64,000 nucleotides of DNA from Longimicrobiales bacterium (GTDB taxonomy: Bacteria; Gemmatimonadota; Gemmatimonadetes; Longimicrobiales; Gaopeijiaceae): NCBI GenBank assembly GCA_965238005.1, contig OZ250165.1, forward strand, positions 1,728,001 to 1,792,000. The letters run 5' to 3'. Positions 1 through 64,000 of the stretch are shown here, in pieces (positions within the stretch are counted from its first letter, which is position 1; each line of letters opens with the position of its first letter). The notes under the pieces were generated by a model, which did not search any database, was not told the origin of the DNA, and was given only the letters and a program-made list of their open reading frames with translations. Both the position numbers and the translations under genes were made by a program.

Positions 1-201
1 AAACTGCCGATCTCTGGTGCCATGGCCGACTTCAACATCGGCCCGCACGACGGGGGCACAGAGTTGACCATTCACTACAGCTACACGCCCAACCTATTAG
101 GGCGTTTCTTGAAGGGTTTCACCGACAAGCAGATGCGGAAGGGGATCGGCGGCATGGCCAAGGGTCTCCAGCGAGAGAGTGAGCGCATCGCCGCCAGCTG
201 A
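1..201 (+). CDS. 3' end of SRPBCC/polyketide cyclase-like protein (partial, starts before window)
   Basis: Frame 1 is open from base 1: KLPISGAMADFNIGPHDGGTELTIHYSY...GMAKGLQRESERIAAS*, resembling an SRPBCC C-terminus. Confidence 0.55.
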   Translation, partial: KLPISGAMADFNIGPHDGGTELTIHYSYTPNLLGRFLKGFTDKQMRKGIGGMAKGLQRESERIAAS

Positions 202-512
202 GGGCTTGCTTGAGCCTCGGTCCTCACCGGCGACTTCGCCCCCTCCTCGGGCGTGCAGGTGACAGTAGAGTACGCCGACTCCAGCGCGTGGAGGGCACAA
301 GCGACGCACCGGGGGGTGCCCGAGAAGTGCACGATCGACGGGCGTGTGCCTACTCGACGCTGGCGCGTCAAGCCTGGAGGAGGGCTAGGGCTGGGCGCCG
401 GAGTGGCCGAAGTGAGCGAGGCCCGCTGTCAGTGGACCTGGTCCCAGGCGCTGGCAGTCATTTTTACCGCGTGGCAGATCGTCTTGGCCTCACTCCCGTG
501 ACAATCGAGAAA

Positions 513-588
513 GGATAGGCAAAACAAAAGCCCTTTCACGGGTCGGGATAACGTGAGGGGGAGGACCCGACCGGTCAACATGAGGTCT
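513..588. repeat. 76-bp dispersed repeat, copy 1 (copy 2 at 55627-55702)
   Basis: Ungapped manual alignment gives 62/76 identity; core TCGGGATAACGTGAGGG is identical. Confidence 0.85.
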
Positions 589-638
589 CACGCCCGGCGT
601 TCGGGCGTCAAGCGGGCGCTGATTCGTAGGTCCCATCG

Positions 639-682
639 AGCCATCGCCCAACCTCAGCATCACCCATAGCTTGAGCACATGG
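639..682. repeat. 44-bp dispersed repeat, copy 1 (copy 2 at 59764-59807)
   Basis: AGCCATCGCCCAACCTCAGCATCACCCATAGCTTGAGCA is identical in both; 43/44 overall. Confidence 0.9.
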
Positions 683-848
683 TCCTCTCCTCCTTTGGCA
701 GCTTTGCATCACCCTCGCTGACTCGGAAGGGTCTGCCGGGGCAGGGGGGTCTCTATGTTTCTCTCTATGTTGGGCAATAACATACTTGACGCACCCAATT
801 TTCGCCTTAACTTCGGGTGCGTCAAGTGCTAGATTATAGGAGTAAGCG

Positions 849-888
849 AAAGGCCCGAAGCCGGGGTGCACTCCTGACTCCAGGCCCG
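849..888 (-). terminator. Probable intrinsic terminator of the leftward passenger transcript
   Basis: Minus strand GGCCTGGAGTCAGG-loop-CCCGGCTTCGGGCC followed by TTT; the stem pairs using G-U on this strand. Confidence 0.55.
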
Positions 889-942
889 CTCGCCGTGACC
901 GCTCAGCGGTCGAAACGGAGCAACCTTGTTGTCATGTCAACG

Positions 943-954
943 CTATGGCGGCAT
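943..954 (-). other. Mini-ORF Met-Pro-Pro-stop behind a very strong Shine-Dalgarno
   Basis: Minus strand AAGGAAGGGGGTGATCAAC-ATG CCG CCA TAG. Confidence 0.4.
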
Positions 955-991
955 GTTGATCACCCCCTTCCTTCACCGGTTGTGGGGAGAA

Positions 992-1062
992 GGTGGAGCG
1001 CCCGGAAATCGAATCCGGCGGGCCTGGGTCTAAAGTCCGGCACCGGCGAACCTGCGCGCCCC
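992..1062 (-). ncRNA. tRNA-like RNA resembling the tmRNA tRNA-like domain (Ala identity elements)
   Basis: Acceptor GGGGCGC/GCGCTCC with G3:U70, discriminator A then CC; T-arm CCGGA-TTCGATT-TCCGG; no D-stem; central hairpin with loop CTTTAGA. Confidence 0.65.
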
Positions 1063-1110
1063 CATCTTCTGGCCCCCGTGCTCGACCTCAACTACCGTCG
1101 GGTGCGGGGG

Positions 1111-1833
1111 TTATTCATTCTCGCCACCCAACATGTCCGTCATGCGGCTGAGAGCCTCAAACCACTTGGTTTGAACCTCCGGAGTCCATTCGGGATTGAA
1201 CTCGGGGAGCTTCCCGAGGAGCTTGTCGGCCACGACCTGGATGATCGCAGGGTCGGGCGGGTGTTGTTCCTCACTCTCGCTGCGACCCTTGCCACCATGG
1301 CCGTTGGTCGAAGCTTGTCCGGTCTTGCTGCCATCCTCCCCGTTGTTGTTCTTCGCCCTCGGCTTCCGCGGCACCGAGGGGGGCGTGAAGTGGGGCGAAT
1401 ACGCAAGGCCCGCCGACTTGAGGGCGTGAAGATAGAACCGCACGGCCTTGCTGAGGGTCTCGCCCGTCACGTTGTATTCCCTGAATCGGGCAGAGAGTTG
1501 TTTGCCGGTTCCCGAAGTGAGATTGAGATCGCCGACGAGATCCGCGTAGGCATCCCCAATGACCTCGCCCAGTGTGTCCTTCCACTGGGGTGTCCCGTGA
1601 GCGCCTACAAGGGCCTCCATCACATCGGTGGTGCTATCACTCTCGGTCACAAGTCCGAGCCACCGGAATGTTGTTCGCAACTGGCTGCGGACAGGACCGG
1701 ACAGTCCCTTCATGACGCTGGAGTCCATATCCGGAGGAATAGCTGTTTCTTTGAGTTTTCCAAGGAAGGAGTAGAAGGCATTCCACGAAACGTAGGCTGG
1801 TTTCTTGGTGCCGTTGTCGTTGTCTGCGGCCAT
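1111..1833 (-). CDS. IS passenger protein, DUF5343-like
   Basis: 240 aa; PAYVSWNAFYSFLGKLKETAIPPDMD...SQLRTTFRWLGLV resembles DUF5343 as recalled; SD GAGGTG upstream. Confidence 0.65.
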   Translation of the reverse strand: MAADNDNGTKKPAYVSWNAFYSFLGKLKETAIPPDMDSSVMKGLSGPVRSQLRTTFRWLGLVTESDSTTDVMEALVGAHGTPQWKDTLGEVIGDAYADLVGDLNLTSGTGKQLSARFREYNVTGETLSKAVRFYLHALKSAGLAYSPHFTPPSVPRKPRAKNNNGEDGSKTGQASTNGHGGKGRSESEEQHPPDPAIIQVVADKLLGKLPEFNPEWTPEVQTKWFEALSRMTDMLGGENE

Positions 1834-1871
1834 TGTCGCTCACCTCTCATCTGGAACACAGGAGATATAAG

Positions 1872-2144
1872 ATGATATCCACGGAGATTGGCGCAGTCAA
1901 TACCGACGCGGTAATTCTGGTTTACGGATACGGCGGTCGGCCGACAAGAATGCAAGCGGTCGGCATTGAGGACGGGGTGCTGATTGTGCGAAGCCATGAA
2001 ACAGGTACTACAACTGGCTTTCCGGGGAAGTACGTCTACGTGTTCGAGCAGGGCCTGTATGAGAGAATTACCGAAGCGCACCGGAAGGGACGCACAGAAA
2101 TACTGAGCGCGTTATGGGCAGAGGCAGAACCATACAGTGCGTAA
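1872..2144 (+). CDS. Hypothetical IS passenger protein
   Basis: ORF with GGAG upstream of the ATG, divergent from the DUF5343-like gene. Confidence 0.5.
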   Translation: MISTEIGAVNTDAVILVYGYGGRPTRMQAVGIEDGVLIVRSHETGTTTGFPGKYVYVFEQGLYERITEAHRKGRTEILSALWAEAEPYSA

Positions 2145-2153
2145 CGCGCGTGT

Positions 2154-2330
2154 TTACGTAGCGTTTGGTGGGCTCTCAGTGACCCGATGCTTAGGCACCT
2201 TGAGTAGTTGCCGCATGGCCTTGGTTAGACGGGCCAACCCCGAACGGCCCTCAACGATCTGTTCGGGGCTTGGGTCCACGTCTGAGGTAGGGGGCGGACC
2301 TGTCTTCGTCTCGCTCTTCTTGTCCGTCAT
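2154..2330 (-). CDS. 58-aa small ORF translationally coupled to the IS1595 transposase
   Basis: ATGA overlap with the transposase stop; MTDKKSETK...LARLTKAMRQLLKVPK... Confidence 0.55.
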   Translation of the reverse strand: MTDKKSETKTGPPPTSDVDPSPEQIVEGRSGLARLTKAMRQLLKVPKHRVTESPPNAT

Positions 2331-3286
2331 AGGTTGGCTCCGGTCAACTCGGCATAGGTCAGGCGCTTCCCGATGACGGAAGTGATCGCCCGTACGAAGC
2401 GGCCCCGGTCGTTGTCGCCCCGGTTGTTGAATCTGAACGCCTGTTCATCGAGGTAGCGGAAGACATGGAACGGTTCGATGCTCACGTAGGTCCCGTGGAT
2501 CGCACGCTTCACCAAGGACCAGAAGTTCTCTATCCCGTTGGTGTGGACGCGGCCCCGAACGTACTCCATGGCGTGGTCAACGATGTCATGGATGTAGTCG
2601 GACTTGAGCCCGTAGTATCCCCAATGGCGGTCGGTGTAGAGATTGGCCCCAAGCTCGACGTTGTCGCGGACATGGCCCTGCATGGTGCGCTGAGTAACGT
2701 CCTTGAGGACGTGAGTGCGGACCAGGGAGTGCGGGGCGTTACGGGGCCGCTCCAACAGGCCCAAGACGGCGGTTTTGTCATGTCCGCCGGTTCCCTTGAT
2801 GATCCGTTTACGGCGGGCGATGTGCATGTTCTTGGCTTTGCCGCCGATGTACGTCTCATCGGCTTCGACTTCTCCGTCCATCTTACCGAAGAAGCCGTCC
2901 TTGTCCTGCAAGGCGAGCCGGATACGGTGGAGCATGAACCAGGCGGTCTTTTGGGTCACGCCGAGATCGCGGGCCAATTCGTAGGAGCTGATCCCGTTCT
3001 TGCAGTTCACCAGCATCCACACGGCAGGCAGCCACAAGGACAACTTGATCGGGGAGTCCTCGAAGATCGTACCGACTTTGATCGAGAACTGCTTGCGGCA
3101 GTCCCGGCACTTCCAGACCCGGCGGGACTTGAGGAAATAGTGTTCTCCAACGCTCCCACACTTCGGGCAGGCTTGCTCCCCGGAGGGCCAGCGAAGGTTG
3201 GCGACGAAAGCCAGTGCAACGTCCTCGTCTGCGAAGTACTGGATGGCTTCAAGCAGAGTCTCGGGAGCATCGTGTTGAGTGTTCAT
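2327..3286 (-). CDS. IS1595-family transposase
   Basis: N-terminal Zn ribbon CPKC...CRDC; EADETYIGG, YTD, HTNGIENFWS, YLDEQAFRFNNR motifs. Confidence 0.95.
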   Translation of the reverse strand: MNTQHDAPETLLEAIQYFADEDVALAFVANLRWPSGEQACPKCGSVGEHYFLKSRRVWKCRDCRKQFSIKVGTIFEDSPIKLSLWLPAVWMLVNCKNGISSYELARDLGVTQKTAWFMLHRIRLALQDKDGFFGKMDGEVEADETYIGGKAKNMHIARRKRIIKGTGGHDKTAVLGLLERPRNAPHSLVRTHVLKDVTQRTMQGHVRDNVELGANLYTDRHWGYYGLKSDYIHDIVDHAMEYVRGRVHTNGIENFWSLVKRAIHGTYVSIEPFHVFRYLDEQAFRFNNRGDNDRGRFVRAITSVIGKRLTYAELTGANL

Positions 3287-3445
3287 AAGGTAGAATATAC
3301 ACCCAAATCATGGGTGTGTCAAGTATGTTATTGCCCTATGTTGGGATGCATCAAGATGGTGAAAACCAGGGACACACTTACCGCAGAATAGCGAAAATCT
3401 CCCCAGAAATACGCGAAATCAGCGAAAATGGGGGTCCTCGAGGTA

Positions 3446-3490
3446 TGCTCTGGGAGCAGGAGGTCCCCGGTTCGAATCCGGGCGCCCCGA
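3446..3490 (+). other. 3' half of tRNA-Pro (att-site-like fragment)
   Basis: TGGGAGCAGGAGGTCCCCGGTTCGAATCCGGGCGCCCCGA contains a T-arm and a Pro-type acceptor 3' strand; the 5' half is absent. Confidence 0.8.
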
Positions 3491-3714
3491 CTTGTGTAAC
3501 TAGTTGTCACGATTAGCGTTACAGGAGACCGCTCCAGGAGATTCTCGGAAGGGGTCTCTATGTTTCTCTACATGCTGAGCGGCGATTCGGCAGGAGATTC
3601 CGCTTGGAGGGGCTATCAGCAGAAGATCGGGCGATGGGCAATCCCCATACCTCTTGCATTGGGGAGGCTGAGTCTAAGCGAGAGAGGACCACCCGTACGC
3701 CTGGCTCCTGTCCC

Positions 3715-5010
3715 TCAGGACACCTCCTTGGAGCAGTCCATCGCCTCCGTAGCCGGCCCTGAATCGGACGCCGTCGGGTCTTCCACGAGTCCCATGAAGA
3801 GAATCGTGCCGGAGAATCGCTCCCGGATGGCGAAGACGAAGGGGCGGTCGGCGACGATCGCGGTGAACGAGACGGGCCCGACCCCCACGGCGGTTACTGC
3901 CGCAGCCCGCGTACCCTCCTCGTCCACCTCGATGAAGGTCTTCTGACGGACGAAGTCGATGCAGAACTGGCTCCCTACGGGGGACATCCCCGTGAAGTCG
4001 GCCCCGGGGTGGAACGCGATGTCCATCCCCATGTCCTTCAGTGGCTCGTTCAGGAGGGCGTCGTACGAGAGTGTCAGCTTCGGTATGGACAACAGGTCCA
4101 AACCACCGGGCGTGAGTGCTCCCAGGATCGATTCCCACTGCGTCTCGTCCAGGGCTGCCAGGAAGCTCCGGGCGTCGGCGGGGGGTTGAGGTACCACCAC
4201 GACCATCGAGTAGGCACCACCGCCGTAGGGGAGCTCGACGACTGAGAAGTCCCCGGTCCTGACGAGGGGTAGCGTCTCGTCGACGAGAGACATCATCTCT
4301 ACGCTCACCACCGAGCCATCGGCTCGCTTGAAATCCCCGGGCCGCGTCTTGTCCGGATCGAAGCGCGTCGTCCAGGCACCGTCGAAGTAGATGGCGTTGA
4401 GGAGGAGCATGACGAGTTGCGGGTTGAGCTGATCCAGAATCCGGCTGATCCGGCCGTTGGTCTTCTCGTTCACCCAGCCGTTGATCTCTCCAAGGGTCGA
4501 GGCGGCTCCGAAGTCCCTTGTCTCCACGCGGGCGTCGAACGCTGCGGTCACGGACTGGAAGAAGGAGTCGTGGAAAGGCACGTCCGCGTTCGCCCACACC
4601 GAGTTCGCGATCGTGAACTCCACCTGGGGATCCAACTCCACCAGCAGGTCGATGAGGCTACGGTAGGAGTCGTTGATCTCCTCCAGTGAGAGCCCACCGA
4701 AGCCGAGCGTCGACCGCATCGCCTCGAGGGTCTCGCCGGCGGCGCCGTTCATCGTCATCCCGAGTGCCATGGATGCGCTTAAGGGCGAGAGTACGATGTT
4801 CGGTCGATCGTCCCTCTCGACCACCTCCCGGGCCAACTCCAGCCCGAAGGCGTTGGATCTGGCGATCAGGGAGACCTCGGTGGTGGTCAGAGCTCGGGGC
4901 AACTCGAGGATGGGGTCGTCCTCGCCGGGCCCAGTGGAGTCGCTGCAGCCGCCTGCGTGGAGGAGGAAAACGACGACGAGGGCTTCAACGGGCCTACGGT
5001 GGAGGAACAT
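3715..5010 (-). CDS. Serpin (serine protease inhibitor) with lipoprotein-like signal
   Basis: NIVLSPLS, NAIYFDGAW, hinge EEGTRAAAVTAV, ADRPFVFAI; lipobox-like AGGC; start chosen at the internal ATG. Confidence 0.93.
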   Translation of the reverse strand: MFLHRRPVEALVVVFLLHAGGCSDSTGPGEDDPILELPRALTTTEVSLIARSNAFGLELAREVVERDDRPNIVLSPLSASMALGMTMNGAAGETLEAMRSTLGFGGLSLEEINDSYRSLIDLLVELDPQVEFTIANSVWANADVPFHDSFFQSVTAAFDARVETRDFGAASTLGEINGWVNEKTNGRISRILDQLNPQLVMLLLNAIYFDGAWTTRFDPDKTRPGDFKRADGSVVSVEMMSLVDETLPLVRTGDFSVVELPYGGGAYSMVVVVPQPPADARSFLAALDETQWESILGALTPGGLDLLSIPKLTLSYDALLNEPLKDMGMDIAFHPGADFTGMSPVGSQFCIDFVRQKTFIEVDEEGTRAAAVTAVGVGPVSFTAIVADRPFVFAIRERFSGTILFMGLVEDPTASDSGPATEAMDCSKEVS

Positions 5011-5545
5011 GGGCTGCGTCTCGGCGAGGAAAGGCCGCGGAACGTCTCTAAAGGATAACGAAGCAGAGGGCCGCTCTGTGACAAGGAGCCGCCACCGGGG
5101 CATCTTCAATTTGGTGCGGCTGGGGCGACTCTACGACAGAGCCAGCCAGCATCAAAAGGAATCCCTCAGGCACCGGTGGCCGCACTCCAGGCCTCGCGGG
5201 AGCGGGCACGCAAGAGTATACGCCAGTGGATCGGCGGGGTGTATCAACAACTCGGTAGTTCAGTTTGTGCGCCGCTTGCTCGCAGCCAGCAAGGCACAGA
5301 ACGACAGCGGGCATCAATCCTCGCACTCACCGCAGCATCTTGGGCAACACGCCATTCCCCATACCTCGTGCATTGGGCGGGCTGAGTCCACGTTGCTCTA
5401 GGTGGACGGGAGGTAATTGCTGACGTCGCGGTAGACATCTGGCTCGCGCGCTTCGCCCGCCGGTCGGCATCTTGGTCGCACGCATCACGGCCCAACTGAT
5501 CGACGCTGTTGCCGACACATGCTGCACCAACGCCCCCCCGAGCCG

Positions 5546-5710
5546 TCAGCTCTTCTTGGAGGTCTTCACGTTCACGGCTGTGAAAACCCGCTCGACCTTC
5601 TTGCTCTTGCACTCCGGGCACTTCGGCTTCGCCGCCTCGTGCGCGGACAGGGACTCGATGACTGTGAAGTCGTGGTCGCACGCCTCGCAGTGGTATTCGT
5701 AGATCGGCAC
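5546..5710 (-). CDS. FmdB-family zinc ribbon protein
   Basis: GTG start with GGAGGAG SD; PIYEYHCEAC...CPECKS. Confidence 0.85.
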   Translation of the reverse strand: MPIYEYHCEACDHDFTVIESLSAHEAAKPKCPECKSKKVERVFTAVNVKTSKKS

Positions 5711-6577
5711 TGTGGGCTCTCCTCCCATCGAGGGCTGTGAGTCGGATCGACCCTCCTCGGGACATTTCGTCGCGCTAGTGCGTCCCCGTGGACGAGCCCC
5801 GACGGGCGTCCGAGTAATCACGTACATGATGTTCTCGTCGCGCCACGTGACGGTTTCCGGGTCCTCGTAACCGGCTTCCAAGTTGCGGGAGAATCGGTCC
5901 AGCGCGGCCTCAAACTCGAGGTCGCCGTACAGGCTGAAAGTGGAGTAGTGGCGTGTGCGCGCCAGATCGACCAGGCGATCGGGTCTTTCCGCGCGGTCGT
6001 ACCGGAACATTTTGAGGTTTGTCAGCTCCATCCCTCTCGTCCTAGAAACAACGCTGGCTACGTGGTCAACCGTGTACAGTCGCGTTTCTTTTTCTGAGAA
6101 CGACAGAAAATGGACACCCCAGACACTCCCAGCGTTCTGCGCGCGGGTCCGCGTGTACATGAACAGCCTGCCACCGGGTTTCAGGGTGCGGTGCGCGTTG
6201 GTGAAGAAGCCGAGAAGATTGAAGTGGTGACAGGCGTTGAAGCTAAAGATGCAATCCAGGCTGTCGGCATCGAATGGGAGGTCGTCGGCGTCCGCGTCGT
6301 GTGTCTCGAAATTCTCGAAGCCGAGGTCCGCGAGATAGGTGTCCAGTTCACCGAGCATCGCGGGGGTGACGTCTACGCAGTGCAGGAACAGCTTTTGTCC
6401 CAGAAGACGGAGCAGAACTTCGTCGTACCGGCCCGCACCGCATCCGACGTCAGCAGCGACGATGTCGAGCGTCGAACCCAGCTGATCGATGATAAACCGT
6501 ATCGGTTCGAGATCGGTGGTCCTGGCGGCACGGTACTCGCGCGCAATCTGAGAGAAGTGCTCATGCACCTGGGTCAT
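5546..6577 (-). CDS. Class I SAM-dependent methyltransferase, reading in frame into the FmdB zinc ribbon
   Basis: ADVGCGAG motif I, LPFDADSLD, LKPGG; no stop before the zinc ribbon. Confidence 0.8.
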   Translation of the reverse strand: MTQVHEHFSQIAREYRAARTTDLEPIRFIIDQLGSTLDIVAADVGCGAGRYDEVLLRLLGQKLFLHCVDVTPAMLGELDTYLADLGFENFETHDADADDLPFDADSLDCIFSFNACHHFNLLGFFTNAHRTLKPGGRLFMYTRTRAQNAGSVWGVHFLSFSEKETRLYTVDHVASVVSRTRGMELTNLKMFRYDRAERPDRLVDLARTRHYSTFSLYGDLEFEAALDRFSRNLEAGYEDPETVTWRDENIMYVITRTPVGARPRGRTSATKCPEEGRSDSQPSMGGEPTVPIYEYHCEACDHDFTVIESLSAHEAAKPKCPECKSKKVERVFTAVNVKTSKKS

Positions 6578-7049
6578 TCACGGCCTCCCCCGCTCCACGT
6601 CAGCAATCGCGCCTGACCACGGGTCCACCTTGCACTGACCGCATATCGGGATCGCGCGCAACGACCCCGGGGTCCGGCCAATGTTACGGAGGGTGAATCT
6701 TCCCCGGAGCGTTGCTGCATGGCTCGGGGTTGAGGTCGGAGTTCCCCCTAATCCCCGGTCATAAGGATCACTTCAGTCGGTAGCTGTCGGGCCTTTAGAG
6801 ACGGGTCATCGTGTTGAGAATCCTGTACCCGAGCTGCACCTCCATCGGTTGCCCTTTCAGAGTGCGACTCCTCATGCCTTGGAGTTGCCCCGGCGATCTC
6901 AACCGGTCATCGCAAGGGAGGTTCTGGGGTGTCTCGGCCCGCTCAAGGAGGGTGCCGGACTCGTAACAGGACCTCTTAGGTCCTTGTCCCTGTGCCGGCT
7001 CCTCGACGCGGGGCCTGGTCGGCCTTCTTCACGTACGCGTTCTGGTCGT

Positions 7050-7240
7050 GCTTCAGTGCCCCCTCGGGCAGACTCCCAGAACGGTCCGAGCTCGCGCCGG
7101 ACGCGGTTCACGTAGAAAGGCGGAATCTCGTCGGTCTCGCCCTCGAAGAAGTCTCTCACGTGGCGATCCTCCCCCAACATGCGGCGGATCGTCTTGTGAT
7201 ACTTGATGCGGCCGTAGCCCTCCGATCCGCTAGTGACGTG
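7050..7240 (-). pseudogene. Gene fragment, possibly the C-terminus of a radical SAM protein
   Basis: SEGYGRIKYHKTIRRMLGEDRHVRDFFEGETDEIPPFYVNRVRRELGPFW; family recalled from memory only. Confidence 0.3.
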
Positions 7241-7582
7241 GCGCGGGAGGTCATATAGTAGAAGCGCCCACGTTCTATAGCGCGCCGCGGAGGGGACAGG
7301 AGGTGCCTCGTGGCTCGTGAGGAAGTATCGGAAGCGCGGTTGCTAGCGATCCTGAACGAGAAACTCGCGGAGAGCGACCGCTGTTAAGGACTGCACCTTC
7401 CCCGGTCCGATCCATCGGCTCAAGGAGCCGAACGAGGACGGCTGCAACTGGGACCAGCTCCCCATCCTGAGCTGCGAAGGCCGAAGCACCTACCGCTGTG
7501 CCGCGTGGGCGCTGCGGGTCGTTCAGGAAGCGAGCAAGCAGTACAACCTCGCCTGGACTGGGAGTACCGCTAGGTTACGGTC

Positions 7583-7786
7583 ATGGACTTGACGCCTGAT
7601 GAGCAACCCGTCGTCCGTCGTGCTGTGGCGGCCTACCTCGCAGCGAAGAAGAAGCACAAGGGCCAGTTCAGAGGCACTACCGCTTCCGAGATTCTCGAAG
7701 AATTGAAGCCGTCTCCCGTCCGCTGGGCTGAACTCGCCGCGTTCGTGATCCGAACGGCAGAAGGGCCCAAACGAAGGAATCGATAA
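7583..7786 (+). CDS. Small hypothetical protein
   Basis: 67-aa ATG ORF with protein-like composition. Confidence 0.35.
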   Translation: MDLTPDEQPVVRRAVAAYLAAKKKHKGQFRGTTASEILEELKPSPVRWAELAAFVIRTAEGPKRRNR

Positions 7787-7994
7787 CGTCGCGTGCCAGC
7801 TCGCGTGCGGTCCACATCTTGATCGCGCAGTAGCATCGCGAGACGTTCTATGAAAGAGAGTGTCAAGAGCGGGCTCCGCCCCGGCTGGATGCGAAGCCGT
7901 GTTGGGCTTGGCACTCAGCCCCTTGGTTGGATTAGCCGGATCGTCATTGATCGTTATCGTCCGAGACAACCATCGTTCGAAGGAGGCCAAAGAG

Positions 7995-8288
7995 ATGGCT
8001 AAGTACGCGACACTCTACAATTTCACGGACCAGGGCATCCGGGCCGTGAAGGAATCTCCGAGCCGGCTCAAGGCTGCGATTGAAGCTGCGGAGGGAGTCG
8101 GAGTGAGAATGCTCGGCGTTTACTACACCGCGGGCCCGTACGACCTGATCGTGATCTCCGAGGCCGAAGACGAGAAGGCCGCGACCGCATTCGCGCTGGC
8201 TACCGGTGCCCAGGGGAACGTGAGGAGCACCACTATGCGTGCCTGGAGCCCGGACGAGTTCGAGGAAATCGTAGCGTTGATGCCGTAG
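7995..8288 (+). CDS. GYD-domain protein
   Basis: MAKYATLYNFTDQG...YYTAGPYDL...GNVRSTTMRAW; AGGAGG SD. Confidence 0.9.
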   Translation: MAKYATLYNFTDQGIRAVKESPSRLKAAIEAAEGVGVRMLGVYYTAGPYDLIVISEAEDEKAATAFALATGAQGNVRSTTMRAWSPDEFEEIVALMP

Positions 8289-8465
8289 GGCGAGGCGCTG
8301 GCCCGGGTCACCGATGACCCGGCAGATCCCCCGGCCGCGCGTCGCTGAATGAGGTCGGAGGCGCCGCCTAGGAGGATGTGCCTGCAGAAGTGGTCCATGG
8401 CTCCTTCTGATCCTCAGGACTCTAGTGCTTGACTCTGAGTTAATAATGCCGATATAATCAGCATT

Positions 8466-8819
8466 ATGACGAAAGCCACACTTGGTGAATTGGAGACGCT
8501 GGTACTCCTGGCCGTCGCACGGCGACCGGAAGACGCGTACGCCGTCACGGTGCGCGAGGAGATCCAGCACCGGGCAGGCCGCGAGATGACAAGGGGCACC
8601 GTGTACGTGACCCTGGATCGGCTGGTCAGGAAGGGGTTCCTGGAGTCGACCATGGGTGATCCGACCCCTCGGAGGGGAGGCAAGGCCAGGAAGTACTTCC
8701 TGGTCACGGTGGCGGGTCGCGCAATTCTCGGCGAGTCGCTGGGGGCGCTCCGCCAAATGGCCGACGGTGTCGACCTCGCGAGCGAGATGATCGGGCAGTC
8801 GTCGGCCGTGGGCCATTGA
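8466..8819 (+). CDS. PadR-family transcriptional regulator
   Basis: LGELETLVLLAV, GTVYVTLDRL, RGGKARKYF. Confidence 0.92.
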   Translation: MTKATLGELETLVLLAVARRPEDAYAVTVREEIQHRAGREMTRGTVYVTLDRLVRKGFLESTMGDPTPRRGGKARKYFLVTVAGRAILGESLGALRQMADGVDLASEMIGQSSAVGH

Positions 8820-8883
8820 GCGCGTCGGCGAACGCGCTCACGCTCGCGAAGCTCAAGCGATCTTGCGGACGCGCGCTAACCCC

Positions 8884-11115
8884 CTAGAGCCCGCCCGATC
8901 TGCCCTCTCCCGCCGGCATGTTCTCCTCCAGGAACCAGAGGTAGAGGTCGTATAGGTGGTACCGGTCGGGGATGCCGTGGGGTCGGTTGGGATAAGGCAT
9001 GATGGTGAAGCGCTTCTTCGCAGCGATGAGGGCGTTGCTGAGCGCTTCGGCATTCTGAAAGTGCACGTTGGGATCTCCGGTCCCGTGGATGATGAGTAGG
9101 TTCCCACGGAGGTTGTCCGCCACGTTGACGGGGGCCGTGGCCTCGTAGGCGTCTGGGTTGTCTTGGGGCAGGCCCAGGAAACGCTCTGTGAACGAGGCAT
9201 GGTAGTACTTGTGGTGACTCAGACCCGCGCCCGGCATGGCCGTGGAATAGACGTCGGGGTGACGAAAGATGGCGTTCATGCTGACGTTGCCTCCACCGCT
9301 CCATCCGTAGATGCCGATGCGGGACGGGTCCATCCAGGGCCAGCGGGCCTCGAGGGCCCTCACCGCCGCCGCCTGGTCCTGGGCCGGGAGAACCCCATGC
9401 CGCAGGTAGATGATCTTGCGGAAGTCTCGCCCTCGGGGCGCAGGCGTCCCCCGATTGTCCACACTCATGACCACGTACCCCCGCTGGGTGAGGAGGTGGT
9501 GGAAGAGGTGTCGATCACCGCCCCAGCGGTCTAGGACCGTCTGTCCAGCGGGCATGCCATACACGTAAAACAGCACGGGGTAGCGTTTGCCCGGATCGAA
9601 GGTCGGAGGCTTCATGACCCAACCGTCCAGCTCCACCCCGTCGCCAATATCCACGCGAAAGAACTCAGTGGGGCCAATGTCGAGAGCCACGAGCTGCGCC
9701 CTGAGTGCGGCGTTGTCCACTCCTACGCGGACAGGGCGGTGGTCGGGGAGAGAAACGAGCCCCGTTACCGGCGGCTCATCGATCGTCGACGCCGTGTGCC
9801 AGGCCGAGCGGGCGCCGGGCGCGATGTCGTACCCGTTCGTCCCTTCAAAGTCCTCGGGGGTGACCCGCTCCACGGCTCCATCGCCGTCCAACCTGGCGCG
9901 ATAGAGATAGCGCTGCACCGGGTCGTCCGGTGAGGCGATGAAGTAGACCCATCCCCCCGCCTCATCCACAGCCTCGACCGACAGGATGTCGAAGGCGCCG
10001 GGGGTGAGAAGAAGTGCGTTTCCACCGTCTCGGTCGATCCGGTAGACGTGCCGCCAGCCGTCCCGTTCGCTGACCCAGAGGAAGGCCTGCCCTCCGCCCA
10101 CCCACTCGACGGGGTGGAGATCGAGCCAGGTCTCCTCTTTCTCCACCAGGGTCTCCAGAAGACCACCCCCCTCCGGGTCGGCCATGAAGAGACGGACGGT
10201 GTTCTGGGGCCGGTTGAGCTGCTGGACGAAGAGCTCGTTCGCGTTCGGGACCCACTCGAAGCCCCTCACGTAGCGCATGCGCGGATCGCCCGGGAGTTCG
10301 AGCCACGTGACGTCGCCGCCATCGGCGGCCACGATCCCGACCCGTGCCGCGGGGAGCGTCTCACCGGGTTTCACGTGGGGACGGCTTTGCACCGTCGAGT
10401 AGACGGAGTCGGTGTAGTTGATGATGTGGAACTGCCTTACGCCCTCGGCTTCGAACCGGAGGAAGGCGATGCGGGTCCCGTCCGGGCTCCACCGGAATCC
10501 CCCGGCATTCAACCCGACGTACACGCCCTCCGTCGTCCCGTTTAGGATGGTGGCCGACCCGTCGGTGGTGAGGCGAACAACCCGGCTGGTTGCCAGATCC
10601 TGAACGTAGAGGTCGTTTCTGACCACATAAGCGATCCGGTCCCCCCCGGGAGAGAGAGTGGCCCGCGAAAGCTCCTCGTCATGGCCGTCCTCCACCATCG
10701 CCAAACGGCCCGTTGGGCGGTGAAGCGTCCACCACTCGCCGGTAGCCGTCCGCAGCAGCCAGGTAGAGCCGTCCTCGGACCACGAGTAGGACTCGAGCCG
10801 CGGTGGCTCACCCCCTCCGGCCCGGACCAGCCGTTCGGCCGAAACGATAACCTCCTGCTCGACGCCAGAGGCCGCGTCGTACGCCACGACCGCATCCCCA
10901 CCGTCCCGCTCCTCCACCCTCACATAGCCGCTGCCATCCGGCGACCATGCCCCGATGGCCTGCCGTTCGGGAGCGAACTCGCTGGCTTCGAAGATCCGCT
11001 CCAGCGTAAGGAGGGACGGGTCCGATAGCGCCTGAGGAGCCAGCGGGACGGGTGCCAAGGCGAGCAGTGCCAGGGCGGCCAGTCCGCCCCGGTGGGGATG
11101 ATGTCTCGTCGTCAT
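8884..11115 (-). CDS. S9-family dipeptidyl peptidase IV-like protein
   Basis: Signal peptide, WSPDG propeller repeats, GWSGGG nucleophile, HGTGDPNV, RPHG; GGAGGAG SD. Confidence 0.95.
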   Translation of the reverse strand: MTTRHHPHRGGLAALALLALAPVPLAPQALSDPSLLTLERIFEASEFAPERQAIGAWSPDGSGYVRVEERDGGDAVVAYDAASGVEQEVIVSAERLVRAGGGEPPRLESYSWSEDGSTWLLRTATGEWWTLHRPTGRLAMVEDGHDEELSRATLSPGGDRIAYVVRNDLYVQDLATSRVVRLTTDGSATILNGTTEGVYVGLNAGGFRWSPDGTRIAFLRFEAEGVRQFHIINYTDSVYSTVQSRPHVKPGETLPAARVGIVAADGGDVTWLELPGDPRMRYVRGFEWVPNANELFVQQLNRPQNTVRLFMADPEGGGLLETLVEKEETWLDLHPVEWVGGGQAFLWVSERDGWRHVYRIDRDGGNALLLTPGAFDILSVEAVDEAGGWVYFIASPDDPVQRYLYRARLDGDGAVERVTPEDFEGTNGYDIAPGARSAWHTASTIDEPPVTGLVSLPDHRPVRVGVDNAALRAQLVALDIGPTEFFRVDIGDGVELDGWVMKPPTFDPGKRYPVLFYVYGMPAGQTVLDRWGGDRHLFHHLLTQRGYVVMSVDNRGTPAPRGRDFRKIIYLRHGVLPAQDQAAAVRALEARWPWMDPSRIGIYGWSGGGNVSMNAIFRHPDVYSTAMPGAGLSHHKYYHASFTERFLGLPQDNPDAYEATAPVNVADNLRGNLLIIHGTGDPNVHFQNAEALSNALIAAKKRFTIMPYPNRPHGIPDRYHLYDLYLWFLEENMPAGEGRSGGL

Positions 11116-11229
11116 CGGACTCCTCCGGTTCTCCAATGGCGGGTTGCGTCTTCTCCCGCTCCACCAGCACGTGGTGCCGTTCTTGGAGGTTCCGGGCGAC
11201 CGTCCCCCGGGTGCTGCCCCCAATCCGGC

Positions 11230-11415
11230 GACCGTCCCACACACATCAAAGGGATTATACCGACATGGGTACCCGTGATGAAAGCCACGTCGGCGCTGTA
11301 GACCGCGGTGAAGCTGAAATCTATCTCTGGGCACCGCACCCGGCCTCCCGGGCGACGTCGATGGCGATTCTCCGAGTGATCCCCTTCAGGCAGTACCGCC
11401 CGGTGGAGGTCCAGG
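11230..11415 (-). pseudogene. Class IV aminotransferase (BCAT/DAAT) fragment, frameshifted
   Basis: YCLKGITRRIAIDVAREAG, then in another frame EIDFSFTAVYSADVAFITGT. Confidence 0.7.
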
Positions 11416-11613
11416 CCTCCGTAGGGTTCGGCGATCTCCGGCCATGGTCAGCTGCCGTGACCAGGTGTCTCGGGCATCGGCTGCGGGTGAGAGGCTGGCA
11501 AGGACATCCCTGCGCTCTACCTACGCCAGAGCTATTTTCCCCCGACGCTCGGAAACTCGGCCCGCCACCTACGGATGCATCGGCCACCGGACCAACGAAC
11601 GAGGGGAAACACC

Positions 11614-11832
11614 ATGCTGGCTCGTCGACCACGGATCCTCGCAACCGGCACCGCGATTGTCGCCGCCCTCATGCTGACCACCCCCGTCCTGGCCCAACGG
11701 GGCGGCCAAGAGCAGAGCGATGGTGGCGACTCCGCACCAGACCTCGCCTCGACGGCGCGGAGCCTAGCCTGGCGCTCGATCGGCTCCGCGGTGATCAGCG
11801 GGCGCATCTCCGACCTCGCCATCCATCCGTGA
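11614..11832 (+). pseudogene. N-terminal fragment of a VPS10/BNR-repeat glycosyl-hydrolase-like protein
   Basis: Signal peptide followed by LAWRSIGSAVISGRISDLAIHP and an immediate stop. Confidence 0.7.
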
Positions 11833-11910
11833 CGCTCGGTCTCAAGCACACGCCGATCTGGCGGTCGCTGGTGCGACGCGATCTGATCCCACCGACACCA
11901 GGCGCCAAGG

Positions 11911-12035
11911 ATCACCGGTTGCAGCACAGGGTTTGGTCGTTTGGCGGCCGAGGAACTCGCCGCGAGGGGCGACCGCGTCTATGCGACCATGCGTGACCCA
12001 GAACGAAAGAACCGCGCGTCAGCAGACGCGCTCGG
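11911..12035 (+). pseudogene. Short-chain dehydrogenase N-terminal fragment
   Basis: ITGCSTGFGRLAAEELAARGDRVYATMRD (TGxxxGxG motif); no start codon, truncated. Confidence 0.75.
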
Positions 12036-12221
12036 CTCGTCACATTCATCGAGGTCTTCGAGAAAAATGTGACACTTGATGCTCTACTGTGGCGTTGGAT
12101 GTAATCCAGAGAAGCTTGTCCGGGCAGACAGCGGGAGGCTCGGCCTCAGGGGGATCGACTGACGGCCAAGAGTCTGCTCCCCCATTCATGAGTGGGGTCC
12201 TAGTCGCTGGAATGGGCAATC

Positions 12222-12425
12222 TGAACAGCGCACCTGATGGTTGACACAATGGTGCCAGTTGATGGTTAACAGATTGGGTTACGTCCTGTGTTGCCGTGGG
12301 TGTCGAAAATGACGAAGAGTTCTTCGTCAAACCATCCGAGGGTAGTGGGTCCGAAGTAGACCTGCCACAGAGCGGGACCAATGGGTTCGAGCCCGATGAA
12401 GTCGTTGCCCAGGGCCGAGACGCTC
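12222..12425 (-). mobile_element. IS481-like transposase C-terminal remnant with element end
   Basis: ALGNDFIGLEPIGPALWQVYFGPTTLGWFDE, followed by repeated TGT(T/C)AACCATCA boxes ending in TTCA. Confidence 0.6.
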
Positions 12426-13496
12426 CAGAGCAAGGCCCTGCGCGGGATGTTCCACGCCTGGTTGGGGATCTGCCTGTATTTCACGCAACGATTGGAGGAA
12501 TCCTACCGCACGTTACAGCAGGCCCTGGTCCTGGGCGAAGAGGCCGCCGACAAGCGCGTGATCGGCTACGCCCACACCTGGCTGGCCATGACCTGCTCCA
12601 ACCTGGGCCGGTTGCGCGAAGGACTCGCGCTCGGGAAGCGGGCCCATGAGATCGCTCAGACCATGCCAGAAGACGACTACCTGCATTTCAAGTCCCTGGC
12701 CACGACCGGCATGAACTACTACTGCATGGGCGAGGTGACGCACACCCTGCAGGTGGGTCGGCAACTGGTGGAATACGGGGAGCGGCACGGGAACCCGCGC
12801 GGCCTCCTATTCGGCCACTGGATAATCGCCACCGGCCATTGCAACGCCGGGGATTTTCCAGGGGCGATAGCCGCCTCGAAGCAGGCCATCCAGGTCTCCA
12901 GAGACCCCTTCTATCTCCTGCTCGGCCAGGCCACTCATGGGATTAGCTGCACCTTGAACGGTCAGGTCGATCCCATGTTCGGGGAGGTGGTCAGCCGCCT
13001 CAGAAACCAGGGTCTCGAATTGTCCCTCAGTTGGGCGGGCGGATTCCACGGACTTGGACGGATCATCGAGGGACGGATGGGTGAGGGCATGAAGATGATC
13101 GAGGAGGCCTCCCGAAATAGCTTGGTAAGTGGAAACAGGTTTTTCCATCACGTAAACGAGATGCTCAAGGGCAACGTGTACCTGAAAATAGCGACCGGGG
13201 AACCCCCGCCACCGGCCTTGCTGCTGAAGAATCTGGGCTTTCTCCTCCGGCACCTGCCCTTCGCCGCCCGCCGGGCGGAGACCCTGCTCGGAGGGGCCGC
13301 CGAGTACTTTGCAGAGGTAGAGGCTCACGGTTTCCGCGCCCAGGCACTGTTGGGTTTAGGACTCTTGCACAAGGCCAAGAAGCGCAGGGGTAAGGCCAAC
13401 GAATGCCTGGCCGAGGCCGAGGGCCTGTTCGAGCGCATGGGGGCCGAGGTGTTCCTCCGACAGACCCGGGAGACGTTGGCAGAGTTATCCCCGTGA
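12426..13496 (+). pseudogene. 5'-truncated TPR-rich C-terminus (adenylate cyclase/AAA-TPR type)
   Basis: TPR-like helices; the 5' end abuts the IS481 remnant. Confidence 0.6.
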
Positions 13497-13565
13497 TTTG
13501 CTACGCGCTCAAGGCAGATCTTACTCCATCCCAGCAGGCTTTGGATGAGGCCTTTGAGTCGTTCC

Positions 13566-16232
13566 CTATCCCTCCCTCAGAGCCTCCATCGGCCGGATCC
13601 TCAAGCCTCTGAGAGTCGGCGCAAGGCAAGCGACCATGCCGACCAAGAGCATGAAACCGGCAAAGGTCGCGAGCATCACGGTCCAGTTCGCCCCACGGGC
13701 CGAGGCATCTCCGCCGGTCTCTCTGATCAGCCAGACGCCTAGGCCCACGCCGGCGACGATGCCTGCCACGAGTTGAAGGAACGCCCGCCTCGCAATCGCG
13801 GTCACGATGCTGCCGGGCCGAGCTCCCAAAGCCGTGCGGATTCCGATCTCTCGGGTCCGCTGAGACACGGTGAGGGACATGAGCGCGTAGAGTCCGGCGC
13901 CCGAGAGCACGATGGCGATCGCGGAGAGGAAGACGAGGAGGATGGTGCCGTATTGGGTTACCTGCCGAGCGCCGTTGGGGGCGTTGACCAACGCGGCGGG
14001 ATACTGGATCATCGCCTCGGGGTCGACCTCACCCGTGATCTCCCGGAGCCGGGGCGTGAACGACAGCGGGTCTTCTCCCACGTGGACGGCCAGCCATATA
14101 GGATGGATCTCGCCGGGCGCCGCCGGATGGTACAGGCCCTCGTCGCGCTCCGGGTTGAGCTCGTTCATTCCGAGGTGACCCACGACGCCGATGATCTCGT
14201 ACCACGGCCCGGGCTCTTCACCCTCGGGAGGCACGTACCTCACGCGCCGTCCGATGGGATTTCGGCCTCCCAGGACATGCTCCACGAACGCCGTGTTCAC
14301 AATGACCGCCGTCCGGTCCTCGTCGATGGTGCCGATCAGGTCGGCCGTGGTAAAGCCCCGTCCGTCCAGGATCTTCTGTCCGAGACCCTCGAAGAAGCCT
14401 ACGTCGACGCGGGCTCGCATGACGAGGTGACCCCTGAAGTCCTCACCCCCAACCTCGCCTTCGAGCTCGACGCGCCGTCCCCCGTGCTGCATCCCGGGTA
14501 AGTTGGTCCCCATGGCCACTCCGCGCACGCCCGGCTCGGCGTTGAGGCGCAGAGCCAGCGCCTCGTGGGTCGCGATCACCTGCGTACGGAAGTCGGCGAC
14601 CGAGATGTCGTTCTCGACGGCGCTGTGATCGGTCCACGGGATCCGGAGCAGCGCCATCATGTACTCCTCCGGCTGGATCTCCATTTGAGCGGAAGTGCTC
14701 GACAAGAGGCTCCGGGACATGGTGCCACCCATGGTGAGGAAGCCGATGGCGAGCGCGACCTCTGACACGATCAGGAGCGTCGCCCCCTTCCCGAAGCGGA
14801 TGCCCGATCCTCCCGTGGCCCGTTGGAGGTTCTGTTGCACTCGGCGTCCCGTCGCCTTGAGGGCCGGGAAGACCCCGGCGATCACGGCGCAGAAGACCGC
14901 TAGGGACATCGCGATCGCGACGGTCTTGGGTGTCACCCCGAAATCCATCCAGAAGGGGGCCTCGAGAAACACCCGACTAGTGAACTCACGGGCGAACCGA
15001 TCGCCCAGAACGAGCCCGAGGCCGGCCGACACGACGGCGAGCAGCAGCGACTCGACGAACAGCTGAGAGACGATCCGGCCGCGACTCGCGCCCAACGCCG
15101 TGCGTACGGTGATCTCCGTGGACCGGGTCGCCGTCCGCGCCAGGATGAGGGTCCCCACGTTGCCACAGACGATGGCGAGAAGGGCCAGGATGACCAGCTG
15201 AATCAGGTACATCTCCGACATGTCGCTGGGGTCCAGCCCCACAGCCATTGCGGTGTAGCCCATGATCTGGGGGCGGAGCCGCTGATGCGTGTCCGGGAAC
15301 TCGTTCGCCATGCGAAGGCCGATTGTCGACAGCTCGGCCTGGGCCTGTTCCACCGAGACGCCGTCGGCCAGCCGCCCGAACATCAGAATGTCGGGCCCCA
15401 TGCCCCGCTCGTAGTCGGTGGGCTGGTCGCGAAGCGGCAGCCACAGGAGGTCGCTGAGCGGAAACTTGAAGCCCTCCGGCATGATCCCCACGACCTCGTG
15501 CGGCACCGGGCCTATGCGGATCGTGCTCCCCACCGCGTCCGGGTCTCCGGCGAGCCGCGACTGCCAGACGTCGTACCCGATCACGACCACGTCCGGTGCC
15601 CCGGGAATCTCGTCCGCGTCGAGCAATACGCGCCCCATGAGCGGGCGCACGCGGAGGATCTCGAACGCCGAAGCCGTGATCTCGGAGCCGCGGATCGGCG
15701 CCGCACGTCCGTCCTCCGAGATCACGTTGTACGGGTCGGAGCGGGCGGCGCCGATTGCCTCGAAGGTCGTCAGCTCCTCTCTCCAGATGAAGAAGTCGTG
15801 GAGAGCTCGGACCTCCGTGCGCCGCTCCGCCACGTTCCGGTTTCGGAGCCCGACGATGCGATCCCCCTCGTCGAAAGGAAGCGCGACCTGCAGCGCGTCG
15901 AAGACGTGGAAGGGAATCAGGCTGGCGGGAATCCCGATCGAGAGCGCGAAGACCGTCACCAGCGTGAGGCCGGGCTGCTTGAGGAGCATGCGGAGGCCGA
16001 GCTTCACATCGAGCCACGACGTCCCCACGCTTGGAAGGCGAATGCTCGTTCGCCACAGGTTGAGGGCGGATGCGAACACGTTCATGGCGTATCTCAGTCG
16101 GGCCCTGCCGATCGGGAGGCCGCGCTCGAGCTCATGCTCGAACGTAGCGTCCAACTCGGTCAGGATGAACGGGGCGTGCCGGCCCCGGATGAGGAGTGCG
16201 GCGATTCTGCGGAGCAGGCGAGGCGCGGACAC
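13566..16232 (-). CDS. ABC transporter permease (ADOP/MacB-FtsX duplicated type)
   Basis: 888 aa; two RxxEIxxRxALGA motifs; adjacent to PadR. Confidence 0.93.
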   Translation of the reverse strand: MSAPRLLRRIAALLIRGRHAPFILTELDATFEHELERGLPIGRARLRYAMNVFASALNLWRTSIRLPSVGTSWLDVKLGLRMLLKQPGLTLVTVFALSIGIPASLIPFHVFDALQVALPFDEGDRIVGLRNRNVAERRTEVRALHDFFIWREELTTFEAIGAARSDPYNVISEDGRAAPIRGSEITASAFEILRVRPLMGRVLLDADEIPGAPDVVVIGYDVWQSRLAGDPDAVGSTIRIGPVPHEVVGIMPEGFKFPLSDLLWLPLRDQPTDYERGMGPDILMFGRLADGVSVEQAQAELSTIGLRMANEFPDTHQRLRPQIMGYTAMAVGLDPSDMSEMYLIQLVILALLAIVCGNVGTLILARTATRSTEITVRTALGASRGRIVSQLFVESLLLAVVSAGLGLVLGDRFAREFTSRVFLEAPFWMDFGVTPKTVAIAMSLAVFCAVIAGVFPALKATGRRVQQNLQRATGGSGIRFGKGATLLIVSEVALAIGFLTMGGTMSRSLLSSTSAQMEIQPEEYMMALLRIPWTDHSAVENDISVADFRTQVIATHEALALRLNAEPGVRGVAMGTNLPGMQHGGRRVELEGEVGGEDFRGHLVMRARVDVGFFEGLGQKILDGRGFTTADLIGTIDEDRTAVIVNTAFVEHVLGGRNPIGRRVRYVPPEGEEPGPWYEIIGVVGHLGMNELNPERDEGLYHPAAPGEIHPIWLAVHVGEDPLSFTPRLREITGEVDPEAMIQYPAALVNAPNGARQVTQYGTILLVFLSAIAIVLSGAGLYALMSLTVSQRTREIGIRTALGARPGSIVTAIARRAFLQLVAGIVAGVGLGVWLIRETGGDASARGANWTVMLATFAGFMLLVGMVACLAPTLRGLRIRPMEALREG

Positions 16233-16235
16233 GGC

Positions 16236-16568
16236 TTACTGCTCCGCCAACTCTGTGAGCTTCGGGATCAGGCCACCGGCCATCGCCTGGATCGTCGAGT
16301 ACGTCGCCTGCAACGCCCGCGCGCCGGCGGACTCGAGCGTGTAGTACTTGCGGGGGCGGCCGACTCGGCCCTCGGTCGATTCCTCGACCGTGGCTGAGAC
16401 GAACCCTCGCTCCTCGAGGCGGCCGAGCGCGGTGTAGATCGCTCCGGAGGAGACGACCTTACCGGTCCGCTCTTCGATCGTCTCGCGGATGGTCACGCCG
16501 TACGCGCGATCTCCGAGCTCGAGGACGGAGAAGAGGATGAGCTGTTCGAATTCGCCAAGGTAGGACAT
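16236..16568 (-). CDS. PadR-family transcriptional regulator
   Basis: MSYLGEFEQLIL, GAIYTALGRLEERG, GRPRKYY. Confidence 0.93.
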   Translation of the reverse strand: MSYLGEFEQLILFSVLELGDRAYGVTIRETIEERTGKVVSSGAIYTALGRLEERGFVSATVEESTEGRVGRPRKYYTLESAGARALQATYSTIQAMAGGLIPKLTELAEQ

Positions 16569-17088
16569 CGTGTCGTCTCGGTTCGGTAAGCCCTCAGGCG
16601 TCGTATACAGCATTATGCTACAGTGTGGTATAACTGTGCAAGGCGTGCGACTGGCCGATGGTCCTACCATCGAGGTCTACATGTTTTTCTGCATGTTGGC
16701 CGGGAATCAGTCTCGGATCCGGTTTGTGAACTTTTTCCGCGCTTGCGCATCTCGCCTCGCGACCCAAACTGTGCTCAGAAACAAAGTTTAGGAAACGGTA
16801 TGGGCAGTCGAGAGTACTTGGGTAGGGGCTAGTCGCTTCCGAGGTGACAGATCCGTCGAGCGGGCGACGTGCCACGCACAACTACCGCGTCCTGCCCGCG
16901 GGTGACGATGCCCTGGCGCGATCTTGGGTCTTGCTTGAGCGCCTTTGGGCTGGGCTCGCGAGGGAGCCGGCATGAAACCGCCCGCCGTTGCACGCGCGCT
17001 GGTCCGGCTCATCTCGAACCCTGAGGACCGTGCCGCGCTGATCCAGTTGACCACGGGCCCCGTAGGGGGTTGCCTTGTGGCTTCTCCC

Positions 17089-17116
17089 TTGACAGGGGGC
17101 TTCTGGCGATTAGCGT
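17089..17116 (+). promoter_or_regulatory. Putative sigma70 promoter for the Cys leader region
   Basis: TTGACA, 16-nt spacer, TAGCGT. Confidence 0.55.
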
Positions 17117-17129
17117 TGTTCTTTGGAGG

Positions 17130-17240
17130 ATGGGTCACAAAACAGATGTGCGTAAAAGGACGCTGGTCGTGATACTCAACAGTTGTTGTTGCCGATGTTC
17201 TTGTCCGAGCCCGGTGGGGTGTCGGGGAGACGTCGTATAG
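17130..17240 (+). CDS. Cys-rich leader peptide 1 (alternative start GTG 17169)
   Basis: MGHKTDVRKRTLVVILNSCCCRCSCPSPVGCRGDVV*; AAGGA lies upstream of GTG 17169. Confidence 0.75.
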   Translation: MGHKTDVRKRTLVVILNSCCCRCSCPSPVGCRGDVV

Positions 17241-17268
17241 GCATACACGCGACTGGATTCCCTGAAGC

Positions 17269-17296
17269 GCCACCGGAGACATTCGGTGGCTTTTTT
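17269..17296 (+). terminator. Attenuator terminator 1
   Basis: GCCACCG/CGGTGGC stem plus T6; the 5' arm is complementary to CCGGTGG (17211-17217) in leader 1. Confidence 0.85.
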
Positions 17297-17316
17297 GTGA
17301 GGATTATTTCCCAGAT

Positions 17317-17352
17317 CAAAAAGGCCATCGGGTTTCGCCGCTGGCCTTTTTG
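17317..17352. terminator. Bidirectional terminator-like hairpin
   Basis: CAAAAAGGCCA...TGGCCTTTTTG. Confidence 0.7.
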
Positions 17353-17447
17353 TTCGAACCGGGTAGGACAGGCAGCGGAAGAACTGGAAAACTTAGGACG
17401 AGGTATTCGAAGGCGTGCGGTTCCATGAAGATCTGGAGGTTTTGGAG

Positions 17448-17528
17448 ATGACTCCACGGACGGCCATGTGTTGTTGTTGTTGTTGCACGGTAACGCCTAG
17501 AGAGGGGCGCGTTCCGACGAGTCGTTGA
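17448..17528 (+). CDS. Poly-cysteine leader peptide 2
   Basis: GGAGGT SD, 7-nt spacer, MTPRTAMCCCCCCTVTPREGRVPTSR*. Confidence 0.9.
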   Translation: MTPRTAMCCCCCCTVTPREGRVPTSR

Positions 17529-17552
17529 GAAGAAACCAAGACTCAAGCGAAC

Positions 17553-17585
17553 GCCGCGGCCCCTCGAGGGTCGCGGCTTTTTTTT
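17553..17585 (+). terminator. Attenuator terminator 2
   Basis: GCCGCGGCCC/GGGTCGCGGC stem plus T8; antiterminator GAGGGGC-GCGTTC (17502-17514) pairs with GAACGC and GCCCCTC. Confidence 0.9.
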
Positions 17586-17637
17586 GGGTCTCAACTCTGG
17601 AAGAAAGCATGTTGAAATTGAAATCGGAAGGCAGCAG

Positions 17638-18336
17638 ATGACTGCGGCGACAGCGGGTATCGAAGACGTGAGATGGATCAACGAACGGCTCGAGGGAGCA
17701 CATCCTTCGGACGCCATTCGCTGGGCCGTCGAGAACGTAACGCCCGGGCGGCTGATCGTGGCTTCTTCGTTCGGGTCCACGGGGATGGTGAATCTTCACC
17801 TGCTCGCGGAGATCGCGCCTCAGGTGCCCGTTGCATTCGTGGACACGCTGTACCACTTCCCTGAGACCCTGGAGCATGCCGAGCGGGTGAAGGCACACTA
17901 TGGCCTCGATGTGCGCGTCTACCGGCCCGCCGCGTCACGTGCGGCGTTCGAGGCGAGGTACGGGGAGCGGTTGTGGGAACGTGACTTGGAACTCTTTCAT
18001 CGACTCACGCGGGTCGAGCCCATGAAGCGGGCCCTCCGTGGCGTGGAGGGATGGATCACCGGGCGGCGCCGGGACCAGGCAGCCAGCCGTGCCGCTCTGG
18101 CCCACGTGGAGGTTGGGGATCGCATCAAGATCAACCCGCTGGCCTCTTGGCCGGCCGAAGAGGTTTGGTCCTTCATCCGCGCGAACGGGGTGCCGTACAA
18201 CCCGCTCCACGACCTCGGCTACCAGAGCCTCGGCGACCAACCTCTGACAACGCCCGTTTCCGAGGAAGAGCACGAGCGGGCCGGTCGGTGGAGGGGGAGC
18301 CAACGTTTGGAATGCGGCATACACGCCCTGACGTAA
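17638..18336 (+). CDS. cysH: Phosphoadenylyl-sulfate (PAPS/APS) reductase
   Basis: SSFG, DTLYHFPETL, WITGRRRDQ, ERAGRW, C-terminal ECGIH; lacks the CC and CxxC Fe-S ligands. Confidence 0.93.
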   Translation: MTAATAGIEDVRWINERLEGAHPSDAIRWAVENVTPGRLIVASSFGSTGMVNLHLLAEIAPQVPVAFVDTLYHFPETLEHAERVKAHYGLDVRVYRPAASRAAFEARYGERLWERDLELFHRLTRVEPMKRALRGVEGWITGRRRDQAASRAALAHVEVGDRIKINPLASWPAEEVWSFIRANGVPYNPLHDLGYQSLGDQPLTTPVSEEEHERAGRWRGSQRLECGIHALT

Positions 18337-18721
18337 AGCTTCATGCGGCACACGCCCACCAAATGACAGGCGCATGCTTGTCGTTACGCAAGAGACAGCC
18401 AGCTCGGTAGGTTAGGGTGGGGAACACGGCCACGCCCTGTAGAGAAGGGCACGCCAGTGGTTGCTTGCTCCGGCTACCGGCACCGACCTACTGCGAGCCC
18501 CGCTGGCTAGAGCTCGCGACTTCAGATAACGCCGCGCTCCCACTCGGGCCCTCGGGTACGCTTCGCTGGTTGGGCGAGTAGGTAGCAGAGTAGGCTGCGG
18601 GCCTGGCGCTTTGGGGCACCGTGTCTCGCTCTTCACTCGACGCGCCGCCGGGCAAGTGTTCGCTCCTCGCGTGCGCGGCGTTATAGATTGACCACCCCCT
18701 TGTGAATGCTGGCAGGTGGCC

Positions 18722-19813
18722 ATGACGACAATGACGGACATCGAGTGGGAGGAGTGCCTGCTGGAGCCGAGAGCGAGCCCCGAGCTCGAGCAGCGCTTCA
18801 TACGCGAGGTCGGCCGTTCTGGTCGGACGCTCCGATTCCTCAAAGGCTGCAGTTGGCTCGGTGATGCCGTGATTCGGCTGTCGGTCGAGCTCCAAACCCG
18901 CGTGTTTCTGGAGCCGGACCTCGCGGACCAAGTGGGGCTCGTGGTGAGTCAGGACAACTCCTGCCGATACTGCTTCGGCGCCCAGCGCGCGTTTCTCCGC
19001 ATTCTCGGCATGAAGGAGGCCCGCATCGCTCGCCTCGAGCAGGATCTCCTCACCGGTGACTTCACGCCTCAGGAGCGCGCGGCGATCGAGTTTGCAAGAC
19101 GTGTTTCACGGTCCTCTCCCCTCGCGTCGCAAGTCGATCTCGAGGCGTTGCGAAGGGGAGGCTTCTCGGACGCCGAGGTCTCCGAGCTCGCAGGTCTGAT
19201 CGGGCTGTACCTCTTCTTCAACAAGCTCTCCACGATGCTCGCGCTGGCGCCGGGACCCATAGAGCAGCTTCCCGATTCTTGGTGGGTGTGCATCACGCGA
19301 CCGTTGATGGCCATCAAACTTCGTCGGATTCGGAAGACGGCACGGCGGGTCGACCTCAGGGCGGAGGAGAAGACCGGGCCGTTCTCCGCAGTCGTCGTCG
19401 GTCTGGACGGCCTGCCGATGGCTCGCCAGCTGAGAATCGTGCTCGACCGGATGTGGTCGTCCAACGCGATCACCCCCCGGGCCGTTCCTCTCGTCTTCGC
19501 GGTCATCGCACGCGCCCTTGGCTGCGCGGCTTCGGAGCGGGAGGCCACACGGCTACTCGTGGAGCGAGGGCTCACCGTGGAGGAGGTGCAAGAGATCCTG
19601 ACCCACCTCGCATCCCCGGCTCTCGACGAGATCGAAGGCGAGATCGTCCCTCTCGCGCGCGAGACGGTCTGGTACCAGCCCGCACAGATTCAAAGGAGGT
19701 GTCGCGAGTTCCAAGCCCTCGTGACCCGCGAGCAGATGCTCGAGTTCCTCGGCGCGGCATCGCTCGCGAATGCGGTCTGCAGGCTCGGCGTCGTGAGCGA
19801 CGCCTTCGAGTGA
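18722..19813 (+). CDS. AhpD/carboxymuconolactone decarboxylase-like protein, duplicated domain
   Basis: VVSQDNSCRYC (CxxC) in domain 1; domain 2 has ARALGCAAS. Confidence 0.75.
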   Translation: MTTMTDIEWEECLLEPRASPELEQRFIREVGRSGRTLRFLKGCSWLGDAVIRLSVELQTRVFLEPDLADQVGLVVSQDNSCRYCFGAQRAFLRILGMKEARIARLEQDLLTGDFTPQERAAIEFARRVSRSSPLASQVDLEALRRGGFSDAEVSELAGLIGLYLFFNKLSTMLALAPGPIEQLPDSWWVCITRPLMAIKLRRIRKTARRVDLRAEEKTGPFSAVVVGLDGLPMARQLRIVLDRMWSSNAITPRAVPLVFAVIARALGCAASEREATRLLVERGLTVEEVQEILTHLASPALDEIEGEIVPLARETVWYQPAQIQRRCREFQALVTREQMLEFLGAASLANAVCRLGVVSDAFE

Positions 19814-20637
19814 CCTTCCTCTGGATCGCCCTGCTCGGCGCTTTGGCGTTAGGCCTCGGGGTCTTCGCCTGGCGCAGCGAGCGGGAGGCCCGGCGGCTGA
19901 GGGACAGGCTGGAACGCGCGGCCGTCGAGCTCGAGAACTTGCAGATGAGCTTCAGTCGGTTCGCTCCGGACGACGTGATCGAGAAGATCATCGCGGACGG
20001 CACGGCGGACATCGGAGAGAAGAAGGAGGTCACGGCCCTGTTTGCCGACCTCGTCGGATTCACGGCCATGAGCGAGAGCACGCCGCCGACGGTCCTCGTG
20101 AGAGTCCTCAACGGCTATTTCGAACGCATGAGCCAGGCGATCACCAGCCATCGCGGCTATGTGTCCACGTTCATCGGCGATGGCATCCTAGCCCTCTTCG
20201 GCGCGATGGTGCCGAATCCGTGGCAGGGCAACGATGCCGTCCACGCGGCGCTCGCCATGCGCCGCGCTCTCACGGCCTACAACGAGGAACTCGCTGCCGA
20301 GGGGCTTCCAGGGCTGACGCTGGGGATCGGGCTGCAGCGTGGCACAGGCGTCGCTGGGTTGGTCGGCAGCCGGCAGCTGAAAGAGTTCACCTTCGTAGGG
20401 GGCACGGTGAACGTGGCGGCGCGCGTGCAGGACCTGACGCGAGTCCACCCAGCGGACATCATCGTGACGCAGACGCTCCGGGATTCGCTCGATCCCCGTT
20501 TCCAGCTACGCGCGCTTCCGGACACGCTCGTGAAGGGAATCGAGAAGCCCATTGCCATCTACGCTGTCGATGGCTTCGATAAAGATGGGAGTGTGTCTCA
20601 AGCGAATCAAAGTCGCGCGAGCCCACGTCCCGCGTGA
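19810..20637 (+). CDS. Membrane-anchored class III adenylate/guanylate cyclase
   Basis: GTGA overlap; N-terminal TM and coiled coil; LFADLVGFT, FIGDG, TVNVAARVQ. Confidence 0.9.
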   Translation: MTFLWIALLGALALGLGVFAWRSEREARRLRDRLERAAVELENLQMSFSRFAPDDVIEKIIADGTADIGEKKEVTALFADLVGFTAMSESTPPTVLVRVLNGYFERMSQAITSHRGYVSTFIGDGILALFGAMVPNPWQGNDAVHAALAMRRALTAYNEELAAEGLPGLTLGIGLQRGTGVAGLVGSRQLKEFTFVGGTVNVAARVQDLTRVHPADIIVTQTLRDSLDPRFQLRALPDTLVKGIEKPIAIYAVDGFDKDGSVSQANQSRASPRPA

Positions 20638-20861
20638 CGGGCGGGAATCGCCGCGGGCTGTCCCCCCGTAGAGGGTTCGGTGGCCGAGTCGTTCCCGGTC
20701 ATGCCCCCCGTGCCGGGTTCTGCTCCCGACAGGGCACGAGGTGTCCCTCGCGGCCGCCAGTTGATCCCAGAGGAGTCAGGTCGAGTGACATCGGTCCCGC
20801 CATGGATGACTCAAAATCCCCCGAGAATCAGCGCGGATGGAGTTTTCGCGGAGCACGCCGC

Positions 20862-21446
20862 TCAGGTAATGTCGTGGATGCTCGCGGGCTGCGGCCTCGT
20901 TCCCTCCGCAACTTCTCGGATGATCTGCGACAGGTCTCCGGAGACTGGGTCGTGAGGCACCAGCTCCAGCGCCCTGCTCACGAAGCTCTCGGCCTCGGCG
21001 AGGTCGCCGCCCAGAAGATGGGCCAAAGCCAGGTTCGCCATGAGTCCAGGGTCGTCGGGGCGGGCGTCTAGGGCGGCCTGGCAGCACTGGAGCGCGAGCT
21101 CCGTGTTCTCGGCCTCGAAGGCGGCAAGCCCGGTGTCCCGAGCCACGTCGGGTTGATCCGGGGCGAGTGCCATCGCCTTCTTGAACCAGAAGAGGGATTC
21201 CGCCTGGCTTTCCATCCGTTGGTGGATCTTCCCCAGCATCCACATGGACTGCCACCCCTTGGGGTTGATCTCCAACGCCCCCTGGAAGCGCTCGATCGCT
21301 TTCTGCAGCTTGCGCCGTGCGAACATCCCCGGCCTTCCGGAGGGGCCGCTCCCGTCGAGGAAGACTTCGCCCTCTATGAGGGACGAGCCCTCATCGAAGA
21401 TCTCATCGTGCCGTGCCGCGTCGGCGGGCGAGATATCGTCCGACAT
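20862..21446 (-). CDS. Tetratricopeptide repeat protein
   Basis: TPR-like repeats (ALEINP, AMALAPD, ALDARPDD); AGGAAG SD. Confidence 0.8.
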   Translation of the reverse strand: MSDDISPADAARHDEIFDEGSSLIEGEVFLDGSGPSGRPGMFARRKLQKAIERFQGALEINPKGWQSMWMLGKIHQRMESQAESLFWFKKAMALAPDQPDVARDTGLAAFEAENTELALQCCQAALDARPDDPGLMANLALAHLLGGDLAEAESFVSRALELVPHDPVSGDLSQIIREVAEGTRPQPASIHDIT

Positions 21447-22759
21447 GCTCGCTTCCTTTCTTCCAAGAGATCGCTGATCCGCATGACTCAAAGCTTCCCG
21501 GCTCGGGAGTGGACCGCAAGAAGTTTGGCCGACCGCGTACCGGTGGTCACCTGATCGCGAAGCCAATCTCCCTCAGCCACTCCTCCGGCAGGGACCCCGT
21601 ACAGCGGCCCACGAGCGACTGGATTCGCTGGATCTCCGCCTCCGAGGGGCTCACCGCGCTACGGTTCGCTTTCTCAAGCCACTCGCCTACGGCCCGTCGC
21701 GCTGCGATGGCGACCGGCTCCTGTCCCTCAAGCACGCGTCCCACCCCTACACCGTCCCCACCTACCCTCGCTAGGCAGCGGTCGCCATGTGGTCTGGGAC
21801 TCGGAGACACCTGGGTTCGGCCTTCGAGTATATCCGAGTGATCGCAAGGCCTTCGTCCTCTCGTACCGATTCCAGGGACGGAAGCGGCTGCTCACGCTCG
21901 GGACCTACGGTGTTCTCACCGTGCAGCAGGGTAGGGAGGCGGCCCGGAAGGCTCTCGGCCAGGTAGCTGCGGGCCATGACCCTCTCGAGGGTCGGAAGGA
22001 CTCTCGGCGGCATCGGGTGACACTCAAGGAGCACGCCGAGGAGTGGTCTGAGGCGGAGGGTAGGGTGCGGCGGAGGTCCTGGTTTAGCGGGATGACGAGA
22101 GACGCCTGGACAAGCACATCCTACCAGCTTTGGGCTCGAAGGCGTTGGAATCCATCACCGAACGGGACTGCGAGCGACTCCACGCGAAGGTGACCGAGCG
22201 AGGTCCGGTAAAGGCGAACAGGACGCTCGAGCTCCTCCGCCTGGTCCTGAATGTGGCGATGAACGATGGGCTGATTGATAGGAACCCCGCCGCCCGATCT
22301 TGGCGTTCGAAGCGTGGAAATCGAGAGCGGAGCCGGACCCGCTACCTCAAGAAGGACGAGTTCCAGGCGTTCACCAAGGCGGTCGAAGAAGAACAGAACC
22401 CGTATGTGCGAGCCGTGGTCTGGCTCCTGCTGCTCACGGGCGCACGGTCACAGTCGGAGCTTCTACGACTACGGTGGGATGGCATCGATTGGGACGGTGG
22501 GCTGATCGCCCTCCACCGCTCGAAGACCGACGACGTACTCACTCTGCCGTTATCGGATGCAGCTCGCGAGATCCTCGCCTCGTTACCTCGCGAGGCATCG
22601 AATCCCTACGTGTTCCCAGGTAGGGCACCCGGGACACATCGGATGACGATCAGGAAGCCATTCGAGCGGATCCGTGAGAAGGCGGGGCTGACAGGCGATC
22701 GGTCTGTAACCCTGCATGACCTGAGGAGAACCGCCGGTTCGCTCATGGCCCAGGCTAGG

Positions 22760-24362
22760 GAGTCTGCGCCGCAGAAGCACAGCTGACTGAGCCGAATGGT
22801 CATCGAGCCGTCCGCGGCGAGGCGGATCCGGGTGATTGGGAGGTTGAGGACTTGTGTCTGCGACGGATCGGGAGAGCGGAATGGATGCGTTGGGGGGGGG
22901 CAAGAGAGCTACGAGAGCCCTCGCGCCGGCAGATGCGGGTGAACCCTCGTGCAGTCATGCCGCCTGAAGGGTGTGCAGCCGCTTCACATTGAGTGCCAGG
23001 CACACGAGGGTCCACTCGGCCCGGACCTTCTCGAGGCCCCGGAAGCTGAATCGTCGAAAGCCCATCACTTCCTTGATCCAGCCGATGGGCGCCTCGGCCT
23101 GCGACTTTCGCCGTGCGTAGCGTCTGCGGCCATCTTCGCTCGCCAGCTTCTCCGCCATGCGGACTTTCGCCGGATATTCCTCCTTGTCAACCGTGGGGGC
23201 GGCCTTGCCCTCCCGGGCCAGCGCCACATACCCGTCGATGTCTCGCTCTTCCAGTTCCTCGAGATCCCGCTCGTTGCAATAGCCCGTGTCCGCCAGCACC
23301 TGCGCCGGCGTCTCGCCGTACGCTTGCGCCACCGCGTCGACCATGGGCACCAGCTGGCCCTGGTCGCTCGCGTTGTCCGTCACCTCGGCCCCGACCACCA
23401 GCTGGTTCTCCCCCTCCACGACCGTCTGTGCGTTGTAGCACTGCTGGAACCCCTCCGAACTCGTCTTCATGATCCGGCTCTCAGGGTCCGTGAAGTTGCT
23501 CTGCGCCGCCTCGTCCGGCTCTCCGTACTCCCGCTTGTAGGGCCTGCCGCCCTTCGGGTTGCGCGTCTGCCCCGGCTTGCGGCCCCGTGCGTCGTCCGCC
23601 GCTCTCTGCTCGGCTTCCAGGCGCGCCTTCGCCTCCCGGATCGCCGCCAGCCGGTCCTCGCGCCGCTTGAGCTCCTCCGGCACCTCGTCTCCGCATGCTT
23701 CCTCGCCGTAGCGCTCGTCTTCCGCTTCGTCCACCGCCTCGGCCCTCTCCAACAGCCCCCGGATCTCCGCCTCCAGCCGAGGCTCCCCGGTCACCATCCG
23801 GCCGTAGCTCATCGCCTTGCGCTTGTTCGCGTTCGCCCGAACCTTCGTCCCGTCCACCGACACCCTGCCAAGCCCCGCCAGCCCCAAGGCCCGCGCGAGC
23901 ATCACCACCTCCACAAACACCGCCCGGAAATCCCCGAGATGGCGCTTGCGGAACTCGCACAGCGTCCGGTGCTTCGGGAAGTTCTCCGCCGCCAGCATCC
24001 GAAACGCGACATCCTCCTCCAGCTTCCTCGCCATCTTCCGCGACGAGAAGGTGCCCGTCGCATACGCGTAGATCAGCACCTTGACCATCATCCGAGGGTC
24101 GTACGGCGAGTTGCGCCGCCCGTCCCCCCGGTACCGCCCGTAGAACGCGCTCAGCTCCACCGCGTCCACCAGGTCGCTCACATGGTGCGCCAAATGACCC
24201 TCCGACACCCACTCCCGAAGATCCGGAGGCAGCAACAACATCTGCTCCGGATCGTACGGTCGAAATGTCGTTCCCATTCACCCCCCTCGGTGATCCGCAA
24301 GCCTTCCCAATGCCTTCGCTACCACCAAAGATAGCCGCCGCAGGGTTCTGCGGCGCAGACTC
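22760..24362 (-). mobile_element. IS1182-family element, copy 1
   Basis: 16-bp IR GAGTCTGCGCCGCAGA; CTAGG duplicated on both flanks. Confidence 0.95.
22955..24277 (-). CDS. IS1182-family transposase
   Basis: PYDPRMMVKVLIYAY, SSRKMA, VDGTKV, LADTGY, EAPIGWIK. Confidence 0.93.
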   Translation of the reverse strand: MGTTFRPYDPEQMLLLPPDLREWVSEGHLAHHVSDLVDAVELSAFYGRYRGDGRRNSPYDPRMMVKVLIYAYATGTFSSRKMARKLEEDVAFRMLAAENFPKHRTLCEFRKRHLGDFRAVFVEVVMLARALGLAGLGRVSVDGTKVRANANKRKAMSYGRMVTGEPRLEAEIRGLLERAEAVDEAEDERYGEEACGDEVPEELKRREDRLAAIREAKARLEAEQRAADDARGRKPGQTRNPKGGRPYKREYGEPDEAAQSNFTDPESRIMKTSSEGFQQCYNAQTVVEGENQLVVGAEVTDNASDQGQLVPMVDAVAQAYGETPAQVLADTGYCNERDLEELEERDIDGYVALAREGKAAPTVDKEEYPAKVRMAEKLASEDGRRRYARRKSQAEAPIGWIKEVMGFRRFSFRGLEKVRAEWTLVCLALNVKRLHTLQAA

Positions 24363-25116
24363 CTAGGGTGCCCTTGTACCACATCAGGGCCGTCCTGGGG
24401 CACAAGAGCGAGGCTGTGACGCAGGTCTATGCGCGGCTGGGAGAGGACGACACCAAGGGAGCGGTGGACGTTCTCGGCTCGTCGGTTTCACGACTTCAGG
24501 AGGTGCCCGATTCTGTAGACACGGATGCCCTGGACTCGGAGGAGGCAGCGCTCCGGGCACGCCTCGCAGAGATTGAAAACACGCGTCAGGGGGCTACCGA
24601 TGGGTAAGTCATCCAGGCCACCAAGCGAGCCACCGCCAGACCTGAGCGTAAGCGGCCTGGAGCCTGAGTGGATTGGTCCCCTGATCGGGGACGAGGAAGC
24701 CTACGATCGCTAGCTCTTCGTAGAGTTGGTGGATGAGATGGTGCCGAAACTGAAGGAGAGTTTGGTTGAGGATGTCCTGTCGAAAGCCGAGGAGCTAATC
24801 GGTGACGTCCCGATCGGTGACGTCTCAAGTCCGGCCGAGCGAGGGCCGATGGAGCGTTTCCAAATGCTGCCTGGTCTCGTCGCGAGTGGGGACGACTTCG
24901 AAGATCTAGAGGTCCTGAAGGTGCAGCCGGACAAGAGTGTGGACGTCCCGCCGAAGGCAAGGGAGGTCCTGAAGACTCTAAGGTCCTGAAGCTCCCAGAA
25001 GAAGACCCGAAGGATCTGAATCTCCCGGACGACCTGAACGACTTGAACGAAGAGGAGCTCCTGGAAGTCAGGCACTCCTAGGAGCCCCGGACGACCTGAC
25101 CCGAGAGGCTGCCGAA

Positions 25117-25941
25117 TTGGAGTTATCCGAAGCACTGGAGATCGCAGGGTTGTCAGAGGAGGGCGATGCCACGGCGTTCAAGGAAGCGTTCAGCGATTGG
25201 TGCAAACAGTGGCACCTAGACAACCGCTGGCAGCATGTCGCCGCCCTTCAAACCCTGGTCTCCATGACGCAGGGTTGGAAGTCGGAGGATCTCACCACTC
25301 TCGATTCTTGGACACTCCCGACAGAGAGGCTACGCCCGGCCCATCGCGAACTGAAGCTGACCCCCGTCCATCGCGAACTGCGGCTACCCCCCCTTGTTTG
25401 GATCCCGACGGAACAGGCTTGGGCCGCATTCCAGCGCGACGTCCGCAGCAGGGTCAAGGAGGAACTGGCAAGGTTCAAGAAGGAAGCAGAAGCTCAGTTT
25501 GAAGCAAGCCGGCTAGAGCGCATCAAGTCGAAGCGCAGCGACCCGAAGATGCGGGATGTGCTCCGCTTTCAGATTGAAGGAAAGACCAAGGAAGAGGCGG
25601 ACGCCCATTTCGGAAGAGACGAATTGGAGCGTATCGAGTCAAAGCCAACCGCCCTGCCCGTACGTATCCTCATTCGCTTTCAGATTGATGGATGGAAAAA
25701 GGCTAGGATCATTGATGAGTTTTGGTCAGATGAGCTGTGCAAGCTGACGGGCAATAAGAGGGTTGTCGCCGGGGAAAACCTGGATCGCCGAGTCCGCCGA
25801 TCAGATCACCTTGAGCATTGTTCTGAACGGAGCTGTGCCTCTGCCTCAGCTCCGATCAGGATGTCACCAACTTGGTCCGGAGGGTCTGTCCCGTCCCCCC
25901 TGTCACATTCGGGGCTCCTCATTCGTTTCCATACTCGATGA
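25117..25941 (+). CDS. Hypothetical protein with an internal duplication, probably degraded
   Basis: ERIKSK...RFQIEGKTK and ERIESK...RFQIDGWKK repeat. Confidence 0.4.
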   Translation: MELSEALEIAGLSEEGDATAFKEAFSDWCKQWHLDNRWQHVAALQTLVSMTQGWKSEDLTTLDSWTLPTERLRPAHRELKLTPVHRELRLPPLVWIPTEQAWAAFQRDVRSRVKEELARFKKEAEAQFEASRLERIKSKRSDPKMRDVLRFQIEGKTKEEADAHFGRDELERIESKPTALPVRILIRFQIDGWKKARIIDEFWSDELCKLTGNKRVVAGENLDRRVRRSDHLEHCSERSCASASAPIRMSPTWSGGSVPSPLSHSGLLIRFHTR

Positions 25942-25978
25942 GAACTTCTAGCCAAGAATATGAAATACGGAGTACCCA

Positions 25979-26344
25979 ATGAAATTGACAGAGTCCCTCC
26001 TTGTGGCGGTGGATATTGCCCTTGCGGTGATGGCTTTGGTGCTGGTGGGGTGCGGCGACGACCCGATCGGCCCTGAGATGGGAACCGTCGAGGTGGAGGT
26101 TACCATGTCAGGGGTAGCCTTCAACGAAGACGGATTCGTCGTCGATCTGGACGATGGCGCCCAGACCGAGGACGTCGACGTCTCAGGCAGCGTCACCTTG
26201 GAGGTGGAGGCGGGCGATCACACCGTGGAGCTGACGGATATCGCGGTGAACTGCATGGTGGATGTTGACAACCCCGTTCCCGTCACGGTGACGGCGGGAG
26301 AGACGTCCACCGCGAGCTTCGCGGTTACCTGCGTGTTGACGTAG
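25979..26344 (+). CDS. Hypothetical lipoprotein (PEGA/Ig-like beta domain)
   Basis: LVGC lipobox; beta-rich sequence. Confidence 0.7.
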   Translation: MKLTESLLVAVDIALAVMALVLVGCGDDPIGPEMGTVEVEVTMSGVAFNEDGFVVDLDDGAQTEDVDVSGSVTLEVEAGDHTVELTDIAVNCMVDVDNPVPVTVTAGETSTASFAVTCVLT

Positions 26345-26379
26345 CTCACTAAGGAGTTGCAGCAGAAGCGCCAAGGAAA

Positions 26380-27207
26380 ATGGAGGGGGAAGGGAAAGGG
26401 CAAGCCGAAGGTCAAGAAGAAGGGCTAGGCGTCGTCTTCCTTCCGCCTCCTAGCTGCGAACCCGAGTACGGTTCAGTGGATCGGCACCATCTGGAGACGC
26501 TGCTCCTTAATCAGCTTCTGATCGCCGTTGAAAAAGCGGACGACCGCAACGGTCTCAATGCCTCTTTCGAGGGTGAGGTTAACGAGCGTCGGTTCAAGCT
26601 TGTACGCCGCACCAGTGATGCGGCCTTCCTTGAGCGAGATCAGGCCATCCAAGAAGCGCGCAATGGGAGGCCGGTGCTTTCGCTGGAGCCTCAGTCATAC
26701 GGAAAGATTGGCGACAAACGAACAGCAGATATTCGCGTCAGAAACAAGGGTGGCGCGGCCGAAGTCTATGGAGTGATTGACTATTTTCGGTTGGAGCTCA
26801 AGCGTCATGGCCGTTTCATAACCTCACAACCCATCGTATGGGCGAAAAAACAACCCGATGCGCGTGATCCGAGGAAGATACTTCTAGAGTTGGAGCAGTA
26901 TTGTGATTTCCGTATAGCCGAGATGGAACCTATGGATGGGGACACGTTCCTCTATGCCGCTGACCATTGGATCATGAGGGACGGTGCGCTGTGGAATGCT
27001 AGTCATCCGTCGAAGCTAAGCAACGGAGCGAGGGCGTTCCTGGTAAGGATCAGGATTGCATCGAATCCTGAACCCGTTGGTTCCACCCTGGCTCAATGGT
27101 TTGAAGTTTCACCGATTGTCGGGATAGAGCAGACTGATCCGCCGCAGTGGGTCGGGGAGATCGACGAAAAGAAGGCAGAACGCCTTCGAGATATGCGCGG
27201 TGTCTAG
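26380..27207 (+). CDS. Hypothetical protein
   Basis: 275-aa ORF with lower GC; start uncertain. Confidence 0.5.
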   Translation: MEGEGKGQAEGQEEGLGVVFLPPPSCEPEYGSVDRHHLETLLLNQLLIAVEKADDRNGLNASFEGEVNERRFKLVRRTSDAAFLERDQAIQEARNGRPVLSLEPQSYGKIGDKRTADIRVRNKGGAAEVYGVIDYFRLELKRHGRFITSQPIVWAKKQPDARDPRKILLELEQYCDFRIAEMEPMDGDTFLYAADHWIMRDGALWNASHPSKLSNGARAFLVRIRIASNPEPVGSTLAQWFEVSPIVGIEQTDPPQWVGEIDEKKAERLRDMRGV

Positions 27208-27390
27208 GAGGAGTGAGTCTCACTCCTCGGTTGCCTCCAGTAGCCCCACTACCTCCTCCACCGACCAAGAAGGTGCCACCTGGTGAGCTTCAGCACAGTT
27301 CACGGGTCAGCCCGAAGAACAGGCTCCCAAGTGGCGTCCCCTGCGGGACTGGATCGAGGGGCGATGAGAACGGTGGACGTCCCCCGCACC

Positions 27391-27780
27391 TTATGGACTA
27401 GGCCACCCACCCTCCGGCCCGTCGCCCGTGATGGTCAGCAGGAGCGCCGTGTCCTCGAGGGCCCGGATGTCCTGGGCGTGGCCCGGTCCGAAGAAGAGGA
27501 CGTCCCCCTGGCCGATCTCGAACTCCTCGTCGCCCACACGGTAGTGGAGGCGCCCCTGGAGAGCCTGAAGGGTCATGGGCGAGGCGGCGTGATGGGTGCC
27601 CACCTCTACGCCCTCGGCGATCAGCGTGAGGGTTAGCCTGAGCGGCCCCGCCTTGACCAGGGTCCGGCCGACCCGGCCGCTCCGGACGTAGCGCTCGTCC
27701 CGGCGGAGCTCGGCGATCTGCTCATCCAGGTCGAAGGTGAGGTTCTCTCCGGTGAGAGCACGGGTGATGGACGACAGCGA
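27391..27780 (-). CDS. Cupin-domain protein
   Basis: GRTLVKAGPLRLTL, HHAASPMTLQALQG; start uncertain. Confidence 0.75.
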   Translation of the reverse strand, partial: SLSSITRALTGENLTFDLDEQIAELRRDERYVRSGRVGRTLVKAGPLRLTLTLIAEGVEVGTHHAASPMTLQALQGRLHYRVGDEEFEIGQGDVLFFGPGHAQDIRALEDTALLLTITGDGPEGGWPSP

Positions 27781-28326
27781 GACCTCCGGGCCGGAGAAGC
27801 GATGAGGTGGTGGTATGAACGATAGCCTGCCGGCTCGCTGGGCGTCAAAACCCGGCCTCGATCCGAACCGACGACGCCCGCTTCGCGGGGCTCGGTGAAG
27901 CGTACGTATCTTTACATCGTGAGTATACGTACGGAGGTTTCCATGTCCAAGAGCGTCGAGCACCGGCACTGGGAGATCTTCACTCATGACTCCGGGAATC
28001 CCGACGAGCTCGAGCGGAGGGCCACGGGAGATAGAGACGACACAGCCGTTGACCGGGGCGGTGGCGATGGTCTTCTTCACGAGGCTACTTTAGACGCTCA
28101 TGCCGCTGGCCTTCCGATCGGAGGGCGCCCCAGGAGGTTGAGCTATGCACGACGCCGAGTCTCCCGCGAACTTGTCCGGGGCACAGGATCTCGCCAGGGG
28201 CTTCAACGCCTTCGGCCTTCGCCTGTAATGGTGAGTTGACACGGTGACGGCCACGTGATCGGTCGGAAGCAGAGCCACCCAAGACTGGGCTCCCGACTCT
28301 TCGCTGGGACTTCTGGATGAGCTGGG

Positions 28327-29142
28327 CTACGCCAACCCTCTCCGCACCCGGGCCGAGCCCCACTCCGCCACGACGACCGTGCCCAGGATCACGAACAGAA
28401 TGACGCTGACCCGTGACCAGGCGAGTGCATCGATCGAGGCCTGGAGCGCCATACCGATTCCGCCCGCACCAACGAGACCGAGGATCGTGGCTTCCCGGAT
28501 GTTGATCTCCCACCGGTAGACGCTGACACCCGCCATGGTCGGCAGAATCTGTGGAACCAGGCCGAATGCGAGCGCCTGCGCCCGTCCGGCTCCCGTGGTC
28601 TCCATCGCGGTGACGGGGAGCTCGTGGGCTTCCTCGATCGATTCGTAGACGAGCTTGCCCACGAAGCCGACCGACCGGAACGCGATCGCCAGGATTCCGG
28701 CGAGCATGCCGGGACCGATGAGCACGACGAGCATGAGTGCCCAGATGATCGAGTTGACCGAGCGCGACGTGACCAGCATGAGGAGCGCGACCGGGCGTAC
28801 GTAGAGCTGGGACGGCGTCGTGGGCCGCGCGGCCGCGAAGGCCAGGGGGACGGCGATGAGGACGCCGAGTGCCGTCCCGAGTGTAGCGATGTGGACGGTG
28901 TCGGCCAGGGGACGCGCGATCGCGATCGCGTAGCCGCTGTCCGGCGGGAACATCCGCATGCCCAGGTCGCGTAGCTGGATACCCGCGTCGAGAACGAAGC
29001 TCCACGTCGTCTGAGACGAGATGCTAGTCCATGCGGCAACGAGGCACGCGGTGACGCCCAGTGAGATCACGAACCGAACCCGACCTTCCGCTCGGGTGTG
29101 TCGGCGCCATGCCCGTCCGGCCTCAGTGTGCAGCACGGGCAT
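28327..29142 (-). CDS. phnE: Phosphonate/phosphite ABC permease
   Basis: YRWEINIREATILGLVGAGGIG. Confidence 0.9.
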   Translation of the reverse strand: MPVLHTEAGRAWRRHTRAEGRVRFVISLGVTACLVAAWTSISSQTTWSFVLDAGIQLRDLGMRMFPPDSGYAIAIARPLADTVHIATLGTALGVLIAVPLAFAAARPTTPSQLYVRPVALLMLVTSRSVNSIIWALMLVVLIGPGMLAGILAIAFRSVGFVGKLVYESIEEAHELPVTAMETTGAGRAQALAFGLVPQILPTMAGVSVYRWEINIREATILGLVGAGGIGMALQASIDALAWSRVSVILFVILGTVVVAEWGSARVRRGLA

Positions 29143-29931
29143 CAGAGCAGCCTCCGTCGCAGCCGGCCCGAAATGACCTCCGCTGCGAAGACCATCGAGA
29201 TGATCAGGATCAGGATGGCGGCCACTGATTCGAACTCATAGCGGCTGAACGCGGTCGTGAGCGTAGCCCCGATTCCACCGGCGCCGACCAGACCGATCAC
29301 GGCGGACTCTCGAAAGTTGATATCGAGGCGGTACAGCGTCAGACCGAGAACGCGAGGCATGACCTGGGGCAGCACCGCGAACGCGACGCGGGACGGCCAT
29401 GCCGCCCCAGCGGTGGTGAGCGCCTCGAGCGGGCCGGGCTCGATCTCCTCGACGGCTTCGGCCAGCAGCTTGCCCAGGAAACCGACAGTGGCCACAACGA
29501 GCGTAACGACGCCTGCGAACGGACCGAAACCGAACATTGCCACGAAGAGAATCGCGACGAGGATCTCGTGGAACGCACGAAATACCGCCAGTGCACCTCG
29601 GCACACCACGTAGACGGGTCCCGGGACGAGGTTGCGAGAGCCACCGAGACCGAAGGGGATGGAGATCACGAGCCCGGCGGCAGTGGCGAGGGCGGTCATC
29701 GACAGGCTCTCGAGCAGGCCGGTCCGGATATCGGGCCAGCGCGTGACGAAGTCGGGCCGCAGCCATCCGCCGAAGAAAAGCGCCGGCTCGTGCCATCCCC
29801 TCCATGATCCGGGCAAGATCGACCTCGATGGTCAGGACCGCTGCCAGCGTGTAGAGCGCGACCGACATCCACAGGAGCGTCCGAAGGGCCCGGCTCCGGA
29901 TCCTCAGAGGCGGACGCCATTCCCGTGCCAC
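29142..29931 (-). pseudogene. phnE: Phosphonate ABC permease, frameshifted near 29778
   Basis: N-terminus WRPPLRIRSRALRTLL in one frame; FFGGWLRPDF...YRLDINFRESAVIGLVGAGGIG in another. Confidence 0.8.
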
Positions 29932-29932
29932 G

Positions 29933-30739
29933 TCAGTCGCCAACGCCCGCATCCTCCGATCTCGCGCCGACGTGCGATTCCAGCGCTTCCTCACCGTAGA
30001 CCTGCGTCAGGATCTCATCATCCAGCGCGGACGGGGGACCGTTGAATACGATCGCCCCCTCGTGCAGGCCGAGAATACGTGGGCAGAAGCGGCGGGCCAA
30101 CGGCACGTCGTGGAGGTTGATGATCGCTGCGAGGTCGCTCTCGGCGCACACCTCGGTGATCAGGCTCATGATCCGCGCCGAAGCGGCCGGATCGAGACTC
30201 GCCGTCGGTTCGTCCACCAGGAGGACATCCGGATGCTGAATCAGGGCGCGACCGATGCCGACCCGCTGCTTCTGCCCGCCCGAGAGCTCGTCGCAGCGCC
30301 GATCTTCGAGGCCGTCGAGACCCATCCGTTCGAGGAGTCGGAAAGCCTCCTCGACGTCGTCCGGGTCGAAGCGTCGGCGAACGCTCCGCCAGAACCCGGT
30401 CCGGCCGAGCGTCCCGCAGAGGACGTTCTCCATGACGGTCAAGCGCCCGACGAGTGCGTGCTCCTGGAAAATCATACCCATTCGCAGACGTGCCTGACGA
30501 AGCTCGCCGAGGGCTAACCCCGTGAGGTTCACTCCGTCGAGGATGACCGCGCCCGCAGTGGGCTCCACGAGCCGGTGGACCGCTCTCAGAAGCGTGCTCT
30601 TACCGGCGCCCGACGCCCCGATGAGGCCGACGACCTCTTTCTGCTGGACCACCAGCGATACGCCGCGCAGCACCGGCTCCCCGGTTCCGTAACGGACCAC
30701 GAGTTCCTGGATCGTGAGCACGGCCCCGTCCCCGCTCAT
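29933..30739 (-). CDS. phnC: Phosphonate ABC ATP-binding protein
   Basis: GASGAGKST, LSGGQKQRV, DEPTASLDP. Confidence 0.92.
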   Translation of the reverse strand: MSGDGAVLTIQELVVRYGTGEPVLRGVSLVVQQKEVVGLIGASGAGKSTLLRAVHRLVEPTAGAVILDGVNLTGLALGELRQARLRMGMIFQEHALVGRLTVMENVLCGTLGRTGFWRSVRRRFDPDDVEEAFRLLERMGLDGLEDRRCDELSGGQKQRVGIGRALIQHPDVLLVDEPTASLDPAASARIMSLITEVCAESDLAAIINLHDVPLARRFCPRILGLHEGAIVFNGPPSALDDEILTQVYGEEALESHVGARSEDAGVGD

Positions 30740-31812
30740 CGACAACCCCAACTGGTGCCCACCGCCACGTCGATCGTACGGATGACTTCCCAATGTTCCT
30801 GATACGTGATCTCGATGAATCCGTCCTCTTCCTGGAACTCCGCCTCGAGGGCACTACCGGCCCACTCGAAACTGCGGAACGCCTGACGAACGAGTTCGGC
30901 GAGGTCCGGCTCCAGGCGATTCGAGACTCCGTAGGCCGTCGTAGGGAACGACTCCGAGCGGTAGAGGACGCGGAGATCGTCCCGGCTTCCCACGCCACGC
31001 GCGAGGACCTGGTCGATGACCTGGTTGGCGACAGCCGCCACCTCGTAGTCGCGCTGTAACACACCGAGTACCGAGTTGTCGTGTCTTCCCGAGAAGACCG
31101 GCCGGAAATCACGGCCCGCCACCAGTCCGAATTCCGACTCGAGAAGGACAGAGGGTGCCTTGAACCCGCTGTTCGAGGTGGGGGAGGTGAAGGTGAGCGT
31201 CCGTCCGCGCAGATCTTCGACCTCCTCGATCCCGCTGTCCCGATGGGTGAGGAGCTCCATTTCGTACCCGAAGCTGCCGTCCTCGCGCGCCATCATCGTC
31301 AGGGGCACGAAACCGGCGCAGTTCACCGCGAGTGGCACACTACCGGTGTTGAAGCCACCGATGTGCAGCCGGCCCGCTCGCATCGCCTCGATCTGAGCTG
31401 CGTTCGACTGGACGGGAAAGAACCGAACCTCCCTGGAGACGATCCCCTCGAGGTGGTCCAGGAAGCCCCGCCATACGTCCCTGAACTGAGCCGGGTCTTC
31501 GACGGGAGTGTAGGCGAAGATCAGGACGTCCGGGTTCAGCCGGAGCCGGACATCCGACGGCGGGTCGGCAACGAGGTCTCCATTCCGATCACAGTAACGA
31601 AGGTCGAGGTCGCCGTGCGTGCAGTCCTCGACGAGTGGACCCGCGCACGCGGAGAGAATCGCCGCGATCGAACAGCAGCCGGTCGCCCTCCGGTGATCGC
31701 CTCCTCGGGTGGGTCGAGCGGGTCTGCTCACGAGATCACGGACCACCCTGCGGCGGCGGCCTGGGAAAGAGGTCGGGGTTGTTCGTGATGATCCCGTCGA
31801 CGAGCTGTGCAC
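30736..31812 (-). CDS. phnD: Phosphonate/phosphite ABC substrate-binding protein (start uncertain)
   Basis: YTPVEDP, TSPTSNSGF, SGRHDNS. Confidence 0.88.
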   Translation of the reverse strand: MHSSSTGSSRTTPTSFPGRRRRVVRDLVSRPARPTRGGDHRRATGCCSIAAILSACAGPLVEDCTHGDLDLRYCDRNGDLVADPPSDVRLRLNPDVLIFAYTPVEDPAQFRDVWRGFLDHLEGIVSREVRFFPVQSNAAQIEAMRAGRLHIGGFNTGSVPLAVNCAGFVPLTMMAREDGSFGYEMELLTHRDSGIEEVEDLRGRTLTFTSPTSNSGFKAPSVLLESEFGLVAGRDFRPVFSGRHDNSVLGVLQRDYEVAAVANQVIDQVLARGVGSRDDLRVLYRSESFPTTAYGVSNRLEPDLAELVRQAFRSFEWAGSALEAEFQEEDGFIEITYQEHWEVIRTIDVAVGTSWGCR

Positions 31813-31925
31813 GTATCTCTCCGGAGGAATCTGTTCATCACCTGGCGATACCCTCTGCGGATGGGGAGGACGCGTCAGCGCTGGCGTTCGGTCGCGTCGA
31901 AGATGGGCGGTGCCCCGTCCCGGGG

Positions 31926-32190
31926 CTACCCGACCCGACCCGTCAACTCACGCAGCGCGCCCGTCTCGAGCGCGCCGACTTCTCGATGCTGTTCGAGCGG
32001 CACGCCCAGCGATGCGCACAAAAGGGCAGAGGCGACGTCTCCGTGTGTGCACAGGACGACGGTTGCGACGCGTTCGTCGAGGGTCAGCTCATCTACGCCG
32101 GGGCGCGCGCGCCTCAGCACCTCGACCACGCTCTCGACACCCCAGGTCTGATGAGTCGCATCGGGCCCACGGTGCACCGTCTGACATCAC
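31926..32190 (-). pseudogene. Histidine phosphatase C-terminal fragment
   Basis: GVESVVEVLRR...VVLCTHGD; the RHG N-terminus is missing. Confidence 0.65.
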
Positions 32191-32251
32191 ACTGAGGGGA
32201 GGTCCATCCTCGACCTTGTGAGCCGGGCGACCGGCCCGGCGAGATACTGCG

Positions 32252-34480
32252 CTAATCTCCCTCCAGGCCTTGCCGCTCGCTGTCGAGCTCACCATCAGCT
32301 TCCTCCGAGGGGAGCGACTTGCCGCACGAGGAGCAGTGGATCGCTGGGCTGCCCCACTCCTCGGACAGGATGTGCTGCGGGAGTCGTGTGGTGAGCCCAC
32401 AGGCAGGGCAACTGATGTCCAGGGGCCGTAACGTACCACAATGCGCGCAGAATCGGTGATCCGACGGAAGCGCCTCACCACAGGCCAAACAGTGGACGGC
32501 CTCCGATCCCTCTGTAGCGAGTCGCTCCCGTTCGCGGGCGCGATCAATGGCTGCACGGAGGCGCTCCGTAGCATCTCGCACGAGGGCCACGAGTCCGGTG
32601 AGCGTCCGAGAGTGGTGTTCGGCCGCGCTCACGGCGCTGCGCAGATCCCCCTCCTCGGGTTCTCCCCCGCCGCTGGAGCGCTCCCGCTCGTGCCGTGCCT
32701 CGGACAGTCGGTTCAAGATCTGTTCGAGCTGGGCTCGCTCCGGACGTTCACCTCCCTCGTCCATGGTTGTTCGAGCCTCGTGCTCCACCGCCGATGCGTC
32801 GCCTAGAAGCTCCGCGATGGCGCTTCGCTCACGACGAAGCCGGTCGCTCGCCTCCTGCACAGCCGTTTCCAGGACCTTCACGACCCCTTTCAACGAATTC
32901 CCACGGCCCTCAAGCAGATTGGAGCACCGCGTGGCCGCCGCCTGAAGGTCGGCGAGTCGGTGTAGGCGTGCCTCATGCGGGAGTGTCTCCCACCCGCCGT
33001 CGGGCTTCACCGCCGCCTTTGCCTTGGCCAGGGCTTTCTCGTGCAGATCCAGGAGCCTCTCGACCGCCGCCCGCTCCGCTTCGAACCCTGCCGGGGCGTC
33101 GTCCAAATCGTGGCGGGAAACCAGGTGCGTTTGCTCTTGCTCTCGAATCAGTATCCGAAGCACGTCTAGAGATTCGGTGAGCTCGTCCTCCCGGGCCTCG
33201 CGCTCCCGCCGCCCGGCCTTCTCTTCACTGTGCGACTTCCGTATGGCTGCCCAGGGTTCGTACGTCACCGTGAGGAAGGCGATGGCCACGACTGTTACAG
33301 TGAGGAAGACGATGGGGCGCTGCTGGTCGAGGAACACCCCACTGAAGACGGTGGCCAGGGTCAGCACCGCGAGCGGCATTATGCGCGTCACCGTGAACCA
33401 AGCGTCGGTGATGCGGACCCCGTGGAGCGTGAGGAGCGGCAGGCTTACCACGGCGGCCGTGGTCAGGGCGACCGTAGGAGAGCCCTGGTACCCCAGGACG
33501 GCGAAGATGCCGAAGAACATCGAGTAATTGAGGGCCAGCAGCAGGAAGTGGCCCCAACGGAAGTCGTCCAGCCTTCCGGGAGCCTGGCCCTCGCTCAAAT
33601 ACCAGAAGCCGCCACCGAACACCAGCACTGCCAGTCCCGCGAGCTGTAGGACCAGAATGACCCTGCCCAACGGGCTCGTGCCTGCTGGAAGCTCCACGAC
33701 GATGGACTTGTTCGTGATGAGGGCGTCGAAGCGCCAGCTCAGCAACGAGCCGTCTCGCTCAGCCGGCTGCAAGGCTCCGGGTGGCACGACGGCGCGAGGC
33801 GCGTTGCGGAGCCGGAGGTCTACCTGGACTGTGCCCGAGCGCCCTCGACCCACAACGTCGTAGACAAACGCGTCGCGTCCTTGGGCCGTATACGTCACGA
33901 CGGCGGTCACCGTGGCCCCCGGCTCGACGGATCCGGTCCACTCGATGCCTTCGAGCCCGTAGCTGACCTGGGGGGGATCGCTCAGGTTGCCTTGCGCATC
34001 CAGAAACTGGAGGGATACCCCACGGGCCTCGTTGATGTCAGGCGGGAAGGGAAAGCTCAGGGTGATGGTGTCCACCACCGGATCCGCGTTCCTCACCACG
34101 AACGTCGCGCTGTAGTCGGCAACGTAACGAGTGAAAACGCGGAACCCATCGAGGACATGCGATGCCCGGAGGTCCAGCTCTATCGTGGACGACTCGATCA
34201 CGGGCGGCAGCCCTCGCCCGCCGCCGGGACGTTCCCCTGCGACGGCGCTGGGAGGAGCTTGGCGGATGGGCTCGTCCGGCATATCGGCCATTTCGTCCTG
34301 TGTGCTCGCGAGCCGCGACAACATAGAGGGTATGGCCACCGCTGCGATAACCGAGATGATTACCACCACGATCAGCAGCTCTATGAGCGTGAAGCCGCCA
34401 CCCAACCAGCCGTGGCTTCGTCGTAGACCTGCCACCAATGTTCTTCTGCAGTGACGGGCGGTTCGGCTTGCGTGCTTCAT
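32252..34480 (-). CDS. Prepilin N-methylation-motif membrane protein with coiled coil and double zinc ribbon
   Basis: GFTLIELLIVVVIISVIAAVAIP; multiple TMs (HFLLLALNYSMFF, CreD-like); C-terminal CxxC pairs. Confidence 0.8.
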   Translation of the reverse strand: MKHASRTARHCRRTLVAGLRRSHGWLGGGFTLIELLIVVVIISVIAAVAIPSMLSRLASTQDEMADMPDEPIRQAPPSAVAGERPGGGRGLPPVIESSTIELDLRASHVLDGFRVFTRYVADYSATFVVRNADPVVDTITLSFPFPPDINEARGVSLQFLDAQGNLSDPPQVSYGLEGIEWTGSVEPGATVTAVVTYTAQGRDAFVYDVVGRGRSGTVQVDLRLRNAPRAVVPPGALQPAERDGSLLSWRFDALITNKSIVVELPAGTSPLGRVILVLQLAGLAVLVFGGGFWYLSEGQAPGRLDDFRWGHFLLLALNYSMFFGIFAVLGYQGSPTVALTTAAVVSLPLLTLHGVRITDAWFTVTRIMPLAVLTLATVFSGVFLDQQRPIVFLTVTVVAIAFLTVTYEPWAAIRKSHSEEKAGRREREAREDELTESLDVLRILIREQEQTHLVSRHDLDDAPAGFEAERAAVERLLDLHEKALAKAKAAVKPDGGWETLPHEARLHRLADLQAAATRCSNLLEGRGNSLKGVVKVLETAVQEASDRLRRERSAIAELLGDASAVEHEARTTMDEGGERPERAQLEQILNRLSEARHERERSSGGGEPEEGDLRSAVSAAEHHSRTLTGLVALVRDATERLRAAIDRARERERLATEGSEAVHCLACGEALPSDHRFCAHCGTLRPLDISCPACGLTTRLPQHILSEEWGSPAIHCSSCGKSLPSEEADGELDSERQGLEGD

Positions 34481-34882
34481 GGGCTGACATCCCCGGCAGG
34501 TGTGACTTGAGCATTCGCCGGACCCTCAAATTCCATACCGACTCAGTCTCCACGGCCCCGAATACCGCGAGCGACCTTGCCTACAGTGGTGTTGTGCACC
34601 GGAGATTCCCGGTGGGGGAGCTCGGGCTGCTGAGGCTTTCTGCCCGACCCCGTGCAGGTTGCGGGATTTTACCGGTCAGCGTAAGCCGTCTGGTGCAACC
34701 GACTTGTCAAACGGCCGATGAGTCGGCGTCTCCATCGTCCTGTTTTCGGGTCGTACCATCGACGAGGGGGATCGCTGAGTGGCTACGGTGTACTTGGCGG
34801 ATGACGTCAGGCACGAGTGCAAGGTCGCGGTCCCATGAAGGAGCCGCGGAGTCTTTTGACTAACGAGACGGAGGTGAGCGCC

Positions 34883-35467
34883 ATGCTCGAGACCACCACC
34901 CGTAGCCGCTTCTTCGGCGGCGCGGCCACGGCCACCCTGGGGCTCCTCATGCCCCGCCACGGCGCCGGGTCTGCGGCCCTGCCGGTGGCCCGCCAGGAGG
35001 CGGGCCCCGAGGCCAGGCTCCGTCGGCTCGGAATCGAACTCCCCCCGCCGCCGCAGCCCGTGGCGACGTACGTGACTGCGGTCGTCGTCGGGAACGTCCT
35101 GTACGTGGCAGGCCACACGCCGAGGCTTCCGGACGGCTCGGCGGCCTACCAAGGCAAGGTCGGGGAGGACTTCACCGTGGAGCAGGCGCGCGAGGCAGCC
35201 AGGACCGCGGGCCTCAACATCCTGTCCACGGTTCGCAGCACCCTTGGAAGCCTCGACCGCGTCGTGCGGCTCGTCCGCACCTTCGGCATGGTCAACGCCG
35301 CGCCGGGCTTCACGCAGCACCCACAGGTCATCAACGGGTTCAGCGATCTTATGGTCGAGGTCTTCGGACAAAGCGCGGGCAAGGGCACCCGCGCGGCGGT
35401 GGGCATGGGGTCGCTGCCGTCCGGGATGGCCGTTGAGATCGAGACGTTCTGGGAGGTTCGGGGGTAA
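34883..35467 (+). CDS. RidA/YjgF-family protein
   Basis: LYVAGH, VINGFSDL, GTRAAVGMGSLP, AVEIE; GGAGGT SD. Confidence 0.9.
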   Translation: MLETTTRSRFFGGAATATLGLLMPRHGAGSAALPVARQEAGPEARLRRLGIELPPPPQPVATYVTAVVVGNVLYVAGHTPRLPDGSAAYQGKVGEDFTVEQAREAARTAGLNILSTVRSTLGSLDRVVRLVRTFGMVNAAPGFTQHPQVINGFSDLMVEVFGQSAGKGTRAAVGMGSLPSGMAVEIETFWEVRG

Positions 35468-35603
35468 CGGCACTCAGAACGAGGAGGGGCGGCACGTCGC
35501 CGCCTCCCCGGCGGGGGTGGTCAACAAGTTGACATGGTGCGGCAGCTTATGCCCAAATCCGTTGTGAAGATTCCCTGATCGTAGCTGGCGTATAGATTTA
35601 GTC

Positions 35604-36085
35604 ATGACCTTGGACACGAAGCGAGACGCAGCTGAATCCCGGCGAAACGCTCTGGCCGTGTTGAGCGGAACCGCGTGGCTCCAGCAAGCTCTGGAACTCA
35701 GTCAGTTCGTGGCCGAGTTCAGTTCTGCTGGGGCTGCCGCTCGCGCGACGGCGTCGCACAACCGAGGCAAAATCCGCGCTCCGGACTCCTCACCTGCCCG
35801 TGGGTCTGGAGACCGTTGAAGCTCGAGCAACTCTTGGGCCTGGTTGTCGGGTCCCTCAATGAGATCGGGATTCCGTATATGCTCACGGGCTCCCTAGCCA
35901 GCTCTTACCACGGAGCCCCTCGGGCCACCCAGGACGTTGGCCTCGTGGTTGAGGCCGAGGCTCCCGCTCTAATCCGGTTGACAGGCAAGCTCCAGGCCGA
36001 AGGTCTCTATGTCAGTGAGGCCGCGATTCGAGACGCCGTTGCATCTCGGGGCCTCTTCAACGCGATCGACTCGGCTTCGGGTTGA
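35604..36085 (+). pseudogene. Small ORF plus truncated nucleotidyltransferase-like gene
   Basis: IPYMLTGSLASSYHGAPRATQDV, ending prematurely. Confidence 0.6.
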
Positions 36086-36212
36086 GCGTTGGGTGGGTGA
36101 GTTGGAGCTACGAGAGCAATGGGCCGCCGCTCGCGATCTGGCTCGCTCTGACATGGAACCTTCATGACACTTATCAGGCCTTCAGCTCACGGCGCGGGTA
36201 GACATGGGGGTG

Positions 36213-36809
36213 CTACATCGTGCAGGCCATCTCGCCGGGCGCCGAGGGTTCCACCTCAGCGAAGGTTGGCGTCAACGCATCACCGTAGTACAGCGCGCAA
36301 CCCTCAGACGGACCAAGGGCCGCGTGCGTCGCCCATGCCGTCCAACCAGTCTGAGACGAATATAGGACGACCGTAACGCCCTGGGACTGGACGAAACTGA
36401 GATCCTCGAAGGAGGACGTATAGGCATATTGGTCCGCGTAGTAGATCTCCTCCTGTGACGCCAAGTTCTTCAGGTCCGACTTGATGGCCGCAACGTAAGC
36501 GCGCTCTCTGCCACAAGACCAGGGCGGCATCAGTGCGGCCGCAAGGATACACAGGCCGAAGGTCCAGAGCGCGGCACGGACAAGCCCCACTCGCCGGCCG
36601 AGGCACAGGGCCGCGATGGTGAGATCGAGGGCGCCAATCCCGAAGCCGAGCAGCGGCAGCCCCCAGATCAGGTGGACCGTAATCGCGCCCACCATGGTCA
36701 CACCTGCGAGGGCCCGAAGGGAGTGCCATATCGGGCCGCGCGCGTCGGAGTACTGGTTACCTCTCATCCCTGGATTCTCCGTTTTGAACTGGCGTGATGC
36801 CGTCATCAC
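36213..36809 (-). CDS. Membrane protein with a type IV pilin-like C-terminus
   Basis: ERAYVAAIKSDLKNLASQEEIYYAD...CALYYG. Confidence 0.6.
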   Translation of the reverse strand: MMTASRQFKTENPGMRGNQYSDARGPIWHSLRALAGVTMVGAITVHLIWGLPLLGFGIGALDLTIAALCLGRRVGLVRAALWTFGLCILAAALMPPWSCGRERAYVAAIKSDLKNLASQEEIYYADQYAYTSSFEDLSFVQSQGVTVVLYSSQTGWTAWATHAALGPSEGCALYYGDALTPTFAEVEPSAPGEMACTM

Positions 36810-36928
36810 TCAAGAACAGGAAAGGGGCCTTGAAGTGATCATTCCAATCAAGAATGCTCTCCTTGCGCTTGATCGGGGAGCGCGGGACCTTCTCCAGCCA
36901 GGCCGCCGACTACTCTTGGGAGCGTACC

Positions 36929-37516
36929 GTGCAAGAAGGCGAAGCGCCGGACCTGACTCATCACCTCGCCAAGGCAAGAGCGGGCGATTCCGAGTCGTCT
37001 GCGCTCGTGGGTGATGCCGTCTCCGCGGAACTCCAGCGCCTGGCGCACGCGCATAGGATCCGTTGGGGCGGGGACTACACGCTCGACACGTCCGCACTCG
37101 TCGGGGAGGCGTGGATGAAGCTCTTCCGGGGCTCACAGGGCGGCTGGAACGACCGGGCCCACTTCTACCGGGTGGCGGCACGCGCCATGCGCCAGGTTCT
37201 GGTCAACTACTCAGAGATGCGGAAGGCCCAGCGCCGTCACGCCCCGGGGGGCGAACACCAACTGGACGAGAACGTGCCGCTCGTCGAGCACGATGCCCTG
37301 GTGTTGGAGCTGCATGAACAACTCGAGCGCTTGGCCGAAGAGCACCCACGCCACGCTCAGGTCGCGGAGCTCCGCTACTTTGTCGGTCTCACGATCGAAG
37401 AGACCGCCGAGGTCTTGGACGTCTCACCCGTCACGGTACGCAGAGATTGGGCCTTCACGAAGGCCTGGCTCAAGGCGAAGCTGGACGAAATGGAGTCCCA
37501 TGTCGGAGAGGACTGA
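36929..37516 (+). CDS. ECF-type sigma factor (kinase-associated)
   Basis: WNDRAHFYRVAARAMRQVLV, VAELRYFVGLTIEETAEVL, TVRRDW. Confidence 0.92.
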   Translation: MQEGEAPDLTHHLAKARAGDSESSALVGDAVSAELQRLAHAHRIRWGGDYTLDTSALVGEAWMKLFRGSQGGWNDRAHFYRVAARAMRQVLVNYSEMRKAQRRHAPGGEHQLDENVPLVEHDALVLELHEQLERLAEEHPRHAQVAELRYFVGLTIEETAEVLDVSPVTVRRDWAFTKAWLKAKLDEMESHVGED

Positions 37517-39203
37517 GGACCCAGTTGAGCGCAGCGACGATCCGCTGACCGAGATCTTCCATGCGGCTCGGGACCTGCCCCCCCAGGAGCGACGGGCGTA
37601 TATCGAGCAGGCATGTACCGACGATCCCGAGCTTCTGAAGGAATTGATTCCGCTGATCGAGGCGCTCGACACCGACCGGGGGCGGCCGGGCCTCGAGACG
37701 GGAGCAGTGTACTCCGCTGTCGCGGCCTCGATGACCGGGAGTGGGATGATCGGACGGAGGATCGACGACTTCGAGTTGACCGAACTGCTCGGGGTGGGTG
37801 GCATGGGCGCCGTATATCTCGGGGTTCGGGTGGATGGCGGCTTCGAACAACGCGCCGCCGTCAAGTTGCTCCCCATGGGGATGGACACTCCTATAGCCCG
37901 GTGGCGATTCCATGAAGAGCGCCGTCACCTCGCAGCACTGTCTCATCCTTCTATCGCCCAGATCTACGCAGGCGGCGTGACTGAGGATGGGACTCCCTAT
38001 CTGATCATGGAGTTCGTAGACGGCCGGCCCCTCGACCGGTTCTGCGACGACCACCGGCTAACTGTCCGTCAGAGGCTGGAACTGTTCCTATCGGTCTGCG
38101 CAGCGGTCCAGCACGCCCATGAGCGCCTGGTCGTCCACCGTGATCTCAAGCCCTCCAACGTCCTCATCACCGCCGAGGGGCTACCCAAGCTTCTGGACTT
38201 CGGAATCGCCAGGGCGCTCGACGAGCACAAGCGCGCCCCCCCGGGCGAAGTGACTCGTCAAGGGCCGGCCTACACCATGTCGTACTCCAGCCCGGAGCAG
38301 ATCTCCGGCGAGGAGCTCACTACCGCCGCGGACGTTTTTTCGCTCGGAGTGGTGCTGTTTGAGCTCCTCGCAGGGGAACGGCCCTTCGGTGCCGAGCTGG
38401 CGCGGGATCCCGAGGACGCCATGAGGAGGTTTACGCGGCTGCCCTCCACCGGCGACGAAACTGCGGACCGGCGCTCGATTCCGCTGAAGAACCTTCGCCG
38501 CACTCTCAGGAAGGATCTCTCCTGGATCGTAGGAAAGGCGCTTCGCAACAACCTGGACGAGAGATACCAGACGGTCGCGGCTCTGGCCCACGACATCCGT
38601 CAGTACCTCGAGCGTCGGCCGGTCGAGGCCGGGCCACCCAGCTTGGCCTACCGACTCGAGCGCCTCGTCGCTCGGAGACCAACCGAGGTGGCTCTGGGCA
38701 TGCTGATCGTGTTCTTCGTTGGATTTTCGCTCGCCCAGACCCTGCAGGCTCGACTCGAGGGGCGGCGAGCCCGCGCGTTCAATGAGTTCCTCACGTCGAC
38801 TGTTCTCGGGCTCGCTCCGTTTCAGGATGCATCGGCCGCGTTGACTCTCGGGGAGACAGTGGACTCCGCCGTGGCGATTCTCCGGCAGGCTCCCCTGCGC
38901 TCCGAAGGGGCGCAGGCAGATGCGCTCGGAGCCATGGGAGGCGCGTATCTGAGGCTTGGTCGCCCCTCGGATGCCCGGCTCCTACTCCAGGAAGCGGTGG
39001 CTCTCCGTAGCGGTTCTCGGTCCGACTCGACGCTGGCAGAGCTTCATCACTACCTGGGCCTCGCGCATTTGGAGCTCGCCTTCGCCGACTCCGCGGAGCA
39101 CTACCTCCGAAGCGCGTTCGACGGCTACCCGCGTGGGCCCGAGAGTGCGGACCTCCGTGCGAGAGTCGCTAGGCTTCTCGACAGTCTCGCTGCGGGTTCG
39201 TAG
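37500..39203 (+). CDS. Ser/Thr protein kinase with TM and TPR tail
   Basis: LGVGGMG, AVK, HRDLKPSN, DFG, SPEQ. Confidence 0.93.
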   Translation: MSERTEDPVERSDDPLTEIFHAARDLPPQERRAYIEQACTDDPELLKELIPLIEALDTDRGRPGLETGAVYSAVAASMTGSGMIGRRIDDFELTELLGVGGMGAVYLGVRVDGGFEQRAAVKLLPMGMDTPIARWRFHEERRHLAALSHPSIAQIYAGGVTEDGTPYLIMEFVDGRPLDRFCDDHRLTVRQRLELFLSVCAAVQHAHERLVVHRDLKPSNVLITAEGLPKLLDFGIARALDEHKRAPPGEVTRQGPAYTMSYSSPEQISGEELTTAADVFSLGVVLFELLAGERPFGAELARDPEDAMRRFTRLPSTGDETADRRSIPLKNLRRTLRKDLSWIVGKALRNNLDERYQTVAALAHDIRQYLERRPVEAGPPSLAYRLERLVARRPTEVALGMLIVFFVGFSLAQTLQARLEGRRARAFNEFLTSTVLGLAPFQDASAALTLGETVDSAVAILRQAPLRSEGAQADALGAMGGAYLRLGRPSDARLLLQEAVALRSGSRSDSTLAELHHYLGLAHLELAFADSAEHYLRSAFDGYPRGPESADLRARVARLLDSLAAGS

Positions 39204-39284
39204 CGCCCCTCCGACTTTACGGAGCGTCTGCGTCGTCTTCCGCGGTGCGTCGTCGGGCTCGGTGGGGATCACACTTTCCGTGGA

Positions 39285-40557
39285 TCAGGAGCGACCATGC
39301 GAGTCCACGGCGAACGAACCACCAGGTCGGTGTACACGTTTCGATTCTCTGCCCCTCGTCGGACTGGTCGCCCGCGCGAGGTACTGGCGAAAGAACTGAG
39401 GACGGTCCCTCCCGAGACTCAGATGTTCGGGACGGATGGACACCCCCGAGGCGGTGACCACTGCCCTAGCCAGGCAGTTCTCCAACTCTCGGACGTTCCC
39501 TGGTCAGTCGTGACTGGTGAGGGCCGCCAGCGTGTCGTCGGCCAGGGTAGGAGGGTCGCGTTGGAGAGAATGGCTCACGCGCCGTACGAGATGCTCCGCC
39601 AGCGCCCGAATGTCGTCCGGTCGCTCGCGGAGGGGCGGGATATCGATATCGATCACCCTGATGCGGTAGTAGAGGTCGGTGCGGAACGCCCCGCTCTCCA
39701 GGAGTGCCTCCAGATCCCTATGCGTGGCGACGATCACCCCGCGCTTCGGTGCGTCTCGGGTGATCCGAGCCGACCGCATAGATCTCCTGCTCCTGGAGGA
39801 CGCGCAGGAGGCGGCTCTGGAACTGATCGCTGGTCTCCCCGATCTCGTCCAGGAAGATGGTGCCCCGACCGGCCGAGACGAATCGCCCCGCACGGTCGCT
39901 CGAGGCACCGGTGAACGCGCCTTTCACGTGTCCGAAGAGCTCGGACTCGAGCAGGCCCTCTGGCGGGGCCGCACAGTTCACCGCCACAAATGGCTCGGCT
40001 GAGTCTGCGGAGTTGTGATGGATCGACCGGGCCACCAGCTCCTTTCCGGTCCCGCTCTCCCCCCGGATGAGCACGGTGACGCGGTTCCCCGCGGCCTGTC
40101 CCACGCGCTTGAAGACCTCGATCATCCCTGGCGTGTGCCCGATGATGTCGGTACCTGGGGGAGTCCCGTCCGCGACATCTATAGGTTCGGCGGGTACCTG
40201 CCGCCCCGAGCGTTGCTTCGGGATCTTTCCGACGACCTCACGCACCTGATGCAGGTCCAGTGGCTTGACCAGAAAATCCACGGCCCCATCCCGCATGGCG
40301 GTCGCCACCGTCGGAAGATCCTCATACGCCGACATGACGATCACGGCGATGTCGGGGCTCCGTTCCCGGAGGAGCCGCAGCAGCTCGAGCCCGTCCATAC
40401 CCGGCATTCGCACATCGACGAGGGCGACGTCCGGGTCGACTTCAGCGATCACCTGGAGCGCCCCTTCCGCACTCGCGGCGGTGGTCACCGTCACGTTCGG
40501 TCCGTCCAGCGCATCGAAGAGGGAGCGCCGGATTCGCTCGTCGTCATCGACAATGAG
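39285..40557 (-). pseudogene. Sigma54-dependent response regulator (NtrC-type), broken
   Basis: LIVDDD, GESGTGKE, GAFTGA; frameshift near 39740; HD*PGN nonsense codon at 39504-39506; start missing. Confidence 0.9.
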
Positions 40558-40645
40558 AAAGGAAGAAGAGAACCTGATTGCGAGATTCGGCGACGACTAC
40601 CGGGGCTACATGGAACGTACCCGCCGCTTCTTTCCGCAGCTGTGA
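40553..40645 (+). pseudogene. ICMT/PEMT methyltransferase C-terminal fragment
   Basis: KEEENLIARFGDDYRGYMERTRRFFP. Confidence 0.65.
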
Positions 40646-41041
40646 GGAGGAGTGAGAGAGAGGGTGATCTGGCGGTCGCCCATCCTCAGGATCACCCATA
40701 ACAACCCCCTGACCCTCTGTCAGGTATGGGCTGATTCACCTCACTTGACGCTTGGATGAAGTCACTCACGACGGAACCCGCCTTCACCGCCCGCGAAGCG
40801 ATCTCGAGCCGCACCGTCCCCTGGCGCCAGGCGAAGAAGGCGACGTACAGGGTCTCATCCATCTTGGCGGTGTCGGTGGCGAAGAATCGTATTCTGCGAG
40901 AACCGGGCGATAGGTGCGATCGCTCACGGATGCCGAGGTGGCTGTCCGGTACCCGGTGCCACTCCAGCTGGCCGCAGAATCGTCTCTAAATTATGTATGC
41001 AGTGCAGGATCTCTGTCTTCCCCTAGGAGGCTAGGGCACCG

Positions 41042-41566
41042 TTGGACTTCTCCTCTGTGCTTCGCTGGAGTCGCGCATTTGCTTTCACGGTTCTCGTACC
41101 CGGCACCGTGACCGTGCTCTTGCCCTATTACATCCTTGACGGCAGCGCGTCACTCCAGCAGGTGCGGTGGGAACCGCTCGTGATCGCAGATGGGTTGGTG
41201 CTCTTAGTGGGCGTCGGGGTCTACGGTCGCTGTCTGTGGGAGTTCGTGCAGAAGGGCCAGGGTATTCCTGCGCCCATCGATCACCCCAAGGAACTGGTCG
41301 TCACCGGCCTGTATCGGTATGTGCGCAATCCGATGTATCTCGGGGTGTTTGCTATCCTCATCGGTGAAGTGCTCACCTTGGGGTCACGGGCGCTGTTCGT
41401 TTATGCGGCTGTCTGGCTTCTGGTAGTGCATATCGTCATCCTGGTGTACGAAGAGCCGAACCTCCGCGCTCGATTCGGTGAGAGTTACCAGCAGTACTGT
41501 GCGCACGTGCGGCGTTGGGTGCCCGGGCGGTCCTTCGAGGGCGGAACCAACCCATCCGCACAATGA
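41042..41566 (+). CDS. Isoprenylcysteine carboxyl methyltransferase/PEMT-family protein
   Basis: LVVTGLYRYVRNPMY, YEEPNLRARFGESYQQY. Confidence 0.9.
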   Translation: MDFSSVLRWSRAFAFTVLVPGTVTVLLPYYILDGSASLQQVRWEPLVIADGLVLLVGVGVYGRCLWEFVQKGQGIPAPIDHPKELVVTGLYRYVRNPMYLGVFAILIGEVLTLGSRALFVYAAVWLLVVHIVILVYEEPNLRARFGESYQQYCAHVRRWVPGRSFEGGTNPSAQ

Positions 41567-41754
41567 CATGGTATTTTGGACATGCATCTCCATACGTATA
41601 CTTACGATACGAAGATTCGTACACCGATCGCCGACGCGGGCCACGCCAGATCCTGCACCCCTTTTTCGTGACTCTCCGGATAGCGTAAGTTCCTGGTTTG
41701 AAAGCCGGTCAGACCGCCGAGCGGGATTCGCTTGCCGCGGGAACAAGAGCATCG

Positions 41755-41880
41755 CGCCGCATGCACCTGTCCCCCCACGCTGATGTGCCAGAGATCCTCG
41801 CCCGTGGGGTCATCGACAGCGAAGAAGTAGCCGTCCCCGCTCCCCGAGAAGAGGAGCTCGCCTGAGGTCGTCAGGATGCG
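41755..41880 (-). pseudogene. PQQ-dependent dehydrogenase fragment
   Basis: ILTTSGELLFSGSGDGYFFAVDDPTGEDLW. Confidence 0.65.
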
Positions 41881-41899
41881 ACAAACTCAGTTTCGGCCC

Positions 41900-42045
41900 G
41901 GAATGGAAGAGGTGCAATGACGTCTTCAGGACCTTGATGATCAAGAGTGAGGGGACCGCGATCCCAGCGCATGGGCGCTGCTACAACCTCACGGTCGGGA
42001 ATATCTACGAGGAGAATCTGAGAACGATCTGGAATTCGCCCTGTG
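41900..42045 (+). pseudogene. Radical SAM SPASM-domain fragment
   Basis: CNDVFRTLMIKSEGTAIPAHGRCYNLTVGNIYEENLRTIWNS. Confidence 0.6.
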
Positions 42046-42142
42046 TTGGGGATGTCACGTGGCCCTCTGCAACCGGAGTCGATGCGCCACCCAGACAGCG
42101 ATCGGCTTGGCCACGTCCGGGGAATTCGAGTCAGGAGAGAGA

Positions 42143-43210
42143 ATGCGTGTATCGAACATGATCCAAGCCGTCGACACTCACGCGTGCGGTGAGCCCGGGC
42201 GTGTCATCGTCGGAGGTGTGCTGGACGTTCCTGGGGAGACCATGTTCGAGAAGATGGTCTACCTCCGGACCCAGGCCGACGACCTTCGCCTGCGGATGCT
42301 GAGGGAGCCCCGCGGTTACCCCGCCGCCAACTGTAATTTGATCCTGCCCCCGACCAGACCGGAGGCCGACGCCGGGTACGTGATCATGGAGCAGGTGGAA
42401 TATCCGGGCATGTCGGGCACCAACACCATCGCCGTCACCACCGTCCTCATCGAGACCGGCATGGTCGACGTCGAGGAGCCGATGACGGAGCTCGTGCTCG
42501 AGGCTCCGGCCGGACTGATCGGGGTGCGCGCCGAGGTACACAAGGGGAAGGTCAAGGCAGTGACCTTCGAGAACGTGCCCGCGTTCGCCGTGCATCTCGA
42601 CGCCCCCGTGGAAGTCCCCGAGCTCGGCACCGTAACGGTGGATGTGGCCTACGGCGGCATGTTCTACGTCATCGCCGATGCCGAGCCGCTGGGTCTCGCG
42701 TTGACCCCTGACGAGGCCGCCGATGCGGTGCGGGTGGGTGAGATGATCAAGGCCGCAACCCATGAGCAGCTCGACTGCATCCATCCGGACAACCCAGAGA
42801 TCCGAGGGGTGACCATCGCCCAGCTCTCCGCCCCGCCGCTCGGCCCGGATGCAGACCGGAGGAACACGGTGATCGTCTCCACCGGGAAGCTCGACTGGGA
42901 TCGCCCGTCGACCTGGAAGGGCGTTCTGGACCGCTCGCCGTGCGGCACAGGCACATGCGCCAAGATGGCCGCTCTGCACGCCAAGGGGGAGCTGCCGCTA
43001 GACCGGGATTTCCGGCATGAGGGCATTCTCGGCACGATCTTCACAGGCCGGCTCTTGAGGGAGACCAAGGTAGGAGAGTATCGAGCCGTGGTCCCGACAC
43101 TGACCGGAACCGCGTGGATCACCGGCTTCGCACAGTACGTGGTCGATCCGGAGGACCCGTTTCCCAACGGCTTCACCGTGGGCGACATCTGGAGCTCCCA
43201 GGACGAGTGA
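42143..43210 (+). CDS. Proline racemase-family protein (Ser/Cys dyad)
   Basis: HACGEP, EPRG, MSGTN, DRSPCGTGT; AGGAG SD. Confidence 0.92.
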   Translation: MRVSNMIQAVDTHACGEPGRVIVGGVLDVPGETMFEKMVYLRTQADDLRLRMLREPRGYPAANCNLILPPTRPEADAGYVIMEQVEYPGMSGTNTIAVTTVLIETGMVDVEEPMTELVLEAPAGLIGVRAEVHKGKVKAVTFENVPAFAVHLDAPVEVPELGTVTVDVAYGGMFYVIADAEPLGLALTPDEAADAVRVGEMIKAATHEQLDCIHPDNPEIRGVTIAQLSAPPLGPDADRRNTVIVSTGKLDWDRPSTWKGVLDRSPCGTGTCAKMAALHAKGELPLDRDFRHEGILGTIFTGRLLRETKVGEYRAVVPTLTGTAWITGFAQYVVDPEDPFPNGFTVGDIWSSQDE

Positions 43211-43228
43211 CGGGGGAGGGGGGCGACC

Positions 43229-43633
43229 GTGATCTACCTCGTCCTGGCCGATCTGGTCCTTCTCCTCCACTTCGCGTTCCTCGTCTTCGTCACAGTGGGC
43301 GTGGCACTCGTGTTTCGCTGGTCGAGGCTGGCTTGGATCCACGTCCCCTGTGTCTTCTGGGGCGCGTGGATCGAATTTCGGGGGTGGATCTGTCCCCTCA
43401 CTCCCCTGGAGAATGGCCTCCGGAGGTTGGGTGGTGAGGCCCGATACCCAGGAGGCTTCATCGATCACTACCTGGGTCCGATCATCTACCCGTCCGGTCT
43501 GACCCATAGGACACAGTTGCTCCTCGGGATCGCTCTGGTCGTGTTCAACGTCGGGGCCTATGGGCTGATGGCCTGGCGCCGCCTGCGAGCCGCTGAGGGG
43601 GACCAGCTCGACCGGATCAGCCGAGAGTATTGA
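43229..43633 (+). CDS. DUF2784-like membrane protein
   Basis: LADLVLLLHFAF, WICPLTPLEN, GFIDHY. Confidence 0.85.
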   Translation: MIYLVLADLVLLLHFAFLVFVTVGVALVFRWSRLAWIHVPCVFWGAWIEFRGWICPLTPLENGLRRLGGEARYPGGFIDHYLGPIIYPSGLTHRTQLLLGIALVVFNVGAYGLMAWRRLRAAEGDQLDRISREY

Positions 43634-43738
43634 CCAGGATGGCCCCTTGAGCGTGGCCGGCGCCCCAGCGCGCCACCGCCTCTGCGGTGCCGAAGAAGCG
43701 AATCGAGTAAATTTCTCAACTACGAGAAAAGCCCAGGG

Positions 43739-45114
43739 GGTAGTGTCCCTAGATTTGTGTAAAAGCGGATAAGCTGGACAGGAGGGAAAGAAAAACGGAA
43801 GCTCCTCTGTTGTTGTTCACTGTCACATGAACCCGGGAGTCCGGGTCTGCAGAGCAGGCTCGGAACCGGAGAGGAGCTTCCGATGCAAGAGATTGTGGAG
43901 ATCGGTCGGGCCACGCAAGACGAGCTACGCGATGATTTGCGCGAGCTGTTTCAAGGCGCGATCCGGCTGACGCTCGAGATGGTGCTGGAAGAGGAGCTGA
44001 AGGCCATGGTAGGTGCACGCCGCTTCGAGCGGGTGGGAAGCCGGAAGGACCATAGGAACGGCACATACCTGAGGCGGCTGCTGACGAGCCTGGGGCAGAT
44101 CGAGGTCGCCATGCCCCGGAGCCGGGACAACGGTTCGCCGGCCGACGTGATCGGCCGCTACCAGCGCAGGAGCCCCGAGCTCGACGAGATGATGGTCGAG
44201 GCGTATGTGAGCGGCGTGTCACAGCGCAAGATGGGCGACGTCACCGAGGCGCTGATGGGCGAGCGTGTTGGGCGCTCGACGGTGAGTCGTGTGGCAAAAC
44301 GGCTCGACGAGGCCGTGGAAGGGCTGCGCCGTGCGCCGATCGAGGGGCCTCACCCCTATCTGTACCTGGACGCCACGTTCTTGGACGCCCGCTGGGCCCG
44401 CAAAGTCGAGAACGTGAGTGCGCTCGTGGCGTATGCAGTGGGCCCTGAGGGTCACCGACGGCTCCTGGCCGTCACGCTGGGCGCTGAGGAGTCGCAGCAG
44501 AGCTGGTCGGAGCTCCTCGAGCAACTCCAGGACCGCGGCCTCGGCGGTGTCGAGCTCGTGATCGCCGATGAGCACGCAGGCCTGGCAGCTGCGGTCCGCC
44601 GCTTCCTGCCCGAGGCACGCCGTCAGAGGTGTACGGTCCATCTGCAGCGTAATGTGGGGGCGAGGGTCCCCCACCGCCTACGCAAGCGCGTGGCGCGTGA
44701 GGTCTCGGTGATCTTCCAGACATCCGGACTCGCCGAGGCGAAGAAGCTCCTGGGCGAGTTCGGCGCACGCTGGAAGAAGGAGCTGCCCGAGGCCGTGGAG
44801 GTCCTGGAGCGGGGCTTCGGGGCAGCGACGCAGTTCTACGCGTTCCCCGAGGCGCACTGGCCCCGGCTGCGTACCACCAACAGCCTCGAGCGGCTGCACG
44901 GCGAGATCAAACGCAGGACCAAGGCCGCCGGCGCCTTCCCGGACCGGGCCAGCGCCCTCAGGCTCATCACGGCCGTCGCACTCAGGACCACACACGTCTG
45001 GGGCGACCGGCGTTACCTCGACCTGTCACTCCTCCAGAAACAGGAGGTCGCCCAAGCAGCCTAGCCGAAGGCGAGGAGCTTCCTCCGCTTTTACACACAA
45101 ATCGGGACTTGACC
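43739..45114 (+). mobile_element. IS256-family element A
   Basis: Imperfect IRs (GGTAGTGTCCC...AAAAGCGGA / TCCGCTTTT...GGGACTTGACC); 8-bp TSD GCCCAGGG. Confidence 0.93.
43883..45064 (+). CDS. IS256-family transposase
   Basis: HRNG, YLYLDA, VIADEHAGL, QRCTVH, RTTNSLERLHGEIKRR. Confidence 0.95.
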   Translation: MQEIVEIGRATQDELRDDLRELFQGAIRLTLEMVLEEELKAMVGARRFERVGSRKDHRNGTYLRRLLTSLGQIEVAMPRSRDNGSPADVIGRYQRRSPELDEMMVEAYVSGVSQRKMGDVTEALMGERVGRSTVSRVAKRLDEAVEGLRRAPIEGPHPYLYLDATFLDARWARKVENVSALVAYAVGPEGHRRLLAVTLGAEESQQSWSELLEQLQDRGLGGVELVIADEHAGLAAAVRRFLPEARRQRCTVHLQRNVGARVPHRLRKRVAREVSVIFQTSGLAEAKKLLGEFGARWKKELPEAVEVLERGFGAATQFYAFPEAHWPRLRTTNSLERLHGEIKRRTKAAGAFPDRASALRLITAVALRTTHVWGDRRYLDLSLLQKQEVAQAA

Positions 45115-45603
45115 GCCCAGGGATCACACTATCAAACGGCGGACCCCAGCCACACTCTCCCCACGCCATCCCCAGCCCGCCAGGCCGGAGCCCACGGCCC
45201 GATCATCTCCCCGACTTTATGACAACCGTTACCAAGGGATTGGATAGGTCATCCAACATGAACGCGCGGGGTGCGCTCAAGGTTCCCGCCGGTTTCTGAA
45301 CGTCAGCCGCTTGGATGTCGAACCACCATCGCAAAGTCGTGACGTTGACGGCGATATGACGCCCCAAAAAGGCCCTCTCGTGGTACGGTGAGGATGGAGC
45401 GGACGGGAGCGGGGTCGGTGACGAAGGGGTAACGTGTTCCGCACCGATCGCTTTCCGGTGGCCCATAGAGCGCCGCTCTGTGCATCACTGCGTCAGATGG
45501 GTCCGAAACCGCGCGAGGGCCGGTCCGCCGACTCAGTCCCTTGCTCTTTCCCCATTTTGTCCCGGTATTTGTTGGACGGTCGTTCCCAGCAAAAAGAGAG
45601 GCT

Positions 45604-47589
45604 ATGGACCAGTCCAGGGAGAATGCCGAAACGCAAGACACATCGGCGATGGGGGCCAGAACGTCGGTTCTTCGCTGGCCACCTCCAGGGCTGGAACGAC
45701 TACAGGGCGACGTCTGGAACGTAGTTCGTAGCGGCACCCTTGCCGCACTGATCCTGGTCTTCCCGCTTCTTCTCTCCATCTCACTGAGGCAGGACTTCTG
45801 GAGTCTGGGCCCACTCGGCAGCGCCTGGTGGGTCATCCTCATCACTACCGGCGTGGGTATGGGTCTGTTTCTGGAGACGTTCGTCACGCTCATGCGCCTT
45901 CTCCGGCGTGCCAGCAAAGCCGTCGACAGGGGGTATCAATGGCGCATTGTGGCGCAGGTAGCCTGTGATGAACGTCGTGACACGGGTTTTCTCCTTCAGG
46001 GAGCCAGGTGGTACTCCGTCCTCGAGGAGGAGCAACAGAGCAGGGTAGCCGGACTGCGACTGATGGGCGCGGCCGTACAGGTGGCGTCCATCTTGTGGCT
46101 CGCGGCCGGCTTCGCGGTCTCGGTGCTCCTGGCGGCACAGGGGACCTTCACAGCGACCGGCGTAATCGTTTTCACTCTGGGCCCGGCCGCCGTATGCCTC
46201 CTCGTCGCCCTCCTGGCGAGGGCGGCCGAGGGGAACCTGGTTCGACGGGCCCGCAGGGAGTGGTTCAGCCAGCCGTGGGCGGAGCAGCTGGAGGTCAGCG
46301 AGGTGGAGGAATGGCAGAACCGTCTGGCGGGAGACCGTGGATCGAGCGCGCCGCACATTCCATCGACGCGCAATGCGAGGGTCCTCCGGCTGTCAGCCAT
46401 GGGAGTGGGCGTTCTGGGCGTCTTGGCTTTGCTGCCTCCCTTCACCCTGGCCCCCACGTCGGCCCTCGGGCCTATCATGGCCTCGGGAGCGATCCCACGG
46501 TTCGCTCAGACGCAGGAGAGGGCTGCCAGAGCGGAGGCGTATCGCCCGTATCGAGTCTCTGAAGATCCTGCCATCGGCGCCGTGGAGGCGGGCCAGCTCC
46601 TTCAGACCCTCATGTATGTCGGTCGCGGGGAGGGTACCGTGCTGGGCGAGGTGCCACCGCCCAAGCGCTACTTCGAGCCCTGGTTCCCACTGCTCGACCG
46701 CACCGGGGGACCCACGGGCGTCGATCCGAGACGTTGGGGGAAGGACCTGCTGCCGCGAGCCCGCACCTTGTCGCCGGATGAAGTCGAGTTTCTGGCCGGT
46801 ATCGCGTCGCATGAAGCGCACAGGGACTTCTCACGCCTCGCGTCTGCGCCTGAGCTCGACGTCATGGCTGGGCGCTGGAAGATTCCGTTCGAGGATGTGG
46901 GAATCGCCACCCTCCCGGTACCGCGTTTCAACCATCTCACCCAGGGAGCCCACGCCCATTTGGGGAAGGCCATTCACGAGCTCGCCCTCGGGGACGAATC
47001 TCGCGCCGACGCGACGATTCGGGAAGTACTCTCAGTGGGCTTTCTCATCGCCGGCGACGGACCCACGCTCATCGACAACCTGATCGGCTTCGCGCTGGTG
47101 AATCTGGGAGCAACAGCCCTCGAGACCTTCTACGAGACGACAGCGCGGTCCACGGACCTGGCGGCGTTGCGCCAGGCTCGTGACGCCGCCCTGCGGGCCG
47201 CCCACATGCTGACGCAAGAGCGATCCGAGACCCTGGAGAGCACGCTGGCCGAGCTTCCGGCGATCGCGGCGAGCCCCGTGGCCCTAAGGGGTCTCCGATG
47301 GGAGTTCTTCACCCTGACCAACACCATCGCGCCCTGCATCAACCTGAACCGGATCGTGTTCGGGCCCGACGCGGACTACGCCCGATGGGTGGAAGAGGTG
47401 AGACGGTCCCTCGTCAGGTGGCCCTCGGAGGAGGCTCTTTTCGACCTGGCCCTGGACGGATACTTCGGGGCTCCCTCGGATCCGGGCAGCTCCACCCTCC
47501 TCGGCCGGACGCTGGGCGTCGCCATGGGCGGATCGGACGCCCCCGGCAGCTGCTCGGCCGTCTTCCGACGACTCAGTACGGGCCGGTAG
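45604..47589 (+). CDS. Hypothetical membrane protein
   Basis: Long ORF with several TM segments. Confidence 0.75.
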   Translation: MDQSRENAETQDTSAMGARTSVLRWPPPGLERLQGDVWNVVRSGTLAALILVFPLLLSISLRQDFWSLGPLGSAWWVILITTGVGMGLFLETFVTLMRLLRRASKAVDRGYQWRIVAQVACDERRDTGFLLQGARWYSVLEEEQQSRVAGLRLMGAAVQVASILWLAAGFAVSVLLAAQGTFTATGVIVFTLGPAAVCLLVALLARAAEGNLVRRARREWFSQPWAEQLEVSEVEEWQNRLAGDRGSSAPHIPSTRNARVLRLSAMGVGVLGVLALLPPFTLAPTSALGPIMASGAIPRFAQTQERAARAEAYRPYRVSEDPAIGAVEAGQLLQTLMYVGRGEGTVLGEVPPPKRYFEPWFPLLDRTGGPTGVDPRRWGKDLLPRARTLSPDEVEFLAGIASHEAHRDFSRLASAPELDVMAGRWKIPFEDVGIATLPVPRFNHLTQGAHAHLGKAIHELALGDESRADATIREVLSVGFLIAGDGPTLIDNLIGFALVNLGATALETFYETTARSTDLAALRQARDAALRAAHMLTQERSETLESTLAELPAIAASPVALRGLRWEFFTLTNTIAPCINLNRIVFGPDADYARWVEEVRRSLVRWPSEEALFDLALDGYFGAPSDPGSSTLLGRTLGVAMGGSDAPGSCSAVFRRLSTGR

Positions 47590-47672
47590 CTTCCCGTCGC
47601 TCGGCTTGATGGGAGGGACACTAAGGCCGCAGATTGACGTTGCGTACCAGCATGTCTTGGTGAGGGTCGTCC

Positions 47673-48071
47673 ATGCTGGAGTCTGCCGGCAAAATCGGAA
47701 CTCAGCTCGCCGTTCTCTTCGCGGTGGCGTGTGGGGGGTCATACGGGTCGACGGTCATGCAGGTAGCAGGCTCCTACGATGGGCAGTGGCTGGTGGAGGG
47801 AAGCGACATCTCGGGGATTCTGGACATCGCACAGACCGGCACCGAGCTGCTGGCCACTTTCAATGCCGTCAGCATCGGCCTCGCAGCACAGGGCTCGGGG
47901 ACGATCGGCGATGATCGAATCGAGCTTACCTTGAGCTACAGTTTCCAGTGCCCCGGCACGGCGGTCATGAGGGGCCGCATCACGGCGGAGAACATGCGCT
48001 ATACGGGCGACATCACTGCCTCCGACTGCACCGGCGAGGCGATCGGCACATTCTCCTTCGTCCCTCGTTAG
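47673..48071 (+). CDS. Hypothetical lipoprotein
   Basis: AVAC lipobox; beta-rich sequence. Confidence 0.65.
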   Translation: MLESAGKIGTQLAVLFAVACGGSYGSTVMQVAGSYDGQWLVEGSDISGILDIAQTGTELLATFNAVSIGLAAQGSGTIGDDRIELTLSYSFQCPGTAVMRGRITAENMRYTGDITASDCTGEAIGTFSFVPR

Positions 48072-48163
48072 AAGGCTGTTGAAGAGGTACAGTGGGCCGC
48101 GTTGCGGACCTACCACGGTCTGTTAGGTTCCACCAGGTTCGGGCCGGGAAAGGGCCGGCTCCA

Positions 48164-48237
<74 letters not shown>

Positions 48238-48333
48238 CTGACCTAACACATTATAGGACAATTAGTTAGCGGTTAGGGCTTGTGCAGTAGGCCCATAAAC
48301 AGTAACGTCTAACAGTAACAAGGAGACGCTGCT

Positions 48334-49428
48334 GTGCCCAAGCTCTATACCCGCAATCAGGGCGGAAATCTCCGCTATTATGCCGACCTCCGAGACATCG
48401 GTGGCGGCCAAGTGGCACTCAAGCCTCCTGGCGCGAGTCGCGCCACCACCGACGAGATCGAGGCCCACAAGCTCCTCGCCGCCAAGATCGAACATATCCA
48501 GGGCACGGTGCCAGCGACTGGCTCTGCTCGCCTCAAACCATTCGTGGATGAGTTCATTCGCCAGAATCCCGGCGAGGTGACGGAGCAGTGGATTCACGAC
48601 ACTGAGCTACGCCTGCTCAAGGCCGTCGCGTACTTCGGTGCGGATCGTGACCTGATCACCATCGAGCCCAAGCACATCCGTGAGTGGTTGAACAAGAAGC
48701 TCGCTCATCTCGCCAACGGCACCCAGCGTCATTATCTGCATGCGCTCTCAGGGCTCTACCGTTACGCCCAGGAGCTTGGAGTCGTGCCCGTGGGGTACAA
48801 CCCTGTCGGCGGCCTCTATCGCAAGCCACCCATCGGTAAGAAGCGCCAGCGCACGGATGAGTTCTACGAGATCGATGAGGCTGCCGGATTCCTCGACGCT
48901 GCTCGACGGCTCGATCTACACCACCCGCTGATCGCCACCTACCTGCTCACAGGTGGACGCAGACGAGAGATCCTTGGGCTGCTGGTGGGCGATATCGACT
49001 TCGAGAACGAGCTGGCTCGCATCCAGCCCAACCGGTATCGCGGGCTCAAGCGAGTGTGGAGTGAGCGAGCCGTGCCGCTGTGGCCACAGCTTGAGGAGAT
49101 TCTCGGGCTCTACCTGAAGGGGCTAGACCGATCAGGAGATGAGCTTCTATTCCCCAGCCGAACGGGGGAGATGATCACGGATCTTCGGAAGCCCATGGGC
49201 ATCATTGCTGCTGAGGCAGGAATGCCTGAGCCACGACTCACCAAGTTCCGCCACACCTACGCCACGGCACGCCTGCAGACCACAGATGGCGGCAAGCAGA
49301 TTGCGCTCTGGACTGTGGCCAAGGAACTGGGGCACAAGAATGTGTCGCGGGTGGAGGACACGTATGGCCACCCGAGCCACTACAGGCCACGAGGCGAAGT
49401 GGTGGAGTACTGGATCGATCAGGAGTAG
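48334..49428 (+). CDS. Tyrosine recombinase/integrase of the tRNA-Arg island
   Basis: LLTGGRRRE, KFRHTY, ELGH, DTYGH; AAGGAG SD; AACAGTAAC tandem boxes between the tRNA and the gene. Confidence 0.9.
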   Translation: MPKLYTRNQGGNLRYYADLRDIGGGQVALKPPGASRATTDEIEAHKLLAAKIEHIQGTVPATGSARLKPFVDEFIRQNPGEVTEQWIHDTELRLLKAVAYFGADRDLITIEPKHIREWLNKKLAHLANGTQRHYLHALSGLYRYAQELGVVPVGYNPVGGLYRKPPIGKKRQRTDEFYEIDEAAGFLDAARRLDLHHPLIATYLLTGGRRREILGLLVGDIDFENELARIQPNRYRGLKRVWSERAVPLWPQLEEILGLYLKGLDRSGDELLFPSRTGEMITDLRKPMGIIAAEAGMPEPRLTKFRHTYATARLQTTDGGKQIALWTVAKELGHKNVSRVEDTYGHPSHYRPRGEVVEYWIDQE

Positions 49429-49480
49429 AGCAGGGGACGACTGCGAAGTATGCGAAGTCTGATCCCCCTCCTCAAATCCC

Positions 49481-50939
49481 GAAGCTGTCCCAACCGTAGT
49501 TGAAGGTTCCTGATAGGGGAGAAAGAAAAGTGGTGGCTCCGGGGGTCCCGGGCCGATAGGCTCGGGTAGGCAAAAACCCCAACACGGAGCCACCACGATG
49601 AAGAGAACGTACGAGGTAAGGGATCGGGCGGACAAGCGCGCGATCAGGGAGTTCCTGAAGCGGGAGGGGCAGTTTCTGCTTCCGATGCTTGAGCTCGTGG
49701 AGCAGACGGAGGTCGCGATCGACGAAGTCATCCAGGTGATGGGACGAGCGACGATCGAAGCGGTGCTGGAGATGAGCGCCGAGGGTGTGGCAGGCGTGAA
49801 GCAGGCAGGTCGGTCACGAGCGGAAGACGACACGGTGTGGTATGGCCGGCAGGGTGGTGTGGTTTACCTGTCGGACCGGAAGGTGCGTGTGGAGCGGCCA
49901 CGGCTCAGGCGCCGGGGCGCCGGGGAGGGTGGCGAGGTCGAGGTGCCGGCGTACGCAGCGATGCGGAGACCGGGCGCCGTGGCGGATCGGATGCTCGAGG
50001 TCCTGATGGCGGGGGTGAGCACGCGGAAGTACGGCCGTGTGATCGGTGAGATGGCCGACACGGTCGGGGTGAGCAAGTCGGCGGTGAGCCGTGAGACGGT
50101 CGAGGCCTCGGAGCGCGTGCTGAAGGAGCTGATGGAGCGCCGGCTGGATGCGTGGGACCTCCTGGTGATCTACCTGGACGGGATCCAGATGGGCTCGCAC
50201 CCTTGCTGGTAGTGTCCCTAGATTTGGACTCAGACGGAAAGAAGCACGTGCTGGGCGTGAGGGAAGGAGCGAGTGAGAACGCCGAGGTGACCAGCGCGCT
50301 CCTAGAGGATCTGGTCGAGCGCGGCCTGGACCCGGGCAGGCGGCGGCTGTTCGTGATCGATGGCTCGAAAGCGCTCAGGAAGGCGATCGAGAAGGTGTTC
50401 GGCCAACGTCACCCCATCCAGCGCTGCCGCAACCACAAGCTCCGCAACGTGCTGGGTCATCTGCCGAAGGATCAGCATCCTCAGGTGAAGGCGGCGTTCC
50501 GGGCGGCGATGAAGCTGGACGCGAAGCAGGGCGAGCAGAAGCTCGAGCAGCTCGCCCGATGGCTCGAGCGCGACCACCCCTCGGCCTCGGCCAGCCTACG
50601 CGAAGGCCTCAGCGAGATGTTCACGATCAACCGGCTCGGCCTCCCGCCGCGGCTGAGGAAGTGCCTGGGCTCGACCAACCTGATCGACAGCACCCACTCG
50701 GGCGTAAGACAGAAGACCCGCAGGGTGACCAACTGGAAGAACGGAGCGATGGCCTTGCGCTGGGCCGCGGCCTCGTTCGTGGAGACCGAGAAGAGCTACC
50801 GGAGGATCATCGGCTACGACCAGCTCTGGATGCTCAGGGCCCACCTCGACGACCATGAACCGGTTGCCGAAATGAGAAAGGCAGGCTAACAAGGAGACTC
50901 TCCGGAGCCACCACCTTCAACTGTCAGCGGGACACCATC
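49481..50939 (+). mobile_element. IS256-family element B (transposase frameshifted)
   Basis: IRs GAAGCTGTCCC...AGTTGAAGGT / ACCTTCAACT...GGGACACCATC; 8-bp TSD CAAATCCC. Confidence 0.9.
49598..50889 (+). pseudogene. IS256-family transposase split near 50200-50226
   Basis: IYLDG in frame 1; DGKKHVLG, VIDGSKAL, QRCRNHK, STNLID in frame 2. Confidence 0.88.
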
Positions 50940-51062
50940 CAAATCCCGCCGATGCCCCCCAATTGAGCCTCATACGCACCCTTTAGATATTGATACCCTT
51001 GCGAGGCTACATGGACGACTGAAAAGAATGTTCAGCGGATAATGTTCGGGAATTGTAGAGGC

Positions 51063-51191
51063 GGGCATATCAGCCCCACCGGAGAGGTGACGTAGTGGAG
51101 TATCGAGTGGATCAAGAGTAGAGCGGGGGAGGAGTGCGAGAGTCACTCGTGGCCTTCGCAGTGGCCCGATGCCCCCCAATAGAGTCTCATA
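51063..51191 (+). repeat. Diverged duplicate of the integrase 3' end and its downstream sequence
   Basis: RRGDVVEYRVDQE* versus RPRGEVVEYWIDQE*; CCGATGCCCCCCAAT-GAG-CTCATA at 50949 and 51166. Confidence 0.8.
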
Positions 51192-51218
51192 TCCTATGGA
51201 TGTTAGAAACTACCCTAG

Positions 51219-52820
51219 GAGTCTGCGCCGCAGAAGCACAGCTGACTGAGCCGAATGGTCATCGAGCCGTCCGCGGCGAGGCGGATCCGGGTGATTGGGA
51301 GGTTGAGGACTTGTGTCTGCGACGGATCGGGAGAGCGGAATGGATGCGTTGGGGGGGGCAAGAGAGCTACGAGAGCCCTCGCGCCGGCAGATGCGGGTGA
51401 ACCCTCGTGCAGTCATGCCGCCTGAAGGGTGTGCAGCCGCTTCACATTGAGTGCCAGGCACACGAGGGTCCACTCGGCCCGGACCTTCTCGAGGCCCCGG
51501 AAGCTGAATCGTCGAAAGCCCATCACTTCCTTGATCCAGCCGATGGGCGCCTCGGCCTGCGACTTTCGCCGTGCGTAGCGTCTGCGGCCATCTTCGCTCG
51601 CCAGCTTCTCCGCCATGCGGACTTTCGCCGGATATTCCTCCTTGTCAACCGTGGGGGCGGCCTTGCCCTCCCGGGCCAGCGCCACATACCCGTCGATGTC
51701 TCGCTCTTCCAGTTCCTCGAGATCCCGCTCGTTGCAATAGCCCGTGTCCGCCAGCACCTGCGCCGGCGTCTCGCCGTACGCTTGCGCCACCGCGTCGACC
51801 ATGGGCACCAGCTGGCCCTGGTCGCTCGCGTTGTCCGTCACCTCGGCCCCGACCACCAGCTGGTTCTCCCCCTCCACGACCGTCTGTGCGTTGTAGCACT
51901 GCTGGAACCCCTCCGAACTCGTCTTCATGATCCGGCTCTCAGGGTCCGTGAAGTTGCTCTGCGCCGCCTCGTCCGGCTCTCCGTACTCCCGCTTGTAGGG
52001 CCTGCCGCCCTTCGGGTTGCGCGTCTGCCCCGGCTTGCGGCCCCGTGCGTCGTCCGCCGCTCTCTGCTCGGCTTCCAGGCGCGCCTTCGCCTCCCGGATC
52101 GCCGCCAGCCGGTCCTCGCGCCGCTTGAGCTCCTCCGGCACCTCGTCTCCGCATGCTTCCTCGCCGTAGCGCTCGTCTTCCGCTTCGTCCACCGCCTCGG
52201 CCCTCTCCAACAGCCCCCGGATCTCCGCCTCCAGCCGAGGCTCCCCGGTCACCATCCGGCCGTAGCTCATCGCCTTGCGCTTGTTCGCGTTCGCCCGAAC
52301 CTTCGTCCCGTCCACCGACACCCTGCCAAGCCCCGCCAGCCCCAAGGCCCGCGCGAGCATCACCACCTCCACAAACACCGCCCGGAAATCCCCGAGATGG
52401 CGCTTGCGGAACTCGCACAGCGTCCGGTGCTTCGGGAAGTTCTCCGCCGCCAGCATCCGAAACGCGACATCCTCCTCCAGCTTCCTCGCCATCTTCCGCG
52501 ACGAGAAGGTGCCCGTCGCATACGCGTAGATCAGCACCTTGACCATCATCCGAGGGTCGTACGGCGAGTTGCGCCGCCCGTCCCCCCGGTACCGCCCGTA
52601 GAACGCGCTCAGCTCCACCGCGTCCACCAGGTCGCTCACATGGTGCGCCAAATGACCCTCCGACACCCACTCCCGAAGATCCGGAGGCAGCAACAACATC
52701 TGCTCCGGATCGTACGGTCGAAATGTCGTTCCCATTCACCCCCCTCGGTGATCCGCAAGCCTTCCCAATGCCTTCGCTACCACCAAAGATAGCCGCCGCA
52801 GGGTTCTGCGGCGCAGACTC
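51219..52820 (-). mobile_element. IS1182-family element, copy 2
   Basis: Same IRs as copy 1; CTAG on both flanks. Confidence 0.95.
51413..52735 (-). CDS. IS1182-family transposase
   Basis: Protein identical to 22955-24277. Confidence 0.93.
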   Translation of the reverse strand: MGTTFRPYDPEQMLLLPPDLREWVSEGHLAHHVSDLVDAVELSAFYGRYRGDGRRNSPYDPRMMVKVLIYAYATGTFSSRKMARKLEEDVAFRMLAAENFPKHRTLCEFRKRHLGDFRAVFVEVVMLARALGLAGLGRVSVDGTKVRANANKRKAMSYGRMVTGEPRLEAEIRGLLERAEAVDEAEDERYGEEACGDEVPEELKRREDRLAAIREAKARLEAEQRAADDARGRKPGQTRNPKGGRPYKREYGEPDEAAQSNFTDPESRIMKTSSEGFQQCYNAQTVVEGENQLVVGAEVTDNASDQGQLVPMVDAVAQAYGETPAQVLADTGYCNERDLEELEERDIDGYVALAREGKAAPTVDKEEYPAKVRMAEKLASEDGRRRYARRKSQAEAPIGWIKEVMGFRRFSFRGLEKVRAEWTLVCLALNVKRLHTLQAA

Positions 52821-53002
52821 CTAGGCGAGGCTGGATGAGTGGTTGGATTTAATGGTCCGTGATCATTCCCAAGGGGTGGTCATCGTCTAAGTGGGTTGCA
52901 GCCTCACACTCCTTGGACGCATGTTGCCCGGCGGTCCAGCATACTGGAGTTGACCCGCTTTGGTGGACACCTCAGTAGTGAGGGAGACAGGAGGAGTCCA
53001 CG

Positions 53003-53317
53003 ATGCCAAGAACACATGCGCCGTACCCGCCGGAGTTTCGGCGGCAGATGGTCGAGTTGGTCAGGTCGGGCCGCTCCGTGGAGGAGCTGGCCCGGGAGTT
53101 CGAGCCCTCAAACGGGGCGATACGGAACTGGGTCAAACAAGCTGACTTGGATGAAGGCCGTCGCAGTGACGGGCTGACGACGGAGGAGCGTGGGGAACTC
53201 AGGCAGCTTCGGCGTGACAACAAGCGTCTGCGCATGGAGCAGGAGATTCTAAAAAAAGCCGCCGCCTGGTTTGCTCGGGAGAGCAACTCGATCCCGGAAC
53301 GGGGTTCGAGTTCATGA
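53003..53317 (+). CDS. IS3 OrfA
   Basis: YPPEFRRQMV HTH; EILKKAAAWF. Confidence 0.92.
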   Translation: MPRTHAPYPPEFRRQMVELVRSGRSVEELAREFEPSNGAIRNWVKQADLDEGRRSDGLTTEERGELRQLRRDNKRLRMEQEILKKAAAWFARESNSIPERGSSS

Positions 53318-54165
53318 AGACGAATCAGGCCGACTTCCCTGTGCGGGCGATGTGCCGTGTGCTGGATCTCTCCCCCAGCGGCTACTACGCCTGGTTGGAT
53401 CGCGAGCCTTCGGCTCGGGCGAAGCGAGATGAGGAGCTCACAGAGCGGATCGAGACGGTCTGGCGCGAGAACCGAAGGGTCTATGGCCGGCCCCGCATCT
53501 ACGCGGACCTCAAGGAAGCTGGCGAGCGGGTCGGTGAGAAGCGGGTGGGCCGGCTCATGAAGCAGGCCGAGATTGTGGGAGCTAGCCGGAGGCGGCGCGG
53601 CCCGAAGACGACCAAGCGCAACGAGGACGCCCGTCCCGCGCCGGATCTCATCGAGCGGGACTTCAGCGCAGACGGGCCAGACCAGTTGTGGGTGGCCGAC
53701 ATCACCTACATCCCGACCTGGGCGGGGTTCTTGTACCTCGCGGTTGTGCTCGACGTCTGGAGCAGGCGGGTGGTCGGGTGGTCGATGGCTACGCACCTGC
53801 GCACCGAGCTCGTCCTGGACGCGCTGAACATGGCGACCTGGCAGCGCCGGCCCGAATGCGTCATCCATCACAGTGATCAGGGAACCCAGTACACCTCGAT
53901 CGCCTTCGGCCTACGCTGCAACGATGTCGGTGTGCGGCCCTCGATGGGCTCCGTGGGTGACGCCTACGACAACGCGATGTGCGAGAGCTTCTTCGCGACG
54001 CTCGAGTGCGAGCTACTCGACCGGCAGCGCTTCCGGACCCAGGCCGAGGCGAAGATGGCCGTGTTCGACTTCATCGAGGGCTTCTACAACCCCCGGAGGC
54101 GACACTCGGCACTGGGTCAGCTGTCGCCCATCAACTTCGAGCGTCGCCACGGAGCGGCAGCATGA
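53314..54165 (+). CDS. IS3 OrfB (DDE integrase core)
   Basis: WVADITY, HHSDQG, DNAMCESFF. Confidence 0.93.
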   Translation: MKTNQADFPVRAMCRVLDLSPSGYYAWLDREPSARAKRDEELTERIETVWRENRRVYGRPRIYADLKEAGERVGEKRVGRLMKQAEIVGASRRRRGPKTTKRNEDARPAPDLIERDFSADGPDQLWVADITYIPTWAGFLYLAVVLDVWSRRVVGWSMATHLRTELVLDALNMATWQRRPECVIHHSDQGTQYTSIAFGLRCNDVGVRPSMGSVGDAYDNAMCESFFATLECELLDRQRFRTQAEAKMAVFDFIEGFYNPRRRHSALGQLSPINFERRHGAAA

Positions 54166-54376
54166 GAAACCTGCGTGGCCAAGTTGCCCTTTACTCCCCC
54201 GCTGCGCGGGGGAAGCTTTCCTCTCCCCAGCGAGGGGGACAGACTATAAACCTCAGTGTTCACCCGTCCACTGAAACGGGACAGCTCCATTCAGGCCCTG
54301 CCCTTGTACTGGCCGCAATCTCCACAGAAGTCATTCATTTAGACAGCTTCAGGATAGGTAGTATCTCCGACTGCAT

Positions 54377-55594
54377 TTATTTACCTTCTTTAAATTTAGC
54401 AGCTTCCTCAGATCCACCGGTTGCGTCACCCTCGCTATAAGAATGTGCTCCAGCTCCTGCAAGCTTTCCGCCTTCTACGATCAGATACTCATCTCGTATC
54501 GGTTTATCATCAAACCAACATTCTAATATTTCCCTAACGCCTGCTGCATATCGAGCTTGAGCTGCGAGTGAAGTTCCAGATGTGTGTGGCGTCATTCCAT
54601 GGTTTGGCATTGTTCTCCATGGATGGTCTTTTGGTGCCGGCTGCGGAAACCAAACATCTCCTGCATAACCAGCCAATTGACCAGTCTCAAGTGCTTTTGC
54701 GACTGCATTGCGGTCACAAATTTTTCCACGAGCCGTATTAACAAGATAAGCTCCATGCTTCATCTTACTAATCATCTCTTCATCAAAAAGATGTTCCGTC
54801 TCAGGATGAAGCGGACAGTTAATCGTAACAACGTCACAGACTTTAACCATCGACTCAACGCTATCATGAACAGTTAAGTCAAGTTCTCTTTCCACGTTCT
54901 CCGGAAGTCTGTGTCGATCGAAATAATGTAGATGTACATCGAAAGGTTTCATGCGTTTTAGCACTGCCAAACCAATCCGACCTGCTGCAACAGTACCTAC
55001 ATGCATTCCTTCAACATCATAAGATCTAGATACACAATCAGAAATATTCCATCCACCCTTGATAACCCAGTTGTATGATGGAATATAATTGCGAACGAGG
55101 CCCAAGATCATCATTACAACATGCTCGGACACACTGATACTGTTGCAATAAGTAACCTCAGTTACAGTAATATCGTTATCGATTGCTGCTTGTAGATCCA
55201 CATGGTCTGAACCGACACCTGCCGTAATGGCCAGTCTTAACTTTGGCGACTTGGCAACTCTTTCTGCAGTTATATAGGCTGGCCAAAACGGCTGTGAAAT
55301 AACAATGTCGGCATCAACAAGTTCTTTCTCTAACACAGAATCTGGGCCATCTTTATCATATGTAACAACAAATGTATGACCGAGATCTTCTACGAACTTT
55401 CGCAGACCTAGTTCACCGGAAACACATCCAAGAAGGTCTCCAGGATTGAAATCTATTGCGTTTGGTGATGGCATTGTTTGTCCATCAGGATAATTAGATA
55501 ACTTGGGAATACCAGGACGGGCGTATTTTGGTGGATATCCATCTACAGGATCATCATATAAGACGCACACAATCTTTAGTTTTTCTTTGACCAT
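54377..55594 (-). CDS. fdh: NAD-dependent formate dehydrogenase
   Basis: LLGCVSGELGLR, ISQPFWPAY, AAGRIG, YFDRH, GYAGDVW, PHTSG; AT-rich. Confidence 0.95.
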   Translation of the reverse strand: MVKEKLKIVCVLYDDPVDGYPPKYARPGIPKLSNYPDGQTMPSPNAIDFNPGDLLGCVSGELGLRKFVEDLGHTFVVTYDKDGPDSVLEKELVDADIVISQPFWPAYITAERVAKSPKLRLAITAGVGSDHVDLQAAIDNDITVTEVTYCNSISVSEHVVMMILGLVRNYIPSYNWVIKGGWNISDCVSRSYDVEGMHVGTVAAGRIGLAVLKRMKPFDVHLHYFDRHRLPENVERELDLTVHDSVESMVKVCDVVTINCPLHPETEHLFDEEMISKMKHGAYLVNTARGKICDRNAVAKALETGQLAGYAGDVWFPQPAPKDHPWRTMPNHGMTPHTSGTSLAAQARYAAGVREILECWFDDKPIRDEYLIVEGGKLAGAGAHSYSEGDATGGSEEAAKFKEGK

Positions 55595-55626
55595 TTTTTG
55601 CACCTGTTTATCTAGTTGTGCAGTAG

Positions 55627-55702
55627 GGATAGGAAAAACAAAGGCCCATTGCCGGATCGGGATAACGTGAGGGCCAGGACCAAGCTGGTCAAGAGGAGGT
55701 CT
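55627..55702. repeat. 76-bp dispersed repeat, copy 2, directly upstream of fdh
   Basis: 62/76 identical to 513-588; the minus strand carries TTGACC-17 nt-CACGTT. Confidence 0.85.
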
Positions 55703-55943
55703 TGACGAGCGTGCTCACCGCGTCGGTGATCTTCGCGCTGGGGCTGCCGTTGGTGTTGCTCTAGACTCGCAGATCAGCAAGCCGATAACGGCCCTCTAAG
55801 CCACGAGGACGCTCCAGCCTACCCCGAATACCAATAAGGCCCGAAGACGCATAGACGGCGATTCTGGGCGTCAGACGAGGTCTTGCTTGCGCCTACCGGA
55901 CCGCTTTCGGATGTTGACCTCGGTCTGATCCCGGAGTGCGCCC

Positions 55944-56320
55944 GTGTCCGATCCAGTCGCCCGCCTGAACGCCGCCCTAGAAGGCCGCTACGCCATCGAG
56001 CGTGAACTCGGTGAAGGCGGGATGGCCACGGTCTATCTCGCTGATGACCTCCGGCACGAACGCAAGGTCGCCCTGAAGGTTCTGAAGCCTGAATTGGCGG
56101 CTGTGGTCGGAGCCGAGCGTTTCCTCTCCGAGATCAAGACCACCGCAAACCTGCAGCACCCGAATATCCTGCCGCTTTTCGACTCGGGCGAGGCGGAGTC
56201 ATTCCTGTTCTATGTCATGCCGTTTGTGGACGGCGAAACCCTCCGCGACCGGATCGACCGGGAGAAGCAGCTTCCGGTGGACGAGGCGGTCAGAGTCGCG
56301 ACCGAGGTGGCAGGCAATGC
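55944..56320 (+). pseudogene. Ser/Thr kinase N-terminal fragment
   Basis: LGEGGMATVY, VALKV, LQHPNIL; truncated before HRD. Confidence 0.85.
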
Positions 56321-56563
56321 GAGAACGTATTCCTGCAAGTGCAGGACGGCGTCGTGGATGCGTCCGTGTTTCTGAGCTACGGGTACGGTGAAGACCGAGT
56401 CTACAGAGGTGCAGCGTTCAGGACCTTGTGGCAGGCGCGACGAGACATGTTCAACCCCGATTTCGTAGCCGCCTTCGAGGCTGAGTACGAGCTCGCGCCG
56501 TAGCTCGACACCGCCGAGTGCTGGGTGAAGAGCCGTGAACGTTCAGTGACCTTTTGAATCCCA

Positions 56564-56989
56564 TCAGCTCCGATTCATCACGATCCGCAAGGTCGCGGAC
56601 ACCGAAGACCCACTGCCGAAGTCGAACTGCTGGTTCGCGTTCGTCAGGATCAGCACACTACCGTTACGCACGGCGTCGAAGGCCACGCCCCCGAGCGTCA
56701 GCGTTGTTCCGGCCGAGTTCAATGAGCCGGAGTCGGAGCTGCTGCCGCCGAGCCCGTCGTTGAACAGGGTGCTCGCACTACCGCTCGCGTCGACGGTGAG
56801 TGTGAAGCTTGCACCGTCGCGCTGAATGACGTCGACGACGTTCTGAGAGTTCGCATTGTCTGTGAACTCGTAGACGGAAGCCACCCACGTGCCTTCCAAG
56901 TCCACGGCCTCGATACCAGTCCCGTTGTCACCGCACCCGACGGCTGCGAAGGTCAACGCGATAATCGGCGGCAGACGATTGAGCTTCAT
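56564..56989 (-). CDS. Hypothetical lipoprotein (lipocalin-like)
   Basis: AVGC lipobox; LEGTW motif. Confidence 0.7.
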   Translation of the reverse strand: MKLNRLPPIIALTFAAVGCGDNGTGIEAVDLEGTWVASVYEFTDNANSQNVVDVIQRDGASFTLTVDASGSASTLFNDGLGGSSSDSGSLNSAGTTLTLGGVAFDAVRNGSVLILTNANQQFDFGSGSSVSATLRIVMNRS

Positions 56990-57147
56990 GTCAGACATCT
57001 CTGATCGGGAAAAAAGGTGATTGGTCCGACAAGGGAGCAAACCCCGTGCCGAGCCGTGAGATCCGCGACAGGTCTTCGTCCTCGCGCGCGTCAGGCCGTC
57101 CCGTGGACGGGCCCATCACTCTGAACAGTACCATTTTCCGGTCCTAG

Positions 57148-58749
57148 GAGTCTGCGCCGCAGAACCCTGCGGCGGCTATCTTTGGTGGTAGCGAAGGCAT
57201 TGGGAAGGCTTGCGGATCACCGAGGGGGGTGAATGGGAACGACATTTCGACCGTACGATCCGGAGCAGATGTTGTTGCTGCCTCCGGATCTTCGGGAGTG
57301 GGTGTCGGAGGGTCATTTGGCGCACCATGTGAGCGACCTGGTGGACGCGGTGGAGCTGAGCGCGTTCTACGGGCGGTACCGGGGGGACGGGCGGCGCAAC
57401 TCGCCGTACGACCCTCGGATGATGGTCAAGGTGCTGATCTACGCGTATGCGACGGGCACCTTCTCGTCGCGGAAGATGGCGAGGAAGCTGGAGGAGGATG
57501 TCGCGTTTCGGATGCTGGCGGCGGAGAACTTCCCGAAGCACCGGACGCTGTGCGAGTTCCGCAAGCGCCATCTCGGGGATTTCCGGGCGGTGTTTGTGGA
57601 GGTGGTGATGCTCGCGCGGGCCTTGGGGCTGGCGGGGCTTGGCAGGGTGTCGGTGGACGGGACGAAGGTTCGGGCGAACGCGAACAAGCGCAAGGCGATG
57701 AGCTACGGCCGGATGGTGACCGGGGAGCCTCGGCTGGAGGCGGAGATCCGGGGGCTGTTGGAGAGGGCCGAGGCGGTGGACGAAGCGGAAGACGAGCGCT
57801 ACGGCGAGGAAGCATGCGGAGACGAGGTGCCGGAGGAGCTCAAGCGGCGCGAGGACCGGCTGGCGGCGATCCGGGAGGCGAAGGCGCGCCTGGAAGCCGA
57901 GCAGAGAGCGGCGGACGACGCACGGGGCCGCAAGCCGGGGCAGACGCGCAACCCGAAGGGCGGCAGGCCCTACAAGCGGGAGTACGGAGAGCCGGACGAG
58001 GCGGCGCAGAGCAACTTCACGGACCCTGAGAGCCGGATCATGAAGACGAGTTCGGAGGGGTTCCAGCAGTGCTACAACGCACAGACGGTCGTGGAGGGGG
58101 AGAACCAGCTGGTGGTCGGGGCCGAGGTGACGGACAACGCGAGCGACCAGGGCCAGCTGGTGCCCATGGTCGACGCGGTGGCGCAAGCGTACGGCGAGAC
58201 GCCGGCGCAGGTGCTGGCGGACACGGGCTATTGCAACGAGCGGGATCTCGAGGAACTGGAAGAGCGAGACATCGACGGGTATGTGGCGCTGGCCCGGGAG
58301 GGCAAGGCCGCCCCCACGGTTGACAAGGAGGAATATCCGGCGAAAGTCCGCATGGCGGAGAAGCTGGCGAGCGAAGATGGCCGCAGACGCTACGCACGGC
58401 GAAAGTCGCAGGCCGAGGCGCCCATCGGCTGGATCAAGGAAGTGATGGGCTTTCGACGATTCAGCTTCCGGGGCCTCGAGAAGGTCCGGGCCGAGTGGAC
58501 CCTCGTGTGCCTGGCACTCAATGTGAAGCGGCTGCACACCCTTCAGGCGGCATGACTGCACGAGGGTTCACCCGCATCTGCCGGCGCGAGGGCTCTCGTA
58601 GCTCTCTTGCCCCCCCCAACGCATCCATTCCGCTCTCCCGATCCGTCGCAGACACAAGTCCTCAACCTCCCAATCACCCGGATCCGCCTCGCCGCGGACG
58701 GCTCGATGACCATTCGGCTCAGTCAGCTGTGCTTCTGCGGCGCAGACTC
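57148..58749 (+). mobile_element. IS1182-family element, copy 3
   Basis: Same IRs; CTAG on both flanks; inverted relative to copy 2. Confidence 0.95.
57233..58555 (+). CDS. IS1182-family transposase
   Basis: Protein identical to the other copies. Confidence 0.93.
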   Translation: MGTTFRPYDPEQMLLLPPDLREWVSEGHLAHHVSDLVDAVELSAFYGRYRGDGRRNSPYDPRMMVKVLIYAYATGTFSSRKMARKLEEDVAFRMLAAENFPKHRTLCEFRKRHLGDFRAVFVEVVMLARALGLAGLGRVSVDGTKVRANANKRKAMSYGRMVTGEPRLEAEIRGLLERAEAVDEAEDERYGEEACGDEVPEELKRREDRLAAIREAKARLEAEQRAADDARGRKPGQTRNPKGGRPYKREYGEPDEAAQSNFTDPESRIMKTSSEGFQQCYNAQTVVEGENQLVVGAEVTDNASDQGQLVPMVDAVAQAYGETPAQVLADTGYCNERDLEELEERDIDGYVALAREGKAAPTVDKEEYPAKVRMAEKLASEDGRRRYARRKSQAEAPIGWIKEVMGFRRFSFRGLEKVRAEWTLVCLALNVKRLHTLQAA

Positions 58750-59451
58750 CTAGGACTCCTTTACGACCTCGATCGAGCCTGTGATGGCAGCCTCGATCCC
58801 CGACTGGTCGGCAGGATCATTGGGATCGAGCGTACCGCCGCCGGACCCGACGAACCACTGGCTCAGGTCGAAGTCCAGAGACACGAGAGTGACGAGTATA
58901 TCATCCTCCGTGACGCTGAGTGGCGTGGCGAACGCCAACTCCATATCGATGTCGAGCGGAGCCGTGAACTCGAAAGCTTCTGGCGTGCCATTCCGAACGA
59001 CCTCGCCGGTGACCAAGACGCTGGCATCTGCCAACGAAGGCCAGAGGTCGATCAGGGCCTGCTCTTCGGGGTGGCCGATCTCAAGCTTGTCGATCGAGAC
59101 TTCGAGTTCCTTGTAGATGCCGGACGGTACGTCCGTATCGAACGCCAACGTCGGCTCCCCTGCCAGATCCAAGGGGATGACCACGGACCTCTCGAAGATC
59201 CAGTCCACGGTCTGATCGAGCCCTGCGGTCTCCAGTTTGAGGCCACCCAGGACGAGGACGGCTTCACCGATCTCGATCGACGTAATGCCAGGTGCCAGCA
59301 TCGGACCGCTTGCGGTGGCGGGTGCCGATGTTTGTGAGACCCGGACCTGGACTTGGAGCTGATGCTGGCCGGTTGGGCCAACAGAATCTGAGCATCCGCC
59401 GATGAGGGCGGACCCAAGCACGACGTAGGCTGACGGTCGGCGCAGTCTCAT
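58750..59451 (-). CDS. Hypothetical lipoprotein
   Basis: MRLRR...LIGGC lipobox; its TAG stop lies in the IS target CTAG. Confidence 0.75.
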   Translation of the reverse strand: MRLRRPSAYVVLGSALIGGCSDSVGPTGQHQLQVQVRVSQTSAPATASGPMLAPGITSIEIGEAVLVLGGLKLETAGLDQTVDWIFERSVVIPLDLAGEPTLAFDTDVPSGIYKELEVSIDKLEIGHPEEQALIDLWPSLADASVLVTGEVVRNGTPEAFEFTAPLDIDMELAFATPLSVTEDDILVTLVSLDFDLSQWFVGSGGGTLDPNDPADQSGIEAAITGSIEVVKES

Positions 59452-59763
59452 TGAGTTCTCGCGACTAAGGGATTGGCTTCGTTTCAAGCATATGGCGCAA
59501 GTCTCATGCCGGCCTCGGCTATCCTCCTCCGCGTCACCGACGTAGAGCATCAACCCTTCCGCTCGATGGGTTCGTCAGCGTGATCATCTGTCTGGGATCT
59601 TGCGAAGCGAAGGGAAGAAGAAATGTTCAGTCATAAGATGCATTTTTCCACTTCTTGCGCTGCTGAGCATGGGTGGCCCTCGAGCTCGTCAGCATGACGG
59701 GACCGGATGCCGCCCGAAAGTCTGCTAATCGCGTCTTCGACCTGGGTCGCGTCAGTCTCTTCC

Positions 59764-59807
59764 AGCCATCGCCCAACCTCAGCATCACCCATAGCTTGAG
59801 CATATGG
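59764..59807. repeat. 44-bp dispersed repeat, copy 2
   Basis: 43/44 identical to 639-682. Confidence 0.9.
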
Positions 59808-60367
59808 GTATAGCTTCCTCAGTGGGGGTACGCATCCACCGGATGAAACGAGCTTTCACCGAGCGTTTCGTGGAGCGATGAGGCTGTGAACTTCGACGAT
59901 ATGGGACGCGTTTGGCGCGAAGAGGGAACTGGAGCGTTTCTGCGGGGGCGGATCGAGGATCTCTCGACCGTGCGCGAGCGGGCGACTGAGGTAGCCGCGA
60001 AGGTCCGGCGGCGCGCTCTGCGGGAAACGGTTGCCGCCATCGCCATGATCCCGTTCTTCATCTACGCCGCCATCACGGCTCCTCGACGACTGGAGATCCG
60101 TGTTAAAGCGGGAGGTCGACCCACACACGCGTGTAGTCGAAATACCGATTCTCCGTGTATGGATCTCCGGTTTTCTTGGGTTGATTCTCCTCGGGATGAT
60201 GTTTCTCATCGGCATGCCCAGATGAGTTGTGGGGCCGCTTGCGGCCTGTGGGTGGCGAAAACCTCGTCTGCTGCGAAATTACTGGCCTTTCACGGTTCGC
60301 AGGTGGGAACGAATTTCGCAACGGAGGGATAAAGAAACGCCCAACCCGCAAGAGCACGGAGTCGAGA

Positions 60368-60751
60368 ATGAGACACACTCGAAGAAAGTTTCTCGCGACC
60401 ATCTTGACCGTTCTCGCCACCAGCGCGTTGTCGTGCGGCGGCGGCGGCGACGAGGGCTCCGACGGCCTCACCCCACCGACCGATGTGGACTGCCTTTCCA
60501 ACGGAGCTACGGCGGACATTGGGGGATTTGGACCAACGAGCCACGCGCTGTCGGTCTCCCCAGAAGACGTGCGGGCAGGCGTGGCCAAGACCTACGAAGT
60601 CTTTAGCCCGAGCAACCACCCACACAACGTGACGCTCACGGCCGACCACTTCGCCTCGCTCCAGGCCAATCAGTCCGTAACGGTCCCCGTCAGCATCTTC
60701 CAGGGCCGATTTAGTGACCACACTCACAACGCAGTGGTCAGCTGCCTCTGA
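60368..60751 (+). CDS. Tat-like lipoprotein with HxH motifs
   Basis: TRRKFL, ALSC lipobox, SHAL, NHPHNV, DHTHNA. Confidence 0.75.
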   Translation: MRHTRRKFLATILTVLATSALSCGGGGDEGSDGLTPPTDVDCLSNGATADIGGFGPTSHALSVSPEDVRAGVAKTYEVFSPSNHPHNVTLTADHFASLQANQSVTVPVSIFQGRFSDHTHNAVVSCL

Positions 60752-60875
60752 CGAGTGGAGCTAATCACCTTGCTGCGCGTGCCAGCGCCTGGTCCATGCC
60801 CGACGCCAGCGTCTCGGAGTCTCGTCGAAGAGCTGTGAAGCGTTCCGCAGGTTTGTTCTCGACGAATGCCCGGCC

Positions 60876-61130
60876 ATGGAGACGATGCAATGCATCTGTG
60901 AGGGCTCGAAACACTTCGGAGGAACGACGGGCGAGAGTGTTACCATGACGCGGGAACACGGTGGAGCCTTCTCCTCCGGCTTCACCAAGGGCTTCGACAT
61001 CTCGCGGCTGGAAGTCGAGAGAAGCGACGGGTCCACAGTGTTCTTTGACGTCGAACTCGATACCGTCCTTCAGTTCTGGGAGGACTTCTTCGAGAAGTCC
61101 CTTGAGCCGCGAGGTGACCTGACCGTCTAG
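60876..61130 (+). CDS. Small hypothetical protein
   Basis: 84-aa ORF; may be a fragment. Confidence 0.35.
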   Translation: METMQCICEGSKHFGGTTGESVTMTREHGGAFSSGFTKGFDISRLEVERSDGSTVFFDVELDTVLQFWEDFFEKSLEPRGDLTV

Positions 61131-61368
61131 CGAGCCCCAGTAGCCGCACAACCTAACCGCACATATCAGGATTTTCCCACTAGCGCGGATATGCTGTGCG
61201 TGGCCGGCGGGTGAGGGTGGCGTAGCCCTCGGCTCGGAGGTTGCCATCTCAAGCTGCTCATGGGCATGGTGATCGGGTAGAGAAACGCGGAGACGTTAGG
61301 TGGAAGCTTCGAGGCGTCATGCCCGGAGTGCGCAGGTCGTCGCAGGCGTGTGAGGTGGAGGGGCCCTA

Positions 61369-62033
61369 TTGGCTGTATCAGACTTCATAGTCCAGTTGTC
61401 TCAATGGACGGTGAGCTTAGGTGTAGGCGTAGGCGTAGGCGCTGTCGCGTGGCTTACGCGCTCGCTGTTCCGCCAGTTACTCGACAAAGATCTTGAGTCC
61501 TACAAGGCCGAGCTACAGCGATCCTCCATCGAGCACGCGACACGATTTCACCGGCTCCATGAGCGTCGTGTCGAAGCAATCGACGGACTCTATCGGGGCC
61601 TCGTTCGGGCGCAGAACGCCTTCATGAATTTGAGCGGCGGCATCATCGGCGATGGGGGGGATACGATGAGCGACTGGAGAAGGCAGGCGCAGCCGGGCAA
61701 GAGCTTCTCGAATTTTTCAGCGAGAACAGGCTCTACTTCGACGAGCCCATCGTTCAGGGATTTGGAGCCATCGACAGAGTTCTCCACGACGCTTGGTATA
61801 CCTTCGCGTTAGAACGCCGGGATAAGTCCGATTATCCTATTCCTCAAGACGAGCGAGAGAGATACGTCAAGGTCTGGCGAGACGCTCGCGACGGTGTGAA
61901 CAAGAGGGTCCCGGAGCTACTGGATCAACTGGAGACCGAGATGCGGCTGATTCTTGGAGCTTCAGCTCGACGGCTATTCCCCGACGGAGTCGAAGGTCCC
62001 CGGCATGTGTTGACTAGACCACCGGACGAGTAG
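61369..62033 (+). pseudogene. Hypothetical membrane-anchored protein, frameshifted near 61665
   Basis: TM then LESYKAEL...LHERRVEAI; continues in another frame as NRLYFDE...LETEMRLILG. Confidence 0.6.
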
Positions 62034-62058
62034 GCTTCACGGTCCGAGCCTTCTAGAA

Positions 62059-62708
62059 ATGGAGGGATTCGTGCTCAACTCTCAGGAAAAAAACCTTCTG
62101 TCGGAGATCGCCTCAGCAGGGGGCATCTCCTTCGTTGATTCGGACTGGGAGCTTCTCAATGGAATCGGACTCGTCCGAGCCATTCCCGAGACACGGAAGC
62201 AGGGTGGAACGAGATCAACCACGGCCTCGGGCGAGGCGTGGTCCAGCTATCAGCCAAAGGGTATGCCTTCGTTCCTGTCAATCGGATTGAGGAGCAATTC
62301 GGCAACACCCTTAGGGGTAATTATCCAGAAGCGAACGAGACGTTTCTACGGTTTGCGACGACGTATTGGACCCTTGAGTGCTGGGTCGCGGACAATGTCG
62401 AGAGTGACTTGGAGACCGAACCCATGGGCAAGGTCTGTTTGGCGGCTATTGAAGACAACCTGGGTTCGATTTTCTTTCCGACTCCTGGCCCGGTGAAGAT
62501 TGACCCAGACCAGCGGGAAGATGCTCAGCGACGTTTGATGACCAAGTTTGACGCGCCTATCGATATCGAAGACTTCATGCGTGGCAATCCCATCCTCATT
62601 CGTGATCGCCAGCGTGAGGCTGGAGGCGGAGGCGGAGGCTGTGCAGTTGCACTCATGACACTTCCAGCAGCGCTCATTCAGTCGGGGCTAGGCAGATTTG
62701 GCGCGTAA
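62059..62708 (+). pseudogene. Hypothetical protein, apparently frameshifted
   Basis: Two overlapping ORFs (62059, 62238) that join into one protein-like sequence. Confidence 0.45.
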
Positions 62709-62849
62709 GATTTCCATGAAAAAGGATCAGAGCAATGCATCTTACCCGAGAAGAGAATCCAGACGAGATCCGAAGGTTTGAGTACATCAAACCAGCACCT
62801 GTATTTGGCGCACCGCGATCAGTATTCGATAGCCTTCGCAGCAACCCCA

Positions 62850-64000
62850 CCCATGGACGAGGCGGAGCTTGCGACCTGCACCCGCCACACTGACCGGGAA
62901 ACGCCTCCGAAAGAGCCGGTACGGGAAGCCTGGATGCCGATTGGCCGACGGGGCGGCAAGAGCCGGAACGCGGCGATCGCAGCCCTGTTCCTCGCCATCC
63001 GGTTCGACTCTTCTCGACTGGCCCCTGGCGAGACGGCGATCGTCCCCCTTCTCGCCGCAGACCGGCGCCAGGCACGCCAGGTTCTTGGCTACCTCAAGGG
63101 GCTCTGTGAGCTGGAGGAGTTCGCCTCTTACGTCCAACAGGGTACTCAGGGAGCGCGTCGAGCTGCATAACGGGGTCAACATCGAGGTTCACACTGCGAG
63201 CTATCGCACCACGCGGGGCTATACCTGCATCGGCGTGGTGTGTGACGAGATCGCGTTCTGGCGAACCGACGACGGATCGGCGAATCCGGACGTTGAGGTT
63301 CTCCAGGCGCTCCGTCCCGGCATGGCCACCGTACCGGACGCTCTCCTTCTCGGTCTCTCGTCGCCCTACGCGGCGAGGGGCGAGCTTTACAACGCTGTCG
63401 AGCGGTCCTTCGGAAAGGAGGACCCGCGCGTGCTCGTGTGGAACGCGGCCACCGCTTCAATGAACCCCGAGGTGCCCGCTCACATCATCGAGCGCGCCTT
63501 CACGGAGGATCCGGTGTCAGCCGCCTCCGAGTATGTACAGGACGGCCGGGTCCAGTTCCGACGGGACGTCGAGGCGTTCCTGGACGCGGGGGCGGTCCGA
63601 GCCGTGACGGTGGAGGGGAGGCGCGAGATCCCGCCGCGAAACGGCGTGCGGTACACCGCCTTCGTGGACCCGAGCGGCGGGTCCCAAGACTCCTTCACTC
63701 TCGCAATCGCGCACCGCGAGGGGGAGCTGGCGGTGCTCGACGCGGTGCGTGAGGTGCGCCCTCCGTTTTCCCCGGACGAGGTGGTACGAGACTTCGCCGC
63801 GTTCCTTCGAGCGTACCGGATCTACACGGTGACGGGCGACCGCTACGCAGGCGAATGGCCCCGCGAGCGGTTCCGGAGACACGGGGTGAAGTACGAGCCC
63901 TCCACTCGCACGAAGTCGGATATCTATCGCGAGGCGGTGGCTCCGGTGAACGGTGGGACCGTTGCTCTCTTGGACCTCCCGGTGCTCCGCGCGCAGCTCC
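62850..64000 (+). pseudogene. Phage terminase large subunit-like ATPase/nuclease; 5'-truncated, frameshifted, runs off the window
   Basis: Walker A GRRGGKS; after a frameshift near 63138, VVCDEIAFW (Walker B), SSPY, AFVDPSGG, TGDRYAGEW. Confidence 0.85.

What the first reader, a model, noticed from the sequence alone, without database searches (positions are those of the whole stretch)
17435..17585. Six-cysteine leader peptide forming a classical transcription attenuator for cysH
Seen: SD GGAGGT, MTPRTAMCCCCCCTVTPREGRVPTSR*, antiterminator 17502-17514 pairing with 17549-17554 and 17559-17565 and so excluding the 10-bp terminator plus T8, with cysH 52 nt later. Known: sulfate assimilation is usually controlled by CysB/CymR-type proteins, T-boxes or SAM riboswitches; poly-Cys leaders are known mainly from Actinobacteria, acting by other mechanisms. 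Inference: intrinsic-terminator Cys attenuation in this lineage may be undescribed.
Basis: partly seen in the sequence, partly recalled or inferred. Interest (0 to 1): 0.85.

Follow-up and report, generated by a model that had tools for sequence, protein, structure and literature searches.

The report
Tandem cysteine-sensing attenuators before cysH
Two tiny cysteine-codon-rich reading frames and three transcription stop signals sit in series in front of a sulfur-assimilation gene of an uncultured Gemmatimonadota bacterium, and most likely let ribosomes switch the gene on only when cysteine runs short; the principle is textbook, but this stacked layout was not found in print.

Summary
It is conserved, not a microsatellite. 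But it is only the second half of the switch. Upstream lie a conserved promoter and an unrelated Cys leader (17169-17240) with its own antiterminator and two terminators, whose arms can pair in domino fashion so that one stall blocks both. Of 28 distinct related leaders, 28 keep module 1 and 16 keep module 2; repeated deletions removed it elsewhere. Across Gemmatimonadota, 35 of 45 cysH operons carry a Cys ORF plus terminator (control 5 of 1498 windows); five carry a SAM-II riboswitch there. Limits: no experiment, little covariation, an antiterminator beyond chance in only 14 of 35 phylum cases. Cys attenuation with an intrinsic terminator was already predicted for Rhodobacterales cysS (PMC8632094). 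Unchecked scan notes report similar single and tandem Cys leaders in other genomes. Verdict: new variant of classical leader-peptide attenuation; interest 0.6.

The parts
17089..17116 (+). Promoter-like site: TTGACA (17089-94), 16 nt, TAGCGT (17111-16)
   Evidence: Both hexamers nearly invariant in 9 aligned leaders and found by pattern in 31 of 34 related loci, the other 3 being too short or distant; not listed by the consensus scanner (3 of 6 in the -10 box). Function inferred.
17156..17240 (+). Leader 1: SD AAGGA (17156-60), GTG 17169, 23 codons with 6 Cys codons (3 consecutive at 17184-17192), TAG 17238-40
   Evidence: ATG at the matching place in relatives; Cys-to-stop identity 0.96 against 0.63 at four-fold sites of cysH
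17211..17217 (+). Segment A: 5' strand of antiterminator 1, pairs with segment B (17270-17276)
   Evidence: 196 of 196 cells paired in 28 sequences (invariant, so no covariation); forms in 28 of 28 with a ribosome on the Cys codons; 2 of 1000 shuffles as stable
17269..17296 (+). Terminator 1 (B:C, 9 bp, -16.5 kcal/mol) + T6
   Evidence: 245 of 249 cells paired
17318..17351 (+). Terminator-like hairpin 2 (D:E) + T5; its 5' arm D also pairs with the 3' arm C and T run of terminator 1 (17283-17295 with 17319-17331)
   Evidence: C:D 324 of 338 cells; D:E 193 of 251 in the window's register; C:D 0 of 1000 shuffles
17389..17428 (+). Conserved block of unknown role (holds an SD-like GAGGT and an in-frame GTG at 17415)
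   Evidence: identity 0.80 against 0.66 in the neighbouring spacer; only a weak consensus fold
17435..17528 (+).
   Evidence: start in frame in 16 of 16, stop kept in 15 of 16, 4-9 Cys codons
17502..17565 (+). Antiterminator 2: 17502-14 with 17549-54 and 17559-65, enclosing an inner hairpin around the stop codon
   Evidence: 250 of 252 cells paired in 14 distinct sequences, no two-sided change
17553..17585 (+). Terminator 3 (10 bp, -22.2 kcal/mol) + T8
   Evidence: 164 of 170 cells paired
17609..17641 (+). Conserved 10-codon micro-ORF whose TGA overlaps the cysH ATG; possible translational coupling
   Evidence: same frame and stop in 25 of 27 loci, start ATG in 23, GTG in 1, ATT in 1; removed by deletion in 2. 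Role inferred.
17638..18336 (+). cysH, PAPS-reductase type (a single Cys, no 4Fe-4S motifs)
   Evidence: translation; the genome has a bifunctional ATP sulfurylase/APS kinase
17063..18354 (+). Whole promoter-leader-cysH segment, duplicated 25.8 kb upstream in the genome (C1:1719255-1720546, 2 mismatches)
   Evidence: the other copy is followed by a 5' stub of the sulfite reductase gene, so it is probably the original; in run X1 a flank contig ends at 17092 and identical inner contigs have depth 32 against 20 (X1 may be the source sample)

Best explanation
One promoter at 17089-17116 transcribes a 500-nt leader with two ribosome-operated gates in series, both reading charged tRNA-Cys. Gate 1: a ribosome stalled on the first Cys codons of leader 1 leaves segment A free; A pairs with B, so terminator 1 cannot form, and the released arm C then captures D before E is made, so hairpin 2 cannot form either. 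With cysteine plentiful the ribosome covers A, terminator 1 forms, and hairpin 2 is a backup for polymerases that leak through. cysH is transcribed only when both gates are passed, which should lower the leak and steepen the response. Shown by sequence and computation: ORFs, helices, mutual exclusion, footprint geometry, conservation, link to cys genes. Inferred: translation, stalling, termination, series wiring, the role of hairpin 2. My odds: Cys-sensing attenuation 0.9; both gates on one transcript 0.8; the domino being functional 0.6.
For: Geometry: antiterminator 2 has probability 0.99 with the ribosome on any Cys codon and 0.00 from codon 17-19 on, for three footprint sizes. Shuffle tests: 0 of 1000 (module 2), 2 of 1000 (module 1), 0 of 1000 (C:D); the gain falls to shuffle level when the ribosome is past the Cys codons. 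Stepwise folding: A:B in 28 of 28, C:D in 28 of 28 before E emerges, D:E in 28 of 28 when C is held in terminator 1. Selection: identity 0.99 (antiterminator strand), 0.93 (leader 2 after the Cys run), 0.96 (leader 1), 0.85 (D), 0.68 (E) against 0.63 at four-fold sites (12 sequences); all 8 single-base changes at the two variable positions of D keep C:D as G-U pairs. Frame: Cys frame has an in-frame start in 16 of 16, whole-codon length changes, TGT and TGC mixed; the Leu frame loses its stop in 3 of 16. Phylum: 35 of 45 cysH operons against 5 of 1498 random windows. Same genome: a Cys leader before cysG-sulfite reductase and a His leader before hisG. A SAM-II riboswitch occupies the same position in 5 genomes, once directly followed by a Cys leader. 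Module 2 matches single Cys attenuators before cysH in more distant relatives, not module 1, so two separate families were joined.
Against: No expression data: the runs laid were contigs and cannot show ends or levels. At equilibrium with the full terminator present, terminator 3 wins at every ribosome position (0.82-0.998), so the switch must be kinetic. After E is made, C:D outlasts D:E in only 14 of 28; unconstrained full-length folds are mixed. Close relatives show no two-sided compensatory change; the distant set shows two, not significant (23-63 of 500 shuffles). A first null test (fraction of the arm paired) did not separate real from shuffled (118 of 200 for the window, 71-150 of 200 in all 16). 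Across the phylum the antiterminator beats shuffles in only 14 of 35, and for the cysG leader it does not (182 of 1000). Module 2 is missing from 12 of 28, so it is dispensable. D repeats B in sequence, so C:D complementarity would arise from a hairpin duplication alone. The phylum rule and window positions were set after seeing data, and kin are not independent.
Confidence: 0.75

Rival explanations
1. Both leaders are Cys attenuators, but module 2 has its own promoter in 17352-17435, so the two are alternatives, not gates in series.
For: The block 17389-17428 is conserved (0.80) without a known role. In G478 an insertion element with cargo (about 3 kb) lies between the modules and module 2 is still intact.
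Against: No promoter-like site by scan or by the lineage's own pattern; in L047 the stretch between hairpin 2 and that block is deleted and module 2 stays intact; module 1 with the promoter is present in 28 of 28.
Confidence: 0.1
2. Hairpin 2 is not a working terminator; D is only a lock that soaks up arm C and stabilises readthrough of terminator 1, or is a decaying duplicate of it.
For: E is barely more conserved than neutral sites (0.68 against 0.63); D:E pairs in 193 of 251 cells; the T run is interrupted in several relatives.
Against: D:E still folds at -14.5 to -26.1 kcal/mol and forms in 28 of 28 when C is unavailable; most sequences keep five or more T; L050, at 74% CysH identity, has a near-perfect hairpin of other sequence.
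Confidence: 0.25
3. The Cys-rich peptides act themselves (thiol or metal binding, or nascent-peptide arrest), or control is mainly at translation, as in mycobacterial poly-Cys ORFs.
For: The residues after the Cys run are well conserved; mycobacterial poly-Cys ORFs act on translation, not termination (10.1101/834739, passages).
Against: The conserved codons are the ones that form helices; codons before the Cys run vary (0.75); Cys number varies 4-9; phylum leaders share little but Cys codons and a terminator; none of the helices covers the cysH ribosome-binding site.
Confidence: 0.07
4. The TGT run is a microsatellite and the hairpins are constitutive terminators or chance.
For: 81 of 99 Cys codons in leader 2 are TGT against 979 of 4119 in long ORFs; run length varies; two deletion types end inside the run.
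Against: Only two such runs in the genome; TGC interspersed; start, frame and stop kept; 35 of 45 against 5 of 1498; many phylum leaders have no repeat run (for example alternating Cys and Met or Ala).
Confidence: 0.02

Closest known systems
Classical leader-peptide transcription attenuators (trpL, hisL, leuL, thrL, pheL, ilvL; general properties recalled, and summarised in passages of PMC4007540 and 10.1101/834739)
   Same: SD-led short ORF with cognate codons, antiterminator overlapping an intrinsic terminator, cognate biosynthetic gene downstream.
   Different: Cysteine; two leaders and three terminator hairpins; no protector hairpin that blocks the antiterminator without a ribosome (antiterminator 0.99 with no ribosome), so a start-codon mutation should derepress rather than super-attenuate.
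uORFC-8-2 motif, Rhodobacterales cysS (PMC8632094; section passage read, supplements not read)
   Same: Cys codons in a uORF plus U-tailed terminator; predicted to sense tRNA-Cys charging.
   Different: Two Cys codons, one module, synthetase gene, Alphaproteobacteria; prediction only. No Rfam family reached its gathering score on the window region.
Mycobacterial polycysteine leaderless ORFs (10.1101/834739, passages) and actinobacterial cys leaders (PMC1262725, passages)
   Same: Poly-Cys short ORF ahead of cysteine genes; cysteine response shown by experiment in mycobacteria.
   Different: Those are leaderless and act by hiding the SD, or lack terminator hairpins; here SD-led ORFs with intrinsic terminators.
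Salmonella mgtCBR tandem attenuators (PMC3641672, passages)
   Same: Two short ORFs in one leader, each controlling alternative hairpins.
   Different: Two different signals (ATP, proline) and no intrinsic terminators; here one signal read twice, with three intrinsic-type terminators.
Tandem riboswitches such as B. clausii metE (as described in PMC3641672; tandem T-boxes recalled)
   Same: Independent terminator gates in series on one transcript.
   Different: Sensing is by RNA aptamers there, by translating ribosomes here.

Membership tests
Classical leader-peptide transcription attenuator | Short ORF with start and SD, enriched in codons of the pathway's amino acid | tested here: met
   (both leaders)
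Classical leader-peptide transcription attenuator | Intrinsic terminator between leader and first gene | tested here: met
   (by sequence; termination itself not measured)
Classical leader-peptide transcription attenuator | Antiterminator mutually exclusive with the terminator | tested here: met
   weak covariation
Classical leader-peptide transcription attenuator | Ribosome on regulatory codons frees the antiterminator strand, further on covers it | tested here: met
   (modelled footprints)
Classical leader-peptide transcription attenuator | Downstream gene belongs to the cognate pathway | tested here: met
   operon cysH-sulfite-reductase-like gene in relatives (below curated cut-offs for that gene)
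Classical leader-peptide transcription attenuator | 1:2 pause/protector hairpin as in trpL | tested here: inconclusive
   a G-U-rich hairpin over the Cys run is predicted but does not overlap the antiterminator strand; absent from the consensus fold
Classical leader-peptide transcription attenuator | Amino-acid-dependent termination shown by experiment | not testable with these tools
   only contigs available
uORFC-8-2 (Rhodobacterales cysS) | Upstream of cysS in Rhodobacterales | tested here: not met
   cysH; Gemmatimonadota
uORFC-8-2 (Rhodobacterales cysS) | Sequence/structure match to the motif's model | not tested
   alignment not obtained; Rfam scan negative but I did not check that the motif is in Rfam
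Mycobacterial poly-Cys leaderless attenuator | Leaderless ORF at the transcript's first base | tested here: not met
   starts lie about 45 and 325 nt behind the predicted start site, each with an SD
Mycobacterial poly-Cys leaderless attenuator | Cys tract pairs with the downstream gene's SD; no terminator | tested here: not met
   terminators present; no such pairing in the folds
SAM riboswitch or T-box | Match to the Rfam model | tested here: not met
   (window 16600-18800, three chance-level hits only)

The most novel reading that the evidence does not exclude
A three-terminator, two-ribosome logic gate: two separately evolved cysteine-sensing leaders were joined in series, and the first controls two terminators by a chain of strand exchanges (A:B frees C, C captures D). 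The chain is extensible: where leader 2 was deleted but terminator 3 kept (L072, L088, one event), the freed arm E can pair with terminator 3's 5' arm (-16.6 kcal/mol), putting all three terminators under leader 1. Cys leaders would be the default control of sulfate assimilation in most Gemmatimonadota, interchangeable and stackable with SAM-II riboswitches.
Probability: 0.45. Interest if true: 0.75.

Novelty: new variant of a known kind. Interest (0 to 1): 0.6.

Why it matters
Cysteine lacks an experimentally shown terminator-type leader attenuator: the 2020 mycobacterial study states that none had been described, and the cysS cases are predictions. This locus offers a complete, compact test case, and shows that a little-studied phylum controls sulfate assimilation largely at the RNA level. 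The natural series of intact, truncated and rewired leaders makes an open question testable: what does stacking same-signal attenuators buy (leak, steepness) and why is it lost so often? The parts could also serve as a portable cysteine-starvation sensor.

Tried and rejected
Rfam scan of 16600-18800: nothing at gathering level. Consensus promoter scan missed the conserved promoter. Equilibrium folding with the full terminator cannot show the switch. The first null statistic (fraction of arm paired) was uninformative and was replaced by an energy gain; both are reported. Leu and Val frames of the TGT run rejected: stop lost in 3 of 16 for Leu, scattered stops for Val, no SD-led start. ATG 17130 as start of leader 1 rejected: SD abuts it and relatives do not keep it. 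GTG 17415 as start of leader 2 is possible but its frame is broken in L070. Module 2 as a duplicate of module 1 rejected: model R1 gave no match to module 1 at E up to 1. Sequencing runs: only contigs; RNA-library contigs of relatives cover module 1 and some span terminator 3, but depth cannot rank parts and DNA may be present, so I draw nothing from them. No CysD-type ATP sulfurylase in the genome (96% complete); no Cys leader before sat, cysK or the second cysK/M-like gene. Of 13 CysD-like loci scanned over about 5 kb, 1 had a Cys leader (G025, 10 kb from its cysH) and 12 had none. Of 16 distant cysH loci examined (34-46% identity; 16 of 29 returned) none had one. Literature searches with no relevant or no hits; with only the papers cited. 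Covariation in the distant set was not significant.

Full report
OBSERVATION. CysH has one Cys and no iron-sulfur motifs, and the genome encodes a bifunctional ATP sulfurylase/APS kinase, which fits a PAPS route. The nearest named CysH records (84-90% identity) are Gemmatimonadota, mostly Longimicrobiales. Rfam has no match at gathering level.

280 bases upstream is a second Cys-rich ORF (GTG 17169 to TAG 17240, 6 Cys), behind a conserved TTGACA-N16-TAGCGT site, followed by terminator 1 (17269-96) and a third hairpin with T5 (17318-51). A genome-wide scan gave 6 Cys-ORF-plus-terminator hits: these two leaders twice (the 1292-bp segment is duplicated), one before cysG-sulfite reductase, one unrelated; the same scan found a His leader before hisG.

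FOLDING. With the nascent RNA ending in the terminator loop, antiterminator 2 has probability 0.99 for a ribosome on any Cys codon and 0.00 from codon 17-19 onward (three footprint sizes). It also forms with no ribosome, so there is no trp-like protector. With the whole terminator present the terminator wins everywhere; the switch is therefore kinetic, as is usual for attenuators (recalled). Energy gain against dinucleotide shuffles: module 2 -19.3 against -7.7 (0 of 1000), module 1 -15.1 against -5.7 (2 of 1000), C:D -22.9 against -6.1 (0 of 1000); with the ribosome further on, the gains equal the shuffles. An earlier, cruder statistic did not discriminate (118 of 200). In module 1 the window's own RNA folds into A:B plus C:D when the ribosome sits on Cys 1-4, and into terminator 1 plus hairpin 2 from Cys 5 on.

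CONSERVATION. I took the window copy, 8 of the 23 loci and 25 of the 64 (those closest in CysH); 3 of these 34 lacked the promoter in the DNA held and were dropped, leaving 31 loci and 28 distinct leaders. All 28 keep module 1. 16, the window included, keep the core of module 2; in these the start is in frame in 16, the stop kept in 15, Cys codons number 4-9 and change by whole codons, with TGC, and some Trp, Arg, Ser or Gly codons, interspersed. 12 lack it: one more distant sequence (L050) and 11 close ones that, by my reading of the alignments, show 7 different junctions, 4 of them leaving remnants (start plus Cys codons, or terminator 3). A cysH tree of 26 close rows needs 5 changes of state (bootstrap 5-6; well-supported branches force only 2; L098 left out as partial). 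So the tandem is ancestral in this clade and repeatedly lost. Among 12 tandem-bearing sequences identity is 0.99 in the antiterminator strand, 0.93 in leader 2 after the Cys run, 0.92 in terminator 3, 0.85 in D, 0.68 in E, 0.64-0.69 in spacers and 0.63 at four-fold sites of cysH. Pair counts: A:B 196 of 196, terminator 1 245 of 249, C:D 324 of 338, D:E 193 of 251 (window's register; slips understate it), antiterminator 2 206 of 208, terminator 3 164 of 170, with no two-sided change. Stepwise folding gives A:B in 28 of 28, C:D in 28 of 28 before E is made, D:E in 28 of 28 when C is held; at equilibrium after E is made C:D and D:E split 14 and 14. The domino is thus kinetically plausible everywhere, thermodynamically favoured in half.

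ORIGIN. A sequence model of module 2 finds single Cys attenuators before cysH in 9 more distant loci (E 3e-7 to 2e-3) but not module 1 (60 sources). In them the same three-tier antiterminator is predicted from changed sequence in most cases (5 of 9 at 12 or fewer of 200 shuffles, 2 intermediate, 2 not); the middle helix shows two two-sided changes, not significant. The tandem therefore joins two families rather than doubling one.

PHYLUM. Of 301 genomes, 45 have cysH over the cut-off. In 1.5-kb windows at the operon head, 35 of 45 carry a Cys-rich ORF followed by a hairpin and T-rich tail, against 5 of 1498 random windows of this genome (rule and windows set after looking at the data; kin not independent). 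Of the 10 misses, 2 have ORF and hairpin but few T, 4 have a SAM-II riboswitch there, 1 runs off its contig, 3 belong to another class and have neither. One genome has SAM-II and a Cys leader in series. 8 of 8 further metagenome loci at 58-67% CysH identity have the element, 0 of 16 at 34-46%. However, a specific antiterminator beats shuffles in only 14 of 35 (one row tested the wrong hairpin), so the terminator-switch mechanism is less certain outside the closest groups.

MECHANISM. Best reading: one transcript, two ribosome gates reading Cys-tRNA (a single tRNA-Cys gene; leaders favour the rarer TGT codon), three terminators, the first gate closing or opening two of them by strand exchange. 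Readthrough would be the product of the gates (inference). Rivals: an internal promoter for module 2 (0.10), hairpin 2 as a mere lock or relic (0.25, compatible with the rest), peptide or translational action (0.07), microsatellite (0.02). Contig-level reads support the duplication in one run but say nothing on expression.

KNOWN SYSTEMS. It works like trpL/hisL-type attenuators and meets every sequence criterion I could test, except for an unclear pause hairpin; the experimental criterion is untested. It is not a mycobacterial leaderless poly-Cys element (10.1101/834739, passages) nor an actinobacterial leader without terminator (PMC1262725, passages). Predicted Cys attenuators with or without a described terminator exist for cysS in Rhodobacterales (PMC8632094, section passage) and Deinococcus (PMC4007540, passages). 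Tandem attenuators are described for mgtCBR, with two signals and no intrinsic terminators, as a singular case in 2012 (PMC3641672, passages); exchange between riboswitches and leader peptides is a known theme (PMC2965389, passages). Ten searches found no Cys terminator attenuator for sulfate assimilation, none in Gemmatimonadota, and no leader controlling two terminators; subscription journals and the supplements of the cited papers were not seen. Unchecked notes of this scan describe single Cys attenuators in another Gemmatimonadota genome and in Acidobacteriota and Bacteroidota, tandem ones in Bacteroidota and SAR324, and a double-terminator leader in Chloroflexota; my tandem and domino reading was written down before I saw them, and I did not test theirs.

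VERDICT. Real, conserved, very probably functional; a new variant of a known kind. Interest 0.6; most novel reading 0.45 likely, 0.75 if true.

Noticed in passing
L133:8882-8952, L134:4760-4831, L144:907-980, L145:910-984, L151:5810-5884: SAM-II (RF00521) riboswitches above gathering score at the head of cysH operons in 5 Gemmatimonadota genomes of one family, each followed by a terminator-like hairpin; in L134 followed by a Cys leader with its own terminator, in L133 by a Cys-rich frame. A paper search for SAM-II with Gemmatimonad found nothing.
   Followed up: partly
G000 C1:3870798-3870880 (minus strand; in L181): Third Cys leader (27 codons, 5 Cys) with a strong terminator before cysG and a sulfite-reductase-like gene; a homologue lies before a cysG-like gene in L052.
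   Followed up: partly
G000 C1:3573770-3573950 (L182): His-rich leader (5 His in 8 codons) with terminator before hisG.
   Followed up: no
window 17063-18354 and C1:1719255-1720546: Near-exact 1292-bp duplication of promoter, leaders and cysH; both copies have lost the downstream operon, the other copy keeps a short 5' stub of the sulfite reductase gene behind two short direct repeats.
   Followed up: yes
window 17609-17641: Conserved 10-codon ORF overlapping the cysH start, like a natural bicistronic starter.
   Followed up: partly
L201 (G456), L200 (G478): G456 keeps the whole tandem leader but cysH is deleted, its first codons fused to the sulfite reductase gene; G478 has an insertion element with methylase-like cargo between the modules and no cysH there.
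   Followed up: partly
L013, about 410 nt before cysH (G117): A possible second Cys-containing ORF with a weak hairpin (-12.5) upstream of the main leader: perhaps an independent tandem.
   Followed up: no
window 22755-24368, and about 51210-52830, 57140-58760: Copies of a 1.6-kb insertion sequence (440-aa transposase-like ORF at 22955-24277) with dozens of near-identical copies in the genome.
   Followed up: no
window 13566-16670 (minus strand): PadR-like regulator plus ADOP-like duplicated permease, divergent from the leader; both below curated cut-offs.
   Followed up: no
search: Full matches to module 2 were found only in one genus other than the window's own (4 of 8 genomes, plus 1 partial; 0 of 2 in its own genus), hinting at transfer of the locus or at genus boundaries that cut across it.
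   Followed up: no
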